Positions 1-64,000 of a stretch of DNA of 64,000 nt are shown here, in pieces; positions within the stretch are counted from its first letter, which is position 1; every line of letters starts with the position of its first letter. Position numbers and translations under genes: made by a program. The notes beneath the pieces are model-generated. The model was not told the origin of the DNA, did not search any database, and was given only the letters and a program-made list of their open reading frames with translations. The stretch is taken from positions 502,844 through 566,843 of the forward strand of contig OY762063.1 of assembly GCA_963665075.1 (NCBI GenBank), given 5' to 3'. Source of the stretch: Dehalococcoidia bacterium. GTDB lineage: Bacteria > Chloroflexota > Dehalococcoidia > Lucifugimonadales > GCA-2712585.

Positions 1-35
1 ATCATCATCCACCGCAGTATCCAGGTCTTGCTGGA

Positions 36-695
36 ATGAACCCCCACGCCTCCCACCCGCTGCTTGACGTCTACCGCCGCCTGCTCCACGCCTACGGCCC
101 CCAAAATTGGTGGCCCGGCGACTCCCCCTTCGAAATCATCGTCGGCGCAATCCTCACCCAGGCCACGTCGTGGACCAACGTCGAAAAGGCCATCAACAAC
201 CTCAAGCAGGCCCGCCTTCTATCCCCTCAAGGATTGAAGGACGTCCCCACCGACGAACTCGCCGCCCTCATCCGTCCCTCCGGCTACTTCAACGTCAAAG
301 CCCGCCGCCTCAAAGCCTTCATCAACCACCTCTGGGACAACCACGACGGCAACCTTGATGAAATGCTGAACACGGACGGCCCTACCCTCCGCCAAGACCT
401 GCTTTCCATCAACGGCATCGGCGAGGAAACCGCCGACGACATCCTCCTCTACGCCGCCAACAAGCCAAACTTCGTCATCGACGCCTACACCCGCCGCATC
501 CTGGAGCGGCTGGGCGCAAACGGCGACGCTTCCTCCTACTCAGACTACCAGCAACTATTCCACCAAACCCTACCCCCAGACCCCCGCCTCTTCAACGAAT
601 ATCACGCCCTGCTGGTGCAACACGGCAAAGACGTTTGCCGTCCCACGCCCCAATGCGAAAACTGCTGCCTCCGAGAGATTTGCCCCTTCCCCTAA
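36..695 (+). CDS. Endonuclease III-related HhH-GPD DNA glycosylase with a C-terminal Fe-S Cys cluster
   Basis: 219-aa ORF. It has an HhH-type segment (LLSINGIGEETADDILLYA) and a terminal four-Cys ladder (CRPTPQCENCCLREIC), as in the Nth/MutY superfamily. Confidence 0.85.
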   Translation: MNPHASHPLLDVYRRLLHAYGPQNWWPGDSPFEIIVGAILTQATSWTNVEKAINNLKQARLLSPQGLKDVPTDELAALIRPSGYFNVKARRLKAFINHLWDNHDGNLDEMLNTDGPTLRQDLLSINGIGEETADDILLYAANKPNFVIDAYTRRILERLGANGDASSYSDYQQLFHQTLPPDPRLFNEYHALLVQHGKDVCRPTPQCENCCLREICPFP

Positions 696-3007
696 GCCTG
701 GTCCGCCTCCTTCCAAATCTCCTCCAGCACCTTCCCCGGCGACATCGGCAAGCTCGTCATGCGGACGCCCACGGCGTCGTGAATGGCGTTCGCAATCGCC
801 GCCATCGGCGGAACAATCGGCACCTCGCCGACGCCTCGCACCCCGAAGGGATGTCCGGGATTCGGCACCTCCACAATCACCGTGTCGATCATCGGCAAGT
901 CCAACGACGTAGGCATCCGGTAGTCCAGGAACGTCGAATTCGTCATCCGCCCGCCCTCGTCGAAGAAATACTCCTCGTTCAGCGCCCAGCCGATTCCCTG
1001 CACCACGCCCCCCTGAATCTGCCCCTCCACGTAGCTCGGATGCACCGCCTTCCCCACGTCCTGCACCGCGGTGTACCGCAGAATCTCCACCTTCCCCGTC
1101 TCCGGGTCTACTTCCACGTCAACGATGTTGGCGGCGAAAGCCCCGCCCACGCCCCGCGGATCCACCGACGCCCGCCCCACAATCGGCCCGCCCGTGCCGT
1201 TCAGCATCCCCGCCAACTCCCTGAAGCTCATCCTCAATTCCGGGTCCTTGGCGTGAACCAGCGACCCGCCCCTCAACTCCACGTCCCCTGCGGACACGTC
1301 CCAAATCGTCGCCGCCCGCCCGATCATCTGCCGCTTGATGTCCTGCGCCGCCTCGTAGCACGCCCAGCCCGTCTTGAACGCCACGCTGCTCCCGCCCGTG
1401 CTCGACGTGTACCCGATGCTGTCCGTGTCCGCCACCTGCGGATGCACGTCCTCCACCGGAATCGTCAGCACCTCCGCCATGTGCATCGCCGCCACCACCC
1501 GCGTCCCTCCGATGTCCGGCGAACCCTCGACCAGGCTGACCGTGCCGTCGGAATTGACGCTGGCGAAGGCCGTCGAAGGCCCGGTGTTGTTCCGCCAGAA
1601 CCCCGTCGCCACACCTCTACCCCGGTTTGGCCCCGACAACGGCGCGGAATAGTGCGGATGCTCCTGCGCCGCCTTCAACGTCTCCAGATAGCCGATGCGC
1701 GGAAACGCTATGCCGCTGATCTGCCTCGTCCCCTCCTTGGCGGCGTTGCGACGCCGGAACTCCAGCGGGTCCATCCCCAGCTTCGTGCACAATTCGTCGA
1801 TGACCGTCTCCGCCGCGAAGGCCGCCGCCGGCGCCCCCGGCGCGCGGTACGCCGCCGTCTTCGGCTTGTTGACTACGACGTCGTAAGCCTCCACCCGCGC
1901 GTTCGGAAGGTTGTATGCGCCGAATATGCACTGGGATGCGCCGCCGATGGGCGCCCCCGGATACGCGCCGCCCTCGTATACGAGAAGCGCTTCCGCCGCC
2001 GTTATCTTCCCTTCCGCATCGGCGCCCATCTTTACCTTTATATAGCCCCCCGACGTTGGCCCCGTCCCCTCGAACACCTCCACCCGGTTCATCGTCATCT
2101 TCACCGGCTGCCCCGACTTTTTGGACAAGACTGCCACCACCGCTTCCAGATACGTACTCAACTTTCCCCCAAACCCGCCCCCAATCTCCAATGGAATCAC
2201 CTTCACCTGCGACACGGGAATGTCCAGAATCAACGCGGTGTTGTCCCGAATCGCGAAGTGCCCCTGCGAGCTGCACCAGATGGTCACCTCCCCGTCCCTG
2301 TTCCAAAGCGCCGTCGCGCTGTGCGGCTCGATGTATCCCTGATGCACCGTCGCCGTCCGATACTCCCGCTCCACCGTCACGTCCGCCTCAGCGAACCCTT
2401 CCGCCAAGTTGCCCTTCTCCAGCACGAAGTGATTGGAAACGTTCGACCCTTTCTCCCCATCCTCCTCCGAACGAAGTCCTCCCGGCTGAATCCCCGCGAA
2501 CGAAAACGTCTCCAGACGTTCGTGCAGCAGCGGCGAATCTTCCTCCATCGCCTCCACCACGTCCGTCACCTCCGGCAACACCTCGTACTCGACCCGAATC
2601 GCCGACAAAGCTTCCTCCGCCAGATGCGGGCTGTCCGCCGCCACCGCCGCCACCGCGTGCCCCTTGTACAGCGCCTTCTCCGCCGCCAGCACGTTGTTGC
2701 TCAGAAACTTCGGATTCGTCATCGCCCCTTCCCCCAAGTCCGCCGTCTCCCCCGAAGGCTGCGGAAAGTCGGCGGCGGTCGCCACGGCCTTCACCCCCGG
2801 AATAGCCAACGCCCCCGACGTGTCGATGGACTTTATCCGAGCGTGGGCGTGAGGACTCCGCAGCACGGCCCCGTGAAGCAGTCCCGGCAGATTCACGTCC
2901 GCGCCGTACTGCGCCCGCCCCGTAACCTTGTCCGTCCCGTCATGCCGGATAGGACGCGTCCCGACTACGTCATACTTCCCCGTCGCCAAAACCACGTTCG
3001 ATTCCAT
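692..3007 (-). CDS. Xanthine dehydrogenase / aldehyde oxidase / CO-dehydrogenase family molybdopterin-binding large subunit
   Basis: 771-aa ORF. The N-terminus (VGTRPIRHDGTDKVTGRAQYGADV...LHGAVLRSPHAHARIKSID) is typical of the a/b-hammerhead domain of Mo-hydroxylases. It overlaps the convergent upstream gene by 4 bp. Confidence 0.85.
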   Translation of the reverse strand: MESNVVLATGKYDVVGTRPIRHDGTDKVTGRAQYGADVNLPGLLHGAVLRSPHAHARIKSIDTSGALAIPGVKAVATAADFPQPSGETADLGEGAMTNPKFLSNNVLAAEKALYKGHAVAAVAADSPHLAEEALSAIRVEYEVLPEVTDVVEAMEEDSPLLHERLETFSFAGIQPGGLRSEEDGEKGSNVSNHFVLEKGNLAEGFAEADVTVEREYRTATVHQGYIEPHSATALWNRDGEVTIWCSSQGHFAIRDNTALILDIPVSQVKVIPLEIGGGFGGKLSTYLEAVVAVLSKKSGQPVKMTMNRVEVFEGTGPTSGGYIKVKMGADAEGKITAAEALLVYEGGAYPGAPIGGASQCIFGAYNLPNARVEAYDVVVNKPKTAAYRAPGAPAAAFAAETVIDELCTKLGMDPLEFRRRNAAKEGTRQISGIAFPRIGYLETLKAAQEHPHYSAPLSGPNRGRGVATGFWRNNTGPSTAFASVNSDGTVSLVEGSPDIGGTRVVAAMHMAEVLTIPVEDVHPQVADTDSIGYTSSTGGSSVAFKTGWACYEAAQDIKRQMIGRAATIWDVSAGDVELRGGSLVHAKDPELRMSFRELAGMLNGTGGPIVGRASVDPRGVGGAFAANIVDVEVDPETGKVEILRYTAVQDVGKAVHPSYVEGQIQGGVVQGIGWALNEEYFFDEGGRMTNSTFLDYRMPTSLDLPMIDTVIVEVPNPGHPFGVRGVGEVPIVPPMAAIANAIHDAVGVRMTSLPMSPGKVLEEIWKEADQA

Positions 3008-3065
3008 AACTCCACCTCCACTGCTTCAATTAACCTTCAAGGTGATTCTACCACAGCGCCACCCC

Positions 3066-3617
3066 CTACCCGTCCAACCCCCTCTGCATCCCCCGCAGAT
3101 ACCGAATATGCCCCAAATGCTGGCTCAACTCGCACAGCACGTGCCCGAACATCCGCCCGATTGTATACCCCTGCTGCCACGGATTCGCCCACGCCGGCGT
3201 CTCCGAAAGCTGCTCCGCCCTCAACCCCGCCATATACTCCAACGTCTGCGCCCGCACCTCCCGCCCGTACTCCCAAAGCTCCCCCACCGGCGGCGTGACG
3301 AAGGCCGCCAACTCCTCCTTGCCGTATCTCCATCCCGTACCCGCGTCCACCATCTCCCACTTCCGGTCCCACCCGCTCCGCTCGAAGAGGTCCGGCATCC
3401 CCTGGGCAAACCCGCTCAGCCAATGATCCTCCGCCCGTATCAGATGCCACAACGAGAACCCAATAGAATTCGCCTCGTCGCCGGGACGCCATTCCACCTC
3501 CTCCCTCGTCAGCCCCTCCAACGCCGCCTCCATGTCGGAATCAATCTCCAGCAAAGTCTCCGCCACCAGCTGCATCACGTCCATCTTGACCTCCTCGTCG
3601 CCGCCCAAAAGTGACAT
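3066..3617 (-). CDS. DinB-family (four-helix-bundle, DUF664-like) protein
   Basis: 183 aa. It has the pattern LTREEVEWRP...NSIGFSLWHLIRAEDHWL and a C-terminal HLGHIRYLRG, typical of the DinB/YfiT-like superfamily. Confidence 0.7.
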   Translation of the reverse strand: MSLLGGDEEVKMDVMQLVAETLLEIDSDMEAALEGLTREEVEWRPGDEANSIGFSLWHLIRAEDHWLSGFAQGMPDLFERSGWDRKWEMVDAGTGWRYGKEELAAFVTPPVGELWEYGREVRAQTLEYMAGLRAEQLSETPAWANPWQQGYTIGRMFGHVLCELSQHLGHIRYLRGMQRGLDG

Positions 3618-3681
3618 TTTGCGTCTTGTGCAAGTTTACCCTTGCACGTAACATTCTTCCATACGGACTCGGAGGCGCAGC

Positions 3682-5088
3682 ATGACCTCGATTGACTTGA
3701 CCGAAGCAACCATCGCCAACACAGCCAGGCTGATTCAAAACAATGAACTTTCCCCGGTGGAATTGACCGAAAAAACCCTCGAACGAATCGATACGATTGA
3801 CCACAAAATCGGCGCCTTCACCACCGTCACCGCCGACTACGCACTGACGAAAGCCCGCCAGTCCGAAAATGAAATCTCCAACTGCAACTACCGCGGCCCC
3901 CTCCACGGCATCCCCTACACCCTCAAAGACCTCATCGACACCGATGGCATCCGCACCACCTACGGATACTCCAGCCACCAGGACCACGTCCCCCGACGCA
4001 GCGCCGCCGTCCACCAACGCCTCGAACAAGCAGGCGCCGTCCTCGTCGGCAAGGTTGACTGCCACTTCCGACGCAACATCCCCGTTTCCTGCCGGAATCC
4101 GTGGGATTTGACCCGCTCTCCCGGCATCTCAAGCTCCGGCTCCGGCGCCTCCCTCGCCGCCTCCCTCTGCCTCGCCTCCATCGGCTCCGACACCGGCGGC
4201 TCCGTCCGCATCCCCGCCTCCTGGTCGGGCGTGGTCGGACTGCGCGCCACCCTCGGCCTCCTGAGCCGCCACAACGCCCTCGGCCCCTCCTGGTCCTTCG
4301 ACCAGCTTGGCCCCCTCTCCAAGACCGTCGAGGATGTGGCCCTAGTTTTCGGCGCCATAGCCGGATTCGACCCCAACGACCCCATCAGCATCAGGGGCCC
4401 CGTCCCGAATTACGCCTCCGGCCTTGCCGGAAATTTCCAGGGATTCCGCGTCGGCGTCCTTCAGGAATTTGTTTCCGCCAACTGCACCGAGGCGGTCGAG
4501 ACGGCAATTCACGAAGCGCTGTCAACCCTGGAAGACTTGGGCGCCCTGGTTCAAGACGTAGAAATTCCCCACTCGTCTGAATCCACCCGTGTCCTGACCG
4601 TCGTGTCGGAAGCGGAATCCGCCGTTGACTACCGCCAGGTCTTCCCCAAGCAGCGCCTCGACAACATCGACGACGACATTAAGGAATACCTGGAACGCGG
4701 CGATTCCTACACCATGACGGAATACCTGGACGCCCAGCGCATGGCCGCGGTACTGCGCCAGGAAGTTGCCAACGCCTTCGAGAAAGTGGACGTCATCGTC
4801 GCCCCCACCTGCCTGACCACCGCCGTCCCCATCTCCCAGGAGCGACAGCTGATCGACGTTCGCGGTGAACGGATCGACTACCTGGAGCTGCTGCTGAAAG
4901 TCACCTCCATCGCCAGCGTAACCGGACTCCCCGCCCTCTCCCTACCCTGCGGCTTCGACTCGAACGGCCTCCCCATCGGCATGCAGCTGATGGGCCCCGC
5001 ATTGTCGGAAGCGCGCCTCCTCCGCCTCGGCCACGCCTACCAACAAGCCACCCAATGGCACAACGCCCGCCCATCCCTCTCACCCTGA
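3682..5088 (+). CDS. Amidase (amidase-signature family, GatA-like)
   Basis: 468 aa. It carries the AS-family motifs GISSSGSGA and GSDTGGSVRIPASWSGVVGLRAT. Confidence 0.9.
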   Translation: MTSIDLTEATIANTARLIQNNELSPVELTEKTLERIDTIDHKIGAFTTVTADYALTKARQSENEISNCNYRGPLHGIPYTLKDLIDTDGIRTTYGYSSHQDHVPRRSAAVHQRLEQAGAVLVGKVDCHFRRNIPVSCRNPWDLTRSPGISSSGSGASLAASLCLASIGSDTGGSVRIPASWSGVVGLRATLGLLSRHNALGPSWSFDQLGPLSKTVEDVALVFGAIAGFDPNDPISIRGPVPNYASGLAGNFQGFRVGVLQEFVSANCTEAVETAIHEALSTLEDLGALVQDVEIPHSSESTRVLTVVSEAESAVDYRQVFPKQRLDNIDDDIKEYLERGDSYTMTEYLDAQRMAAVLRQEVANAFEKVDVIVAPTCLTTAVPISQERQLIDVRGERIDYLELLLKVTSIASVTGLPALSLPCGFDSNGLPIGMQLMGPALSEARLLRLGHAYQQATQWHNARPSLSP

Positions 5089-5152
5089 ACCCATCCCCTC
5101 TTCTCCCTTCCCCCTTAACGGAGACCTTTGAACAACCCTCCCAAGAGCACCA

Positions 5153-5324
5153 ATTAGCCTCTTCCCCCTCGACGAAGACCTTTGCATAACCGTCATTCCC
5201 GTGAAAACGGGAATCCAGGGGCGGGGCTGTTTAGGTACAAATACGCTACTTCTTTGACAGAATGTTGGGGTGTATAGGGAGTTACGCAAAGGTCTCCTTG
5301 ACGGGGGAAGATTGAGATGGGGGG
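5153..5324 (+). mobile_element. MITE-like ~170-bp element, copy 1. About 30-35 bp imperfect terminal inverted repeats enclose a family-A hairpin and a conserved core.
   Basis: The left end is ATTAGCCTCTTCCCCCTCGACGAAGACCTTTGCATAAC. The right end is GTTACGCAAAGGTCTCCTTGACGGGGGAAGATTGAGATGGGG, its imperfect reverse complement. It is collinear with 8061-8230 at a similar length and high identity by eye. Confidence 0.6.
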
Positions 5325-5580
5325 TGAAATCCCCCTCCCGCTCACCTTGAACCTACTCCACTCCCCCCGCTCACCCTGAGCCTGTCCTGAGCTTGTCGAA
5401 GGGCCTGTCGAAGGGTCGAGCGTCCCCCTCTTGCTCCCGCGAAAGCGGGAGCCCATCTTCCCCCGCTCACCCTGAGCTTGTCGAAGGGTACTCATCCCCT
5501 CAATCCCTCCGTAGGGGCGACCGGCCGGTCGCCCCTACCCTGTCGCGCCAAAATCCCATCGCGAACCCGCCCGACCCCTC

Positions 5581-5738
5581 CATCATTCCCGCCTACCTCC
5601 TTCGTCATTCCCGCCTACCTCCTTCGTCATTCCCGCCTACCTCCTTCGTCATTCCCGTCTACCTCCTTCGTCATTCCCGTCTACCTCCTTCGTCATTCCC
5701 GCCTACCTCCTTCGTCATTCCCGCGTAGGCGGGAATCC
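5581..5738 (+). repeat. Tandem array of six 22-bp half-hairpin units (CGTCATTCCCGCCTACCTCCTT) ending in one complete family-A hairpin (CGTCATTCCCGCGTAGGCGGGAATCC)
   Basis: Read directly. Unit starts fall at 5581, 5603, 5625, 5647, 5669 and 5691, and the terminal full hairpin is at 5713-5738. Confidence 0.9.
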
Positions 5739-5860
5739 ATCTTCTCCCCTCGCCGCTTGACTAGCAATTCCCGTTCAGATACTATCAACCACAATTGACA
5801 TAGAGTAGTGTTGGCTTACGCCAATCACACTACGATTTCGCTTTCCAAAAGGTGGTAGTT

Positions 5861-7987
5861 ATGACGCAATACGTAAAGTCATCCAAACTGAGAACACTGG
5901 CAATTGTGGCAGCGCTTCTTGCGTTGGCCCTGGTTATCTTTGCGTGTGGTGCGGACGACGAAACTCCCGAACCGGCTCCGCCGCCCACTCCGGTCGACAT
6001 AGCCGCAATCACCAGCGGGATTTCCGCCGGCATCAACGCCCAGATTGAGCAGACCATCAGGAACGAGATGGCGAACATGCAGCCGCCTCTCTCGGAAGAC
6101 CAGATTCGCTCCCTCATTGAGCAGGCCGTCGGCGAAAGCGCGCCCGAAGGCGTCGACGCCGCCGAGATACAAGCTATGGTGGACAGCGCAGTGGCCGCCG
6201 CCGCTGAGGCCGGTGTGAAACAGGAAGATGTGACCGCCGCAATCGGCGCCGCACTGGCCGCCGCAGCCGCAGCCCAGACGGAACCTCTCACAGAGGCGGA
6301 CGTGGCCCGGATTGTCAAGGCGGCCGTCGCCACGCCCGAACCCGCCCCCACGCCCGCGCCCACCGCCATGCCTACACCCGCCCCAACCGAACCGCCCGTG
6401 GCAGCAATGATGCCGGTGGAATCCCGCCTCAAAGTCGCCATGCCCAATCCCGCATACGGCGAGCGCATGGAAGCCTCGGTGCACAACGTAGTGGGTGGTT
6501 TCCTCCTTCCAAACGCCGAATCCCTGGTGGGCGACCACCACATCACCGGCGAATACTACCCCATGCTCGCCACCGAATGGTCCGTCGGCGAAAACGCCAG
6601 GTCGTGGACTTTCAAGCTGCGAGAGGGCGTGCCCTGGCACGGCATCGGCAGCGATTTCTCCGCCCAGGACGTAATCCACTCCTTCAACCGGACCCACGCC
6701 AAGGTGTCGGTCCACAGCTACCGCAGCCGCTGGCCCACTCCGGACGGCGCCGCCGGACAAGTGGTGGGAAGCATCACGGCTGTCGGAGACAACGAAGTCA
6801 TATTCGACATGGTCGGCCCCTACACCCGCCTCCACAAAGCCGTGGCCGGCAGCGAAGGGCTGTTCATGACCAGCAAGAGCTACTTCGACCTGGTTGGCGA
6901 AGACGGCTATCGCGATAATCCCGTAGGCACCGGCCCTTACCAATTCGTTGAATTACGGTCGTCTGAGTACAGCGTATGGGAAGCCGTCCCCTACGACCAC
7001 TACCGCGTGAATCCCCAGTTCCCCGAGCTTCAGTTGGTATTCTCCGACGAGGAAGCTACCAGGATTGCCATGATGGTGAACCAGGAAACTCACACCACCG
7101 TGGTGTCCAAGACCCTCACCAGCCAGGCCGAGGGCATCCCCCATCTCAAGGTTGAGACTACTACCCTTCCAACGCTGCACCTTAACATCTTCTTCGGCGG
7201 CAACTACCCCGCGGATTTCCTCACCGCTACGGGCGAGCCGGCGGTTGATGAGAATCTTCCCTGGTACGGACACAGCGAAAACGCCGTAAAGGTCAGGCGC
7301 GCCCTCTCAATGGCCATTGACCGGGACGCCATCAACAACGCCTTCTACGACGGCGACGGCGAACCCGTCATCGTGTCGCTGTTCCATCCCGGTCTGGGTC
7401 CGTGGAAGTCCGAATGGGAGGCGAGATACAACGAGCTTCACGCCTACAATCCGGAGATGGCCCGCCAGCTTCTCGCCGAAGCCGGCTATCCTGACGGCAT
7501 AACCGGTTACAAGTGGGCGCTCTACTTCATCGACATCGCCCCGGAGGGGCTGGATATCGCCGAGGCAGTGGTGGCCATGTGGAAGGAGATTGGCGTTGAG
7601 ATTGAGATAGAAACCACCGAAAGAAGCACCTGGGGCGGCGCGGGTAGAGCCAAGGAAACCGCCGGCTACGTCTACATCTGGCACTCAACCTACGCCCCCA
7701 TCGAAGCCCGGTTCGAAATCTACAGTTGGAGCGGCAGGCCCGGCGCCGGGTTCACCTCGGAGAAATTCGACGAACTCTACCTCGACCTCCAGAACACCAC
7801 AAGCGTCGAGGAGATGGATCAGAAGCTCTTGAACCTCGGCGACGTTATACAGGAAACCATTCCTTACGTCCCCCTCTTCTGGGTCTTCACCGATTACATC
7901 GTCAACACCAGAGTCATTGACGACTACACCAGCGCCGGCATCTGGCAGGTGCACGACTGGGAGTATGCGGTGCCGGTGATGCAATAG
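5861..7987 (+). CDS. ABC transporter substrate-binding protein, family 5 (peptide/nickel type), probable lipoprotein
   Basis: About 708 aa. It has an N-terminal signal with a lipobox-like LVIFACG, then an Ala/Pro-rich linker, then an SBP_bac_5-like body. ATG 5861 is preferred over GTG 5852 because of the upstream AAGGTGG. Confidence 0.85.
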   Translation: MTQYVKSSKLRTLAIVAALLALALVIFACGADDETPEPAPPPTPVDIAAITSGISAGINAQIEQTIRNEMANMQPPLSEDQIRSLIEQAVGESAPEGVDAAEIQAMVDSAVAAAAEAGVKQEDVTAAIGAALAAAAAAQTEPLTEADVARIVKAAVATPEPAPTPAPTAMPTPAPTEPPVAAMMPVESRLKVAMPNPAYGERMEASVHNVVGGFLLPNAESLVGDHHITGEYYPMLATEWSVGENARSWTFKLREGVPWHGIGSDFSAQDVIHSFNRTHAKVSVHSYRSRWPTPDGAAGQVVGSITAVGDNEVIFDMVGPYTRLHKAVAGSEGLFMTSKSYFDLVGEDGYRDNPVGTGPYQFVELRSSEYSVWEAVPYDHYRVNPQFPELQLVFSDEEATRIAMMVNQETHTTVVSKTLTSQAEGIPHLKVETTTLPTLHLNIFFGGNYPADFLTATGEPAVDENLPWYGHSENAVKVRRALSMAIDRDAINNAFYDGDGEPVIVSLFHPGLGPWKSEWEARYNELHAYNPEMARQLLAEAGYPDGITGYKWALYFIDIAPEGLDIAEAVVAMWKEIGVEIEIETTERSTWGGAGRAKETAGYVYIWHSTYAPIEARFEIYSWSGRPGAGFTSEKFDELYLDLQNTTSVEEMDQKLLNLGDVIQETIPYVPLFWVFTDYIVNTRVIDDYTSAGIWQVHDWEYAVPVMQ

Positions 7988-8060
7988 GCCGCCTATGGTA
8001 TCCTGAACCCGACAACCCAACACAATCGGATGCCGTTGCATAACCGCCGCAAGGGTTGCG

Positions 8061-8230
8061 ATTAACCTCTTCCCCCTTGATGGGGACCTTTGCATAACCC
8101 CCATTCCCGCGCAGGCGGGAATCCAGGGGTGGGCTGCTTAGGTATGAATTCGCTGCTTCTTTGACAGAATGCTCAGGCGAATAGGTAGTTACGCAAAGGT
8201 CTCCTTGATGGGGGAAGATTGAGATGGGGG
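8061..8230 (+). mobile_element. MITE-like ~170-bp element, copy 2
   Basis: It starts ATTAACCTCTTCCCCCTTGATGGGGACCTTTGCATAAC and ends GTTACGCAAAGGTCTCCTTGATGGGGGAAGATTGAGATGGGGG. It has the same architecture and internal core (GGCTG.TTAGGTA...CTTCTTTGACAGAATG) as 5153-5324. Confidence 0.6.
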
Positions 8231-8298
8231 TGACTCAAGTGGTATAGACGATGCATTTCGCGGTTACGCAGAAGTCTCAAAATCAGAGGAGGTTAGCA

Positions 8299-9375
8299 AT
8301 GAAGGTCCCCTACGGAGCCGTTGACGCCGACGGCCACATCAACGAACCCGAAACCAAGCTCATGGAATACCTGGAAGGCCCCTACGCCGACATCAAGAAC
8401 TTCCACAGCTACATCCCCGGCAGCGACGGCATAGTCGGCGGCAGCGTCGTCGCCGGCAAGGACTACATGGACTCCACCCTCGGCGGCCGCCTCGGCGCCC
8501 ACGGCGGCCCCGACTTCCCCACGCCCCAGGAGTGGCTCGACAACGCCGACGCCGGCGGCCTGGAGACCATCTTCGTCTTCCCCACAACCCTCCTCGGCTA
8601 CTCCCGCATCATCGACCCCGACTACCTCGTCGCCCTCACCAAATCCTACAACAACTACGTCTCCGAGGAGTGGCTCAAGTTCAGCCCCCGCTTCAAGTCC
8701 GTCGCCCTCATGCCCCTCATGGACGTGGACGAATCCATCAAGGAAATGCGCCGCTGCGTCACCGAATTGGGCTACAACGGCGTCTTCATCGCCGCCGTCG
8801 GATTCGGCCTCCTTGGCGAAAAGCGCCTCGACCCCTTCTACGAAGAAGCCGAAAAGCTCGGCACCTTCATCGCCGTCCACGGCGGCCACGCCACCGGCGA
8901 GTCCCAGAAGTACACCAAATTCATCCAGCGCCACACCATCGGCTTCCCCGTTTCCGCCATGATGCAGATGATGCACATGACCTACGAAGGCGTCTACGAA
9001 AAATTCCCCAACCTCAAAGTCGGATACCTGGAAGCCGGATGCACCTGGGTCCCCTACCTCCTCGACCGGATGGACGAGGAATGGGAGAAGCGGGGCTGGT
9101 TCGAGACCCCCAACTGCAAGAAGAAGCCCAGCGACTACATCAAGGGCGGCAACGTCTACATCCACGCCGAGCCCGGCGAGGAGTTGATCCCCGAAGTCAT
9201 CCGCGTCATGGGCCGGAACCGCCTCTTCTACGCCTCCGACTGGCCCCACTGGGACAACGAATACCCCGAAAGCCTCTACCACATCTACAACCGCGACGAC
9301 CTCACCGAAACCGACAAACGCGCCATCCTCCGCGACAACGCCGCCGAAATGTACGGCCTCCCCAACCCCCCCTAA
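8299..9375 (+). CDS. Amidohydrolase_2-family metal-dependent hydrolase/decarboxylase (ACMSD-like)
   Basis: It begins MKVPYGAVDADGHINEP, giving the D-x-H metal motif, and has ASDWPHWD near the C-terminus. The start at 8299 follows the SD AGAGGAGG. The ORF track starts earlier, at 8251. Confidence 0.85.
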   Translation: MKVPYGAVDADGHINEPETKLMEYLEGPYADIKNFHSYIPGSDGIVGGSVVAGKDYMDSTLGGRLGAHGGPDFPTPQEWLDNADAGGLETIFVFPTTLLGYSRIIDPDYLVALTKSYNNYVSEEWLKFSPRFKSVALMPLMDVDESIKEMRRCVTELGYNGVFIAAVGFGLLGEKRLDPFYEEAEKLGTFIAVHGGHATGESQKYTKFIQRHTIGFPVSAMMQMMHMTYEGVYEKFPNLKVGYLEAGCTWVPYLLDRMDEEWEKRGWFETPNCKKKPSDYIKGGNVYIHAEPGEELIPEVIRVMGRNRLFYASDWPHWDNEYPESLYHIYNRDDLTETDKRAILRDNAAEMYGLPNPP

Positions 9376-9388
9376 CCCCCACCCTAAC

Positions 9389-9692
9389 CGTCATTCCCGC
9401 CACCCCTCCTCGTCATTCCCGCCACCCCCTCCGTCATTCCCGCCACCCCCTCCGTCATTCCCGCGCAGGCGGGAATCCATCCCCATAACCCATAGGGGCG
9501 GGTTTCAAACCCGCCCTCTTACCCTAACCCCCTCTCCCATCCTGGGAGAGGGTTGGGGTGAGGGCACCTCCCACGCTCACACCCGTAGGGGCGACCGGCC
9601 GGTCGCCCCTAACCCATTGTCGCTCACCCTGAGCCTGTCGAAGGGTCGAGCGCCCTCTCCCTCCGTCATTCCGGCGAAAGCCGGAATCCAGA
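9389..9692 (+). repeat. Intergenic mosaic of palindromic repeats: three 22-bp half-units plus a full family-A hairpin, then families E, F, D, B and A
   Basis: Read directly:
- CGTCATTCCCGCCACCCC.TCC x3, then CGTCATTCCCGCGCAGGCGGGAATCC.
- TAGGGGCGGGTTTCAAACCCGCC.
- CCCTCTCCCATCCTGGGAGAGGGTTGGGGTGAGGGC.
- GTAGGGGCGACCGGCCGGTCGCCCCTA.
- CGCTCACCCTGAGCCTGTCGAAGGGTCGAGCG.
- GTCATTCCGGCGAAAGCCGGAATCC. Confidence 0.9.
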
Positions 9693-9712
9693 AATGCATG
9701 ACTTGGCTACTG

Positions 9713-12580
9713 CTACGACTGACGCAGGAACTCACCCCAAGCGCGGCTTAATTCCTCGCCGGCTATCAAGTTAATTCCCATGCGCCGTGCGTACCTGGTG
9801 GCCCTATTGGAGAACTTGCTTGTAGTGACGAGGTAGCTTTCTCCAACGTCGGTCTCGCCAGCTATAGCGCCGTAGAATTCACGTGCTTTGCCCACCGACA
9901 CGGTTCCTTTGTATCGCTTGCATTGTACGACGACTCGGGAAGGAGGAGGGTGAAGCCGATAGCCGTCTAAGTCGATGCCTCCATCGTCAGAGGCCTTTGT
10001 AGTGTGTAGAAGGAATCCTTTCCACCAGCGGAACAAGTCGCGTATAGCCTCTTCAAACTCGGTGGGAGATAACTCGTAGAGGTTACTTTGCCATTTCCGG
10101 TCTGGTTGGACAGGATGTGTATCTGGGGGAAATTCCAAAGGCGGGTGGTTTGCGTTTGGCCCTTCAATCAATGTTGATGGAGTCTCATTGTCTTCATCAG
10201 GCACAGGCAGTCCAAACAAGCCGTACAAGTCTTTGTCCGTGAGACTGTTCAGATCCCCGTCATCAGCTATTGGCTTCTGACCAAACAAATCATGGAATGC
10301 TGCGCGCTTTTGCTGTAGCAGGTCGAATATGCGCTCTTCAATGGTGTCGGCAGCATATAGCGAGTGGATGAACACGGGCTTTTTTTGGCCTATGCGATAT
10401 ACCCTGGCCGAGGCTTGATCTACGACGGCAGGGTTCCACCAGTGGTCGAAGTGAAAGACATGGTTTGCACGGGTGAGGGTAAGTCCCTGACCGCCTGCTC
10501 TGGCAGACATGAGCAGCACATTGTTTATATCCGATTCTTGGAAATCGGCAAGGACTTGGTCGCGCCTGCTTGTAGATAATGAGCCATCAAATTGTAACGG
10601 AGCAAACTGCTGAAGTTTGGGTTCAATTTTCTTCAGTGTTTTGCCCGGATACTGGGAAAAGACTAGTGCTTTGTCGTTGTTGTCAACAAGACTTTGAAGC
10701 TCATCCTCCAAAAAACTCAACTTACAGCTTTGGCTGGATGAATCCTCATAGTTACATATCTGCTTTAGCTTGGTGATGAGGGCAAATACGTGTATTCGTG
10801 TTGCGTCAGTTCCCATACGTCTCAAGGTTTCTACCTCTTGGTTCTCCGTCGCATCATAAACCTTGCGCTGTGATGGAAGCAGGTCCAGCCAATGGTCTTG
10901 GTGGGTGAGTTCGGGTAGTTCAATATCAACGTCTTCAATGGTGCGCCTTTTCAAGTACGGACGCATCTTGAGGCGCACTTCGTTTTTGGTATACCAGTCC
11001 GCGTTATCCTCGTAGAACAAGCCAGGTTTGATAAAGCCAAACAAGGCAACAACATCAGTCTCTTTGTTTTCCATAGGTGTACCAGTCAAGGCCCACCTAT
11101 ATTGGGGCATCAGCCGTATGACAGATCGGTGGGTCTTGGTGCCGGGATTCTTGATTTTCTGCGCCTCGTCCAGAACGCACAGGTCGAACCTGTTGGATTC
11201 AAATTCGCCAATGTCATTGCGAAGGGTCTCATAGGATACGACGTATATTTCTGCGTGGGACTTCCACGCTTCTGTCCGTACCACCCTATCGCCCTGCAAT
11301 CTGAATATTCTTAGTTCAGGTGCCCATGACCTGATTTCTCTTTCCCAAGTGTTTGTCATGCTGGCGGGGCAGACAACCAGAGTCCGCTGTAACTCCCCAC
11401 GCCGAAACAGGATTCGCATAGCAATGATGGCCTGTATGGTCTTGCCTAGACCCATCTCGTCGGCTAGGAGTGCTGACTCTCGTTCTACCAGCCACTTTAC
11501 GCCTGCAACTTGGAATGGGTATGGTGTCTTTCCATTGGGAAATATCAGAGGTTGTCCCTGGACGGGCAGAATTGGAGGTTGGAGTATATAGAATAGCTGC
11601 TCAAACACATCGACTATGTGGGGTTGACGTCCAATTGGTTGTCCGGGGGCTCTGACCCGATTATTCAGACATATAGAGCATTGGGACTTGGTGACACCAT
11701 GCCGGCACTTTCTTTCCAATCCGGGGAGTTGAGTTTGCCGACCAACTTTTTCGTCTTCTTCGGGGGCGTAGTGTGACCTGTAGTCTTTTCCAACAGTCCG
11801 AGCGGAGGTCATCAGTTTGAAAGGCGATGATATGATTTCCGGGACTTCGAGGAAATTTACGTACCTCATAATGGTGGGTTTGCTGAAGGGCAACAAGTAT
11901 TTCAAGACATCTTCTGTCTCAACAGCGGTAAAGACCAAACCGTCGCGGAGTCTGAGGACTTTCGAAGGATGCAGAAATGCGTCACCGTTTAATGCGTCGA
12001 CGACGATAGTTACGTCATCCCAACCAGGCAGATAATCCGAGACTTCAACTATCTCAACCTTGGGAAAAGCTAACCCGTCATCTAGAGCATCGCTTTTGAC
12101 TTTGGCTTGTGCAAGCAGAAAATCTTCGCTGAGAACTTTCGGCTCAATGAAGGTGAGACCATCATCTAAGGCGTCGCTGGTCGTTTCAGCGGGATCAATC
12201 AGAAAGTTGTCGGAGGGTACGTCCGCCTCAGGTATCAACGCAATCGAATCGCGTAGGGGGATCTCCAATGCCGGAATGCGAACAAGCTGAGTCTCAGCTT
12301 CCATTATTAGCAGGCCAGGAAAACTGAGTGCTTTCGGCTTCTTGAGCAAATAAATATGCTCTAGACTTATCGCTTGAGATGGGGGTAAGTGCGTAAACCT
12401 TGCCAAGCCCCCGCCTAGCCGTGAAAGGTCCACGGTTGGAGGCGCTTCTATGGACGCGAGATGGCTGCAATCCAACGCATGAGAGGCCTTAATCGGATAC
12501 AGCTTTCTGGTCAACACCTCAGGGGGTGCAATCGGGTTTAGCCTTTTGGCCAACCCAAAGGGCATTAGTTTAAGAGCCAT
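9713..12580 (-). CDS. SNF2-family helicase fused to a C-terminal Mrr-type (PD-(D/E)xK) restriction endonuclease domain, with a ~330-aa uncharacterised N-terminal region
   Basis: 955 aa.
- Helicase motif I is LLADEMGLGKT and motif II is LDEAQKIKN.
- The helicase C-terminal region reads LLMSARAGGQGLTLTRANHVFHFDHWWNPAVVDQASARVYRIGQ.
- The C-terminal Mrr_cat-like core reads DDGGIDLDGY...VVVQCKRYKG...YLVTTSKFS.
- The N-terminal region has a Cys/His cluster (CRHGVTKSQCSIC) and an internal SDALDDGL(T/A)F duplication.
- The gene is visibly AT-richer than its neighbours. Confidence 0.9.
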   Translation of the reverse strand: MALKLMPFGLAKRLNPIAPPEVLTRKLYPIKASHALDCSHLASIEAPPTVDLSRLGGGLARFTHLPPSQAISLEHIYLLKKPKALSFPGLLIMEAETQLVRIPALEIPLRDSIALIPEADVPSDNFLIDPAETTSDALDDGLTFIEPKVLSEDFLLAQAKVKSDALDDGLAFPKVEIVEVSDYLPGWDDVTIVVDALNGDAFLHPSKVLRLRDGLVFTAVETEDVLKYLLPFSKPTIMRYVNFLEVPEIISSPFKLMTSARTVGKDYRSHYAPEEDEKVGRQTQLPGLERKCRHGVTKSQCSICLNNRVRAPGQPIGRQPHIVDVFEQLFYILQPPILPVQGQPLIFPNGKTPYPFQVAGVKWLVERESALLADEMGLGKTIQAIIAMRILFRRGELQRTLVVCPASMTNTWEREIRSWAPELRIFRLQGDRVVRTEAWKSHAEIYVVSYETLRNDIGEFESNRFDLCVLDEAQKIKNPGTKTHRSVIRLMPQYRWALTGTPMENKETDVVALFGFIKPGLFYEDNADWYTKNEVRLKMRPYLKRRTIEDVDIELPELTHQDHWLDLLPSQRKVYDATENQEVETLRRMGTDATRIHVFALITKLKQICNYEDSSSQSCKLSFLEDELQSLVDNNDKALVFSQYPGKTLKKIEPKLQQFAPLQFDGSLSTSRRDQVLADFQESDINNVLLMSARAGGQGLTLTRANHVFHFDHWWNPAVVDQASARVYRIGQKKPVFIHSLYAADTIEERIFDLLQQKRAAFHDLFGQKPIADDGDLNSLTDKDLYGLFGLPVPDEDNETPSTLIEGPNANHPPLEFPPDTHPVQPDRKWQSNLYELSPTEFEEAIRDLFRWWKGFLLHTTKASDDGGIDLDGYRLHPPPSRVVVQCKRYKGTVSVGKAREFYGAIAGETDVGESYLVTTSKFSNRATRYARRMGINLIAGEELSRAWGEFLRQS

Positions 12581-12604
12581 TAACTACTCACGCCGATTCC
12601 GAGG

Positions 12605-13159
12605 CTACTTGAACCTTGAGTCTCTTTCCGACAGGACTCTAACGGCGGTGGCGATTCGTTGGAACGGCTCCAACAAATCCACCTGGTTGAAGACCTGCTC
12701 CAACGCCTCACGGACGGATTCATAGTCAGACTCATAACCATGATGGGTTGCAGCAGTTATCGGCTGAAATCCGCCTATGCCACTCTCAAGGCGATTTTGT
12801 TTTGCTGACCCTCCACCAGGGGACAAGCTTTCTCCGTATTTCTCCAAATGGATAACCGGAACGTCAACGCGTTCTCTCAATTCCAGCATCATTTTGCTCT
12901 CCACCAGGCACAAATGGGGTGGCGCTTTTAGTGCTTTCACCAAGGGCGAGCCTATCAGTTCGTTGAACAGGTATGGCCTTAGGGTGTCTCCGTAAAGCGC
13001 TTTCTGAGCGCCAGTCGGACGCGTAGGCAGAGTGCAGTGAAACTCTTGCGGCACACCCCGCCGATCTATGACCATTATGCCGCCCATGTATCCTGCATTG
13101 TCGCTGGTGCTGTGAACCGAAAAGTATGCGATGAATGTATCGTTTTCGTGATTGCTCAT
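12605..13159 (-). CDS. Hypothetical protein (no family recognised), first gene of a two-gene operon with the SNF2-Mrr fusion
   Basis: 184 aa. Its stop lies 24 bp upstream of the SNF2-Mrr start on the same strand, and an SD-like GAGAGGAAG precedes the ATG. The composition is the same AT-richer one as the downstream gene. Confidence 0.7.
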   Translation of the reverse strand: MSNHENDTFIAYFSVHSTSDNAGYMGGIMVIDRRGVPQEFHCTLPTRPTGAQKALYGDTLRPYLFNELIGSPLVKALKAPPHLCLVESKMMLELRERVDVPVIHLEKYGESLSPGGGSAKQNRLESGIGGFQPITAATHHGYESDYESVREALEQVFNQVDLLEPFQRIATAVRVLSERDSRFK

Positions 13160-13257
13160 TATGCTTCCTCTCTAAGTTGAGCGAAGGAATTGTTACTGGC
13201 GAAATCATACCATAACCGTCAAAAGACAAGCTGCGGAAATAGATGTATACTCACTTG

Positions 13258-13331
13258 GCCCCTGTAGCTCAACTGGATTGAGCGTCCTCATGCTAAGTCG
13301 AAGGTTGCGAGTTCAAGTCTCGTCAGGGACG
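13258..13331 (+). tRNA. tRNA-like sequence with a degenerate anticodon stem (possible pseudo-tRNA); identity uncertain
   Basis: A 74-nt cloverleaf can be drawn: GCCCCTG-TA-GCTC-AACTGGATT-GAGC-G-TCCTC-ATGCTAA-GTCGA-AGGTT-GCGAG-TTCAAGT-CTCGT-CAGGGAC-G. The D arm and the T arm (GTTCAAGTC) are good. The acceptor stem has one C.A mismatch and the anticodon stem has only 3 of 5 pairs. In the canonical register the anticodon reads GCU, but there is no long variable arm as expected for tRNA-Ser. Confidence 0.5.
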
Positions 13332-13416
13332 TTGACAAGATACGAAATATATTGATAGGGTGGCGAAAGCATGAGGATGCTAGCCGCTTGAGCGGTTATC
13401 CGTTGACTGGCAATAT

Positions 13417-13452
13417 GCCCACCTGATTCTTCTAGAGTAAGGGTGGGCTTTT
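13417..13452 (+). terminator. Putative Rho-independent terminator downstream of the tRNA-like gene
   Basis: GCCCACC-(18 nt loop)-GGTGGGC followed by TTTT. Confidence 0.4.
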
Positions 13453-13599
13453 GCTTTAATCGGCAATCTGCCCTTTCACCCATCCCCTCTGGATTCCCGC
13501 CTACGCGGGAATGACGGATAATTGTGCGCTCACCCTGAGCCACAACCACACCGCTCACCCTGAGCCTGTCGAAGGGTCGAGCGCCCCCCGACCCTAAAC

Positions 13600-14697
13600 C
13601 TACCCCGTCAACCCCCACGCCACCCCCACGTCCTCCCCCAACTCCCGCAACTCCTCCACCACCGCCGGCAGCAACGGAACCCCCAACCTCCGCCGCTCCT
13701 CCTCCTTCGCCGCCTCCGGATCCCCCGCCACCAACACCCGCTCCACCCCCGCCACCGGCTCCGTCCGATGCACCCGGTCAAACATATCGTCCATTTGCCC
13801 CCGAAACTCCTCCAACGGACGGAACGCGTCCACCCGAATCGCGCAGAAGAAATGCCCCACGCTCCCATAGCTTTCATAAGCGTCCAACTGAATCGACGCC
13901 CCGTGCCCCGGCAAAATCCCGCACAGCACGTCCACCAGCATCCCCAGCCCGTACCCCTTGTGGCTCCCCAACTCCGGCGTGCTCCCCAACGGCAGCAGCT
14001 TCCGCGCCTCCACCGCCTCCGACGCGCTCGACGTCGGAACCCCCTCGTCGTCCGCCGCCACTCCCAACGGTATCTCCGCCCCCAACCGCGTCGTCAATAT
14101 CAACTTCTGGAACACCATCGCGCTCGTCCCCACGTCCAGACAGAAGTCCGGCTCGCTTCCCGACGGCGCGCCCACGCTGATAGGATTCGTCCCATACACC
14201 GGCTGACGTCCCCCCGTCGGCAGCACGATCGGATTGCTGTTCGTGCTCGAAATCCCGATCATCCCGTGCGGCACCGCCATCATCGAAAAATACTGCGCCG
14301 CCCCGAAGTGATGGCTGTTCTTCACCGCCACCATGCCGATGAACGACTCCCGCGCCTTCTCGATTGCCATGTTCATCGCCCGCACCCCCGCCGATAGCCC
14401 CAACCCCAAATTCGCGTCCAGCAGCGCCGTCACCGGCGTCTCCCGCACCACCTCCAGCGGCGCGTCGGGCTTGATTTTCCCGCTCTGAATGTCCCTGACG
14501 TAGATGCGCCCCAGGTTGTTGTTGGACATCCCATGCGTCTCCACGCCCCGCAGGTCGGCGTACACCAGCACGTCCGCCGCCATCGCCGCATCCTCCGACG
14601 GAACCCCCAGCTTCGCCAGCACCTCCGTCGCAAAGACCCTGAGTCCGTCCGCGTCTACCCGAATCCGATTCTCCGATGCCTGACCTTCTCCGCTCAT
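13600..14697 (-). CDS. Ldh_2-family (malate/L-lactate/sulfolactate dehydrogenase type 2) oxidoreductase
   Basis: 365 aa. It contains VLVYADLRGVETHGMSNN...AVKNSHHFGAAQYF...GSHKGYGLGMLVD, characteristic of Ldh_2. Confidence 0.85.
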   Translation of the reverse strand: MSGEGQASENRIRVDADGLRVFATEVLAKLGVPSEDAAMAADVLVYADLRGVETHGMSNNNLGRIYVRDIQSGKIKPDAPLEVVRETPVTALLDANLGLGLSAGVRAMNMAIEKARESFIGMVAVKNSHHFGAAQYFSMMAVPHGMIGISSTNSNPIVLPTGGRQPVYGTNPISVGAPSGSEPDFCLDVGTSAMVFQKLILTTRLGAEIPLGVAADDEGVPTSSASEAVEARKLLPLGSTPELGSHKGYGLGMLVDVLCGILPGHGASIQLDAYESYGSVGHFFCAIRVDAFRPLEEFRGQMDDMFDRVHRTEPVAGVERVLVAGDPEAAKEEERRRLGVPLLPAVVEELRELGEDVGVAWGLTG

Positions 14698-14967
14698 TCC
14701 ATCGCCTCACTCTGTCATTCTGAGAATCTACACCCTGCCTACCGTCATTCGCGCACCCCTTCCATACATTCCCGCCGCCCCCTACCGTCATTCCCGCGCC
14801 CCCTCCGTCATTCCCGCGCAGGCGGGAATCCATCCCCCTTCGCCTCACTCTGTCATTCTGAGGTCTCCCGAAGAATCCCCATACCGCTCACCCTGAGCCC
14901 ATCCTGTACCACATACCCCCGCTCATCCTGAGCCTGTCGAAGGACTAAGCGCGAGCGTCCCCCAACC

Positions 14968-15972
14968 CTACAAATTAAACTGCGGGTCCACCCAATCCTT
15001 CTCCTTGCGATACACCTGAATCCGCCACCGCTGATCCTCCACCACGTAGATGTTCCCCTCCCCGTCAATCTCCACCGCCACCGGCGAGTAGAAACGCTGC
15101 TCCGGCTCCAAACTTTTCGCCCGCAGCCGCGCCCTCCGATAGTCCGGGTTGTCGTCCAGAAACTGCTGCGCCCACTTGGAAGGCTTGTCGGCGTTCCCAA
15201 TGAACGTGGTCAGATGCCCGCCGTCCCCGTCGAACACCTCCACCTTGTTGTTCCACCAGTCCGTTATGTAAACGTCCCCCTCCGAGTCCACCGCCACGTC
15301 GCTCGGAAGATTCAACTCCCCAACGCCCGTGCCCGGCGTCCCGAAGGTCATCATGTACTGACCGTCCGACGTGAATTTCTGCACCCGATGGTTGTACCAG
15401 TCGGCGACGAACACGTTGTCATATTTGTCCACCGCAATCCCCCACGGACGTATCATCTGCCCGTCATCAGTTCCCTCGGAGCCGAAGCCTCCGAGGTACT
15501 GACCGTCCGCGGTAAACCTCTGCACCCGATGATTCAAATTCTCCGTGACGAGAAGCTCCCCCCGGCTGTTGAACGCCAGTCCCGCCGGCCCGTTCAACTG
15601 CCCCGGCCCCGAACCGGCGACGCCCCACTTCGACAGGAAATTCCCCTCCTTGTCGAAAATCGTAATCCGATGCAGCCACTCGTCCGAAAGGTACAGCCGT
15701 CCCTCCGCGTCCAACGCCACCGAAGTCCCCCAGACCCATTCCCCGTCGCCTTCGCCCGCGCCGCCGAACTCCTTGATGAACTCCTCGTCCGTAGTCATAA
15801 GCGTCACCCGCTGGCACGGCTCCGCCTCCGACCCCCGGCTCAACACGTAAATCATCCCCTCGTCGCCCACCGCCAAGTCCAGCGGGTTGCGAAACCCCGC
15901 GCCCCCAGGCGTGCCCATCCCCATCGCGTGCCTGTAGTTGAACGTCCGCCCCCTAACCATTACAGTCTGCAT
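14968..15972 (-). CDS. NHL-repeat six-bladed beta-propeller protein (cassette copy 1)
   Basis: 334 aa. It has repeated blades of the type G.G.GQ(F/L)N.P.G(I/L)A(V/F)D..G..YV(A/T)D..N.R(V/I)Q.F. There is no obvious signal peptide. Confidence 0.85.
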   Translation of the reverse strand: MQTVMVRGRTFNYRHAMGMGTPGGAGFRNPLDLAVGDEGMIYVLSRGSEAEPCQRVTLMTTDEEFIKEFGGAGEGDGEWVWGTSVALDAEGRLYLSDEWLHRITIFDKEGNFLSKWGVAGSGPGQLNGPAGLAFNSRGELLVTENLNHRVQRFTADGQYLGGFGSEGTDDGQMIRPWGIAVDKYDNVFVADWYNHRVQKFTSDGQYMMTFGTPGTGVGELNLPSDVAVDSEGDVYITDWWNNKVEVFDGDGGHLTTFIGNADKPSKWAQQFLDDNPDYRRARLRAKSLEPEQRFYSPVAVEIDGEGNIYVVEDQRWRIQVYRKEKDWVDPQFNL

Positions 15973-16030
15973 TCTTTTTCCCCTTTTGCGATTGTTTGCG
16001 ATTCCAGTTGATGCGTGTTAGTCGGGAAAT

Positions 16031-17440
16031 TTAGCCGAACTGGTACTCCCTCGTCGATGCGATTATCTGCATCGTACCGACCACCCGATCCGAGAAGCTG
16101 CGCGACTCCCCGCCGCCGTTTCCGTTGCCGGATTCGCTCTTGCTCACGTGGTCGATAAGCTCCTCCCGCGTCGCATCCTCCACCTGCACAGGCCCCATCA
16201 GATCCAGGCACCCGTCAACCATCCCCGCCGCGTCCAACGCGCCACGGGTTGACATCCTCTCGATGATGTTCTGCACGCCGGGAAGCTCCTGCTTCACCAT
16301 CTGATCGGCGGCGAAGTTGATACGACGCAGCAACGCGCCGCTGTCGATCCACTCCCCGCCCGTGTGCCAGCCCTCCACGCTAGGCGGGTCCAGCAGCGCC
16401 TGCCCCTGGAAGTTGCACTCCTCCGCCAGCAGCGTAATCCCCGGCTTGGGATACTGGAAGTCGCCGATGAGACGCATCGTGCCCGCGATAAGCTCCGCCG
16501 GACTCTTCACCTTGGCGTACCACACGCTCTCATCCTTGAAGAAGTCCGAGTTGAACAGCGTCCTCAGCGTCGAGCGCATGTCGTACCCGCTGCTGATGAA
16601 GGCGTCTCCTATCAGGTTGATGGCGACGGGGTCCCTTGGCGCCACGTCCTGCCAGCTGGGCACCTGCACCTCGTCCGCCACGAAGAAGTTGTACAGATGA
16701 CGGGCGACGAATCGCGCCGTCGCCGGCTGACGAATCACGATGTCGATGATGTCCTCCCCGTTGAACCGCCCCCGATGTCCCAGGAAGTACTTCTCCGTAT
16801 CGTCGTGGTCGTCTTCCCGATACTCGAACTCCCACAGAAACCGCCCGTAGGGGTTCCTGGGCAGCTTGGTCGAAATCGTCCAGCCCGTGAACGCGCGGGC
16901 GCACTCCTTCACGTCCTCCTCCGTATAGTTCCCCTGCCCCATCGAGAAAAGCTCCAGCAGCTCCCGACCCCAGTTCTCGTTCGGCGCGTCCTTGTGATTC
17001 TCGTTGTTGTCCAGCCAGAAGATCATCGCCGGGTCCTTGGAAAGCTCCACCAGAATCTCCCGATAGTTCCCCAGCGCGCACTTCCGAAACGTCTCAATCT
17101 GGCGCAACATCTGGTTCCCGTTGTCCACCTTGGAGTAGCCCGTGGCGAAGACGTGATGCCAGAACAGCACCATCTTCTCCTCCAACGGCCTGGGATTGTT
17201 GATCATCCTGAACAGCCAGTTGCCCTGCATGTTCAACGGATTGCCAGGATTCCGAAACCCGTACATGTGACGAAACAGAATCCCCTCGTGGAAGGGCGGA
17301 ATGCCGTGAGCCTCCGGGTCCAGAAGCTCGTCCACCGTCGCCTCGTAGCCCTTGGCCGCCCTTCTCTCGAGCTCTTCCCGCGATGCGCCGAATCCCGCGC
17401 GACGCATCAGGTGCGCCATCAATCCAATATCCTTATCCAT
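16031..17440 (-). CDS. DUF1800 domain-containing protein (cassette copy 1)
   Basis: 469 aa. The N-terminus is LMAHLMRRAGFGASREELERRAAKGYEATVDELLDPE and there is an internal NENWGRELLELFSMGQGNYTEEDVKECARAFTGW, typical of DUF1800. Confidence 0.85.
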   Translation of the reverse strand: MDKDIGLMAHLMRRAGFGASREELERRAAKGYEATVDELLDPEAHGIPPFHEGILFRHMYGFRNPGNPLNMQGNWLFRMINNPRPLEEKMVLFWHHVFATGYSKVDNGNQMLRQIETFRKCALGNYREILVELSKDPAMIFWLDNNENHKDAPNENWGRELLELFSMGQGNYTEEDVKECARAFTGWTISTKLPRNPYGRFLWEFEYREDDHDDTEKYFLGHRGRFNGEDIIDIVIRQPATARFVARHLYNFFVADEVQVPSWQDVAPRDPVAINLIGDAFISSGYDMRSTLRTLFNSDFFKDESVWYAKVKSPAELIAGTMRLIGDFQYPKPGITLLAEECNFQGQALLDPPSVEGWHTGGEWIDSGALLRRINFAADQMVKQELPGVQNIIERMSTRGALDAAGMVDGCLDLMGPVQVEDATREELIDHVSKSESGNGNGGGESRSFSDRVVGTMQIIASTREYQFG

Positions 17441-17455
17441 CTCCCAACTCCTTCT

Positions 17456-17549
17456 TTGTCATTCCGACCAGACCTTGTCATTCAGCCAGACTCTATCATC
17501 CCAACCAAACCCTGTCATTCCGGCCGGACCTTGTCATTCTGAGCGAAGC
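17456..17549 (+). repeat. Stutter of ~19-bp half-units (TTGTCATTCCGACCAGACC-like) ending in a family-G element (GTCATTCTGAGCGAAGCGAAGAATC)
   Basis: Read directly. Four degenerate TGTCATTC-type half-units precede the complete element. Confidence 0.75.
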
Positions 17550-17731
17550 GAAGAATCTCATCCTCACGTCGCCACATACCACCCCTATTGTATTCATAAT
17601 TTCGCCCTATGGCTACCTCTACCCCACATCCGATTGAAATCCCACCCCTTCTTACCCCCTCTCCCATCCACACGTATCGTCATTCCCGCGAAAGCGGGAA
17701 TCCAGTCCCCTCTTATCCCCTCTCCCATCCT

Positions 17732-17873
17732 GGAGACCTTTGCATAACCCCCCTCAGCAAGCCGACAAACCTCTTCCCCCTTGATGGGGGAAGATTGAGA
17801 TGGGGGTGATTCGGGCGAGGTACATGACGTTTCTGGCAGTTACGCAAAGGTCTCCTTGACGGGGGAAGGTTAG
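17732..17873 (+). repeat. Rearranged composite of the MITE arms (family H) with family-C hairpins
   Basis: GGAGACCTTTGCATAAC ... CCTCTTCCCCCTTGATGGGGGAAGATTGAGATGGGGG ... GTTACGCAAAGGTCTCCTTGACGGGGGAAGGTTAGG. Confidence 0.8.
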
Positions 17874-18406
17874 GCCTGTCCTGAGCTTGTCGAAGGGATG
17901 GGGGTAATCCCCACCCCAAAAACTGCCACCTTTCCCTTGCCACAAACCCCCAACTCTGATACCATCTCTCTATGAAACATACATACCAATTCCGCAACTT
18001 CACAGGAGGCTCCACCAAACCCAATCCTCCTTCCGGTAAAAGCCCCCCATTCGTTCTTACCACAACAATATAACGAATGCCAAATTCCCCCCCAATCAGC
18101 TATGAAAACCCCCTTCGAATCCCACCACAGAAAAAAAGGAAGCCAAACAAAACGAATCACCTCTACTACAACAACCCCCCCTCCGTCATTCCGGCGAAAG
18201 CCGGAATCCAGTCCCCTCCCCCCTCTTCTCCCTTCCCCCTTGACGGGGGAAGGTTAGGATGGGGGTGAAATCCCTCCCCGCTCATCCTGAGCCTGTCGAA
18301 GGGCTCGTCGAAGGGTCGAGCATCCCCCAACCATCCTTTCATTCTGAGGAGGCCCCGCGACGAAGAATCTCCCGCTGGTAGATGACACCCCCCACCCTTG
18401 CATAAC

Positions 18407-18621
18407 CGTCATTCTCGCCCACCCACTCGTCATTCCCACGCACCCACTCGTCATTCCCACGCACCTACTCGTCATTCCCGCGCACCTTCTCGTCATTCCC
18501 GCGCACCTTCTCGTCATTCCCGCGCACCTTCTCGTCATTCCCGCGCACCTTCTCGTCATTCCCGCCCACCCTCTCGTCATTCCCACGCACCTTCTCGTCA
18601 TTCCCGCGTAGGCGGGAATCC
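18407..18621 (+). repeat. Tandem array of nine 21-bp half-hairpin units (CGTCATTCCCGCGCACCTTCT) ending in one complete family-A hairpin
   Basis: Unit starts fall at 18407+21k for k=0-9. The last unit is CGTCATTCCCGCGTAGGCGGGAATCC (18596-18621). Confidence 0.9.
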
Positions 18622-18717
18622 ATCGCCCCCACATAACCCCTTCCCCTCCAAACACAACCCATCTATCATAGTATCCACAACCCATCCCCCAAACTCCAAC
18701 CCAAAGGAGGCCCCCCA

Positions 18718-19074
18718 ATGCCACAACTCGTACAGGAAAAATGCGTCGCCTGCCGCCGTGACGCCCCCAAAGTCACCGAATCCGAAATCGCCGAACTCCA
18801 CCCCATCGTCGCCGATTGGGACTTGATAGAAGTGGACGGCGTCAACCGCCTCCAACGCGGCTTCCGCTTCCGCAACTTCCAGCAGGCAATGGACTTCTCC
18901 ATAGACATAGGCCGAATCGCTGAGGACGAAGGCCATCATCCCAAGCTCGTCACCGAATGGGGCCGCGTCACCATCGACTGGTGGACCCACAAAATCCGCG
19001 GCCTCCACCGCAACGACTTCATCATGGCCGCCAAAACCGACCGCGCCTTCCAGTCAACCCTTCCGGCGGATTAA
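18718..19074 (+). CDS. Pterin-4-alpha-carbinolamine dehydratase (PCD/DCoH family)
   Basis: 118 aa. It contains the EDEGHHPKL...W.TH core typical of PCD, and an SD AAAGGAGG lies upstream. Confidence 0.88.
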   Translation: MPQLVQEKCVACRRDAPKVTESEIAELHPIVADWDLIEVDGVNRLQRGFRFRNFQQAMDFSIDIGRIAEDEGHHPKLVTEWGRVTIDWWTHKIRGLHRNDFIMAAKTDRAFQSTLPAD

Positions 19075-19158
19075 CCGCCTTATCTGTTGACACTAAGTCG
19101 CATCCCCCGCTAAAGTGGCACGCGCAGCCATCGCCCAAATTCAGACCGAAAACGCCCA

Positions 19159-20187
19159 ATGCCAATCAATCTCTCCCAAAAACTCAGGAACAAGCCCAAG
19201 GACTCCGAGGTAGCCGCAGGCGTCCGCGAATACAACGAACGCTACAGGACGGGCAAGCGCGGCGAGTGGGAAGAAAAGAAGCGCGCGTCCAGGGAATTCG
19301 CCATCCTTTACTATGATCTGGTCACGGACTTCTTTGAATACGGATGGGGCCGTTCCTTCCACTTCGCGCCCAGAAAGCCCGGCGAGAGCTTCAAGGCGTC
19401 GCTGGCCCGCCACGAACGCCGCATAGCGGACACCCTCGATCTCAAACCCGGCATGGTCGCCGCCGACCTGGGTTGCGGCGTCGGCGGGCCGCTCATGGAA
19501 ATCGCCCGATACTCCGGCGCCAATATCGTCGGCGTCAACGCCAATGAGTATCAGCTCAAACGCGCCCGCAAGCTGACGAAAGAAGCCGACCTGACCCATC
19601 TCGCCGACTTTCTCCACTGCGACTTCCTCAACGTGGACGCTCCCGACGAGTCCTTCGACGCCGTATACGCCATCGAAGCCACCTGCCACGCGCCCGACAA
19701 GGTCAGCGTCTATGGCGAGGCCTTCCGTTTGCTTAAGCCGGGCGCCTGCTTCGCCAATTACGAGTGGTGCATGACCGATCGCTTCGACCCGGACAACCTC
19801 CTGCACCAAAGAATCAAGGCGGACATTGAGCTGGGCGTCGGCGTCGTCCAAATAGATGGCCGGCAAACCGTTGACGACGCTTTTGAAGCGGTGGGCTTCG
19901 AAGTGTTGGAAATCCGCGACCTGGCAATTCAGGACGGGCCGTCCATTCCCTGGCATCAACCCCTGGTTGGTTCGGGCCTGTCCTTCGCCAGCTTTCGCAG
20001 TTCCCGAATCGGTCGCTGGATTACCCAGAACATCCTGAAAATTCTTGAGACGCTGCGAATTGCGCCGAAAGGAAGCGTTCACGTCTCGGAGATGCTGAAC
20101 CTCGGCGCCGATGCCCTGGTCGAGGCCGGACGGCTCGGCATCTTCACCCCCATGTATTTCATCCACGCCCGCAAGCCCGCATCCTGA
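19159..20187 (+). CDS. Sterol C-24 methyltransferase (ERG6/SMT)-like SAM-dependent methyltransferase
   Basis: 342 aa, collinear from recall with yeast ERG6 over essentially its full length:
- YYDLVTDFFEYGWGRSFHFAPR, compared with [21 protein letters not shown].
- The SAM motif DLGCGVGGPLMEIAR.
- AVYAIEATCHAP.
- YEWCMTDRFD.
- IELG.G.
- A C-terminal IFTPMYFIHARKP, compared with LFTPMMLFVARKP (Sterol_MT_C-like). Confidence 0.8.
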   Translation: MPINLSQKLRNKPKDSEVAAGVREYNERYRTGKRGEWEEKKRASREFAILYYDLVTDFFEYGWGRSFHFAPRKPGESFKASLARHERRIADTLDLKPGMVAADLGCGVGGPLMEIARYSGANIVGVNANEYQLKRARKLTKEADLTHLADFLHCDFLNVDAPDESFDAVYAIEATCHAPDKVSVYGEAFRLLKPGACFANYEWCMTDRFDPDNLLHQRIKADIELGVGVVQIDGRQTVDDAFEAVGFEVLEIRDLAIQDGPSIPWHQPLVGSGLSFASFRSSRIGRWITQNILKILETLRIAPKGSVHVSEMLNLGADALVEAGRLGIFTPMYFIHARKPAS

Positions 20188-20219
20188 ACGTCATAGACGC
20201 TAACGTCTAGTCAATTCGG

Positions 20220-20771
20220 ATGCGTCGCGGCGATTCCTTCTCCGTTAGAGTCACCCGCGTCAAGGACGGCGACGGCATGATCGCCGTCCGCCTCGGCTGG
20301 TTCCGACGCCAACGCGAATCCCTCGAAATCCGCCTCCACGCCATCGACGCCCCCGAATACGACCAGCCCCTCGGCCCCGAATCCGCCCGCCGCCTCCGCA
20401 AAATCGCCGAAGGCAAGCGCTTCACCCTCAAAGTCTGGGAACCCCAAGACCCCTACGGACGCGTCGTCAGCGTCCTCTACCAAAACCGCCTCAACCGCTC
20501 CGTCAACCGCCAAATGGTCGAATCCGGCCTCGCCTACCGCTTCACCCGCTACGGCGAAATGCCCGGCCTCAACCTCGCCAACGCCGAAAGAAACGCCCGC
20601 CGTCGCAAGCTCGGCGTCTGGAGCCTCCCCAAAGGCGGCGTCCGCCCCTGGCATCACCGCCGCCGCCAGCGCGCCGCCGCCAGCCGCCAAAAGAACCTCC
20701 TATATCAGACCCTACGCCTCGCCTTCAAAACCCTCGCATGGCTCCTCCGCAAACTCCTCCGCCTCCGCTAA
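20220..20771 (+). CDS. Thermonuclease (staphylococcal nuclease, SNase-like) family protein with a basic amphipathic C-terminal tail
   Basis: 183 aa. It contains V.RV.DGDG...IRLHAIDAPE...G..A...L....G......DPYGR.V and E.NARRRKLGVWS, typical of the SNase fold. Confidence 0.8.
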   Translation: MRRGDSFSVRVTRVKDGDGMIAVRLGWFRRQRESLEIRLHAIDAPEYDQPLGPESARRLRKIAEGKRFTLKVWEPQDPYGRVVSVLYQNRLNRSVNRQMVESGLAYRFTRYGEMPGLNLANAERNARRRKLGVWSLPKGGVRPWHHRRRQRAAASRQKNLLYQTLRLAFKTLAWLLRKLLRLR

Positions 20772-20792
20772 CCCCCACCCCCTCTACCCGTA

Positions 20793-20930
20793 CCGTCATT
20801 CCCGCGCAGGCGGGAATCCACCCCCTCCCTTCCCCCTCGACGGTGGAAGGTTAGGATGGGGGCGACTCCCTTCGCCACTCACCCTGAGCACACTCCCCCG
20901 CTCACCCTGAGCTTGTCGAAGGGTCGAGCG
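20793..20930 (+). repeat. Intergenic cluster of palindromic repeats (families A, C, B)
   Basis: CCGTCATTCCCGCGCAGGCGGGAATCCA; CCTTCCCCCTCGACGGTGGAAGGTTAGGATGGGGGCGA; CGCTCACCCTGAGCTTGTCGAAGGGTCGAGCG. Confidence 0.9.
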
Positions 20931-21016
20931 GAGGGGGCCGGGGGGAGGCGAAGGGTAACGGCGAAGGGTCGAGCCCCCCGTTGACCCTCCCCCAAACTCC
21001 CGCTACCATCCCCCCC

Positions 21017-22003
21017 ATGCTATTCATCAACCGCAATGAAGTCGCCCAACTGCTGGACCTCGACGCCCTCATCGACGCCCTCGCCCCCGCGATGGCCGAA
21101 CTCTCCGACGGCAACATCTCCCAACCCCCACGAATCGGCGCCCAAATCAGTGAGCGCGAAGGCAACCTCCTAGTCATGCCCGCCTACCTCCCCGGCTCCC
21201 ACTCCCTGGCCGTCAAACTCGTGAGCATCTTCCCCCATAACCACGCCCTCGGAATCCCCAGCCACCAAGCCCTAATCGCCGTCTTCGACGCCCAAACCGG
21301 CGCGCCAGCCGCCATCATGGACGGCGAACACATAACCGCCATGCGCACCGCCGCCGGCTCCGCCCTCGCCACCCGCCTGCTCGCCCGCCCCGACGCCGGC
21401 GTCCTCGCCATCCTCGGCACGGGCGTCCAAGCCAAAGCCCACGCCATCGCCATCCCCCGCGTCCGTCCCATTTCGGAAATCCGAATTGCTGGACGAGACG
21501 CTGCCAAAGCCAAATCCCTTGCCCAAGAACTTTCGACTGAACTCAACATCACCGCCTCAGCCACCGACTCCTTCAAAGACGCCGTATCCGACGCCGACGT
21601 GATCTGCGCCTGCACCCACGCCGACACCCCCGTCCTGCATGGTCAATGGCTCAACCCCGGCGCCCACGTCAACTCCGTCGGCCTCAACTTCCAAGGACGC
21701 GAACTCGACGAAGAAGTTGTGCGTCGTTCAAAAGTCTTCGTTGAATCGAGAGAAGCCTCCCTCGCCGCGCCCCCCGCCGGCGCCAACGACCTCACCTGGC
21801 CCATCCGAGACGGCATTATCGACGAATCACACGTCCTCGCCGAAATCGGCGAACTCGTGACGGGCGTCCACCCCGGCCGCGCCTCGAACGACGAAATCAC
21901 CCTCTACAAATCCGTCGGCGTAGCCGCCCAGGACGCCATAGCCGCCCGCATGGTCCTCAACACCGCCATAGAAAAAGGCATCGGCCTCAACATAGAAATG
22001 TAG
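21017..22003 (+). CDS. Ornithine cyclodeaminase / mu-crystallin family protein
   Basis: It begins MLFINRNEVAQLLD and has a Rossmann motif ILGTGVQAKAHA. The ORF track allows an earlier ATG at 20981, which lies within repeat sequence. Confidence 0.85.
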   Translation: MLFINRNEVAQLLDLDALIDALAPAMAELSDGNISQPPRIGAQISEREGNLLVMPAYLPGSHSLAVKLVSIFPHNHALGIPSHQALIAVFDAQTGAPAAIMDGEHITAMRTAAGSALATRLLARPDAGVLAILGTGVQAKAHAIAIPRVRPISEIRIAGRDAAKAKSLAQELSTELNITASATDSFKDAVSDADVICACTHADTPVLHGQWLNPGAHVNSVGLNFQGRELDEEVVRRSKVFVESREASLAAPPAGANDLTWPIRDGIIDESHVLAEIGELVTGVHPGRASNDEITLYKSVGVAAQDAIAARMVLNTAIEKGIGLNIEM

Positions 22004-22021
22004 GGACGGTTCGCGAACCCC

Positions 22022-22290
22022 CTATCTCTTCTCCCTTCCCCCTTGACGAGGGAAGGCTAGGATGGGGGTGAAATCCCACCCACCAACAAATCCCGTAGGG
22101 GCGATTGGCGAATCTCCCTTCCCCCTCCGCTCACCCTTCCCTGTAGGGGCGACCGGCCGGTCGCCCCTACCCAGCTGCGCTACAATCTCATCCTCAAGAC
22201 GCAACCCCTTTCGTCATTCCGGCGAAAGCCGGAATCCATCTTCTCCTCTTATCCCCTCTCCCATCCTGGGAGAGGGTTAGGGTGAGGGCG
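22022..22290 (+). repeat. Intergenic cluster of palindromic repeats (families C, D, A, F)
   Basis: CTTCCCCCTTGACGAGGGAAGGCTAGGATGGGGGTGA; GTAGGGGCGACCGGCCGGTCGCCCCTAC; GTCATTCCGGCGAAAGCCGGAATCC; CCCTCTCCCATCCTGGGAGAGGGTTAGGGTGAGGGC. Confidence 0.9.
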
Positions 22291-22296
22291 CGCCCC

Positions 22297-23421
22297 CTAA
22301 TTCTTCCCCAACACCCGCGGCCCGTACAGCCGCACCGAATTGTCCCACAGAATCTTCCGCTTCACCTCATCGGCGATGTCATGGCCGAGGAAGCTGTCCA
22401 CCGCCCCCGGAATCGGCGCGTCCGGGTGCGGCCAGTCCGTGTTGAAAATCAGATTGTCGTTCAACTGCGACGCCGCAAACTCCAACTGCCCCTCGTCCGC
22501 GTCGCACGCCACGAAGCACTGCCTCGCGAAATACTCGCTCGGTGTCAACCGCACCTCCTCGCCGTACTGGAACCGCCCCTGACGCCCCACGGCGTGGTCG
22601 TCCATCCGACTCAACCACCACGGCACCCACCCCGCATTCGCCTCCAGAAACGACACCCGCAGGTTCGGGAACCGCTCCAGCACCTCGCCGAAAATCAACG
22701 TCCCCATCGCCAGCATCGCGTCCAGCGGAAACGACAGCGCGTGGCTCACCGACGCCAGCGTCGGCGTGGTCGTGTAGTCCTTGAACACCCTCTGCTGCGA
22801 CCCGCCCCCGTGGAACGACGCCGCCAGGCTCAACTCGTCCAGCGTCTCCCAAAGCGGATCAAACTCCGCGTCCGACCACTTCCGCGAACCGCCTGGATCC
22901 GGCAGGTTGATAGCCGTCGCCTGCGGACACGGCCCCATCCGCCGCGCCTCCTCGATGGCCTCGTTCACGTCCAACAGCGTCACCTGCGCGATGAACTGCA
23001 CCCGTCCGTCCGAGTCCCTGCAATAGTCCGTCGCCCAGTTGTTGTAGGCGCGCACCAACGCCGCCTGCAACTTCGGGTCCGTGATGCTCGACGAAGTGGC
23101 GCTGTTCCCGTTCGTGGGGAACCCCACCTGAATGTCCAGCCCCTCCTTGTCGATCTCCGTCAAACGGTCGGGCAGCGCCCACCAGTTGCGCCAGGCGTCC
23201 CCGAACCGCTCCTCGCAGTCGGCGAACACGCTCTCCGGGCGGACCGACCCGCGACCCTCCGGAAACGCCTCGCAAGGATGGTAGTTGAACAGATACCGCC
23301 CCACGTGCCCGCTCACCAGCGGACGCCGATGGTGGTACGGCTGCTCCACGTAATTGTCCCAAATATCCAGCGGCTCCTGCATATGCCCGTCCCCGTCAAT
23401 AACCCGATAACCGTTCCTCAT
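22297..23421 (-). CDS. Amidohydrolase_2-family metal-dependent hydrolase
   Basis: It begins MRNGYRVIDGDGHMQEP, giving the D-x-H motif, and has NTDWPHPD near the C-terminus. The start at 23421 follows the SD GGAGGG. The ORF track start is 23490. Confidence 0.85.
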   Translation of the reverse strand: MRNGYRVIDGDGHMQEPLDIWDNYVEQPYHHRRPLVSGHVGRYLFNYHPCEAFPEGRGSVRPESVFADCEERFGDAWRNWWALPDRLTEIDKEGLDIQVGFPTNGNSATSSSITDPKLQAALVRAYNNWATDYCRDSDGRVQFIAQVTLLDVNEAIEEARRMGPCPQATAINLPDPGGSRKWSDAEFDPLWETLDELSLAASFHGGGSQQRVFKDYTTTPTLASVSHALSFPLDAMLAMGTLIFGEVLERFPNLRVSFLEANAGWVPWWLSRMDDHAVGRQGRFQYGEEVRLTPSEYFARQCFVACDADEGQLEFAASQLNDNLIFNTDWPHPDAPIPGAVDSFLGHDIADEVKRKILWDNSVRLYGPRVLGKN

Positions 23422-23537
23422 TTCACCCTCCAAAATTCGATTTCCAACGCGCCTTCCCATCCCCCTCACCCAGGAGAATACTCCTCGCACAGCTTATTGT
23501 CTAGAAGGGAAAGCGGCTGCGGCATTCCAAATATCTG

Positions 23538-25763
23538 CTACTCCTTAGATCTAACTTGCTGGTTTAACAGAATCCTCGCTAACCTCAGCTCATCGTATTC
23601 AAATGAATCTCCCAGTCTTTCCTTCACTAAAGACAAGAGCACATCCCCATTCTCACCAAAAGCCTTCTCAATTTCCATCAGTCTATCCGCTGTTGGAGCC
23701 ATCTGACTAACGTCTACGAAAACCCCATTGGCCGCAATTCTCTCAATATGCCCCAATATGGTGGAACGAACCAGCCCCCTTTTCGCAGCTATTTCATCCA
23801 CGGTTAGACCTTCTTCCACCAGCTGCCTTGTCTTCTCATGAGTTGGGCTAAGACGATTCGCATGTACAGGCCTTCCGTCGCCATCGTCCCTCCCACTCCG
23901 TGTCGGCGGCCTAGAGATGGTTATACCGTTGGCCTCTACATATTCCCGAATCACCCCAAGAAACTGCTCGCCGTACTCTTCCAGCTTCAACCGACCCACC
24001 CCGTGTATCCTAGAAAATTCCCCTTCATCCTGGGGGTAAATCGCCGCCATCTGCCTTAAGGACACGTCCCCGAACACCACGTAAGGCGGGACGCCTCGTT
24101 CTCCGGCCAACCGCCTTCTCAAAGCCCTCAATTCTTCAAACAGCCCTTCATCAAACTGCACAGGGTCCGTCGATTGACTATACCGCCGCCGCTTGACCTC
24201 CTCCGCCGGCCTGATCAAAATAATCGCCTCACGCTTCCGTAAGAACTCCTTTCCCGCTTCTGAAAGTGACAGCGTCGGATAATCCCCCTTGTTGCGAACC
24301 AGCAGCCCCTTCGCCTGCAGCTGTCCAACCAACTCCTTCAACTGTTTCCGGCTGAAATCCCTGACGATTCCGTAGACGCTCAATCTCTCGTGCCCAGCGG
24401 CGAGAATCTTCTTGTTCCTGCTCCCCACCAACACCCTCACAACGTGGGTCACCCCGTACATTTCTCCCGTGCGCACCACCGCCGAAAGTATCTTCTGAAC
24501 TACCTCGGTAGCGTCGAACGCCTTCTCAGGCTCAAGACAAACATCGCACGCCCCGCAATTATCCTCGCCGTATTGCTCCCCAAAATATCCAAGCAAGAAC
24601 CGGCGTCGACACGTAGGACTCTGCGTATATTCCACCATCTTGTCCAGCTTCTCCCGTGCGTTGCGCCGTTCCGCCTCGTCTTCCATCCGGCTGATGAAAT
24701 ACTCCTGCTTGCTCCTGTCCCCAAGGCTGAAGAAAGCTACGCAATCGCTGGGCAGCCCGTCCCTGCCGGCGCGCCCCGTCTCCTGATAGTAGGCTTCGAT
24801 GGACTTGGGCAGACTATAGTGAACGACCAACCTCACGTCCGGCTTGTCAATCCCCATCCCGAAGGCGATGGTCGCCACAATCACCGGCGTCCTATCCTGA
24901 ATAAACTTGTCCTGAGTCTCCCTTCGCGTTACTGCGTCCAGCCCGGCGTGATAAGGCAACGCCGAAACGCCCTGGCCCCGCAACTGGCCGGCCAATTCCT
25001 CCGTGTCCTTCCTGGAGAAGCAATAGATGATTGCGGACTCACCTTTGTGCGATTCAAGAAGCCCCAGCAGTTCGTCAAATGCATTGCCGTCCCTCGGACG
25101 CACCGAATAGCTGAGGTTGGATCGGTTGAAGCTGGAAACATACATCCGGTCTTCGCCTATCCCCAGCTGGCCGATAATGTCTTCCCGCACCCTCTCCGTC
25201 GCGGTAGCCGTCAGCGCAATCACGGGCGTCGAGGGAAAGCTCCGCCTCAATTCCAACAGGTTGCGATAATCAGGACGGAACTCGTGCCCCCATTCGGAAA
25301 TGCAATGAGCTTCGTCAATCGCAATCAGACTTACTCTTATTCCCTCAAGGAACCGCCTAAATCCCGGAATTGCCAGACGCTCAGGCGCCACGTACAGCAG
25401 CTTTACGGCCCCTTTGTGCACTTCCCCCTGTATCCGCCAAGTCTCCCTGTTGGGCAGGCTGGAGTTGATGAATCGAGAAGGAATGCCGTTCGCATTGAGC
25501 GCGTCCACCTGGTCCTTCATCAACGCAATCAATGGGGAGACAACCAGCGTCACGCCTTCGAATATCAATGAAGGAAGCTGATAGCATAGCGACTTCCCGC
25601 CACCCGTTGGCATAACCGCCAGCACATCCCGATTCCCTAGTACATCGCGGATAATCTCCTCTTGCGGATGCCAAAAGCTATCGTAGCCAAACTTGTCCTT
25701 GAGGACTGAAATTGGCTCAACGGCGGTGTTCATCTGTGCAGGCGTATTCCCAACTACTACCAT
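23538..25763 (-). CDS. recQ: ATP-dependent DNA helicase RecQ with an extended C-terminus (HRDC plus an extra HTH-like module)
   Basis: 741 aa. It contains VMPTGGGKSLCYQLP, the DEAH box (AIDEAHCISEWGHEFRPDY), ATIAFGMGIDKPDVR and a Zn-binding segment CRRRFLLGYFGE...CGACDVC. An alternative start lies at 25733. Confidence 0.92.
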   Translation of the reverse strand: MVVVGNTPAQMNTAVEPISVLKDKFGYDSFWHPQEEIIRDVLGNRDVLAVMPTGGGKSLCYQLPSLIFEGVTLVVSPLIALMKDQVDALNANGIPSRFINSSLPNRETWRIQGEVHKGAVKLLYVAPERLAIPGFRRFLEGIRVSLIAIDEAHCISEWGHEFRPDYRNLLELRRSFPSTPVIALTATATERVREDIIGQLGIGEDRMYVSSFNRSNLSYSVRPRDGNAFDELLGLLESHKGESAIIYCFSRKDTEELAGQLRGQGVSALPYHAGLDAVTRRETQDKFIQDRTPVIVATIAFGMGIDKPDVRLVVHYSLPKSIEAYYQETGRAGRDGLPSDCVAFFSLGDRSKQEYFISRMEDEAERRNAREKLDKMVEYTQSPTCRRRFLLGYFGEQYGEDNCGACDVCLEPEKAFDATEVVQKILSAVVRTGEMYGVTHVVRVLVGSRNKKILAAGHERLSVYGIVRDFSRKQLKELVGQLQAKGLLVRNKGDYPTLSLSEAGKEFLRKREAIILIRPAEEVKRRRYSQSTDPVQFDEGLFEELRALRRRLAGERGVPPYVVFGDVSLRQMAAIYPQDEGEFSRIHGVGRLKLEEYGEQFLGVIREYVEANGITISRPPTRSGRDDGDGRPVHANRLSPTHEKTRQLVEEGLTVDEIAAKRGLVRSTILGHIERIAANGVFVDVSQMAPTADRLMEIEKAFGENGDVLLSLVKERLGDSFEYDELRLARILLNQQVRSKE

Positions 25764-25797
25764 TCAAAGCCCGGAAATCGGCGTACCCCTCCCTAGA

Positions 25798-27057
25798 CTA
25801 ATCCACCACCCGCTGAAACGCCCGCCGCAGCCTCGGCCCAATCTCCCGCAGATGCTCCAACGACGCGTTGCTGAACGCCAGCCGCACGTGCGTGTCCGCC
25901 ACGCCCTCCTTGTCCACGTAGAAATTCGTCCCCGGCGGAAACAACAACCCCTCGTAAGCCGCCGCTTCCGACACCTCCGTCGAAGTCGCCCCCAGACACT
26001 CGAACCAGAAGAAAAACCCGCCGCCCGGCGCATTGAACCGCACGTATGGCTCGCAATGCTCCCGCAGCGACTCCGCCAGCGTCGCGCACTTCTCCGCATA
26101 CACCGGCCTCATCCGCCGGATGTGCGGGTCCAGCCGCCCCGACCCGATGAACTCCGCCAGCATGTGTAGCAGCAACGGACTCGTCCCCATGTCGAACCGC
26201 ACCCGCCCCAGCGCGTCGATGTGCTCCTTCGACGCCTGAATCCACCCCGCCCGCAGCCCCGTCGCGATAACCTTGCTGAACGTCCCGATTTTCAACACCC
26301 CCGCGCCCTCCGCCATCGAATATATCGACCTCGGCGGCGCCTCGTTGAAGAACAACTCGCTGTACGTCGCGTCCTCCACAATCAACACCCGCTCCCGCGC
26401 GCATAAATCTATCAACGCCGCCCGTCGCGCCTCCGTAAGCGTCGTCCCCGTCGGATTCTGATAATCGGGATTCAGATAGACGAACTTGACCCGCTTCCCC
26501 TCCGACTTCGCCCTCTGAATCGCCTCCGCCACCCCGTCCACTGAGATGCCGTCGTCCTCCACCATCACCTCAATCAACTCCGCCATGTGCCCCCGAATCG
26601 CCCGCGTCGTCCCCGAATACGACGGCCCCTCGACAACCACCACGTCGCCGGGGTCGATGAACGCCTGGCACAGATTGTCCAGACACCCCGACCCTCCGTT
26701 GTGGACGATGAAATTGTCCGGCTCGAAACTCATCCCGTCCAACACGGCCTGCCGCTCCGTCATCGCCTCCCGCAGCCCCTCGAACCCCAGCACCCCGCCG
26801 TACCGCAACGCTTCATCCGGCTTGCCGTTCAGGATGCGCCCCAGCGCCGCCTCCAACTCCCCCGACGGCAGCGTCGCCGCGTCGGGAATCCCCCCTGCGG
26901 CGATAATCGGGTCCGGATGCGGCGCCGGCAGCTGCCAGCCCGCCCCCGCGTCCGTCGCCGTTCCCGCCCCAACCGTCAACGCCGAGTCCGACAAAAAGTC
27001 CCGAATGTCCGCCTTTGACCACGCCTGAACCGCGGCGCTTCCCGAATTTGTAGTCAT
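25798..27057 (-). CDS. PLP-dependent aminotransferase, class I/II fold (ARO8/LysN-like)
   Basis: 419 aa. It contains GGSGCLDNL, NPDYQNPTG and the Lys motif GTFSKVIATGLRAGW. Confidence 0.85.
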   Translation of the reverse strand: MTTNSGSAAVQAWSKADIRDFLSDSALTVGAGTATDAGAGWQLPAPHPDPIIAAGGIPDAATLPSGELEAALGRILNGKPDEALRYGGVLGFEGLREAMTERQAVLDGMSFEPDNFIVHNGGSGCLDNLCQAFIDPGDVVVVEGPSYSGTTRAIRGHMAELIEVMVEDDGISVDGVAEAIQRAKSEGKRVKFVYLNPDYQNPTGTTLTEARRAALIDLCARERVLIVEDATYSELFFNEAPPRSIYSMAEGAGVLKIGTFSKVIATGLRAGWIQASKEHIDALGRVRFDMGTSPLLLHMLAEFIGSGRLDPHIRRMRPVYAEKCATLAESLREHCEPYVRFNAPGGGFFFWFECLGATSTEVSEAAAYEGLLFPPGTNFYVDKEGVADTHVRLAFSNASLEHLREIGPRLRRAFQRVVD

Positions 27058-27318
27058 TTCTTTCTCCCTTTACTGCTTACGTCTGTTCGACGCGCAAAAG
27101 CACCCCCCAAACGCTTGCCAAAGTCTACCACATAACGCAATCCCACAAAGCAACCCCCCACCCGACCCACAATGCATCCTCGCTCACCCTGAGCCTGTCG
27201 AAGGGTCGAGCGCCGCCGCCGTCATTCCGGCGAAAGCCGGAATCCAGTCTTTTCCCTTCCCCCTCGATATAGCCCCTTGCATAACCGTCATTCCCGCAAA
27301 GGCGCGAATCCGACATCA

Positions 27319-28062
27319 TCAAGGCTCATATCCGCACACGCCCACTTCTTCGGTGTCCTCGCAGTTGACCCCTCGCTCCTCCATCAAGTCGTCAACAAAT
27401 CGGTCTACGTCATCCCTGTTATTGGTATTCAACACGTAGACCTCATACCCCTGCACATAGACAAAATCCTCTGTGTGTCTTTCAATCCGCAGAGCATGAT
27501 TTGGAATTTGCAGATAGGCAGACTTATGCAGCATATACAGTTCCACGGTATAACCTCCTGGTTCAACATCGTACCAATAGAAGAACTCCTCCGCCCCTGG
27601 GTTGTAGAGTCTGGCTTTGTAAGAAAGTTGATGGTTGTCCAGCCTCTCTAATATCCCTTCCCTGCGAAGTTCCCATTCGTCCTTCGGCTGTTCCTCGGAA
27701 AACCACCACGGAATCGACAATATCCCCAACAAGATGCCCAAAGCTAATATGCCCATTACTGAAAACGGCGCCAGCCTGTAGAAGAAGCTATCCGGTTTCT
27801 GCGGGTCGCCATTATCATCCTCGGCAGTCCCCTCCAACCACAACCGGTGCGCGTGATACACATTCCAAACCAAAAGCGGTCCAATGGCAAACACAATAGC
27901 CGCCGGTACCGGCATCATATCCAGCCTGAACAAGGCTATGAACGACGCCAGCAGTGCACATACCAAATAATGAACGGCGAACGCTCGAATGCGTCCCAAC
28001 AGCAGATATCCCAAGCCAAAACCGGGAATGAACGTAAGAAATACTGCTGCGAGATGAATCAT
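27319..28062 (-). CDS. Hypothetical membrane protein (N-terminal TM helices, C-terminal soluble domain)
   Basis: 247 aa with hydrophobic segments (FLTFIPGFGLGYLLL, LVCALLASFIALF, AIVFAIGPLLVW, VMGILALGILLGILSIPWW). It is AT-richer than its neighbours. No family recognised. Confidence 0.6.
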   Translation of the reverse strand: MIHLAAVFLTFIPGFGLGYLLLGRIRAFAVHYLVCALLASFIALFRLDMMPVPAAIVFAIGPLLVWNVYHAHRLWLEGTAEDDNGDPQKPDSFFYRLAPFSVMGILALGILLGILSIPWWFSEEQPKDEWELRREGILERLDNHQLSYKARLYNPGAEEFFYWYDVEPGGYTVELYMLHKSAYLQIPNHALRIERHTEDFVYVQGYEVYVLNTNNRDDVDRFVDDLMEERGVNCEDTEEVGVCGYEP

Positions 28063-28199
28063 GTCGTTCCAAGTCTCCTATCAACCCATCAACAATAAAT
28101 CTACCATCCGTAGCCCCCTCCCCTCCCCCAAAAACGTGCGTCTCCACCACCAAAATGTTACCATCCCCCAAACCCCCAATCCCCACCCAGGAGGCCCCC

Positions 28200-29882
28200 A
28201 TGCCCCACACCACCGGCAACCGCTACGTCGCCCAATTCCTCCAGGCCTACGGCATCGACAGCATCTTCCAGGTCCCCACCGCCTTCTTCGGCGTCATGGC
28301 CGAAATGGAAAACATGAACATCCGCCGCGTCGTCACCCACGGCGAAAAAGCCGCCGCATACATGGCCGACGGCTACGCCCGCGCCCGCAAAGGCCCCGGC
28401 GTCTGCATGGCCCAGAGCATCGGCGCCGCCAACCTCGCCGCCGGCCTCGCCGACGCCTTCATGGCCCAGTCCCCCGTCATCGCCATGACCAACGCCATCC
28501 CCGCCGAGCACCGCTACCGCCACGTCTACCAGGAATACGACCACGCCGCGCCATTCCACTCCGTCACCAAGGCTTCCTACAACGTCGACAAGGTTTCCCG
28601 CATCCCCGACTCCCTCCGGCAGACCTTCCGCGACGCCACCACCGGCTCCCCCGGCCCAGTCCACCTCCACGTCCGCGACGAAGCCCTCTACGCCGACGCC
28701 GACCTCGACCTCGTCATCGAAGACCGCCACAAGCGATACCCCGCCTTCCGTCCCGAACCGACCCTAGACCACGTCAAGGAAGCCGCCCGCCTTATCTCCG
28801 AAGCCCGCCGCCCCGTCATCATCTCCGGCTCCGGCGTCATGGCCTCCGGCGCCTGGAACGAAGTCGCCCAACTCGCCGAAATGCTCACCATCCCCGTCGC
28901 CACCACCCTCAACGGCAAGATGACCCTTGCCGCCGACCATCCCCTCAACGTCGGCGTCGTCGGTCGCTACTCCCACTGGTGCGCCAACCGCATCGTCTCC
29001 GCCGCCGACCTCGTCATCGCCGTCGGCACCCGCCTCGGCGGCATGGCCACCTGGGAATGGCGCGTCCCGCCCGCGGGCACTCCCACCGTTCAGATTGGCA
29101 TTGATCCCTCCGAGTTGGGACGAAACTACCCCGCCGCAGCCGCCGTTCAGGGCGACGCCAAAGTCTCCCTCCAGCGTCTCATCAACGTCCTCGAACCCGT
29201 AAGCCCCCGCCAGGACGTCTTGGACGAAGTGACGAAAATCGTCGGCGAATGGCGCAGCGAGTTCCAGCCCCTCATCGACTCCGACGCCTCCCCCATGCGG
29301 CCCGAGCGCATCGTCAAGGAGATTGCCGAAAACCTCCCCGACGATGCGATGGTCGTCTCCGACACCGGCCACTCCGGCATCTGGTCCGGCGTGATGATGC
29401 CCCTCACCCGCCCCGGCCACAACTACCTGAGATGCGTCGGCTCCCTCGGATGGGGACTCCCCGGCGCCATCGGCGCCAAGCTCGCCCTGCCGGACCGACC
29501 GGTGTTGTGCTTCACCGGCGACGGCGGCTTCTGGTATCACATCGGCGAACTCGAAACCGCCCGACGCCACAACGTCAACCTGGTCGTCGCCGTCAACGAC
29601 AACCGCTCCCTCAACCAGGAAAAAGGCCCCATCGACAACGCTTACGGCGGTAACGCCACCCAGCGCGCCTACGACGACCTGATGATGTTCTCCGACCTCG
29701 ACCTCGCCAAAATCGCCGACGCTATGGGCTGCTACTCCGAGCGCGTCGAACGCCCCGCCGACATCCCCGCCGCCCTCAACCGCGCCTTCGCCGCCAACAA
29801 ACCCGCCCTCCTCGACCTCGTCTCCGACATCACCGCAATGGCCCCCCAAGCCCGCCCCCAGGACTTATTCCCGCTCTCTTGA
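28200..29882 (+). CDS. Thiamine-pyrophosphate-dependent enzyme (acetolactate synthase large-subunit-like family)
   Basis: It begins MPHTTGNRYVAQFLQAYGIDSIFQVP and has the TPP-binding motif GDGGFWYHIGELETARRHNVNLVVAVNDN. The start at 28200 follows the SD AGGAGG. Confidence 0.88.
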   Translation: MPHTTGNRYVAQFLQAYGIDSIFQVPTAFFGVMAEMENMNIRRVVTHGEKAAAYMADGYARARKGPGVCMAQSIGAANLAAGLADAFMAQSPVIAMTNAIPAEHRYRHVYQEYDHAAPFHSVTKASYNVDKVSRIPDSLRQTFRDATTGSPGPVHLHVRDEALYADADLDLVIEDRHKRYPAFRPEPTLDHVKEAARLISEARRPVIISGSGVMASGAWNEVAQLAEMLTIPVATTLNGKMTLAADHPLNVGVVGRYSHWCANRIVSAADLVIAVGTRLGGMATWEWRVPPAGTPTVQIGIDPSELGRNYPAAAAVQGDAKVSLQRLINVLEPVSPRQDVLDEVTKIVGEWRSEFQPLIDSDASPMRPERIVKEIAENLPDDAMVVSDTGHSGIWSGVMMPLTRPGHNYLRCVGSLGWGLPGAIGAKLALPDRPVLCFTGDGGFWYHIGELETARRHNVNLVVAVNDNRSLNQEKGPIDNAYGGNATQRAYDDLMMFSDLDLAKIADAMGCYSERVERPADIPAALNRAFAANKPALLDLVSDITAMAPQARPQDLFPLS

Positions 29883-31208
29883 CAATCTCCATTTACGGTC
29901 ATCTTCTTTCAACAACCTAATGAAGGTACTATAGGAATTAGTGACTGCCCTTGCAGAGGAGTCCAGGCCAGGAAACAGGTTTTCCCGCGTGACGTTAAGG
30001 AGCGTCAAGTCTTCCATGATGCGATGCTTATGTTCTCCAGAAATTATCAGCTTGTAGTGGGCGTAGACCGGAATATCCTTATTCCATTTCAGTATCTCAT
30101 TACGTTCGAATCGTTCGTGGAAAGCAGAAACCAAAAAAGCCCCAGCCTGTGCTCTCAGACGCTCAGATGATTGTTGTGGCTCTACCACGAAGACTTGATA
30201 GAATTCTCTTGGGTCAATCCGCTCTTCGAAATAAGGCTTTTCTTGCCTGATTAGCTGGTATAGAAATCGCATAGCCTGCGAATGTTCATATTCACCACGA
30301 ACCTTGTGATTGCCTAGAGAGTAATGCTTTCCCAAAAGTGCGTCTTTTTCAAAGCGAGTTAACCTAGCAATATTAGATACAATGCTGATTGCATCGCTGT
30401 TGAAAGTCTTGACCAACTCTCTCGGTACTGCAAAAACATGAAGATACCCATTCACTTTGTTCTGTGCCTCATGGCTAGTCTTGTCACAAGCGTGAAACAG
30501 GCCAACCAGTGGATTCCTCGTCACATCCAAGAAACGGGTTTGTAAACCATAATGTTGGGCCAACACCCATTGAGCGAGTGCCGAGGTCATCACGCTGAAT
30601 TCTTCTGGACGATGTGAGACAAGGTCAATTAGCAAATCTCTCTCAAAAACAGCCAGTTCACTTCTCATCACTGAAGGGCGCAAATCCCACTCACATTTGG
30701 ATTCTCCTCGAAAGTATAATGCGACCGTAGAATCGTAGTAATTCTTGAGTGCCTGTATCCTCGGAAGCAACTCTGTAATACTTGTAATCGGTATTTCGTT
30801 GTCGGGATATTGTTTCGGAGACCTAATCACTGATGGAAAAAGAATTGCCTTCCAAGGTTCCGAAGCAGTTATATTGGCCCCTGTAAGATCGGCAAAATGA
30901 AGATTTGCGTTTGTAAGTTCAGCGTCCCATAGGTTAGAGTTGGCAAGTGTGGCGAGTTCTAGGTTAGCGTACGAGAGATCCGCAAGTTTCAAATCTGCCT
31001 TACTGAGATTGGCACCCCAAAGATCAACTCCAACCAATGGAATTCTTCCCTGCCCATCTAGCTTGTCGGCGTTTCTAAATATCCAGTACATTGAGGCATC
31101 TTGGAAATCTGGCCTAAAGGGATATCCTTTGCCTGGGATTTTTTGGCGCCGCTGATTCCAAGCATCTACTCCTTCAAGGAGCCAAGTGATATGTTCAGGG
31201 TTGGCCAT
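29865..31208 (-). CDS. Pentapeptide-repeat / FRG-domain fusion protein
   Basis: 447 aa. The N-terminal part has pentapeptide repeats (GANLSKADLKLADLSYANLELATLANSNLWDAELTNANLHFADLTGANI). The C-terminal part has the FRG hallmarks ALYFRGES and AQHYGLQTRFLDVTRNPLVGLFHAC. The gene is AT-rich, and its 3' end overlaps the convergent TPP gene by 18 bp. Confidence 0.8.
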   Translation of the reverse strand: MANPEHITWLLEGVDAWNQRRQKIPGKGYPFRPDFQDASMYWIFRNADKLDGQGRIPLVGVDLWGANLSKADLKLADLSYANLELATLANSNLWDAELTNANLHFADLTGANITASEPWKAILFPSVIRSPKQYPDNEIPITSITELLPRIQALKNYYDSTVALYFRGESKCEWDLRPSVMRSELAVFERDLLIDLVSHRPEEFSVMTSALAQWVLAQHYGLQTRFLDVTRNPLVGLFHACDKTSHEAQNKVNGYLHVFAVPRELVKTFNSDAISIVSNIARLTRFEKDALLGKHYSLGNHKVRGEYEHSQAMRFLYQLIRQEKPYFEERIDPREFYQVFVVEPQQSSERLRAQAGAFLVSAFHERFERNEILKWNKDIPVYAHYKLIISGEHKHRIMEDLTLLNVTRENLFPGLDSSARAVTNSYSTFIRLLKEDDRKWRLSRERE

Positions 31209-31442
31209 TATCTTGTTTCTCTATATTGTGGTTGCTCGAACCTGTCTACAGCTTTGTCTTTGACTGCAAATTCGGCACACCTTACTGATACCGAGCACTC
31301 TGACTTAAGCCAGACCTCATTATGCCACAATTAAGCAACTAACTCAGCATCTTTTTTGTAATGCAAATTATCACCTTCAAATGTTATCATGGCCTCAGGT
31401 CTTGGCATTGAGCGAAGCGAATTTAATGGCGACACAGAATAG

Positions 31443-32480
31443 ATGAAGATACTAAAGGCACTCATACTCGCGGTTGCATTCCTTTCCGTTGCTATCTCGC
31501 CTCAACCTGTTCAAGCTGACGACGGCAAAATCGCCTTCGCATCAGATCGCGATGGTGACTTTGAGATTTTCAGAATGGACTCCGGCGGATTAGACCAGAC
31601 TCAAATTACACATAACTACTTTCACGATTCAGACCCAAGTTTGGGCCCGTCAAGCCAATTCCCGCAGAGTAGCTCCACCTCAACGCAAGCACCCTTTGGA
31701 AACAGCCAGACCCCTTCCGGTACCTTCGAGGAAGAGGGCTTGGTTTTGCCTCAGCAGTGGTGGACTATTACAATCGAGTTAGTGCTGGGCAACCAGGTTG
31801 TGATCACCTACACTTCAAATGTCAAGGCGGTTGGGGGATACGCCGTATCGGAAGACGCGGTGGTAATCGGGCCGGGGGTTATTCTCAACGTGACAGATCC
31901 ACTCGGCTATTCCATATACTCCGGGGAGCAGGCGGCGGACGGCGGCACCGAGTTTACCGCGGAACTAAACGGCACTTACGAGTTGACATTCCTGAACCCT
32001 GCAGTTCGCAACCTGCAAGAAGTCAAGGTGGAGTATCAGGTAAATGCTACACCTATCCCTTCACCAACGCCTACCCGTCCGTCATTGATTCCTACACCTA
32101 GCATACCTAGACCTACATCAGCAGCCAACGACTGGTTTGCTGCACGCGCGCAGCAACTTACAGAGCGAAACGGACTTGACATGAATGGCGAGGCCGTGCA
32201 GGGCACGCCATCCCCCGGTTCGACAAATTATACTGAACGCGATCTGCAATTTGCAAAGCAACTCGGCATTGATGTGGATAGCAGTGATGTGCAGAACAAG
32301 CCATCCCCATCCCCCACCCCCGCGCCCGAACCAACCCCCGAACGCGGCTTCTTCGTCAACTCCCTCCCATCCAAGGGCAACTCCGGCGATTGGAACTTCA
32401 TGGACCCCGTAACCCTCTCCATCATCGGCATCACGCTAACCCTCTTCGGCACCCTCGTCCAGCTGTTCAGAGGCCGCTAG
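31443..32480 (+). CDS. Secreted/anchored hypothetical protein with one TolB-like PD40 repeat, Pro/Ser-rich linkers and a C-terminal hydrophobic anchor
   Basis: 345 aa. It has a signal-like N-terminus (MKILKALILAVAFLSVAISPQPVQA), a DGKIAFASDRDGDFEIFRMDSGG segment, and a C-terminal LSIIGITLTLFGTLVQLFRGR. Confidence 0.6.
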   Translation: MKILKALILAVAFLSVAISPQPVQADDGKIAFASDRDGDFEIFRMDSGGLDQTQITHNYFHDSDPSLGPSSQFPQSSSTSTQAPFGNSQTPSGTFEEEGLVLPQQWWTITIELVLGNQVVITYTSNVKAVGGYAVSEDAVVIGPGVILNVTDPLGYSIYSGEQAADGGTEFTAELNGTYELTFLNPAVRNLQEVKVEYQVNATPIPSPTPTRPSLIPTPSIPRPTSAANDWFAARAQQLTERNGLDMNGEAVQGTPSPGSTNYTERDLQFAKQLGIDVDSSDVQNKPSPSPTPAPEPTPERGFFVNSLPSKGNSGDWNFMDPVTLSIIGITLTLFGTLVQLFRGR

Positions 32481-32482
32481 CA

Positions 32483-33184
32483 ATGGCAAAAGCAAGCGAA
32501 ACACCCATACTCCCCGACCGAATAACGAAGGTCGCCGCCCGCCTCGCCACCAACGCCGCCCTCGGCCTCCCTTTCTTCCTCATAGGCGTCTTCGGCATCA
32601 CCGCCGCCAACCTCTCCGACCTCTCCCTAATCTTCCTCGCCATCCTCATCCTCGGCGCCGCCATCGTCGCCATCGGCTTCTACGGCAGTGTCCTCACCCG
32701 CCCCAGCCCAACCCTCATGCCCGACGAGCAAATCCACCAACTGCGCCATCCCTCCATGAAGCCTGCAATGGCCCGAATCGCCATGAGCGTCCCCTTCTTC
32801 CTCGCCGCCGCCTACGTCATCGCCTTCACCTACCTACCCTACGTCTACCCCTTCGCCGTCTTCCTCGCCGGCCTCTTCCTATACCTGCGCGGCGTCATCC
32901 GCTACTGGATCAACCACCACACCATCTACTACGTCACCAACCGCCGCGTCGCCCACGCCTACAAGTTCCTCTGGCTCGACACCACCGAAATCCCCGTCGG
33001 CTCCATCAACGCCATCTCCGAAACCCGAAACTTCATCGAAATGCTAACCGGACGCGGCAGCGTCCTCGTAGCCAGCGGCATCAGCGACCGCCACACCGTC
33101 CGAATGCAGGAAATCGACGACCCCGGCCCCGTCGCCCAGGCCATCCGCGCCCAAATCCCAGACCGCCGCCAACCCCCAGGCTAA
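32483..33184 (+). CDS. Membrane protein with a bacterial PH (DUF304/YdbS-like) domain
   Basis: About 233 aa with several TM segments, then YYVTNRRVAHAYKFLWLDTTEIPVGSINAISETRNFIEMLTGRGSVLV. Its start lies 2 nt after the preceding stop. Confidence 0.7.
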   Translation: MAKASETPILPDRITKVAARLATNAALGLPFFLIGVFGITAANLSDLSLIFLAILILGAAIVAIGFYGSVLTRPSPTLMPDEQIHQLRHPSMKPAMARIAMSVPFFLAAAYVIAFTYLPYVYPFAVFLAGLFLYLRGVIRYWINHHTIYYVTNRRVAHAYKFLWLDTTEIPVGSINAISETRNFIEMLTGRGSVLVASGISDRHTVRMQEIDDPGPVAQAIRAQIPDRRQPPG

Positions 33185-33230
33185 CCCTCCCCCTCTTCTC
33201 CCACCCCATACGCCGCCGCCACAACTCGAT

Positions 33231-33719
33231 TTACATCTCTCCCTCTACCCCCTCATCCACCCCATACGCCGCCGCTATCTCTCGCATCCGCGTCAGGCTC
33301 GCCGAAGCGTATTCCGTCGCCTCATACCTCTGTATCTGCTGCTCTTTCAGCCCCAGCCGTTCCGCCAATTCCCTCTGGCTCAGCCCGTTCGCGATGCGCG
33401 CCTGTATCAGCAGCCTGGGAATGTCCCCCAGCCCCTTGAGCGCACCCAGGTCGAACCCGCCGGCCTTCACCGCCTCATACTCCTTCAGTTCCCCCTCCAG
33501 GTCCGCCAATTGGCTGTTGATAGCATCTTGCTGTGCCTTCGCGATAAGCGGATGCACCGCCATATACTCAGCCCTGCTCTCCCTCACGACCCCCACGCCG
33601 GCGCGTATTCCAGCGTTCCCGCCATCCCCCATTTCACGCTCCCTCGCTTCCCCAAGCGCCCTCCTCAACCGCCCTGCCTGCGCCCTGGTAATCCTGTATT
33701 GCCTTTCGTTCTTGATCAT
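33231..33719 (-). CDS. XRE-family HTH protein, HigA-like putative antitoxin
   Basis: 162 aa. It has an N-terminal helix (IKNERQYRITRAQAGRLRRAL) and a C-terminal HTH (RIANGLSQRELAERLGLKEQQIQRYE). Its start overlaps the upstream gene's stop (ATGA). Confidence 0.75.
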   Translation of the reverse strand: MIKNERQYRITRAQAGRLRRALGEAREREMGDGGNAGIRAGVGVVRESRAEYMAVHPLIAKAQQDAINSQLADLEGELKEYEAVKAGGFDLGALKGLGDIPRLLIQARIANGLSQRELAERLGLKEQQIQRYEATEYASASLTRMREIAAAYGVDEGVEGEM

Positions 33720-34156
33720 TCGAATTCCCCCAAGTCTATAGCGATTATGCCCTTCTGCTCCCCTGTGTCTTTGTCCATCTGAAAGAATTCCAGGAAGTAG
33801 GACCCGTCGTCATCTGCGATGTAACCCGCCGGAAACATTTCCCCCAGGTATTTGGCCTTCTGCGCAGCCCTCCCATTTTCGAAGGTGAGCAGCACGGGAT
33901 CTAGTTTGTCCGGATCAACTCCTTCTACTTCCCAACAGGCGTCGAAGTCCCCCGGCATCCCTTTGCTGGTGACAAAGCTCCCATCCACGTAAACTGTCCT
34001 GCATCCCGCATTTTTCAAGTTGACGATTGCCGCTTTCAACCCCGCCAACAGCAGTTTCCTCCATACGTTTCCGCCGAACCTGTGTACAAACTCGTCCCAC
34101 GAGGCCTTGTGAATACCCGGTGGCAGGAGTTTTCCCTCATCAAATTGAGGTATCAC
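33716..34156 (-). CDS. Minimal nucleotidyltransferase-like protein (DUF6932-like), putative toxin partner
   Basis: 146 aa. It has a Pol-beta-type NTase-like signature (VYVDGSFVTSKGMPGDFDACW, i.e. GS...DxD) and is translationally coupled to the HTH gene. Confidence 0.6.
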   Translation of the reverse strand: MIPQFDEGKLLPPGIHKASWDEFVHRFGGNVWRKLLLAGLKAAIVNLKNAGCRTVYVDGSFVTSKGMPGDFDACWEVEGVDPDKLDPVLLTFENGRAAQKAKYLGEMFPAGYIADDDGSYFLEFFQMDKDTGEQKGIIAIDLGEFE

Positions 34157-34241
34157 GACACAACTTTATCATTGTCTTGCCCCCTCGTCAAGTCCTCTTG
34201 GATTCCCGTTGCTACTATCCGGTTTTTGGAAGGAAGCCACG

Positions 34242-34703
34242 CTAACTCCTCTTCCCCACAAGAAACCGCCGTCTCAACGTCACGACCCGCTCCCCCCGTT
34301 GGTTGAACCCCCTGCTCTCGACGTACACAATCCCCCTATCGCCCTTGCTGGTTTCCCGCGCTTCCAGCACCTCCGTCTCCGCATAGATAGTATCCCCGAC
34401 GAACACCGGCCCGTCGTGCGTCACCCGCTCGTACGCCAGGTTCGCCACGGCCTGCCCGCTGGTGTCGCGGACGCTCATCCCCACCACCAGGCTGAACACC
34501 AGCGTCCCATTCACCAATATCCGCCCGTGCTGGTGCGACGCCATGTAGTGAGCGTCGGAATGCAACGGGTTGTCGTTCCGCGTCAGCAGCGAGAACAGGT
34601 TGTTGTCCGACTCTGTAATCGTCTTCCCCGGCCAGTGCTTGAACACCTGACCCGGCTGAAAATCCTCAAACATTCCCCCATAGCGCGAACTCGACTCCGT
34701 CAT
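34242..34703 (-). CDS. MaoC-family (R)-specific enoyl-CoA hydratase/dehydratase (hot-dog fold)
   Basis: 153 aa. It contains FSLLTRNDNPLHSD...GRILVNGTLVFSLVVG, typical of MaoC_dehydratas. Confidence 0.85.
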   Translation of the reverse strand: MTESSSRYGGMFEDFQPGQVFKHWPGKTITESDNNLFSLLTRNDNPLHSDAHYMASHQHGRILVNGTLVFSLVVGMSVRDTSGQAVANLAYERVTHDGPVFVGDTIYAETEVLEARETSKGDRGIVYVESRGFNQRGERVVTLRRRFLVGKRS

Positions 34704-34731
34704 TGCTGCCTATCCTCCTCCGAAGCCCAGC

Positions 34732-35886
34732 CTACACTGCGTACCGACGCAGTAGGCTGCGAGCGATGATTAGCTTCTGTATCTCGTTGGTGCCTTCCCC
34801 GATAATCATAAGCGGCGCGTCCCGGTAGTAACGCTCCAACGGCAGGTCCTTGATATACCCGTATCCCCCGTGGATCCGCATGGCGTCCAGCGTCACCTGG
34901 CCGCAGACTTCGCTGGCGAACAGCTTGGCCATCCCCGCCTCCTCGTCGCACCGCTCGCCCCTGTCCTTCCTGGCCGCCGCGTCGTAGGTCAACAGCCGCG
35001 CGGCGCGAATCTTCGTCGCCATCTCCGCCAGCATCGTCTGTATCGCCTGGTGTTGCGCGATGGGCTTTCCGAAGGTCTCCCGACGCTGAGCGTACCGGAT
35101 AGCCTCCTCGAAGGCCGCTGTCGCAACCCCCACCGCCCGCGCCGCTATGTTTATCCGACCCGCCTCCAACGCCTCCATGACCTGACGAAACCCCCGTCCC
35201 TCCTCCATCCCCACCAGATTCCCCACCGGAGCTAGGCAGTTATCGAATATCAACTCGCACGTGTCCACGCCCCGATACCCCAGCTTCTCCATGTCCGGCC
35301 CCACGCCGAACCCCGGCCCTTTCTCCACCACCAGCGCACTTATCCCTCGATGCGCGGGCCGTGCGTCAATGTCCGTCTTGACCATCACCAGCGCGGCGTG
35401 ACAATTCCGCCCGTTGGTGATGAATAGCTTCCGTCCGTTGACCACATACTCGTCCCCATCCCGCACGGCAACGGTCTGAATAGCCGCCACGTCGCTCCCG
35501 GCCTCAGGCTCCGTCATCGCCAGCGCCCCCCGAATTTCCCCCGACGCCATGCGAGGAAGCCACCGACGCTTCTGCTCCTCCGTCCCGAAGTGCGACACCA
35601 CGTACGCCATGACGGAGTGAGTCCCCAACACGCCGGTTATGCTCATCCACCCCTTCGCCAACTCCTCGAATATCATCGCGAAGGTGGCGTGGTCCAGCCC
35701 CAACCCGCCGTACTCCTCCGGCACGGCAATCCCGAACAGCCCCAACTCCGCCATCTTCTCTACAAGCTCATACGGGTACGAGTCATCCCTATCGTGACGC
35801 GATGCGACGGGCACCACCTCCCGACGCACGAACTCCCGCACGACTGCCAAAATCTGGTTTCTCGTAGCTTGCGACCGTTCTTCCAT
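34732..35886 (-). CDS. Acyl-CoA dehydrogenase
   Basis: It shows ACAD hallmarks: GALAMTEPEAGSD, a C-terminal QIHGGYGY-like segment (RIHGGYGYIKDLPLERYYRDA) and IGEGTNEIQ. ATG 35886 is preferred; the ORF track start is 35925. Confidence 0.9.
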   Translation of the reverse strand: MEERSQATRNQILAVVREFVRREVVPVASRHDRDDSYPYELVEKMAELGLFGIAVPEEYGGLGLDHATFAMIFEELAKGWMSITGVLGTHSVMAYVVSHFGTEEQKRRWLPRMASGEIRGALAMTEPEAGSDVAAIQTVAVRDGDEYVVNGRKLFITNGRNCHAALVMVKTDIDARPAHRGISALVVEKGPGFGVGPDMEKLGYRGVDTCELIFDNCLAPVGNLVGMEEGRGFRQVMEALEAGRINIAARAVGVATAAFEEAIRYAQRRETFGKPIAQHQAIQTMLAEMATKIRAARLLTYDAAARKDRGERCDEEAGMAKLFASEVCGQVTLDAMRIHGGYGYIKDLPLERYYRDAPLMIIGEGTNEIQKLIIARSLLRRYAV

Positions 35887-35981
35887 CCCGCATCCCCCCT
35901 GCATAGACGTTGCCGCCGACGTCAATCGGCCCGCCCACTATATCACAGCGCCGCCAAATGCTTGAGACCATTGAACGACCG

Positions 35982-36385
35982 TCATTCCGACAAAAGCGGG
36001 AATCAATCTTCCTCCTTGAGGAGACCTTTGCATAACCCTTGCTCCCGCGCAAGCGGGAGCCTATCCCCTCCGCTCACCCTAAGCCTGTCCTGAGTCGAAG
36101 GGTCGAGCGCCCTCAAACCAATCACCAACCGCCATTCCCGCCTACCCCTCTCGTCATTCCGACACAAGCCGGAATCCAGTCGCCTCCCTCACACCATCGC
36201 CGATTCGTAGGGGCGGGTTTGAAACCCGCCTTTTCCGCTCACCCTAAGCCTGTCCTGAGCTTGTCGAAGGGTCGAGCGGGCCACGTAAACCTCTTCCCCC
36301 TTGACGGGGGAAGATTGAGATGGGGGTGATTCGTAGAGGGGAAAGGTTAGAGCCTGCCCCGTACTTGATACGGGGATGAGGGTGA
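35982..36385 (+). repeat. Intergenic mosaic of palindromic repeats (families A, H, B, A, E, B, C and a CCCCGTACTTGATACGGGG hairpin)
   Basis: Read directly. It includes GTCATTCCGACAAAAGCGGGAATC, GGAGACCTTTGCATAAC, CGCTCACCCTAAGCCTGTCCTGAG.TCGAAGGGTCGAGCG, GTAGGGGCGGGTTTGAAACCCGCC and CTTCCCCCTTGACGGGGGAAGATTGAGATGGGGGTGA. Confidence 0.85.
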
Positions 36386-36564
36386 TCCGGGTGGGGTGGA
36401 TGATGCATTCGACATTTACTAAATAGGTCTCCTGATGTGGAGGGTTTGGATAGGGATGTCTCTCCCCATCGTTGCCAAATCCCACCCTTTGAGAGTGATG
36501 CAACGGTCTCCGTACTTCGGGGTATCTTGTGGATGTTAATACGAGGACAAAAGGACGCCGCCCA

Positions 36565-36876
36565 TCAACGCCCCAGGATAATCTCATGCCGGCTGATCCT
36601 CATCACCTTGCCGCCACCAATGACCCTGCTAGACGCCTCCGCCTCCTCAACCGACGACACCACCTCGACGCCATTCTCCCTGAACACCCGCTCCCACTCC
36701 CCCGCTTCCTCCAACGCTCGAAGCTGCACCCCGACTGCCTCGTCCAAATTCTCGAACGCTTCCTCAATGGAATCCCCCGACGCAACGGTCCCCAACTCAA
36801 AGCAAGCCGCCACAAACCCGTCCCCATCCCTCTCCCCCACGTTCGTCAAGACGAAATACCCAACCCGCTCCGTCAT
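36565..36876 (-). CDS. HicB-like (UPF0150) antitoxin-fold protein, with no adjacent HicA
   Basis: 103 aa. The segment GFVAACFELGTVASGDSIEEAFENLDEAVGVQLRALEEAGE matches the HicB N-terminal domain pattern. It is the last gene of a same-strand trio with 36954-39147. Confidence 0.6.
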   Translation of the reverse strand: MTERVGYFVLTNVGERDGDGFVAACFELGTVASGDSIEEAFENLDEAVGVQLRALEEAGEWERVFRENGVEVVSSVEEAEASSRVIGGGKVMRISRHEIILGR

Positions 36877-36953
36877 CCTTTGCCGACTCTAGCCACCTGA
36901 TTGTAATCCCAAATGAAAGGAACGACGCCGCATACCGCCCGACGCCAACCCCC

Positions 36954-37913
36954 TCATCCTGTCTTCAACCACACCTTTGCGGGATCCTCACCGCAGTGTT
37001 CCAACAAGCCTATACATGAAGGAACCGATCCCACTGACCCTATCCATGTGTCAATATACAAGCCATTTGACAACGTTTTATGTTCGTAAAAAAGGGTGCC
37101 GTTCCGGCCTTCGGGTTTCACATTTACCAGATAATAATCATCTTTAAACCTTGAATGAACGGGACACACTTCCACCGTCAACTTACCTATACGAATCAGG
37201 TATTCCGCAACCTCCATAGCAAGCCGATTCCAAAACTTAACTCCCCGCTCCTCTCCATTGTCAAACAGTATAATGGGAGGTGGCTTGGTCTTCTTAATTG
37301 GCTCAAAGTCCACCAGACTCGTCCATCCTTCTCTAGGTTTACCGACGGGCGGAGTGGTTGTGGGAGGCTCAGGACCCTGAGAATGTGGTGGAGAAACTTC
37401 AACAATTGGCTTTGTGACAGTCTTAGGACTTCCAGTAGCCATATTCGCGCGCCAAAGCAACAGAAACTGTAAGGACAGTTCGGGCGTAGGATTTTGCAAA
37501 ACGGAGGCTTTCAGCATCGAGCGTTCGCTGAGAGGTTTCTGGTCGAAAACGCTATAGATTTCCCAACGATTGCCGTCCGTTAGACCGGCAAACGGAACGC
37601 CATCAATGTTGGCGTAGTTGAGCATCTGCATTCGTTCGTTCTCGGAGAGTGCAGAGTCAAGACTCTTCGCCTCCAGAACAACGATCGGTTTGCCGTCGGA
37701 TCCTAAGAGTGCGTAGTCCGCTTTCTTACCACCCACTACATACTCCAGCGTCACTACATTTGGGTCAGCCGTATCCCACCCCAACGCGCAAAGTAGTGGA
37801 TCAATCAGCGAAACACGGGTGCGGTATTCGTTAGAGGAAAGAACTTCCCGATGGGAAGCAATCCGCTCCTTCAGAGTCTCAATAACCCCCACCAATTCAT
37901 CCAACAACATCAC
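36954..37913 (-). CDS. HsdR_N-type PD-(D/E)xK nuclease-domain protein (paralogue 2) with a Pro-rich linker and an unknown C-terminal domain
   Basis: 319 aa. It begins with SNEYRTRVSLIDPLLCALGWD, followed by KADYALL...KPIVVLEAKS (D...ExK). The gene is AT-rich. Confidence 0.7.
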   Translation of the reverse strand: MMLLDELVGVIETLKERIASHREVLSSNEYRTRVSLIDPLLCALGWDTADPNVVTLEYVVGGKKADYALLGSDGKPIVVLEAKSLDSALSENERMQMLNYANIDGVPFAGLTDGNRWEIYSVFDQKPLSERSMLKASVLQNPTPELSLQFLLLWRANMATGSPKTVTKPIVEVSPPHSQGPEPPTTTPPVGKPREGWTSLVDFEPIKKTKPPPIILFDNGEERGVKFWNRLAMEVAEYLIRIGKLTVEVCPVHSRFKDDYYLVNVKPEGRNGTLFYEHKTLSNGLYIDTWIGSVGSVPSCIGLLEHCGEDPAKVWLKTG

Positions 37914-37977
37914 TAACCCCCATGATCAAATCCGTCATCATCACTTCGTATACAACTACTGTGGATAATACAACTTA

Positions 37978-39147
37978 TCAATTTTTAGGATAAGCATCGT
38001 AAGCTTTTTGGATAAGTTCGCCAATGGTTTTGCGCCGTTCTTTGTCTACCAAATCAGACTCTTTAACCCTGATGCGATAGCGTCTCCATTGCTTATCGTA
38101 AGGGAGAAGGTCGAGATTGCTCCCTTCTAACCAAGAGGAAAAATCGTCATCCTGCACAATTAGGAACCCAGCGATTAGATGTGCTTTGCGAGGCTGGAAT
38201 ATTACAAAGTTTTGTGCATTTCTGCCAGGCACAGCAAGGCCAATATAGTGCTTATTGTACTTCGGTCCTATTCCCGGAAATACCTCTTGAACCATCTCAA
38301 CCAAGCTATCAACCAGAGAAAGACTTGCAACCGATGCCTTGCGTTCCCAAAATGTCCGATTGAAGACCACACCCTCATGCACTGAATCTGTTTCATGTGC
38401 ATCATCTATTTTAGTCACTTCCGTTTGTTCCACACTGACAGCAAGGTTGGCAACAAAAAAGTCCTTCAACGCCTCTCTCACGTGTTTGGTAAAACGCACC
38501 ACGGTATCTGGCGTTATAGACCCTTCGTAAATCTTGCTCATTAACCACTCAACAAAATCCTTCTGTGGGTTCTTCAATTCCGCAGCCAGTACCTTGTGAA
38601 TTGCCGTGCGGTAGTAAAGTTCTTCACTGATTCTAGAAACATTTTCAGCATTGAAATTGCCCTTGGAAAAGGCCATCAAAGTATCCAAGTCCCCAGACGA
38701 GAGGTTTGTTATGTCAACTACAAAGAAGGGCTTGGTATCCATCGCATTCTTCTTCACGACGTCGCCATAGAACCGATACTCGGCCCCGTTCGTTAGTACG
38801 CCTACTTTAGCGGATGTAGCCCCGAAGTATCTGTAGAGTTGCGACAGGTGCTCACCCTCGTTCAAACGGACTTTCAGGCTCTTGGATTCAACCAAAATGA
38901 GTGGCTCGCCGTCTGTCAGAAGAGCATAGTCAACCTTATCGTTTGACTTGACGCCAGGAACGCCCGCCTTGTATTCAACTGTCACCAGTGCTGGATCCGC
39001 TGTGTCCCATCCCAAGACAGCCAAGAGTGGATCGATCAATGAGGCGCGAGTTTGCGACTCACTGGCCTCAAGGGTAGAGCCATGATCCCTAATCCGTGAT
39101 TTCAAAGACTCAATGACAGACGTTAGGTTGTCCAACACTCTAGCCAA
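37978..39147 (-). CDS. HsdR_N-type PD-(D/E)xK nuclease-domain protein (paralogue 1) with a distinct C-terminal extension
   Basis: 389 aa. It begins with SESQTRASLIDPLLAVLGWD, followed by KVDYALL...EPLILVESKS (D...ExK). The first ~130 aa are clearly paralogous to 36954-37913. The gene is AT-rich. Confidence 0.7.
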   Translation of the reverse strand: MARVLDNLTSVIESLKSRIRDHGSTLEASESQTRASLIDPLLAVLGWDTADPALVTVEYKAGVPGVKSNDKVDYALLTDGEPLILVESKSLKVRLNEGEHLSQLYRYFGATSAKVGVLTNGAEYRFYGDVVKKNAMDTKPFFVVDITNLSSGDLDTLMAFSKGNFNAENVSRISEELYYRTAIHKVLAAELKNPQKDFVEWLMSKIYEGSITPDTVVRFTKHVREALKDFFVANLAVSVEQTEVTKIDDAHETDSVHEGVVFNRTFWERKASVASLSLVDSLVEMVQEVFPGIGPKYNKHYIGLAVPGRNAQNFVIFQPRKAHLIAGFLIVQDDDFSSWLEGSNLDLLPYDKQWRRYRIRVKESDLVDKERRKTIGELIQKAYDAYPKN

Positions 39148-39174
39148 CTCCTCTCATTTAAATCCACTCCGACT

Positions 39175-40209
39175 CTACCCTCCCACCCACTCAAACACCT
39201 GCACCCGCGCCCGCGCCGTGTCCACCACGAACACCCGCCCCGCAGCGTCAACCTTCACCGTCGTCGGCGCCCAGAACAGCTTCTCCACCATCGCCGACTC
39301 CTGACGCAACCGATCCCCCGGCGGATACTCCGGCTCAGGCTCCATGTTCGCCTTCTCCCGCTCCGCCAACTCGTCCAAATTCGTCGTGAAATACTCGTGC
39401 GCCCACTTGGAAAGCCCCGACTCCCCCCTCAGACTGGCCAGCCGCTCCCCCTCCTGCGTCAAAACCTGCACCCGCTCATTCCCCCAATCCGCCACGTACA
39501 TCACCCCGTCGCTGTCCACCGCCAACCCCGACGGACGATTGAACGCCCCATCCTCAGCGTCGGACCCACCCCACGCCCTCAAAAACTCCCCCGACGCCGA
39601 AAACTTCTGAATCCTATCGTTCCGCCAGTCCGCCACGTACACGTTGCCGTCGGCGTCCGAAGCCAACCCCCACGGCATATTGAACTCCCCATCCCCGTCG
39701 CCCGCGCTCCCCCACTGCGACACAAACTCCCCCTCCGCCGTATACCTCTGCACCCGATGATTCAGGCTGTCCGACACCAGCAGAACCCCATCGGAATCAA
39801 ACATGATCCCCGAAGGACGGTCGAACTCCCCCTCTCCGCTCCCCCGCTTCCCCCACTTCCCCAAATACTCCCCGTCCTTGTCCCAGACCGAAATCCGATT
39901 CAGCGCCTCGTCCGACACGTACGCTCGCCCATCGGAATCCAACGCAATCGACGAAGGCCACATTATCTGCCCGTCCTCCGTCCCGCCGTAGCTGAACTCC
40001 CCCAGGTACTCCTCGTCCACCGTGCACTTCGTCACTCGCTTCGACACGTAATCGTCGAACGCGTCCGTCCCGCCCCGGCTTGGCACGTACATAATCCCGT
40101 CGCTGTCGAAGGCCAGGTCCACCGGATTGGCGAACCCCCGACCTCCTTGCAGCGACATAAACCCAACGGTATGGCTGTATTGCAGCTTGGCTGCCGTCTT
40201 CGTAATCAT
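39175..40209 (-). CDS. NHL-repeat six-bladed beta-propeller protein (cassette copy 2)
   Basis: 344 aa. It has repeated G.G.GEF..P.G...D.DG..YV(A/S)D..N.R(I/V)Q blades. Confidence 0.85.
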   Translation of the reverse strand: MITKTAAKLQYSHTVGFMSLQGGRGFANPVDLAFDSDGIMYVPSRGGTDAFDDYVSKRVTKCTVDEEYLGEFSYGGTEDGQIMWPSSIALDSDGRAYVSDEALNRISVWDKDGEYLGKWGKRGSGEGEFDRPSGIMFDSDGVLLVSDSLNHRVQRYTAEGEFVSQWGSAGDGDGEFNMPWGLASDADGNVYVADWRNDRIQKFSASGEFLRAWGGSDAEDGAFNRPSGLAVDSDGVMYVADWGNERVQVLTQEGERLASLRGESGLSKWAHEYFTTNLDELAEREKANMEPEPEYPPGDRLRQESAMVEKLFWAPTTVKVDAAGRVFVVDTARARVQVFEWVGG

Positions 40210-40216
40210 CTTCTCC

Positions 40217-41653
40217 TCACGCCAACTGATATTCTGTGGTCGCCGCTATCACCTGTAGCAGCTGCGAAATCGCCTCCGATGAAGCCTGCGCGTCCTCCGG
40301 CGCCTCGAAGCACAACACTCCCGCCGCCTCCGCGTGGGCCACCAGGTCGCCCCGCGTCTGCTCCGACACGCGAACGTGCCCCAAAAGCCCCAGACATTCG
40401 TCCACCAACGACTCCGGCGAAGCGTAAGCCCCGCTCTCCCGGATGCGCCGAATCATCGACTGAACCCCGGGCCGGTTGTAGTCCGCGAACTCACCCGCCG
40501 CGAAGTTCATCCGGCTCACCAAACTGCCCGTATTCACCCACTCCACCCCCGTATGCCACCCCTCCACGCTCGGCGGGTCCAGCAGGATCTGACCCATGTT
40601 GGACGTCTCATCCGCCAGCCGCAAATCGTCCAGTTGCGGGAAGGAATAGCCCCCCGCCAGCTTCGCCGTCCCCACCACGAACTCTGTCGGACTCTTAATC
40701 TTGGCGAAGGCCGCCTCCTTGAAGAAGTCCGAATTCAACAGCGTCCGCATCACCGTCCGCATATCGAAGCCGCTTTCGTTGAACGCCCGCGCCAGCGTCT
40801 CCACCGCTTCCGGATCCCGCGGCGGCGTCGTGTTCCACGCCGGCACCTGCGGCTCGTCAGCCACGAAGAAGTTGTACAGATGACGCCCCACGAACCGCCC
40901 CGTCGCCGGATGCTCGCAGATTATATCAATGATGTCCTCGCCGTTGAACGTGCCACGATTGCCGAGGAACTCCTTCTCATCGTCGTCATGGTCGTCGCCC
41001 CGATACTGGAAGTGCCAGTCCAGCCGCCCGTAGGGCCAGATGGAATCCCGGTCCGTCCGCGCCTGATGCAGCGTCGCGTCCGCGATAGTCCAGCCCGTGA
41101 AGGCGTGGGAAGCCTGCCGCACGTCGTCCTCCGTATAATTGCCCACGCCCATCGAAAACAGTTCCAGCAACTCCCGCCCATAGTTCTCGTTGACGGCGCC
41201 CTTGTGGTTGTCCTTGTTGTCCAGCCAGAAAATCATCGCCGGGTCCCTGGAAATCTCCACCAGTATCCGATGGAAGCTCCCCAACCCCAGACGCCGGAAC
41301 ATCTCTATCTGGTTCAGAATCGCCTTGGGATGATTCAGCTTCGTGTAGCCCGTCGCGAAGATGCTGTGATAGAAGAGCGCCAGCTTCTCCTCCAATGGCC
41401 GCCGCGTGTTGATCATCCGGTAGATCCAATAGGTCTGGCAGCTCTGAATCGCCATCAGATTGCCGCCGTCCACGTGATACCGCCTCAACAAATCCTCGTC
41501 CTCCAGCGCCGGCGGCTGCGACTCCGGATGCAGCAGCTCCTCCACCGTCGCCTCGTACCCCTTCGCCGCCCGCTCCTCAACCTCCTCCCTCGTCGCCCCG
41601 AATCCCGCCCTTCTCATCAAGTGCGCCATCAGCGCCAGATCTTTTTCCGACAT
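40217..41653 (-). CDS. DUF1800 domain-containing protein (cassette copy 2)
   Basis: It begins MSEKDLALMAHLMRRAGFGATREEVEERAAKGYEATVEELLHPE. The start at 41653 follows the SD GGAGGGGGAG; the ORF track start is 41800. It ends 7 bp before the NHL gene. Confidence 0.85.
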   Translation of the reverse strand: MSEKDLALMAHLMRRAGFGATREEVEERAAKGYEATVEELLHPESQPPALEDEDLLRRYHVDGGNLMAIQSCQTYWIYRMINTRRPLEEKLALFYHSIFATGYTKLNHPKAILNQIEMFRRLGLGSFHRILVEISRDPAMIFWLDNKDNHKGAVNENYGRELLELFSMGVGNYTEDDVRQASHAFTGWTIADATLHQARTDRDSIWPYGRLDWHFQYRGDDHDDDEKEFLGNRGTFNGEDIIDIICEHPATGRFVGRHLYNFFVADEPQVPAWNTTPPRDPEAVETLARAFNESGFDMRTVMRTLLNSDFFKEAAFAKIKSPTEFVVGTAKLAGGYSFPQLDDLRLADETSNMGQILLDPPSVEGWHTGVEWVNTGSLVSRMNFAAGEFADYNRPGVQSMIRRIRESGAYASPESLVDECLGLLGHVRVSEQTRGDLVAHAEAAGVLCFEAPEDAQASSEAISQLLQVIAATTEYQLA

Positions 41654-41818
41654 AACTCCCCCTCCGTCTACCATTGTTTTTCGACTTGAACCGTCACAAC
41701 AGAATCTATCACCCCGCAATTTAAGCGTCAATGCACACACCCAAAATCGAGGACTCCAAGACAAAGCAGAACTACACATGGTTGACGCTAGTAATGGCAA
41801 TCGTTATTATCGCTTGAA

Positions 41819-42097
41819 GTGAAGCGATTTAGGAACGACGAAGCTCAAAGGCTTTTCGCCGGCCAAAGAGCTCGCCGACTACCTCAAGACATTCAGCGAC
41901 GGGCCCGACTCAGGTTGCAGCGCGTTGTGGCTGCGGCGGCTTTAACTGACCTGCGCGTGCCGCCATCTCATCGCCTTGAGGCGTTGCGGGGTGATAGGGA
42001 AGGCCGATTTAGTATCCGCGTCAATAATCAGTGGCGGGTGTGCTTCGTGTGGACGGACCAAGGGGCGATGGAAATTGAAGTCGTCGACTACCACTAG
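41819..42097 (+). CDS. higB: HigB-type (RelE/ParE superfamily, plasmid-maintenance killer) toxin
   Basis: 92 aa with a GTG start. It contains L..L.....L.DL..PPSHRLEALRGDREGRFSIRVNNQWRVCFVW, which matches the HigB/killer-protein pattern. Confidence 0.8.
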   Translation: MKRFRNDEAQRLFAGQRARRLPQDIQRRARLRLQRVVAAAALTDLRVPPSHRLEALRGDREGRFSIRVNNQWRVCFVWTDQGAMEIEVVDYH

Positions 42098-42108
42098 GAA
42101 GGAATTTC

Positions 42109-42414
42109 ATGTCATATATTGAACCTATCCACCCAGGCGAGCACCTGCAGGAGCTTCTGGAAGAGTTGGGTATCACCCAATATCGTCTGGCAAAGACCAT
42201 CGGAGTCCCCCAGATTCGCATAAGCGACATCGTGCGCCGCCGCCGGTCTATCACTGCCGATACTGCATTGCGAATCGGACGTGCCTTAGGCACGACTCCC
42301 GACTTCTGGCTGAATCTTCAGCGCATGTACGACCTGGATGTTGCCCGCGCCAAGACCAACGTCACAGACATCAAACCCCTCGTCGCCATCTCCCACCAAC
42401 CATCCAACACGTGA
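42109..42414 (+). CDS. higA: HigA-family antitoxin (XRE HTH)
   Basis: 101 aa. It begins IHPGEHLQELLEELGITQYRLAKTIGVPQIRISDIVRRRRSITADTALRIGRALGTTPDFWLNLQ, the canonical HigA/VapI pattern. It lies 11 bp after higB. Confidence 0.85.
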   Translation: MSYIEPIHPGEHLQELLEELGITQYRLAKTIGVPQIRISDIVRRRRSITADTALRIGRALGTTPDFWLNLQRMYDLDVARAKTNVTDIKPLVAISHQPSNT

Positions 42415-42457
42415 GACGTAAATCTGGAAGACTGTCACTAGCAGGGGAGTACAGGCC

Positions 42458-42721
42458 ATGACTGAGAGAAACCCCCTCCACCCGTCAGAGACAATCAAGG
42501 ACTGCTTGGAAGCCGTAGGCTGGAGCGTAGGAGAATTCGCCGACAAGCTGGGTATTAGCCGCAACACTGCTTCCCGCCTCCTGAACGGGCATTGCGGCAT
42601 CTCTCCTGCTATGGCCTTAGCCCTTGAACGAATTGGCTGGAGCAACGCCAATTTCTGGATGAGACGCCAATCTAGGTTTGACCTCGCCGCCGCCCGCCGC
42701 GCCCTCGCCATCAAATCCTAA
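42458..42721 (+). CDS. Second HigA-like XRE-HTH antitoxin homologue
   Basis: 87 aa. It contains LHPSETIKDCLEAVGWSVGEFADKLGISRNTASRLLNGHCGISPAMALALERIGWSNANFWMRRQ, the same family pattern as the preceding gene. Confidence 0.7.
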   Translation: MTERNPLHPSETIKDCLEAVGWSVGEFADKLGISRNTASRLLNGHCGISPAMALALERIGWSNANFWMRRQSRFDLAAARRALAIKS

Positions 42722-42799
42722 CCCCCCTTGGCGAAAACCCTCCCGTGGCGTAACATTCACCCAATCCGGCGCAACAGCGCCATGCCAAGGGAGAAAAAC

Positions 42800-44221
42800 A
42801 TGGACGCCAACACACTCACCGACCTTACCGGCGCTCAGATGGCCCGGCTCATCGCCTCCAAAGACCTGTCCCCCGTCGAACTCACCAACGCCTACATTGA
42901 CCGCATCGACGAGTTGAACCCCAAGGTTAACGCCTTCGTCACCGTCTGCCAGGAAGAAGCCCTCGTCGACGCCCGACGCGCCGAGGATGCGGTCATGCGC
43001 GGCTACGAACTCCAACCCCTCCACGGCCTCCCCTTCGGCGCCAAAGACCAGTTCGACACGAAAGGCGTCGTCACCACCTCCGGCTCCCGCAGCCTCTCCG
43101 CCAACATACCGCCCGAAGACGCAACCGTCATCGCCCGCACCAAAGCTGCCGGGGCCGTCCTAATCGGCAAGACCAGCATGACCCAATTCGCCTCCGGACT
43201 CGGCGACCCCTGGCAGTTCGGCGAACCGCCCCGCAACCCGTGGGATCTGGAGCGCGATACCATCGGCTCCAGCAACGGCTCCGCCATCGCCATCGCCGCC
43301 TCCATGTGCGCCATCTCCCTCGGCGAAGACACCGGCGGCTCCATCCGCTGCCCCTCCTCCGCCACCGGCGCCGTCGGCTTCCGTCCCACCTGGGGCCGCT
43401 TGAGCCGCTACCGGATGCACGGCCTCTCCTGGTCGATGGACTCCGCCGGCCCCATCACCCGCTCCGTCGAAGACGCCGCCCTCATGCTCAACGCCGTCGC
43501 CGGATATGACCCCAAGGACGGCCTCACCACCAAGCGACCCGTACCCGACTACACCCAGTCCCTCGACGCCGATATAAAAGGAAAGCGCATCGGCCTCATC
43601 CAGGATTTCATGGACCCCGATTTCTGCGAAGCCGAAGTTGTCGAAGCAGTCACCGCCGCCGCCAACCACATCGAAAGCCTCGGAGCAACCGTCGAAGAAG
43701 TGTCCCTGCCCATGCTCCGTGACGCCCGTCTCATCGCCAGCCCCGTCACCGGCAGCGACGCCGGCCACGTCCACGAACGTAACCTCCGCGAACACCCCGA
43801 ACACTACGGACGCAACCTCCGCCTACGCCTCATCGTAGACCTCCTCCTCCCAGGCCGCGTACTCCAGGCCGCCAGCCGCGCCCGCGCCATCATGCGCCGC
43901 GAGTGGCTCAACCTCCTACGCCCCTACGACGTCTTGATCGCCCCAACCCTCATGTTCACCCTCAAGAAAATTCACTACGCCAACCCAATCACCGAGCGTG
44001 ACCAGGCCCGCGGTCGCTTCGGCACAGGCACCGGCGACGTGACCATCGTCGCCGCCTTCCTCGGCACCCCCGCCATGACGGTCCCCTGCGGCTTCGACTC
44101 CAACGGCGTCCCCATCGGCCTCATGTTCATGGCCGCCCCCTACAAGGAGGAAAATATCCTCAACGTCGGCCACGCCTACGAACAAACCACCCCCTGGCAC
44201 ACCCGCCGCCCCAACCTCTAG
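42800..44221 (+). CDS. Amidase (amidase-signature family), paralogue of 3682-5088
   Basis: It begins MDANTLTDLTGAQMARLIASKDLSPVELT and carries the motifs GSSNGSA and GEDTGGSIRCPSSATGAVGFRPT. The start at 42800 follows AGGGAGA; the ORF track start is 42728. Confidence 0.9.
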   Translation: MDANTLTDLTGAQMARLIASKDLSPVELTNAYIDRIDELNPKVNAFVTVCQEEALVDARRAEDAVMRGYELQPLHGLPFGAKDQFDTKGVVTTSGSRSLSANIPPEDATVIARTKAAGAVLIGKTSMTQFASGLGDPWQFGEPPRNPWDLERDTIGSSNGSAIAIAASMCAISLGEDTGGSIRCPSSATGAVGFRPTWGRLSRYRMHGLSWSMDSAGPITRSVEDAALMLNAVAGYDPKDGLTTKRPVPDYTQSLDADIKGKRIGLIQDFMDPDFCEAEVVEAVTAAANHIESLGATVEEVSLPMLRDARLIASPVTGSDAGHVHERNLREHPEHYGRNLRLRLIVDLLLPGRVLQAASRARAIMRREWLNLLRPYDVLIAPTLMFTLKKIHYANPITERDQARGRFGTGTGDVTIVAAFLGTPAMTVPCGFDSNGVPIGLMFMAAPYKEENILNVGHAYEQTTPWHTRRPNL

Positions 44222-44337
44222 AGCCATCGCATACGGAGACCCCACCACAACCGTCATTCCCCGTCACCGCTCATTTTCCCGCGCAGGCGGGAATCCATCT
44301 TCTTTCTTTACCCACATGACCATATAGGCTGCGGAGA

Positions 44338-45336
44338 TTGACCAAACGAGAAGCGGATGAAGAATCCCCAATGCTGACACCCCCAGATCGCGGCGTCAGG
44401 TCTCACTGGCCAGATTTGCCCCGGCGAGTCCGCAGCGAGGTCGAAGGATGGTTGGGCGCAAGGGTTGTTCGCGCCGTCACACAGCCCACCGGCTTTTCCC
44501 CCGGTGTGGCGTCCGTGCTGACCACGAATGACGGCCGCCAGGTTTTCATCAAAGCCGTCGGACCTCGTCCCAATCCCATAACCCCCACCATGCACCGGCA
44601 GGAGATTAAGGTTGTCTCCGCCATGCCGGACACTGTGTCGGTTCCGAGTCTACTCTGGTCTTACGACGAGGGTGTGGATGGCTGGGTTGCGCTGGTCTTC
44701 AAGCATGTGGCAGGTCGTCATCCGGCCCAACCTTGGCGTACCGATGAACTGGACCGCGTAGTCGCAGCTCTGGAAAACCTTGGCGCAACATTGACCCCGA
44801 CCCCACTGCGAAATTCAATTGTCGAGACTGCATCGGATAAGTTCGCATCAGAAATCTGCGGCTGGCGTCAGATGTTGGATGATCCACCATCTTCCTTTCA
44901 CCGCTTGGATGAATGGTCCCGCCGCCATTTGGAGACACTGGCGGCTATCGAAAAGACGGCCGCCGATGCTCTGATAGGAAACACCCTGCTTCACATGGAC
45001 ATCCGGGCAGACAACATGCTGCTGACGTCTGAACGAGTCTGGTTTCTGGACTGGCCCCACGCCTGCAACGGCCCTTCGTGGCTGGACGTCGTCGCGTTTG
45101 CTCCCAGCGTGACGATGCAGGGCGGGCCTCCCCCGGAGGAAGTCATCTCAAGACATCCTGCGTGCCACGCTGCCGAAAGCGATTCAATAACGTCGGCAGT
45201 GGTGTCCATAGCGGGATACTTCACCCGCCAAGCCATGCTGCCGCCCCCTCCCGGTCTGCCTACCGTACGCGCATTCCAGGCGCCCCAAGGTTTGGTCGCC
45301 AGGAAATGGGCCGCCCAGCGCACCGGCCTCTCCTAG
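44338..45336 (+). CDS. Aminoglycoside/choline-kinase-type phosphotransferase (APH) family protein
   Basis: 332 aa. The catalytic-loop-like segment LLHMDIRADNMLL (HxDxxxxN) is followed by FLDWPHA (DW). The exact start is uncertain, with an alternative at M12. Confidence 0.72.
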   Translation: MTKREADEESPMLTPPDRGVRSHWPDLPRRVRSEVEGWLGARVVRAVTQPTGFSPGVASVLTTNDGRQVFIKAVGPRPNPITPTMHRQEIKVVSAMPDTVSVPSLLWSYDEGVDGWVALVFKHVAGRHPAQPWRTDELDRVVAALENLGATLTPTPLRNSIVETASDKFASEICGWRQMLDDPPSSFHRLDEWSRRHLETLAAIEKTAADALIGNTLLHMDIRADNMLLTSERVWFLDWPHACNGPSWLDVVAFAPSVTMQGGPPPEEVISRHPACHAAESDSITSAVVSIAGYFTRQAMLPPPPGLPTVRAFQAPQGLVARKWAAQRTGLS

Positions 45337-45574
45337 CCTTTCGTAAACAATTATGGAGACCTTTGTATCAGCCCCCCAACAGTGCCGATTAACCTCTTCC
45401 CCCGTGGCCAAATGTCATTCTGAGCGGAGCGAAGCGGAGTCGAAGAATCTCGTTGTCTGCTGCTCGCCTGGCCTAACACCCGTTGACTCATTCCCCCTCC
45501 CCCATTAAACTGCCCTTGAAACACACAGGCGCAACCCCATCCGCGCCCAACTCAACCAACGAGGAGAAACCGGC

Positions 45575-46498
45575 ATGCTCGAACCTGGCCTTTCCCCCTA
45601 CGCCCCCATCGTCGACCGCCCCGTCGTCCGCTGGCCCGACAACGCCCGCGTCGCCCTATGGGTCGCGCCCAACGTCGAATACATGGACTTCATCCCCGCG
45701 CCCAACGACGGTCACGGCGGCTTCTTCCGCAACGTCTACAGCCGCACGCCCCCGCCCGACGTAGCCTCCTTCGCCAACCAGGACTACGGCAACCGCGTCT
45801 GCCTCTGGCGCATGCTGGAGGTCTTCGACCACCACAATATCCGATGCACCGTCTCCCTCAACGAGGCCATCCTGGAGCACTTCCCCTACACCAAGGAAGC
45901 CATGATAAAACGCGACTACGACTTCATGTCCCACGGCATCTACAACAACCGCTTCCTCAACCTTCTTTCCGAGGATGAGGAACGCGCCTTCTTCAAGGAC
46001 TGCGTGGACACCCTCTACGAACACACCGGCAAGAAGCTCAAGGGGATGCTCACTCCCGCCGTCTCCCCTTCCGCCCGCACCCACGACCTGATGGCCGAAG
46101 CGGGCCTCATCTACAACGCCGACTGGGGCCACGACGACCAGCCCTTCCCCATGAAAGTGAAGTCAGGCCGTCTGCTCTCCATGCCCTACAACCTGGACCT
46201 GAACGACGGCACCTACAGCCGCTTCGGCTGCACCCCAGAATACTGGGCCCAGTGCGTCAAGGACCAGTTCGACGTCATGTACGAGGAGGGCGCGGAAAAC
46301 GCCCGCCAGGTCTGCGTCTCCCTGCATCCCTCCGTCATGGGACACCCCAGCCGCATCAAGTACCTCGACGAAGTGCTCGGCTACATGATGAACCACGAAG
46401 GCGTCTGGCAGACCACCGCCGACGACATCGCCCAGTATTACATGGACAACTACTACGACGACATGGTCGCCCACCTCGAAAAAACCGAATACGCCTAA
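45575..46498 (+). CDS. Polysaccharide deacetylase family protein (PuuE/allantoinase-like), paralogue A
   Basis: 307 aa. It contains VALWVAPNVEY, DYGNRVC.WRML, SHG, ADWGHDDQPF and SLHP...GHPSR. Roughly three quarters of residues are identical by eye to 52074-52994. Confidence 0.85.
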   Translation: MLEPGLSPYAPIVDRPVVRWPDNARVALWVAPNVEYMDFIPAPNDGHGGFFRNVYSRTPPPDVASFANQDYGNRVCLWRMLEVFDHHNIRCTVSLNEAILEHFPYTKEAMIKRDYDFMSHGIYNNRFLNLLSEDEERAFFKDCVDTLYEHTGKKLKGMLTPAVSPSARTHDLMAEAGLIYNADWGHDDQPFPMKVKSGRLLSMPYNLDLNDGTYSRFGCTPEYWAQCVKDQFDVMYEEGAENARQVCVSLHPSVMGHPSRIKYLDEVLGYMMNHEGVWQTTADDIAQYYMDNYYDDMVAHLEKTEYA

Positions 46499-46541
46499 AC
46501 GATGATACCTACACAAACAATCCCTTCCCCCTCATCTCCCT

Positions 46542-47041
46542 CTCGTCATTCCCGCGCCGGCGGGAATCCACTCCCCTCTTATCCCTTCCCCCTCATACCC
46601 ATCTCGTCATTCCCGCGCCGGCGGGAATCCACTCCCCTCTTATCCCTTCCCCCTCATACCCATCTCGTCATTCCCGCGCCGGCGGGAATCCATCCCCTCT
46701 TATCCCTTCCCCCTCATACCCATCTCGTCATTCCCGCGCCGGCGGGAATCCATTCCCTCTTATCCCTTCCCCCTCATACCCACCTCGTCATTCCCGCGCC
46801 GGCGGGAATCCATCCCCTCTTATCCCTTCCCCCTCATACCCATCTCGTCATTCCCGCGCCGGCGGGAATCCATCCCCTCTTATCCCTTCCCCCTCATACC
46901 CGCCTCGTCATTCCCGCGCAGGCGGGAATCCATCCCCTCTTATCCCTTCCCCCTCATACCCGCCTCGTCATTCCCGCGCAGGCGGGAATCCATCCCCTCT
47001 TATCCCTTCCCCCTTGACGGGGGAAGGTTAGGATGGGGGTG
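46542..47041 (+). repeat. Tandem array of eight 60-61-bp units, each a complete family-A hairpin plus a constant 35-nt tail; ends in a family-C hairpin
   Basis: The unit is CTCGTCATTCCCGCGCCGGCGGGAATCCA(C/T)(T)CCCCTCTTATCCCTTCCCCCTCATACCCAT. Unit starts fall at 46542, 46603, 46664, 46724, 46784, 46844, 46904 and 46964. The last two units switch the hairpin loop from GCCG to GCAG. Confidence 0.92.
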
Positions 47042-47135
47042 ATCCCCGCGCCACACGACAATGGAACCAGCCTTCTGCAGGGGCAGGTTTGAAACCTGCC
47101 CCCGCACCCACAAACAAACCACCGGAGGACAAGAA

Positions 47136-48101
47136 ATGCCCGCAGAGCGCAAACCCGGATACGACATGCCCTACTACGACTGGTCGCCCCTGCCCGAGCG
47201 TCCGCCCCTCAAGTGGCCCAACAACGAACGGGTGGCCCTGTGCGTCATCCTCAGCATGGACCACTACCAGTGGAAACCCACCAACGACTTCACCAACGGC
47301 GGCATGCCCGGCTCCCAGCCCGACTGGGCCTACAAGGCCCCCGAAGCCCCCGGCGGCGTCAGCGGCGGCGGCCGCCCTTTCCCCGACGTCATCGGCTTCT
47401 CCATCCGGGAATACGGCCCCCGCGTCGGCATCTTCCGCGTCCTCAAAATCCTCGACAAGTACGGCATCACCCCCACCATCGCCCTCGACGCCCTCACCGC
47501 CGAGAACTACCCCTACGTCGTCCGCATCCTCAAGGAGCGCGGCTGCGAATTCATGGCCCACGGCGTCGCCGTCAACCAGATGCTCACCAGCAAGATGACC
47601 CCGGACCAGGAGCGCGACTACATCCGCCGCTCCCTCGACGCCGTGGAGAAGGCCACCGGCAGCAGGCCCCGCGGCTGGATGGGCGAGGAATTCGGCGAGT
47701 CCGCCGAGACCGCCGCCATCCTCGCCGACGAGGGACTCGATTACGTCTGCGACTGGCCCAACGACGACCAGCCCTACCCCATGAACACCCCCACCGGCGA
47801 CCTCTACTCCCTCCCCGTCAACCTCACCCTCGTCGACGTTCGCAGCCACTGGTACGGCCGCATCCACGTGGACGTTTACGCCAAGATGATTATGGACTCC
47901 TTCGACGTGGTATACCGCGAAGGCGCGCAAACGGGACGGATGCTGGTGTTGAACTTCCAACCCTGGCTCATGGGCACCGGCTTCCGCAGCAAATACCTCG
48001 ACCAGGCCCTCAGCCACATCGCCAAACACGGCGGCATCTGGAAAGCCTCCGCCGGCGAAATCGTCGACTACCACCGCTCCCTCGCGAAAACCACCACATA
48101 A
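47136..48101 (+). CDS. Polysaccharide deacetylase family protein (PuuE-like), divergent paralogue
   Basis: It begins MPAERKPGYDMPYYDWSPLPERPPLKWPNNERVALCVI and contains MAHG, CDWPNDDQP and NFQPWLMG. The start at 47136 follows the SD GGAGGA; the ORF track start 47061 lies in repeat sequence. Confidence 0.85.
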   Translation: MPAERKPGYDMPYYDWSPLPERPPLKWPNNERVALCVILSMDHYQWKPTNDFTNGGMPGSQPDWAYKAPEAPGGVSGGGRPFPDVIGFSIREYGPRVGIFRVLKILDKYGITPTIALDALTAENYPYVVRILKERGCEFMAHGVAVNQMLTSKMTPDQERDYIRRSLDAVEKATGSRPRGWMGEEFGESAETAAILADEGLDYVCDWPNDDQPYPMNTPTGDLYSLPVNLTLVDVRSHWYGRIHVDVYAKMIMDSFDVVYREGAQTGRMLVLNFQPWLMGTGFRSKYLDQALSHIAKHGGIWKASAGEIVDYHRSLAKTTT

Positions 48102-48339
48102 GAATGCTGGACCCCGCTCACCCTGAGCTTGTCGAAGGGTCGAGCGGAGTCCCCGCCTCCCATTTTTATTCCCGCGAAAGGAGACCCATGCATACCCGCC
48201 ATTCCCGCCACTCCCGCCGCCCCCTCTTTTTCCCGCGAAACCGGGAATCCATCCCCTCTTATCCCTTCCCCCTCGACGGGGGAAGGTTAGGATGGGGGTG
48301 AAATCCCCCTACCACCAACCTCCAACAAAGGAATCAACA

Positions 48340-49668
48340 ATGGAAGACTACCCCCCCGGCATAGCAGTACCCCCCCAGAGCTTCTACAAAGGCCTCGAAC
48401 GCCTCGAACCCGGCGGCTCCGTCCCCTTCGACCCCGACCGCATCAACGTCATCGAAGCTAAGTCCCTCATCGACGGCGCCGGCTCCCGCCCCATCGACCG
48501 GCCCGTAGTCATCACCAAGGGCCGCGAAATAACCGTCGTAGATCGCCAGAACCAGATAGCCCTCCCCGAAGGCCCCAACGTCCACCACTACAGCTTTCCC
48601 GACGGCTACCTCCTCCCCGGCCTCATCGACTCCCACACCCACCTCATGTTCGGCGTCGCGGGATCCAGCTACGAGGACGTTATCGACAACGACTCCGACG
48701 AAGTCATGCTCCTCCGCGCCGCCATGAACGCCATGATCCACCTCAAGGCCGGCGTCACCACCCTCCGCGAGAACGGCGCCCGCAACAAGGTCACCTTCAA
48801 TCTCCGCGAAGGCGCCCACCGCGGCTACGTCACCGCCCCGCGCCTCCTTCTCTGCGGTCGCCCCGTCACCGTCACCGGCGGCCACTTCTACTGGTGCAAC
48901 CAGCAGGCCGACGGCATCGAAGGCGTCCGCGCCGCCGTACGCGAGCTTGTCAAGGACGGCGCCGACCACATCAAAATCATGGCCTCCGGCGGCGGCACCG
49001 CCATCACCGACCTCCGCCGTCCCTCCTACACCGTCGAGGAGCTTCGCGCCATCGTCGACGAAGCCCACAACATGGGCAAGCCCACCACCGCCCACTGCCT
49101 CGCCACCGGCAGCATCGTCAACGCCCTCGACGCCGGCGTCGACATGATCGAACACGCCGGCTTCATCGAACCCGACGGCTCCTACAGGTTCGACCCCCGG
49201 GTGGCGGAGCGAATCGCCGAGCAGGGAACCTATGTAAGCCCCACCGTCCAGACCGGCTACCGCGGCATGGAAGCCCTCCTGAACAAGCAGGAACGGGAAG
49301 GCCTGACCCCCATAGAAGAAGAACGGCTGGAATGGACCAAGGCCAAGTGCGATAGCCAGATGGAATTCCTCGGCAAACTCTGGTCCGACTGGCAGATCCC
49401 CATAGTCTCAGGCACCGACGCCATCGCCGCCTTCGGCGACTACTGCATCGGCCTCGAAATCATGGCCGAGGCCGGCATGAGCAACATGGAAGTCATCCGC
49501 TCCTCCACCAGCCTCAACGCCCACGCCATCGGCGTCGGCGACTACGTCGGCTCCGTCCAGGTTGGCAAAGACGCCGACCTCATCGTCGTAGACAAAAACC
49601 CCCTCGAAGACATCAAAGCCCTCCGCACCATGAAAATGGTCATGCGCCTCGGCAAACGCATCCTCTAG
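48340..49668 (+). CDS. Amidohydrolase (metal-dependent hydrolase, imidazolonepropionase/Xaa-Pro-dipeptidase-like)
   Basis: It begins MEDYPPG and contains GLIDSHTHL (HxH), DHIKIMASGG, TAHC, IEHAG and GTDA. The start at 48340 is preferred; the ORF track start 48292 lies in repeat sequence. Confidence 0.85.
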   Translation: MEDYPPGIAVPPQSFYKGLERLEPGGSVPFDPDRINVIEAKSLIDGAGSRPIDRPVVITKGREITVVDRQNQIALPEGPNVHHYSFPDGYLLPGLIDSHTHLMFGVAGSSYEDVIDNDSDEVMLLRAAMNAMIHLKAGVTTLRENGARNKVTFNLREGAHRGYVTAPRLLLCGRPVTVTGGHFYWCNQQADGIEGVRAAVRELVKDGADHIKIMASGGGTAITDLRRPSYTVEELRAIVDEAHNMGKPTTAHCLATGSIVNALDAGVDMIEHAGFIEPDGSYRFDPRVAERIAEQGTYVSPTVQTGYRGMEALLNKQEREGLTPIEEERLEWTKAKCDSQMEFLGKLWSDWQIPIVSGTDAIAAFGDYCIGLEIMAEAGMSNMEVIRSSTSLNAHAIGVGDYVGSVQVGKDADLIVVDKNPLEDIKALRTMKMVMRLGKRIL

Positions 49669-49683
49669 GCCCATGAAACGCCA

Positions 49684-51726
49684 ATGTCCCTAACTTCCCA
49701 ACTAAGTAACTTCAATAGCGTTGTACGTCGGTTCATGCACACCCACTTTCCGAATGTCACAAAAATGGTCCGAGCCATCAACAAGGAACCTCACTACATA
49801 AGGCCAATTCTGCCCCCTGAAGGAGTTGAATTCCAAGACGGGGGATATGCTTTATCCAAGAATCCCCGAAGATATTGGGCTTACGTGCTGGGGGATATCG
49901 GTACAGCCTTGGACTACCGAATAAGATTCAACTTCCCCGAAATGAACATTAAGGAGACAATAGCGTATAGAGATTCATTGAGTAGAGAGAACCGCGTCAA
50001 ATCCAGGGCACACCGTAAATACAGATTTCGCTTCATAGGAACTGATTTCTTTAACGAAGTGGAAGAGTTCCTAGCCAGGACGCGTCCCGATCGGGGTTCA
50101 CTCATTCCAGAAGATGAGGATGTTCTTTGCCGATATTGCTACACAATGGGATTAATTGATTATGGATATCGAAATAGTTCTCCACATCAGAATATGGAAT
50201 GGTTCGATATTGACGTTAATGAACTCATAAGTAGACCTGCACAATGGATATCCGATGACATAGCAGCACAAAATACGCTATTCCGAAAATCCAAAAGAGA
50301 TTGGCTGAGTAAGCCTGCAACACTAAATCCGACTTTCACCGGAGGCGTAGACGTGGGTGGAGCGGATGCCGACCTGATAGTTGACGGATGTCTAATAGAT
50401 CTCAAATCCAGCCAGAAAAACCTTACGGGCAGACATCTTTACCAACTCATCGGATATTGTCTTCTTGATTACGAAGACGAACATGGAATTGATTCCCTTG
50501 CGATATATCGGACTAGGTATGGTGTAACCCACTGCTGGGCAGTTGAAGAAATGCTAGCCCTTTCTATGGACTTCCCTCAACCACTAAATGAGCTACGTGC
50601 CAAGTTTCGCAAAGTGTTTCAGGATGAGCTTCAATTATTGGAGGAATTCAAAACCACTCCTGATAAGTTCTCTTTCTTGGCTTCCAGCAATGGCCGCAAA
50701 TTCCTTGAACACGAATCTAGGGTTCGTTTACTTGCAAGTACTGAAAGTAATAAATTCTTGAAGAGTCCCGAAGGACGCCAATGGCTTATTTCGGATAACG
50801 GCAAGTTCTTCATGGCGACCATCCCGGGAAAGCGTTTCTTGTCTAGCGGCAATGGTAGGGATTTCCTCACCAGTCCATCTGGGCGTAAGTGGTTAAGCAC
50901 AGACGAAGGCAGATACTATCTGACAGGGAGAAAGGGGCGGGAATTCCTAAACAGCGGAAAAGGGCGCGTCTTCTTGGCTTCCGCCGCGGGTCGCGAATGG
51001 CTTTCAACAACAGCTGGCAGGAAATGGCTCGAATGTGACAAGGGTCGCTTATTTCTCACTCTTGCTGTTGGACGCAATTGGCTAACAACCAAATTTGGAC
51101 GAAAATGGTTAGTTACTCGCGCCGGCAAAATTTGGTTAACAAGTCCAGATGGTCAGGTATTTCTTATATCAAAGAATGGATGCAAATGGCTAGAAACCGC
51201 GGACGCAATAGATTGGCTTGCAAGCGCGGGCGCACGACGCTTCCTCACCAGTATCAACTGCCATAAATGGCTCGTCACTGAAGCTGGACAAAATTGGTTG
51301 GATACGCAAGGTGGGAGATCCTGGCTGGCTAGTTACAGGTCTTGGGCATTCTTGGGCAACAAACATGGAGAACAATGGCTGGAAACTATTGCCGGACGAG
51401 CTTGGATATATACTGACGATGCTAAGGATTGGTTATTTAGTGTTAGTGCCTGGGATTTTCTCATCACCCCCGCGGGTCGAGAGTGGCTAATCTCCGATGA
51501 AGGTAAAATCTTTTTGGCCGGGACAAAAGGCCACGAATTCTTGGAATACGGCAAGGGGCGTCTGTTCCTAACCCGCGCCGAAGGGCGCGAATGGCTGACA
51601 ACGGAAGATGGCCGGAAATGGTTGTCGAGCGACAAGTCACAGACATTCCTCAAACTTGCAGTCGGACGCGAATGGCTGGATACGGCTGCCGGAAAGGCAT
51701 GGCAGGCAAGCACACAGCAGGAATAA
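49684..51726 (+). CDS. Putative RecB/Cas4-like PD-(D/E)xK nuclease domain fused to a C-terminal tract of 38 nonapeptide repeats (novel architecture)
   Basis: 680 aa and AT-rich. The N-terminal region contains GGADADLIVDGCLIDLKSS (D...DxK) followed by HLYQLIGYCLL (QxxxY). From aa 329 onward there are 38 uninterrupted 9-residue units with consensus R-x-[WF]-L-x-[ST]-x-x-G. The start lies 15 bp after the preceding stop. Confidence 0.8.
   Translation: MSLTSQLSNFNSVVRRFMHTHFPNVTKMVRAINKEPHYIRPILPPEGVEFQDGGYALSKNPRRYWAYVLGDIGTALDYRIRFNFPEMNIKETIAYRDSLSRENRVKSRAHRKYRFRFIGTDFFNEVEEFLARTRPDRGSLIPEDEDVLCRYCYTMGLIDYGYRNSSPHQNMEWFDIDVNELISRPAQWISDDIAAQNTLFRKSKRDWLSKPATLNPTFTGGVDVGGADADLIVDGCLIDLKSSQKNLTGRHLYQLIGYCLLDYEDEHGIDSLAIYRTRYGVTHCWAVEEMLALSMDFPQPLNELRAKFRKVFQDELQLLEEFKTTPDKFSFLASSNGRKFLEHESRVRLLASTESNKFLKSPEGRQWLISDNGKFFMATIPGKRFLSSGNGRDFLTSPSGRKWLSTDEGRYYLTGRKGREFLNSGKGRVFLASAAGREWLSTTAGRKWLECDKGRLFLTLAVGRNWLTTKFGRKWLVTRAGKIWLTSPDGQVFLISKNGCKWLETADAIDWLASAGARRFLTSINCHKWLVTEAGQNWLDTQGGRSWLASYRSWAFLGNKHGEQWLETIAGRAWIYTDDAKDWLFSVSAWDFLITPAGREWLISDEGKIFLAGTKGHEFLEYGKGRLFLTRAEGREWLTTEDGRKWLSSDKSQTFLKLAVGREWLDTAAGKAWQASTQQE
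50668..51723 (+). repeat. Coding nonapeptide-repeat tract (38 full units plus one degenerate terminal unit) within CDS 49684-51726
   Basis: I parsed the translation into 9-mers (FSFLASSNG/RKFLEHESR/.../REWLDTAAG/KAWQASTQQE). An aromatic or Leu at position 3 and Leu/Met/Ile at position 4 occur in every full unit, and Gly at position 9 in most. There is no indel over about 350 aa. The DNA copies are diverged. Confidence 0.9.
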
Positions 51727-51801
51727 TCGAACTTCTCTAACCAAAACTCCCATGACTAACCGCCAAAACACTGATACAATTCCCTCAACATGGAGGCTGC
51801 C

Positions 51802-52071
51802 ATGATTGAATATGCCGCACTTTTAGACGGCGAAGAAGGCGCTTACGGCGTCGTATTCCCTGACATCCCCGGCGTCGGCGCAATGGGATACACCGTTGAC
51901 GATGCCCTTCTGAACGCGGAAGACTCCCTGCGCGACTACGCAATCGAAATGGAGAGGGATGGCACTAAGTTAGCTACCCCAAGCCCTTCTCATTCAATCG
52001 TAATTCCCGAAGGCAATCGACTGGTTTCAATATCCCTCCGATCGGCTAGCATCACAGTTCCGGGAGGCTAA
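51802..52071 (+). CDS. HicB-like (UPF0150) antitoxin-fold protein, with no adjacent HicA
   Basis: About 89 aa. It contains YGVVFPDIPGVGAMGYTVDDALLNAEDSLRDYAIEMERDG, typical of the HicB N-terminal domain. ATG 51802 follows GGAGG; the track start is 51790. Its 3' end contains the SD (GGGAGG) for the next gene, which starts 2 nt after the stop. Confidence 0.65.
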   Translation: MIEYAALLDGEEGAYGVVFPDIPGVGAMGYTVDDALLNAEDSLRDYAIEMERDGTKLATPSPSHSIVIPEGNRLVSISLRSASITVPGG

Positions 52072-52073
52072 AC

Positions 52074-52994
52074 GTGCTTGAACCCAACCGCTCCCCCTAC
52101 GCACCCATCATCGACCGCCCCGTCGTCCGCTGGCCCGGCAACGCCCGCGTCGCCCTCTGGGTCGCCCCCAACATCGAATTCAAAGACTTCATCCCCGAAC
52201 CCAACTACGGTCACGGCTTCTACCGCACCTCCTACGACCGCACCCCCATCCCCGACGTCATGACCTACGGCAGCCACGACTACGGCAACCGCGTCTGCTT
52301 CTGGCGCATGCTCGAAGTCTTCGACCACCACAACATAAAATGCACCGTCTCCCTCAACGAAGCCGTCCTGGACCTCTTCCCCGAAATCCGCGACGCCATG
52401 ATCAAGCGCGACTACGACTTCATGTCCCACGGCATCTTCAACAACCGCTACCTCAACCACCTATCCCTCGAAGAAGAGCGCGCCTTCTTCAAAGACTGCG
52501 TCGACTCCCTCTACAAATACACCGGCAAGCAACTCAAGGGAATGCTCACCCCCGGCGTCTCCCCCACCGCCAACACCCCCGACCTCATGGCCGAAGCCGG
52601 CCTCATCTACAACGCCGACTGGGGCCACGACGACCAGCCCTTCCCAATGAACGTCAAGTCCGGCCGCCTCGTCACCATGCCCTACAACCTCGACCTCAAC
52701 GACGGCACCTTCAACCGCTTCGGCTGCCCCCCCGACTACTGGGCCCAGTGCCTCAAAGACCAGTTCGACGTCATGTACGAAGAAGGCGCGCGCAACGCCA
52801 CCCAGATGTGCGTCTCCCTCCATCCCGCCCTCACCGGCCACCCCAGCCGCATCGACCACCTCAACGACGCCCTGGACTACATGCTCTCCCACGAAGGCGT
52901 CTGGCAAGCCACCGCCGACGAAATCGCCCAGCACTACATGGACAACTACTACGACCAAATGCTAACCCACCTAAACTCCCACCCCTACCACTAA
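52074..52994 (+). CDS. Polysaccharide deacetylase family protein (PuuE-like), paralogue B
   Basis: 306 aa with a GTG start. It is collinear with paralogue A from the first codon (MLEPNRSPYAPIIDRPVVRWPGNARVALWVAPN...). Confidence 0.85.
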   Translation: MLEPNRSPYAPIIDRPVVRWPGNARVALWVAPNIEFKDFIPEPNYGHGFYRTSYDRTPIPDVMTYGSHDYGNRVCFWRMLEVFDHHNIKCTVSLNEAVLDLFPEIRDAMIKRDYDFMSHGIFNNRYLNHLSLEEERAFFKDCVDSLYKYTGKQLKGMLTPGVSPTANTPDLMAEAGLIYNADWGHDDQPFPMNVKSGRLVTMPYNLDLNDGTFNRFGCPPDYWAQCLKDQFDVMYEEGARNATQMCVSLHPALTGHPSRIDHLNDALDYMLSHEGVWQATADEIAQHYMDNYYDQMLTHLNSHPYH

Positions 52995-53052
52995 CCCTGA
53001 GCCTGTAGAAAGGTGCCCCCACCAACGTCGCCTCTACAACGCCATCCTGCCT

Positions 53053-53097
53053 GAAAAAGAAATATCCCGCCTAACTGGACAATTCCTTCAGGCGGGA
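53053..53097 (-). terminator. Putative Rho-independent terminator downstream of tRNA-Gly
   Basis: On the minus strand it reads TCCCGCCT-(17 nt)-AGGCGGGA followed by TATTTCTTTTT. Confidence 0.45.
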
Positions 53098-53182
53098 CAT
53101 CTCCAAGGCCTAACTCGCTGGACGAGCTTGGTCACCTTGCCACGGTAAAATCAGCATATGTTATACCCATTTCTACTGTCAA

Positions 53183-53256
53183 TACCCTTGGGGAGACTCG
53201 AACTCCCGACCTTCACCGTGGCAAGATGATGCTCTACTCCACTGAGCTACAGGAGC
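53183..53256 (-). tRNA. tRNA-Gly (anticodon GCC)
   Basis: The reverse complement folds as GCTCCTG-TA-GCTC-AGTGGAGTA-GAGC-A-TCATC-TTGCCAC-GGTGA-AGGTC-GGGAG-TTCGAGT-CTCCC-CAAGGGT-A. The D, anticodon and T arms are good. The acceptor stem has one C.A mismatch and two G.U pairs. CCA is not encoded. Confidence 0.75.
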
Positions 53257-53353
53257 CAAGGAATTATACATCCCTTGGTTCCTCTTGTCTCTATGTTGGA
53301 GTTGCACTATTGATAGGGGCGGTTCGCGAACCGCCCTTCCCTCAACCCAACCC

Positions 53354-54247
53354 CTAAATCTCCGCAAAATAATTCTCGTCCAGCTTCTTGATGGCATAGG
53401 TCTGCTCAGTGATGACCCCCACGTCCCTGTCAATCATCAGCGCCGCCAATTCCTGCCCGTCTATCAGCAGAACCGTCTGGTTGCCCTGAGAAATCTTTTC
53501 AGCCGTCTCTTTCGCGGACGGAGTGAAATGCGACGTTGTGACGAAAACACCCTTTGCCGCTCCCCGCAACTGAAGACTACCGGAGAAGTTGCGAATCTCC
53601 ACAGAACCCACAGATTGCCGCCACCTCTTCGCCTGGACGTGAACCTTCTCCAGCCCCAACGCATCCTGGTTGATAATCACGTCAACCCCGTCGTCGCCGC
53701 TCCGCCCCACAACCTTGCCCTTGCCATAGCCAAGTCTTTCAAGCAACGTCAACGCCAAACGTTCAAAGCCGTCGGGAGACAGTTTAACCAAGCTGTCCAA
53801 TATCTCGCCCTCGAGATTCTCCCGAATGGCGCGATACCCATCCTCCATCTTCTTATCCGGATCTTCCTCAGATTCACTTTCGTCCGTAGATGGGGGAAGC
53901 GGCTGGACTACCCCGGTTCTCTTCTGCTTAATAAGTGCGTTCAAGATGCTAGGCCAGATTCGCCCACTGTTCGTTATAAGCAACTCCTTGCCTGCTGATG
54001 TTATTACGAATAAACCTCTTTTCGGACTATGCAGCAGCCCAGCTGTCTTCAGTTCATAGAGGGCGAAGCTAATCTTTGTCCCTAGCGTAGAAGCATTAGT
54101 GGATGTCCGTTCGTTTACGTCTTCATCAGTCAAACTTAGACGAGGAATTATCTCGTCTTTGAATTCTCGGTTAGTTACCGGCCCTGACTTGGACGCAGCA
54201 ATCTCCAATAGCGGTCGATTTAATTCACTTTGGCTTGGTACGACCAT
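53354..54247 (-). CDS. mrr: Mrr-type restriction endonuclease (Mrr_N winged-helix plus Mrr_cat PD-(D/E)xK domain)
   Basis: 297 aa. The catalytic region reads GRSGDDGVDVIINQD...KVHVQAKRW...GVFVTTSHFT, and the N-terminal region is a winged-helix-like Mrr_N. The gene is AT-richer. Confidence 0.85.
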   Translation of the reverse strand: MVVPSQSELNRPLLEIAASKSGPVTNREFKDEIIPRLSLTDEDVNERTSTNASTLGTKISFALYELKTAGLLHSPKRGLFVITSAGKELLITNSGRIWPSILNALIKQKRTGVVQPLPPSTDESESEEDPDKKMEDGYRAIRENLEGEILDSLVKLSPDGFERLALTLLERLGYGKGKVVGRSGDDGVDVIINQDALGLEKVHVQAKRWRQSVGSVEIRNFSGSLQLRGAAKGVFVTTSHFTPSAKETAEKISQGNQTVLLIDGQELAALMIDRDVGVITEQTYAIKKLDENYFAEI

Positions 54248-54386
54248 GTGTATCCACCTCTTACATTATTCCAACGCGAACCATCATAAACCCTTGCCTT
54301 CTTTGCCGCAAACGGAGCGGGTTTGTTGACTACCAACCAAATTCGCTTATATCATTAGGCAAACCCTGCACCAAGAGGAAGAAACA

Positions 54387-55802
54387 ATGCCCAACAAACA
54401 AATCGCCCTCATGGCCCACCTCATGCGACGCGCCGGCTTCGGCGCCGACCGCGACGAACTCGAACGCCGCGTCGCCAAGGGCTACGAGGCCACCGTCGAA
54501 GAACTCCTCGACCCCCAGGCCCACGGCATCCCCGAACTCGACACCGACGAACTCTTCCGCATGACCCCCGGCTTCAAAGTCCCCGCCAACCCGGAAAACA
54601 TGTCCGGCTACTGGATGTACCGCTTCATCAACACGCCGCGTCCCCTCGAAGAAAAAGTCGCCCTCCTCTGGCACCACGTCTTCGCCACCGGCAACGCCAA
54701 AGTCGCCAGCCCCCTCGAAATGACCCTCCAGATCGACCTCTTCCGCGACATCGGCATGGGCGACTACCGCACCATCCTGCTGGAGTTGTCCAGGAACCCC
54801 GCCATGATCTTCTGGCTCGACAACAACGAGAACCACAAGGACGCCCCCAACGAAAACTGGGGCCGCGAACTCCTCGAACTCTTCTCGATGGGCCAGGGCA
54901 ACTACACCGAGGAGGACGTGAAGGAATGCGCCCGCGCCTTCACCGGCTGGACCATCGGCCCCACCCTCCCCGGCGTCCTCTACAACCGCTTCCCCTGGGA
55001 GTTCAAGTACGACCCCGACGACCACGACGACGGCGAAAAGGTCTTCCTCGGCGAAACCGGCAACTTCAACGGCGAGGACATCATAGACATCATCCTCAAG
55101 CATCCCGCCACGCCCCGCTTCATCGCCCGCCACCTCTACAACTTCTTCGTCGCCGACGAAGTCCAGGTCCCCAGCTGGCTCGACGAGCCGCCCCGTGACC
55201 CGGAGGCCATCGACCTCCTCTCCGAAACCCTCGTCTCCTCCGACTACAACATCCGCGAGACCCTCCGCGTCCTCTTCAATTCCGACTTCTTCAAGGACGA
55301 AAGCGTCTGGTTCGAGAAGGTCAAGAGCCCCACGGAACTAGTCGTCGGCACCATGAGGCTCACCCAGGACTTCAAGAATTACCGCCCCGGATTCTTCGAA
55401 ATCGGCATGGAACCCTCCATCCAGGGCCAGGCCATCCTCAACCCGCCCAGCGTCGAAGGCTGGCACACCGGCCACGAGTGGATTGACAGCGGCGCCCTCC
55501 TCCAGCGCATCAACTTCGCCGCCGACAGAATCGGCGACCCCAACCTCCCCGGCGTGCAGAACATCGTCGACAGACTCTCCCACCAGGGTACCCTCTCCCC
55601 CACCGAACTCGTCGACGGCTGCCTCGACCTTCTCGGCCCCATAACCGTCGCCGAAGGCACCCGCAGCCAGCTTGTCGCCCACGCCGAAACCGAGGGAGAC
55701 CTCCACCGCGGCGATTCGGAAGAAGAGCACGTGGCCTTCGCCAACCGCGTCGCCACCATGCTCAAGCTCATCACCTCCTGCCGCGAATTCCAAATGGCCT
55801 AA
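54387..55802 (+). CDS. DUF1800 domain-containing protein (cassette copy 3)
   Basis: 471 aa. The N-terminus is MPNKQIALMAHLMRRAGFGADRDELERRVAKGYEATVEELLDPQ, and it contains NENWGRELLELFSMGQGNYTEEDVKECARAFTGW, identical to copy 1. Confidence 0.85.
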   Translation: MPNKQIALMAHLMRRAGFGADRDELERRVAKGYEATVEELLDPQAHGIPELDTDELFRMTPGFKVPANPENMSGYWMYRFINTPRPLEEKVALLWHHVFATGNAKVASPLEMTLQIDLFRDIGMGDYRTILLELSRNPAMIFWLDNNENHKDAPNENWGRELLELFSMGQGNYTEEDVKECARAFTGWTIGPTLPGVLYNRFPWEFKYDPDDHDDGEKVFLGETGNFNGEDIIDIILKHPATPRFIARHLYNFFVADEVQVPSWLDEPPRDPEAIDLLSETLVSSDYNIRETLRVLFNSDFFKDESVWFEKVKSPTELVVGTMRLTQDFKNYRPGFFEIGMEPSIQGQAILNPPSVEGWHTGHEWIDSGALLQRINFAADRIGDPNLPGVQNIVDRLSHQGTLSPTELVDGCLDLLGPITVAEGTRSQLVAHAETEGDLHRGDSEEEHVAFANRVATMLKLITSCREFQMA

Positions 55803-55965
55803 CCCCGATGACTCTAAGACCCTTCCCCCATTACCTACATCGTCATTCCGGCGAAAGCCGGAATCCATCCCCTCTTATCCCTTCCCCCCTGATGGGGGAA
55901 GGTTAGGATGGGGGTGACTCCCCGGAACATCCCACCCCACAACTCCACAAACAGGAGAAAAAACC

Positions 55966-56964
55966 TTGCAACCAACAACCGCCCGCGGCCGTAAATTCAG
56001 CTACAGCCACACCCTCGGCAACCTCACCATCTTCCGCTACCCCGTCGACGTCGGACTCGACGCCGACAACAACGTCTACGTGGTCAACCGCGGCCACGAC
56101 GGCGACTGGGTCTTCGGCGTCAACAAGATAACCATCGACGAAGACGAAATCGGTCGTTTCGGCGGCGAAGGCGACACCGACGGACGTTTCCGCTGGCCCA
56201 CCTCCATCGTCATCGACAGCCGGAATCTCGCCTACGTTGCCGACGAATGGCACAACCGCATCTCCATCTTCGACACCACCGTAGACTTCAACGGCGGCGA
56301 CGTGGAAGACGCCAATTTCCTACGAAAGTGGGGCGTCCCCGGCTCCGAACCCGGACAGCTGGACAAGCCCGCCGGCATGGTCCTCGACGCCAACGAAGAC
56401 CTCTACATCACCGAGCAGGGCAACAACCGCGTCTCCAAGTTCACCCGCGAAGGCGATTTCCTGATGACTTTCGGCGGCCCCGGCTCCGGCCCCGGTCAGT
56501 TCAACCGTCCCTGGGGCATTACCATCGACGCCGACGGCAATCTCTACGTCGCCGACTGGAACAACCACCGCATCCAGAAATTCACCGCCGAAGGCGAGTT
56601 CCTGATGACCATCGGCGAACCAGGCTCCGGTGCTGGCAAACTCCGCCGCCCCAGCGACGTTGCCGTCGACGCCGACGGCGACGTCTACGTCACCGACTGG
56701 GGCCAGAGCAAGGTTGAGGTCTATGACGCCAACGGCAGGCATTTGACCACAATCTACGGCGACCACAACAAGCTCTCCCCCCGCAGCCAGAAATACCTGG
56801 AACTGAACACCGTCGACAGCGAAAAGCGCGCCCTCGTCACCGACTTCGACCCCGAGCGCTACTTCAACACCCCCACCGCCGTCGCCATCGACCGCGACGG
56901 ACGCATCATCATCGTCGACAACATCCGCCTCCGCCTCCAAGTCTACCGCAAGGAAATGGCGTAA
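55966..56964 (+). CDS. NHL-repeat six-bladed beta-propeller protein (cassette copy 3a)
   Basis: 332 aa with a TTG start. It has repeated GSGPGQFNRPWGITIDADGNLYVADWNNHRIQKF-type blades. Confidence 0.82.
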   Translation: MQPTTARGRKFSYSHTLGNLTIFRYPVDVGLDADNNVYVVNRGHDGDWVFGVNKITIDEDEIGRFGGEGDTDGRFRWPTSIVIDSRNLAYVADEWHNRISIFDTTVDFNGGDVEDANFLRKWGVPGSEPGQLDKPAGMVLDANEDLYITEQGNNRVSKFTREGDFLMTFGGPGSGPGQFNRPWGITIDADGNLYVADWNNHRIQKFTAEGEFLMTIGEPGSGAGKLRRPSDVAVDADGDVYVTDWGQSKVEVYDANGRHLTTIYGDHNKLSPRSQKYLELNTVDSEKRALVTDFDPERYFNTPTAVAIDRDGRIIIVDNIRLRLQVYRKEMA

Positions 56965-57169
56965 CATGCCCACATCCCAATCCCTTCCCCCTTGACGGGG
57001 AAAGGTTAAAGCCTGTCCCGTGCTTGATACGGGGATGGGGGTGATTTCCCCCCACCTGTCATTCTGAGGAGGCCCCGCGACGAAGAATCCCGCCCCCATT
57101 CGCGCCCAACGCCATCCCTTGTAGAGCCGGATTCCAAACCCGCCCGCCACCCCACATAGGAGACGCACC

Positions 57170-58231
57170 CTGCAACCCATAACCGCCCGCGGCAGAGAAT
57201 TCACCTACAGCCACACCATCGGCAACGCCGCCGTCTTCAACTACCCCGTGCACCTCTGCCTCGACTCTGACAACATCCTCTACGTCGTCAACCGCGGCCA
57301 CGACGGCGAGTGGATCTTCGGCATCAACAAGATCACCGTTGACGAAACCGAAATCGGCAAGTTCGGCGGCTACGGCGAAACCGGCGGTCGCTTCATCTGG
57401 CCCACCGCCATCGCCGTCGACAGCCACGGCCTCGCCTACGTCGCCGACGAGTGGCTCCACCGAATCTCCATCTTCGACGCCACCGTAGATTTCAACGGCG
57501 CCGACATCGAAGAAAGAAACTTCCTCCGCAAGTGGGGCGTCCCCGGCCCCAAACCCGGACAGCTCGGCGCGCCCTCGGGACTTGTCCTGGACTCCAACCA
57601 GGACCTCTATATATCCGAGCAAGCCAACAACCGCGTCTCCAAATTCACCCGCGACGGTAAGCATCTTCTCACCTTCGGCGGTCCCGGCTCAGCCCCCGGC
57701 GAATTCGACAAGCCCTGGGGCATAACAGTCGATAGACACGACAACGTCTACGTCGCCGACTGGAACAACGACCGCATCCAGAAGTTCACCCCCGAAGGCG
57801 AGCACCTGCAAACCATCGGCCAACCCGGCATCGGCCCCGCCAGGCTCCACCGCCCCAGCGACGTTGCCGTAGACTCCGACGGCGACGTATACGTCTGCGA
57901 TTGGGGCCAGGACAAGGTCGAAGTCTACGACGCCGACGGCGTCCACCTCACCACCCTGTTTGGCGACTCCGAAGAACTCTCCCCCCGCGGCGTCAAATAC
58001 CTCGAACTCAACATCGCCGACCTCGAAAAGCGCCGTCTTGTAACCAACTTCGAACCCGAATACCGCTTCACCCTACCCACCGGCATCGAAGTCGACGACG
58101 AAGGCCGCGTCTACGTCGTCGACAACATCCGCTTCCGCCTCCAGGTCTACCGCAAGCAAACCATCCAATCCCTAGCCTGCTCACTCACAACATTCCCTCG
58201 CTCACCCTCAACATCCTCCCGCTCACCCTGA
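57170..58231 (+). CDS. NHL-repeat six-bladed beta-propeller protein (cassette copy 3b), probably with a non-canonical CTG start
   Basis: The ORF track gives 57248-58231. However, in-frame upstream codons (CTG CAA CCC ATA ACC GCC CGC GGC AGA GAA TTC ACC TAC AGC CAC ACC) encode LQPITARGREFTYSHT, which aligns with MQPTTARGRKFSYSHT of copy 3a. AGGAGA lies 8 nt upstream of the CTG at 57170. Confidence 0.65.
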   Translation: MQPITARGREFTYSHTIGNAAVFNYPVHLCLDSDNILYVVNRGHDGEWIFGINKITVDETEIGKFGGYGETGGRFIWPTAIAVDSHGLAYVADEWLHRISIFDATVDFNGADIEERNFLRKWGVPGPKPGQLGAPSGLVLDSNQDLYISEQANNRVSKFTRDGKHLLTFGGPGSAPGEFDKPWGITVDRHDNVYVADWNNDRIQKFTPEGEHLQTIGQPGIGPARLHRPSDVAVDSDGDVYVCDWGQDKVEVYDADGVHLTTLFGDSEELSPRGVKYLELNIADLEKRRLVTNFEPEYRFTLPTGIEVDDEGRVYVVDNIRFRLQVYRKQTIQSLACSLTTFPRSPSTSSRSP

Positions 58232-58352
58232 GCTTGTCGAAGGGTCGAGCGGGGCGGCACCCCTTCATGTCATTTCCGTAACCCCCTCCGTCATTCCCGC
58301 GAAGGCGGGAATCCAGAAAAGCCAAATAACCTAATACAGCAGGAATAACCCC

Positions 58353-59129
58353 ATGAACATCGAATTCACCAACAAAACCGCCCTCGTCACAGGCGCCGCT
58401 CACGGCATCGGTCGCGCCATCGTCGACGGCCTCGCCTCCAACGGCGCCCGCGTCTGGGCCTGCGACATACTTCCCGAAGCCCTCCAACAAACCGTCGACG
58501 CCGCCAAACCCCAAAACGGCGGCGCCGTCCACTCCTCCATCACAGACGTTTCCGACGCCGCGGCAGTCTCCGCCCTCGTCGAAAAAGCCTCCGCCCGCAC
58601 AGGACGCGTCGACATCCTCGTCCACGTCGCCGGCGGCACCGTCGGACAAGCCGGACAACCCATCGAAGCCGTCACCCAAGAGCAGTGGCAGACCATCTTC
58701 GACGTGAACCTCAAAGGCGCTTTCCTATGCTCCCAGTCCGTCGCGCCTGGCATGAAGCAAGCCGGTTCAGGAAGAATCCTCATCATCTCCAGCGGCGCCG
58801 GCCTCGGCGTCAGCTTAACAGGAATCCAGGCCTACGCCTCCGCCAAAGCCGGACAAATCGGCCTTGTCCGCCAGCTCGCCCACGAACTCGGCCCCTTCGG
58901 CATCACCGTCAACAGCGTCGCCCCCGGCTTCATCCGCTCCAACCCCACCAGCGAAAAGCAATGGCATGCAATGGGCGCGGAAGGCCAGCAGCGGCTCATG
59001 GACAGCGTCCCCATCAAACGCCCCGGACGCGCCGACGACATCGCCCACGCCGTCATGTTCCTAGTCTCCGACTACGCCGGCTGGATAAGCGGCCAGACCC
59101 TCTCCGTCAACGGCGGCCCCCGCCGCTAA
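58353..59129 (+). CDS. SDR-family oxidoreductase (FabG-like)
   Basis: 258 aa. It contains TGAAHGIGRAI (TGxxxGIG), NLKG, and the YASAKAG catalytic YxxxK. Confidence 0.9.
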   Translation: MNIEFTNKTALVTGAAHGIGRAIVDGLASNGARVWACDILPEALQQTVDAAKPQNGGAVHSSITDVSDAAAVSALVEKASARTGRVDILVHVAGGTVGQAGQPIEAVTQEQWQTIFDVNLKGAFLCSQSVAPGMKQAGSGRILIISSGAGLGVSLTGIQAYASAKAGQIGLVRQLAHELGPFGITVNSVAPGFIRSNPTSEKQWHAMGAEGQQRLMDSVPIKRPGRADDIAHAVMFLVSDYAGWISGQTLSVNGGPRR

Positions 59130-59132
59130 CCC

Positions 59133-60278
59133 CTACCCAAACAACGCCGCTATCCGCTCCCCCACCACCTTCTCCTCCCCGTCCCGTAGCCCGAACATGT
59201 GGATGGCAATGAAATCCTCCCCCTCCTTCACCCGCGTCCACACCGGCGGCTCCCCCTCCTTCAACCGCGCCACCACGTCCTCATTCGTCATCCCCGCCAC
59301 CGACGGGTCCACGTTCAACTTCACACCAAACGGCTGATGCCCGATTACATTATCCATAATCTCCGCCTCCAACCCCACAATCCCCGATAGAGGCGCCAAA
59401 ACCGTCCGGCTCATCCGCTCCGCCTTCGCCAGCCTGTCCTCGTGATTCATCGTCATCCAGTGCCGAACCGCCGCCACCGCCCCCACAATCTCCTGCCGGT
59501 CCACCTTCTGCGGACGACCCACCCCCCGAATCCGCCGTCCCTCGTACCCCACGAACGACTGCAACGACAGCTTCCGCATGAAATCCTCCGACCCCAACGC
59601 CAGCCCCACCGACTGCGACGCCCCAAGGTACTTCGCCGCGATGCACTGGAACGAAGCCCCCATCCGCACGTACTTCCCGAAATTCTCCAACGGGTAGATC
59701 TGCCCCGCCGCGTCCACCAGCACCGGCAGCCCGTGCGCCTCCGCCACCTCCACCGTCTCCTCCAGCGAAAGCTCATGCGGGTCCGGCGCCTGCTCCATCG
59801 CCACGTAATGCACCGCCGCCGTGTTCTCCCCTATCGCCCCCTCCAAGTCAGCCCTCGTCGTCCCCTCTTCAGTTCCGAAATCCACCAACTTCGCCCCCGC
59901 CAACTCCAGGCACCGGTCGTACCAGTACCGATGCCGACGCTGAATCAGAATCTCGTCCTTCATCCCCTCCGTGTTCGGAAGCATCTGAATCTTTTCGTCG
60001 TCGTCCCCCGCCAACACCGCCGCCGTTGCCAGCGTCAACGCCGAACCCGCCCCCGACGTAACATACGCCGCCGGCACGTTCGCCATCTTCGCGATAACTT
60101 CCCCCGCCTTCTCCTCCAATTCCATCAACGGAATATACGCGTCGTCCGCCCGCTCCATCGCCTCCTTCACTTCCGGAATCGGCGTCGATCCCCCCAACAG
60201 CGTCACGCTCCCGATTGCGTTGATCACCGGCCTCGCCCCAAGCTCCTTGTAGATGCTGCCCCAATCCTGCTCTGTCAT
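59133..60278 (-). CDS. SelA-like / DgaE-like PLP-dependent enzyme (fold type I)
   Basis: It begins MTEQDWGSIYKELGARPVINAIGSVTLLGGSTPIPEVKEAM and has an internal AAKYLGASQSVG. The start at 60278 follows the SD AAGGAG; the ORF track start is 60377. The family call is from recall of SelA-related sequences. Confidence 0.65.
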   Translation of the reverse strand: MTEQDWGSIYKELGARPVINAIGSVTLLGGSTPIPEVKEAMERADDAYIPLMELEEKAGEVIAKMANVPAAYVTSGAGSALTLATAAVLAGDDDEKIQMLPNTEGMKDEILIQRRHRYWYDRCLELAGAKLVDFGTEEGTTRADLEGAIGENTAAVHYVAMEQAPDPHELSLEETVEVAEAHGLPVLVDAAGQIYPLENFGKYVRMGASFQCIAAKYLGASQSVGLALGSEDFMRKLSLQSFVGYEGRRIRGVGRPQKVDRQEIVGAVAAVRHWMTMNHEDRLAKAERMSRTVLAPLSGIVGLEAEIMDNVIGHQPFGVKLNVDPSVAGMTNEDVVARLKEGEPPVWTRVKEGEDFIAIHMFGLRDGEEKVVGERIAALFG

Positions 60279-60434
60279 GCTTCGCTCCTTAACTTCCGTC
60301 TTGATACGAATGATATATCCTACCCGCCCCCAGTACAAGATTGAGCAGCGAGGCAGACCGAAGATCAAACACGCCAACCTCTATGAAGCATGGAACGACC
60401 CTATACGATATAATATCCCCATTGGTGAGAAACA

Positions 60435-60806
60435 ATGGTCACACCCGTCGTCACATATCGAGAAGCTTCCCGCCAACTATTGGCCCAGGCCCGCGCCGAA
60501 TTAGACGCCGGCGACCTGCGCCAAGCGTCCGATAAGGCCTGGGGCGCCGCCGCCCAGATAGTAAAGGCCGCCGCCCAGATTCGCGGCTGGGACCACTACT
60601 ACCACCGCGGCCTGTACGTAACCGTCGATAGATTAACGGACGAGGTGGGAGACGAGGAGATCCACGCCCTATTCTCCTACCCAAACTACCTGCACACGAA
60701 CTTCTACGAAAACAGCTTTCGAGCCCGCAGAGTCGCCCGCTACATCGCCCTCACCGAACAATTTATCTCCAAGATAGAAGCCATCCTCGACGCCCCAACC
60801 CCGTAG
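60435..60806 (+). CDS. PaREP1-like (HEPN-superfamily-related) small protein
   Basis: 123 aa. It contains ASDKAWGAAAQIVKAAAQIRGWDHYYHRGLYVTVDRL...ALFSYPNYLHTNFYEN, which resembles the PaREP1 pattern (EK.WGA...A....GW.H.SH..L...V..L......A..LH.NFYE). The call is from memory only. Confidence 0.5.
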   Translation: MVTPVVTYREASRQLLAQARAELDAGDLRQASDKAWGAAAQIVKAAAQIRGWDHYYHRGLYVTVDRLTDEVGDEEIHALFSYPNYLHTNFYENSFRARRVARYIALTEQFISKIEAILDAPTP

Positions 60807-60976
60807 TTCCCTCCCTTCCCCCTCTAACCCCCTCGTCATTCCGACGAAAGCCGGAATCCAGTCCCCGTCTCACGTAGGGACGACCCTTCTGGACGTCCGC
60901 TCACCCTCACATCCCCTCCCCGCTCACCCTGAGCCTGTCCTGAGCTTGTCGAAGGGTCGAGCGCCCGCTCCCCCAC

Positions 60977-61861
60977 CTAGCCCAGCCTCACAAACTTCTG
61001 CACCCGCTGCTCCCAGCACACCGCCATGTAAATATCCCCGTGCGAGTCCACCCAAATCTGATGCCCATAGACCGTGTCGAACCGCGCCTGCACCTCCCCC
61101 GCCTTGTCCAACACCGTAATCCGAGGAGACTCCCCATCCGTCCCGCCCTCGTGCACGAACACATTCTCATCGCCGTCCATGCAGATGTCCACCGGCTCGG
61201 TGAGGCCCTCCCACTGGCTGACGAACTCCCCCTCCGGCGAGAATATCTGCACTCGCTGGTTCTTCCTGTCGCACACGTACACCAACCCCTCCGAATCCAC
61301 CCAAAGACTGTGCGGCAGATGAAACTCCCCTGGCGCTTCCTTCCCCGGCTCGCCCCACGACGAAACCAATTCGCCCCCACTGGAAAACCGGTGCACCCGC
61401 GCGTTACGGTATCCGTCGGAAACGTAAATATCCCCCGATGGCGCACGAAACATCCGCGTCGGCATGTTGAAAGGCTCCGCCGCCCTCTTTGGGAAACCCC
61501 CGATCTCCGTCAATCCCGTATTCGAAGGATAACCCTTCCTCCCCAACTCCAACAGCCGCTCCCCGTTCAGCTTCAGCCGCAAAGCCTGGTGCGCGCCCCG
61601 GTCCACCAGATACATCGAATCGTCCGGCGCGATGGTCATTATATGCCCCTCGTTAATCTCGCCCTCCCCCCACGAGCAGATATAGTTCCCCTCCCGATCG
61701 AACACGATTATCGGCGGCTCCTGCCGCTGGTGACACACGTACACCCTGTCCCGCGAGTCCACCGCCACGCCCACCAGAATCCCGAACTGCCACCCCTCAG
61801 GCAGCTTCGCCCAATCCTCGATTATCCGATACCGGTACTCGCCGCTGCCTACCGTATTCAT
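60977..61861 (-). CDS. NHL-repeat beta-propeller protein of the peptidyl-alpha-hydroxyglycine lyase-like type (distinct from the cassette NHL genes)
   Basis: 294 aa. It contains YRIIEDWAKLPEGW.FG...GVAVDS.DRVYV and repeated F..PH...VDS.G.(V/I)YV.DR.N.R(V/I)Q.F blades. Confidence 0.8.
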   Translation of the reverse strand: MNTVGSGEYRYRIIEDWAKLPEGWQFGILVGVAVDSRDRVYVCHQRQEPPIIVFDREGNYICSWGEGEINEGHIMTIAPDDSMYLVDRGAHQALRLKLNGERLLELGRKGYPSNTGLTEIGGFPKRAAEPFNMPTRMFRAPSGDIYVSDGYRNARVHRFSSGGELVSSWGEPGKEAPGEFHLPHSLWVDSEGLVYVCDRKNQRVQIFSPEGEFVSQWEGLTEPVDICMDGDENVFVHEGGTDGESPRITVLDKAGEVQARFDTVYGHQIWVDSHGDIYMAVCWEQRVQKFVRLG

Positions 61862-61894
61862 AGACTCCGCTCCTGCTGAACTGCTGAAGGACTG

Positions 61895-62455
61895 CTATCT
61901 GGCCAAGTACGGATACCCGAACCGGCCCATGTGGGCGATAGCCGACATCGGCTTCCGCTTCCTGTTCCGACCCCTGACCGAATCCAGCCGGTATCCGAAG
62001 GGAAGCACGGTGATGAGATCGAAGTCCATCGGCACTCCCAACATCTGCTTCACCCGCAACGCCGCCCCCTGATCCCGGAAGCCCACGAAGCAGGTGCCAA
62101 GCCCCAGCGACCACGCCATTATCTCCATCTGCTGAATCGCCCTGCCCGCGTCCAGGTCCGGCCGTTCCGCGTCCCGCATGAACACCGCAATCGCCATCGG
62201 CGCGTCCGCAATGAACGGCCCGCTCGTCGCGATTTCCCCAATCTCCTTCAACATCCCTGAGTCCGTAATCACCACGAATTGCCACGGCTGACGATTCCTC
62301 GAACTCGGCGCCCCCCGGCCCGCCTGCAATATCTTCGTCGTCACGTCGATGGACACCCTGTCCGGCTTGAACTCCCTGATAGTCAATCGCGTGTCTAGAC
62401 ACTCGTTAACGTCCATGCCTGCCTCCTCCATTAAGCCCTTGACTCGATGTAGCAT
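61895..62455 (-). CDS. Nitroreductase family protein
   Basis: 186 aa. It contains TRLTIREFKPD...IL.AGR.APSSRN.QPW.FVVI, typical of the nitroreductase fold. Confidence 0.85.
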   Translation of the reverse strand: MLHRVKGLMEEAGMDVNECLDTRLTIREFKPDRVSIDVTTKILQAGRGAPSSRNRQPWQFVVITDSGMLKEIGEIATSGPFIADAPMAIAVFMRDAERPDLDAGRAIQQMEIMAWSLGLGTCFVGFRDQGAALRVKQMLGVPMDFDLITVLPFGYRLDSVRGRNRKRKPMSAIAHMGRFGYPYLAR

Positions 62456-62589
62456 CGAATCGATGTTGATTACGTTAACTATAATGCGTCATACACCCCT
62501 CGGACAATCCCAACGAATACCCCACTTTCCCCAATTTCCCACCCTGAACAACCCATACTCCCACCCCTCTCTAGCTCCCGTTTCTCTTT

Positions 62590-62885
62590 CTCTTGCTCCC
62601 GCGAAAGCGGGATCCCATTCCCTCCGCTCACCCCCAGCCTGTCCTGAGCCTGTCGAAGGGCCTGTCGAAGGGGCGAGCGTCCCCCTCTCCTCTTCTCCCT
62701 TCCCCCTCAGCCCACTCCCGTCATTCCGGCGAAAGCCGGAATCCATCCCCTCCGCTCACCCTGAGCCTGTCGAAGGGTCAAGCGTCCACTTCCGTCATTC
62801 CCGCACAGGGAATCCATTGCGTAACCCCCCAAGGGCATTGATTAGCCTCTTCTCCCTTGATGGGGGAAGATTGAGATGGGGGTGA
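62590..62885 (+). repeat. Intergenic mosaic of palindromic repeats (a CTCCCGCGAAAGCGGGA hairpin and families B, A, B, A, C)
   Basis: Read directly. It includes CGCTCACCCCCAGCCTGTCCTGAGCCTGTCGAAGGGCCTGTCGAAGGGGCGAGCG, GTCATTCCGGCGAAAGCCGGAATCC, CGCTCACCCTGAGCCTGTCGAAGGGTCAAGCG and CTTCTCCCTTGATGGGGGAAGATTGAGATGGGGGTGA. Confidence 0.9.
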
Positions 62886-62991
62886 TCCCTCCCCCCAACC
62901 AAACCCCATCCCCTCCCAGTTATGTAAAACCCCCATAGCCATCCCGTCCCCTTCTATGGTAAAGTGTCCCCAACCAAACAGGGAGGGCGTC

Positions 62992-64000
62992 ATGCAATAC
63001 AACCTCGTTTCTGGAGATTCCCACGTAGACCTCAGCTGGCTTCCGGGCGACCTCTTCGTCGAAGGCGCCCCCGAAGCCCTCAAGGACAAAGTTCCGCGAA
63101 TCCAGGAAACCGACGAAGGCCCCCGCTGGATCGCCGAAGGCAACGTCCTCGGCGTCGCCAACGCCGCCGGCCACGGCTTCAGTGCCCCCGTCCGAGGAAT
63201 GCGTAAGCGCATCGACCGCATGTGGGACGCCGGCTTCTACGAAGGCGGCCCCCATCCCACCACTCCCGAACTCCGCCTCCAGGACATGGTCATGGACGGC
63301 ATCGACGCCGAGGTCCTCTACGGCATCACCGGCACCGGCATGCGCCTCAAAGACCACGACACCATCGCCGCCACCTACCGCACCTACAACGACTGGGTCG
63401 CCGACTTCTGCGACAGCAACCCCGGACGCTGGTACGCCCTCGCCTGCATCCCCATCCACGACCCCAACCTCGCGGCGGCGGAACTCCAACGCGCCGCCGA
63501 CAAAGGCCCCATCCGAGGCGCCGACCTCATCGCCAGCGAAGTCACCTGGCCCATCTACACCCGCGACGGATTCTGGGATCCCCTATGGGACGTCGTCGCC
63601 AAAAACCGCATGTCCATATCCTTCCACGTCGGCGGCGGTCGCATTCCCGTTCCCCCGCCGCCCAACGGCGACGCCTCAAACGGCGCCGACTCCCAGAACG
63701 AACTCGCCCACCAGGGCGTCACCCAATCCCTCGGCCAGCTCTCCGGCGTCCAGTGGCTCATCGGCATCATCCTCAGCGGCACCTGCGAAAAATTCCCCGA
63801 CTTCAAGTTCGTCATGGGCGAATGCGGCGCCGGCTGGGTCCCCTTCGTCCTCGGTCGCATGGACCACATCTACCTCGACAGCGCCCTCGACAAGAAGTTC
63901 GACCCGCCCCTCAGCCTGCTCCCCAGCGAGTACTGGTTCCGACAGGGCAGCACCACCTTCCAGGAAGAATCCGACGTCGCCCAGATGGCCCACCTCATCG
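62992..64000 (+). CDS. Amidohydrolase_2-family metal-dependent hydrolase (3'-truncated by the window end)
   Basis: It is not in the ORF track because it is open at the window edge. My translation from ATG 62992 (SD GGGAGGG upstream) reads MQYNLVSGDSHVDLSWLPGDLF...YRTYNDWVADFC...ISFHVGGG...MGECGAGWVPFVLGRMDH, with no stop through 64000. Confidence 0.8.
   Translation, partial: MQYNLVSGDSHVDLSWLPGDLFVEGAPEALKDKVPRIQETDEGPRWIAEGNVLGVANAAGHGFSAPVRGMRKRIDRMWDAGFYEGGPHPTTPELRLQDMVMDGIDAEVLYGITGTGMRLKDHDTIAATYRTYNDWVADFCDSNPGRWYALACIPIHDPNLAAAELQRAADKGPIRGADLIASEVTWPIYTRDGFWDPLWDVVAKNRMSISFHVGGGRIPVPPPPNGDASNGADSQNELAHQGVTQSLGQLSGVQWLIGIILSGTCEKFPDFKFVMGECGAGWVPFVLGRMDHIYLDSALDKKFDPPLSLLPSEYWFRQGSTTFQEESDVAQMAHLI

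Follow-up and report, generated by a model that had tools for sequence, protein, structure and literature searches.

RecB/Cas4-like nucleases and hicAB type II loci are among the described systems closest to the gene that we report here. RecB/Cas4-like nucleases have the same predicted core fold as its N-terminal domain and the same order of motifs (acidic, (D/E)xK, QxxxY); unlike them, the domain is without a four-cysteine iron-sulfur cluster and carries ~200 family-specific N-terminal helical residues. The hicAB loci share the N-terminal domain of HicB, and a canonical hicA-hicB pair occupies the orthologous site in related genomes, whereas here hicA is replaced by a nuclease-repeat gene and HicB is without its DNA-binding C-terminal domain. 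The gene lies in a window of 64,000 nucleotides, the whole stretch of DNA that was analysed, and encodes 680 aa. We think it rather likely that this ORF is one intact, horizontally acquired nuclease+repeat gene for a toxin-like or defence nuclease, set in a variable toxin-antitoxin slot. Its parts and the slot that holds it are as follows.

48292..49668, plus strand: amidohydrolase, the backbone gene upstream of the slot (Pfam Amidohydro_1, E 1e-43)
49678..51801, no strand: segment without counterpart at orthologous loci, made up of the 680-aa gene and a 75-bp 3' spacer (blastn against the orthologous loci L092 and L093)
49684..51726, plus strand: 680-aa ORF, nuclease domain and repeat tail, intact, ATG start (ORF list)
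49684..50667, plus strand: N-terminal domain, aa 1-328, predicted RecB/Cas4-like PD-(D/E)xK nuclease (PADLOC profile, alignment A1, AlphaFold2, Foldseek)
50356..50457, plus strand: predicted catalytic core, aa 225-258, GGADAD (228, 230), ID (239) LK (241), Q (254) LIGY (258) (alignment, model)
50668..51723, plus strand: repeat tract, aa 329-680, 39 in-register units of [RK]-x-[WF]-L-x-[ST]-x-x-G (column counts, shuffle test)
51802..52071, plus strand: HicB-like gene, 89 aa (PF15919, PHROG 497)
52074..52994, plus strand: polysaccharide-deacetylase family, the backbone gene downstream of the slot (Pfam Polysacc_deac_1)

The 680-aa gene is foreign by composition: GC drops from 0.62-0.68 to 0.43-0.50 across it, and GC3 is 0.43 in the nuclease part and 0.50 in the repeat, against 0.85-0.90 in flanking genes. 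Its N-terminal domain belongs to an unannotated family, members of which begin with the conserved peptide MSLTS, and was unmatched in Pfam and NCBIfam. The PADLOC profile RTasPDDEXK matched aa 197-313 over 110-220 of its 226 positions (E 4.7e-13). In alignment A1, D228, D230, K241, Q254 and Y258 are invariant across 61 homologues and the residue at D239 is D or E. The AlphaFold2 model of the domain (pLDDT 89.9, pTM 0.89) has strands at 212-214, 231-233, 236-241, 271-276 and 281-286 with flanking helices, the catalytic-motif stretch taking up strands 231-233 and 236-241 and helix 249-261. The domain so modelled has the marks of the PD-(D/E)xK superfamily, namely an alpha/beta core, a D...(D/E)-x-K triad, and QxxxY on the following helix. 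A sequence-profile search for a solved relative found none; the top Foldseek match was the Cas4-family protein ACE1 (PDB 9iac, probability 0.99), and other nuclease matches were Dna2 (5ean), AdnAB (6ppu), Cas4 (7mi4) and lambda exonuclease (3sm4). Unrelated all-helical proteins rank among these, and the E-values are weak (best 3e-3, TM ~0.3) because some 200 residues of the domain form the family-specific helical region. Together these results identify it as a RecB/Cas4-style PD-(D/E)xK domain.

The family is large, with 269 homologues at E<=1e-10 that are mostly 300-350 aa long and mostly stand-alone; the closest have 45-47% identity and ~308 aa. One stand-alone paralogue (P0262) is encoded on the same genome contig. 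Where the family has C-terminal additions these include UvrD helicase, HTH, Myb, TPR and LRV/HEAT. The family-specific N-terminal helices have invariant residues of their own in alignment A1, namely D77, R79, R81, R150, C152, E159 and R163. Cas4 proper was considered and rejected: C152 is the sole cysteine at columns conserved at >=90%, and Pfam Cas_Cas4 was unmatched. A scan of the five flanking ORFs turned up no cas gene.

From aa 329 to 679 the protein consists of 39 consecutive 9-residue units, with a final E and not a single indel. Across the 39 units, R or K fills position 1 in 26; W, F, Y and L share position 3 (20, 17, 1 and 1); L fills position 4 in 36, S or T position 6 in 30, and G position 9 in 29. 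The pair [WFY][LIMV] recurs in a single phase in 37 of 39 units, against a maximum of 7 and a mean of 2.5 in 20,000 shuffles of the tract's own 352 residues. At the DNA level the units are well diverged: Tandem Repeats Finder found no array in 49600-52100, the mean pairwise identity of the 27-nt units is 0.42, and the conserved positions use all six Leu and all four Gly codons, which supports a register held by selection on the protein. With a net charge of +16 and a pI of 9.8, the tract is basic. A first-pass annotation had described the 680-aa ORF, the nuclease N-terminus, the AT-rich composition in a high-GC setting, the indel-free array with its Trp/Phe-Leu, Ser/Thr6, Gly9 and basic position 1 pattern, and the divergence of the nucleotide copies; all of this was borne out, the array now counting 39 units and a final E in place of 38 and a degenerate last one.

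The repeat is not a one-off. A library of 1.84 billion representatives gave 496 matches, and true W/F-L nonamer arrays, defined as tandem 9-mers with an aromatic and Leu/Ile at positions 3-4, Ser/Thr at 6, Gly at 9 and many units in register, were found in 81 of the best 150, so that at least 81 protein clusters carry them. The 680-aa protein falls within this class with its 39 units (in-register alignment A2), and by phmmer its tract matches 20 other class proteins at E 1e-76 to 1e-30. No model describing the W/F-L nonapeptide was found in Pfam or NCBIfam, and we found no family name, solved structure or literature for it. The nonapeptide is a widespread class without a name, with consensus x-x-[WF]-[LI]-x-[ST]-x-x-G. 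Carriers, with organisms named as given by their sources, include Suillus and Rhizopogon proteins with C-terminal arrays (P0065, P0002, P0068, P0083), cell-surface proteins of Bifidobacterium and, among secreted bacterial proteases, a Ca. Schekmanbacteria S8 peptidase, the remainder being unnamed AT-rich proteins resembling giant-virus genes. NACHT was found in two of the Suillus and Rhizopogon proteins scanned, and NACHT/NPHP3_N in P0065 and two further members; in the fungal NACHT receptors the repeat holds the C-terminal sensor position. Of 11 other tracts checked, 10 were acidic or near neutral, the exception being the basic tract of P0002 (pI 10.1).

Fusion of the repeat to a nuclease is extremely rare, at 2 in the 1.84 billion representatives. 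The second instance, P0182, is a complete ORF that joins the same N-domain subfamily (31% identity by BLASTP, E 8e-71) to ~11 repeat units, again in a basic tract (pI 9.1), and on comparison of the two sequences we consider the fusion natural. P0182 does not keep the tyrosine of QxxxY and has a changed GGADAD, so the fusion may not depend on catalysis.

For the fold of the tract we have one AlphaFold2 run, on a 26-row alignment that is thin over much of the tract. It gives helices only, a single 7-residue helix per unit, with a mean pLDDT of 75.8 that reaches 83-91 at tract residues 30-180, where the alignment is deepest, and falls to 48-52 near tract residues 220-260 (pTM 0.58). Each predicted helix would span positions 7-8-9-1-2-3-4, with Ser/Thr at position 6 as its N-cap and with Gly9, Trp/Phe3 and Leu4 sharing one face (i, i+3, i+4). 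Homologues often have a Pro at position 7, following the Ser/Thr (TPxG, SPxG), which is a signature of helix starts. Given one such helix per unit and its one-sided face, the tract would stack as a long alpha-solenoid, and this is the predicted fold, rather than an RTX beta-roll. No solved fold matching the tract was found in the PDB, the best match being PUF-3 (E 0.048, TM 0.32). Of the earlier proposal of a regular solenoid, the solenoid type thus stands, but its beta-roll or beta-solenoid option does not agree with the alpha-helical units that AlphaFold2 gives.

One alternative, which we hold unlikely, is that the tract folds as a beta-roll or beta-solenoid that needs no calcium, whether descended from RTX nonapeptides or arrived at by convergence with them. 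Both have period 9, and in HMMER alignments the tract falls into register with the RTX blocks of CyaA and hemolysin, tract Gly9 pairing with RTX Gly4 and tract Leu4 with RTX position 8. True RTX proteins make up ~60 of the best 150 library matches to the tract, and NCBIfam RTX_toxin matches the 680-aa protein at E 6e-8, although its score of 31 bits is below the cut-off of 1000. Among class members, P0068, P0097, P0083 and P0065 pass the Pfam whole-sequence score for HemolysinCabind with weak stretches summed, and the GEGG-type units of P0097 look intermediate. However, taken singly, the RTX stretches reach significance in no member of the repeat class, and HemolysinCabind does not match the 680-aa protein even at E<=1. 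The GGxGxD calcium motif is missing from the tract, which has one Gly per unit; the pattern G.G.D of the RTX consensus GGxGxDxUx occurs once in the whole protein, and Asp/Glu stands at the counterpart of the RTX Asp in only 10 of 39 units. The conserved hydrophobic pair of the tract is adjacent (i, i+1) instead of alternating, Ser/Thr-Pro with Gly three residues ahead of Trp-Leu would favour helix over strand, and the AlphaFold2 model has, at fair confidence, helices where a parallel beta-roll would have strands. Neither a signal peptide nor a C-terminal secretion signal is evident by eye, so the protein is probably cytoplasmic, where free calcium would be low, which also argues against a beta-roll. 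The first-pass annotation could assign the repeat to no class; there is indeed no Pfam or NCBIfam model for it, but the weak in-register likeness to RTX nonapeptides had been missed.

We return to the predicted alpha-solenoid nuclease and its setting. The 680-aa gene starts 15 bases after the end of the amidohydrolase, the orthologues of which (88-95% identity) served for the synteny test. Homology by blastn stops at 49677 (L092) or 49679 (L093) and restarts at 51802 or 51800, and orthologue alignment places the start of the HicB-like gene at ATG 51802, 75 bp past the stop of the 680-aa gene. The HicB-like protein matches PF15919 (HicB_lk_antitox; E about 1.1e-8 to 1.2e-8, 35.7 bits, cut-off 27) over profile positions 7-60 of 123, and PHROG 497 (E 1.4e-12). 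With a net charge of -9 and a pI of 4.1 it is acidic, and it consists of the N-terminal HicB domain only, without the C-terminal DNA-binding tail; its homologue at a third orthologous locus, L091, covers positions 1-123. The deacetylase begins with a GTG 2 bases past the hicB-like stop, its GGAGG ribosome-binding site lying within the hicB-like 3' end, and identity to the orthologues rises to 0.82-0.97 from position 52081. A Mrr-type restriction gene lies 1.3 kb from the slot.

At L091, L092 and L093 the slot is flanked by the same amidohydrolase and deacetylase genes, and hicB homologues of 128 aa (full length), 89 aa and 82 aa, respectively, sit at the same position, downstream of hicA at L091 and L092 and of higB-higA at L093. 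With hicA-hicB or higBA-hicB at the site in related genomes, hicB is what stays constant in the slot. By this synteny the slot is a variable toxin-antitoxin one in which the 680-aa gene stands at the place of the toxin, with a truncated hicB retained downstream of it. The HicA-less HicB-like gene ~75 bp downstream had been noted at first pass, and no HicA was found in the slot or elsewhere in the 64-kb window. The accompanying idea that the two genes were inserted as a pair fails, since hicB is present at the same site in the three related genomes without the 680-aa gene. Nor is a HicB neighbour conserved: none was found at 80 loci of N-domain relatives, bar one weak match 2.6 kb away, nor in the four closest relatives inspected (P0182 lies outside this count, its contig being too short).

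These data bear on a second alternative, which refines the first-pass idea and which we consider quite unlikely: a two-gene toxin-antitoxin or abortive-infection module, in which a nuclease-repeat toxin stands in HicA's place and is neutralised by the acidic HicB, for instance via the basic tail. The order of the genes would suit it, the 680-aa gene lying on the same strand at the toxin position, in a slot that in the relatives holds the toxins HicA or HigB; so would the complementary charges of tail (+16) and HicB-like protein (-9). Likewise hicB is under purifying selection even without hicA (dN/dS 0.08-0.20), and its alleles differ far more than the backbone does (nucleotide identity 0.57-0.80 vs 0.82-0.97; dS >1.2 vs 0.3-0.7), a divergence that may also have come from exchange of whole cassettes, hicB included. 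However, hicB is found at the site whatever lies upstream, even beside the self-sufficient higBA of L093, so adjacency needs no functional link; the neighbour counts at the 80 loci and the four closest contigs likewise speak against the module, as does the HicB-like protein's lack of the DNA-binding tail found in L091.

A toxin-like or defence nuclease remains our preferred reading of the 680-aa gene, and a defence or toxin role for its product is plausible. In PADLOC-DB 2.0 we obtained single-domain matches only, to RTasPDDEXK and PDC-S61 (E 1e-4), and found no full known anti-phage system in the neighbourhood, the neighbours being metabolic genes, hicB and Mrr. In the five flanking ORFs scanned we found no match to a reverse transcriptase or like partner, and no gene is conserved beside the 80 N-domain relatives. 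In the mechanism that we propose, the nuclease domain would cut DNA, the basic solenoid tail would serve as a binding or recognition arm for a nucleic acid or protein partner, and through it the tail would target or gate the nuclease, most likely in a setting of genetic conflict as a toxin-like or defence nuclease. A housekeeping DNA repair or recombination nuclease, with the tail a mere scaffold or oligomerisation rod and an accidental hicB adjacency, is distinctly improbable: N-domain relatives in actinomycetes have a UvrD-type helicase as their fusion partner, in a RecB/AddA-like layout (18 of 80 genome loci, and Streptomyces plasmids), one is fused to a 5'-3' exonuclease, and the stand-alone paralogue shares the contig, but the gene is strongly foreign in composition, the closest related genomes do not have it at this site, fusions of this kind are exceedingly rare, and the slot otherwise holds toxin genes, with the Mrr-type gene nearby.

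If the predicted fold is right, the tract would be a new type of alpha-solenoid, built of single mini-helices, which would help in the annotation of hundreds of proteins and could serve as a design scaffold. The 680-aa gene and P0182 join the repeat to an enzyme with a readable activity, and so offer a handle on its ligand. The slot itself appears to be a natural case of cassette swapping, with hicA, higBA or the 680-aa gene exchanged upstream of a conserved hicB, and bears on how toxin-antitoxin and defence genes come to be replaced.

Set against known systems, the 680-aa locus matches RTasPDDEXK (PDLC03797, filed by PADLOC under DRT) at the domain level only, the likeness being to the catalytic half of the domain. 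With the RTX repeat (PF00353, HemolysinCabind) the tract shares period nine and one Gly and one aliphatic residue in register; unlike RTX, it has conserved Trp/Phe and Ser/Thr and is without GGxGxD or a conserved Asp. The alpha-solenoids PUF, armadillo and HEAT, likewise stacked helices in an elongated superhelix, were its sole PDB matches, and weak ones (best TM-score ~0.3, none at E <=1e-3). Their units have 36-42 residues in two or three helices, whereas the predicted unit here, far shorter than that of any PDB alpha-solenoid matched, would have one ~7-residue helix per 9 residues. This short unit enters a broader proposal, tentative and on the unlikely side, of a previously unrecognised cross-kingdom mini-helix alpha-solenoid recognition class, which in fungi would be the sensor arm of NACHT receptors and of which the 680-aa protein would be an NTPase-free sensor-effector in the hicAB toxin position, maybe checked by HicB. 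The fungal NACHT receptors (NLR-like) carry the same repeat class as C-terminal arrays and share the layout, in which a long and variable repeat array comes after an effector or signalling domain; they have an NTPase domain, whereas the 680-aa protein, in which Pfam finds none and neither NACHT nor NB-ARC, has its repeats attached straight to the effector.

The ORF under study joins a nuclease-like domain to a long array of nonamers, and is laid out as follows:

49684-51726, + strand: 680-aa ORF, nuclease-like N-domain (aa 1-328) followed by the nonamer tract

From residue 329 the protein consists of 39 nonamer units in a single register, with zero indels, and then one terminal Glu. Position 3 of the unit is W in 20, F in 17, Y in one and L in one, position 4 is L in 36 of the 39, position 6 is Ser or Thr in 30, position 9 is Gly in 29 and position 1 is Arg or Lys in 26. 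The pair [WFY][LIMV] falls in phase in 37 of the 39 units against a maximum of 7 over 20,000 shuffles of the tract, far above chance expectation, which bears out the strict register claimed in the first-pass annotation. At the DNA level the copies are old: no repeat array in the gene was reported by Tandem Repeats Finder, the mean identity of the 27-nt units is 0.42, and the codons used at conserved repeat positions include all six for Leu and all four for Gly. Recent DNA slippage was rejected as the source of the tract, since the copies have diverged at synonymous sites, and the register is therefore maintained by protein-level selection, as had been argued. The gene is foreign by composition, a low-GC gene among high-GC neighbours as already remarked (GC3 0.43-0.50 vs. 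0.85-0.90). A reading-frame artefact, or the antisense of another gene, was also rejected: the opposite strand is without a long ORF and the fusion is confirmed by a second protein, P0182. A scan for promoters and terminators gave signals at chance level, and the Rfam scan found two tRNAs and nothing else.

With aa 329-680 as query, a complete HMMER scan over 1.84 billion representatives matched 496 proteins at E<=1e-3, of which 99 reach E<=1e-10. They split into two groups, W/F-L nonamer arrays and genuine RTX proteins (the latter at 22-30% identity). True W/F-L arrays account for at least 81 of the top 150 matches, so that the repeat, described at first as belonging to no recognizable class, has indeed no name but is not unique. 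Units in register with the window protein include GREWLQTPG, PAGQDWLLS, HAWLQTPEG, ENGLQWINS and DLFLEASTG. Carriers in Suillus and Rhizopogon place the array after a NACHT/NPHP3_N NTPase; others are S8 peptidases (one named Candidatus Schekmanbacteria), giant LRR/InlB-type surface proteins of bee-gut Bifidobacterium, and many AT-rich proteins resembling giant-virus or protist genes, among them P0020, whose gene adjoins a Peptidase_C54 gene and a DUF5847 gene. Searches of Pfam, NCBIfam and PHROGs with the repeat gave sub-threshold noise or weak RTX matches and nothing else, no Pfam model covers the true nonamer arrays, and the literature, searched by concept and by peptide string, yielded no account of the motif. 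The repeat is thus a large, cross-kingdom class, apparently undescribed, and this is the result that we find most interesting. Some members exceed the Pfam whole-sequence RTX score by summing individually non-significant stretches (P0068 reaches 66.9 bits for the Pfam RTX repeat), and automated annotation may mislabel some W-L nonamer proteins as calcium-binding RTX proteins. Among four carriers (P0097, P0068, P0083 and P0065) some look intermediate toward RTX repeats, and some pass the HemolysinCabind whole-sequence score with no individually significant stretch; in P0097 (aa 257-409), NNWLIGEGG alternates with KTWLRSADG. Separately, tblastn with the tract against phages gave matches in Salmonella phage SEN22 and in Edwardsiella phage GF-2. 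The latter (L094, 2501-3088) was rejected as a repeat carrier, since the match falls antisense to a collagen-like (G-X-Y)n gene; 9-nt periodicity alone can therefore yield spurious matches to the repeat.

The fold of the nonamer is predicted to be helical. When given a 26-row in-register alignment, AlphaFold2 modelled each unit as a single helix of about 7 residues, joined to the next by a two-residue linker, at a mean pLDDT of 75.8 and a pTM of 0.58; pLDDT was 83-91 over tract residues 30-180, the part with the deepest alignment, and about 50 around residues 220-260. Of the folds that the first-pass annotation had proposed to tell apart, the prediction thus favours an alpha-solenoid over a beta-roll. 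The modelled helix spans unit positions 7, 8, 9, 1, 2, 3 and 4. Ser/Thr at position 6 would then serve as the helix N-cap, and Pro, frequent at position 7 of homologues, would be the first helical residue, while Gly9, Trp/Phe3 and Leu4 are spaced i, i+3, i+4 on one helix face; we infer that these features agree with a helix. An RTX-like beta-roll is less likely: the similarity of the tract to RTX is real and in register, but the GGxGxD motif is absent, the conserved hydrophobic pair is adjacent rather than alternating, and the window protein has no secretion signal evident by eye. Searching the PDB with the helical model, Foldseek found no comparable solved structure, only weak generic alpha-solenoid matches (best PUF-3, E 0.048, TM 0.32, and the remainder armadillo/HEAT-type); the best BFVD match was an uncharacterised Bodo saltans virus protein (E 0.036).

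A second fusion among the representative matches, P0182, is a complete ORF of 415 aa on a 1.6-kb contig from run SRR26713614, and it rules out an assembly chimera as the origin of the architecture. Its N-domain belongs to the same subfamily as that of the window protein (phmmer E 1.6e-48; BLASTP 31% identity, E 8e-71), with the motifs ILPPEG, LCRYCYT, PAQW..DIAAQN and YR.RYGV.H.W in common; GGADAD is altered and the QxxxY tyrosine lost. About 11 nonamer units follow, so repeat number varies between carriers, a point that the first-pass annotation had proposed checking. None of the other N-domain homologues found carries the nonamer repeat. Both nuclease-linked tracts are basic (net charge +16, pI 9.8 in the window protein; +3, pI 9.1 in P0182), whereas of 11 further tracts that were checked, 10 are acidic or close to neutral, the exception being the basic P0002 (pI 10.1). 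Such charge is compatible with binding of nucleic acid or of an acidic partner.

Downstream of the 680-aa gene lies an ORF with a HicB N-terminal domain but without the DNA-binding tail, and the two had been read as a gene pair inserted together. Synteny was tested with orthologues of the upstream amidohydrolase (88-95% identity). Three related-genome loci share the backbone order deacetylase, amidohydrolase, slot, deacetylase, Mrr, DUF1800, and their slots contain the following (the coordinates refer to the stretch between amidohydrolase and hicB, which holds the toxin genes):

L091, 7471-8022: hicA (51 aa) and full-length hicB (128 aa)
L092, 3036-3224: hicA (PF07927, E 2.7e-12), missed by the source gene caller, and an 89-aa hicB
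L093, 2521-3067: higB (PF05015, E 6.5e-15), an HTH antitoxin and an 82-aa hicB

A hicB homologue thus occupies the same site in all three, with hicA or higBA upstream, which speaks against insertion as a pair. Nucleotide homology between the window and these loci ends at 49677-49679 and resumes at 51800-51802, the start of hicB; hence hicB is the constant element and the upstream gene the variable one. The 680-aa gene by itself fills the place of the toxin genes in a variable slot anchored by hicB. In three of the four genomes hicB is a shortened form of 82-89 aa, and its alleles have diverged much further than the backbone (identity 0.57-0.80 within hicB vs. 0.82-0.97 from 52081 onward; dS above 1.2 vs. 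0.3-0.7 for the amidohydrolase), so whole cassettes, hicB included, may be exchanged. Purifying selection acts on hicB in every pair (dN/dS 0.08-0.20), and this together with its divergence leaves room for a functional link to the 680-aa gene. In L093, hicB stands beside a complete higBA, showing that it can persist without a cognate upstream toxin. GC3 of all cassette genes in the four genomes is 0.47-0.64, so that composition does not discriminate.

Other features near the slot were noted in passing, of which those with gene coordinates are:

53354-54247, - strand: Mrr-type restriction endonuclease (Mrr_N + Mrr_cat), with a low GC3 of 0.59
53183-53256, - strand: tRNA-Gly, adjoining the Mrr gene
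47061-48101 and 52074-52994: polysaccharide-deacetylase-family genes of the window
L091, 3889-5819 and 8056-8976: polysaccharide-deacetylase-family genes of that locus

The Mrr-type gene lies 1.3 kb from the slot and is a second fast-evolving conflict gene within this small region, with 69% DNA identity to its L091 orthologue against 85-88% in the flanks. The amidohydrolase is flanked by paralogous deacetylase genes, of which the window has two and L091 three, and the downstream window copy has 81% DNA identity to a further L091 paralogue lying upstream of the amidohydrolase; these gene repeats could promote recombination at the slot. The stretch 46520-47014 consists of 8.2 copies of a 60-bp unit with 97% identity. 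This unit carries the hairpin TCCCGCG-N4-CGGGAATCC, of which the window has 30 occurrences where 0.02 would be expected, all but one on the + strand, with dispersed sites at, for example, 5197, 17684, 48231, 55847 and 62725, and looks like a REP-type dispersed palindromic element.

Scanning species-representative genomes with the N-domain gave 295 relatives; most of the 80 loci that were kept belong to Chloroflexota, with many Dehalococcoidia among them, or to Actinomycetota. When proteins were searched again, this time with a profile of two sequences, 269 homologues came up at E<=1e-10, the majority 300-350 aa long. Nearest to the window protein are P0215-P0223 (45-47% identity), which stand alone at about 308 aa, and one paralogue, P0262, shares its 2.7-Mb contig. 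Conservation of the HicB neighbour, another check that had been suggested, was not borne out: neighbour clustering over the 80 loci showed no conserved partner gene (best 6 of 80), and tblastn of HicB against them gave one weak match, with a single-sequence query that distant HicB-like genes could escape. A small convergent gene adjoining the closest relatives was rejected as a counterpart, not being HicB-like. Neither the full protein nor alignment A4 picked up a relative in scans of metagenome contigs, and the viral contig scan found only two N-domain loci. Fusions to UvrD-type helicases occur in actinomycetes (18 of the 80 loci) and also on Streptomyces plasmids, and the family has further fusions to HTH, Myb, TPR, LRV/HEAT and 5'-3' exonuclease domains. 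The plasmid helicase fusions (hits H3-H12) often lie within a few kb of record ends, as in these examples:

NZ_CP102510.1, 2935-3825
NZ_CP109380.1, 2749-3636
NZ_CP109002.1, 87054-87947 of 90356

Streptomyces linear replicons have a terminal helicase-like gene (ttrA) close to their telomeres.

Pfam and NCBIfam left aa 1-328 of the window protein without any model, and PDB sequence searches with the whole protein and with an N-domain profile gave no meaningful match. In PADLOC, the profile RTasPDDEXK aligns to aa 197-313 (E 4.7e-13). A first search returned about 60 homologues with coverage limited to the N-domain, and the residues D77, R163, P216, F218, A227, D228, D230, K241, Q254, Y258 and R278 are invariant in the N-domain alignment; the motif order D...(D/E)xK...QxxxY is the RecB-family signature. 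An AlphaFold2 model built on the homologue alignment (pLDDT 89.9, pTM 0.89) had as its leading Foldseek match in the PDB the Argonaute-associated Cas4-family protein ACE1 (probability 0.99), followed by Dna2, AdnAB, Cas4, lambda exonuclease and MGME1; a helical region specific to the family, which takes up the first ~200 residues, keeps the E-values weak (best 3e-3). A cysteine cluster of the Cas4 type is absent. The domain is accordingly accepted as a predicted nuclease, assigned at superfamily level, in line with the RecB/Cas4-style PD-(D/E)xK call. The N-terminal peptide MSLTS was also noted, positions 1-3 being conserved in at least 90% of the homologues in a 61-sequence alignment; cytoplasmic enzymes do not usually show this, and it points to a function of the N-terminus as such. 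The sequence observation and nuclease call of the first-pass annotation thus hold; the repeat is not confined to this protein, the inserted gene pair is not supported, and the predicted fold of the repeat is helical. Our best guess, from context and analogy, is a role in conflict, as a predicted toxin or defence nuclease with a recognition arm.
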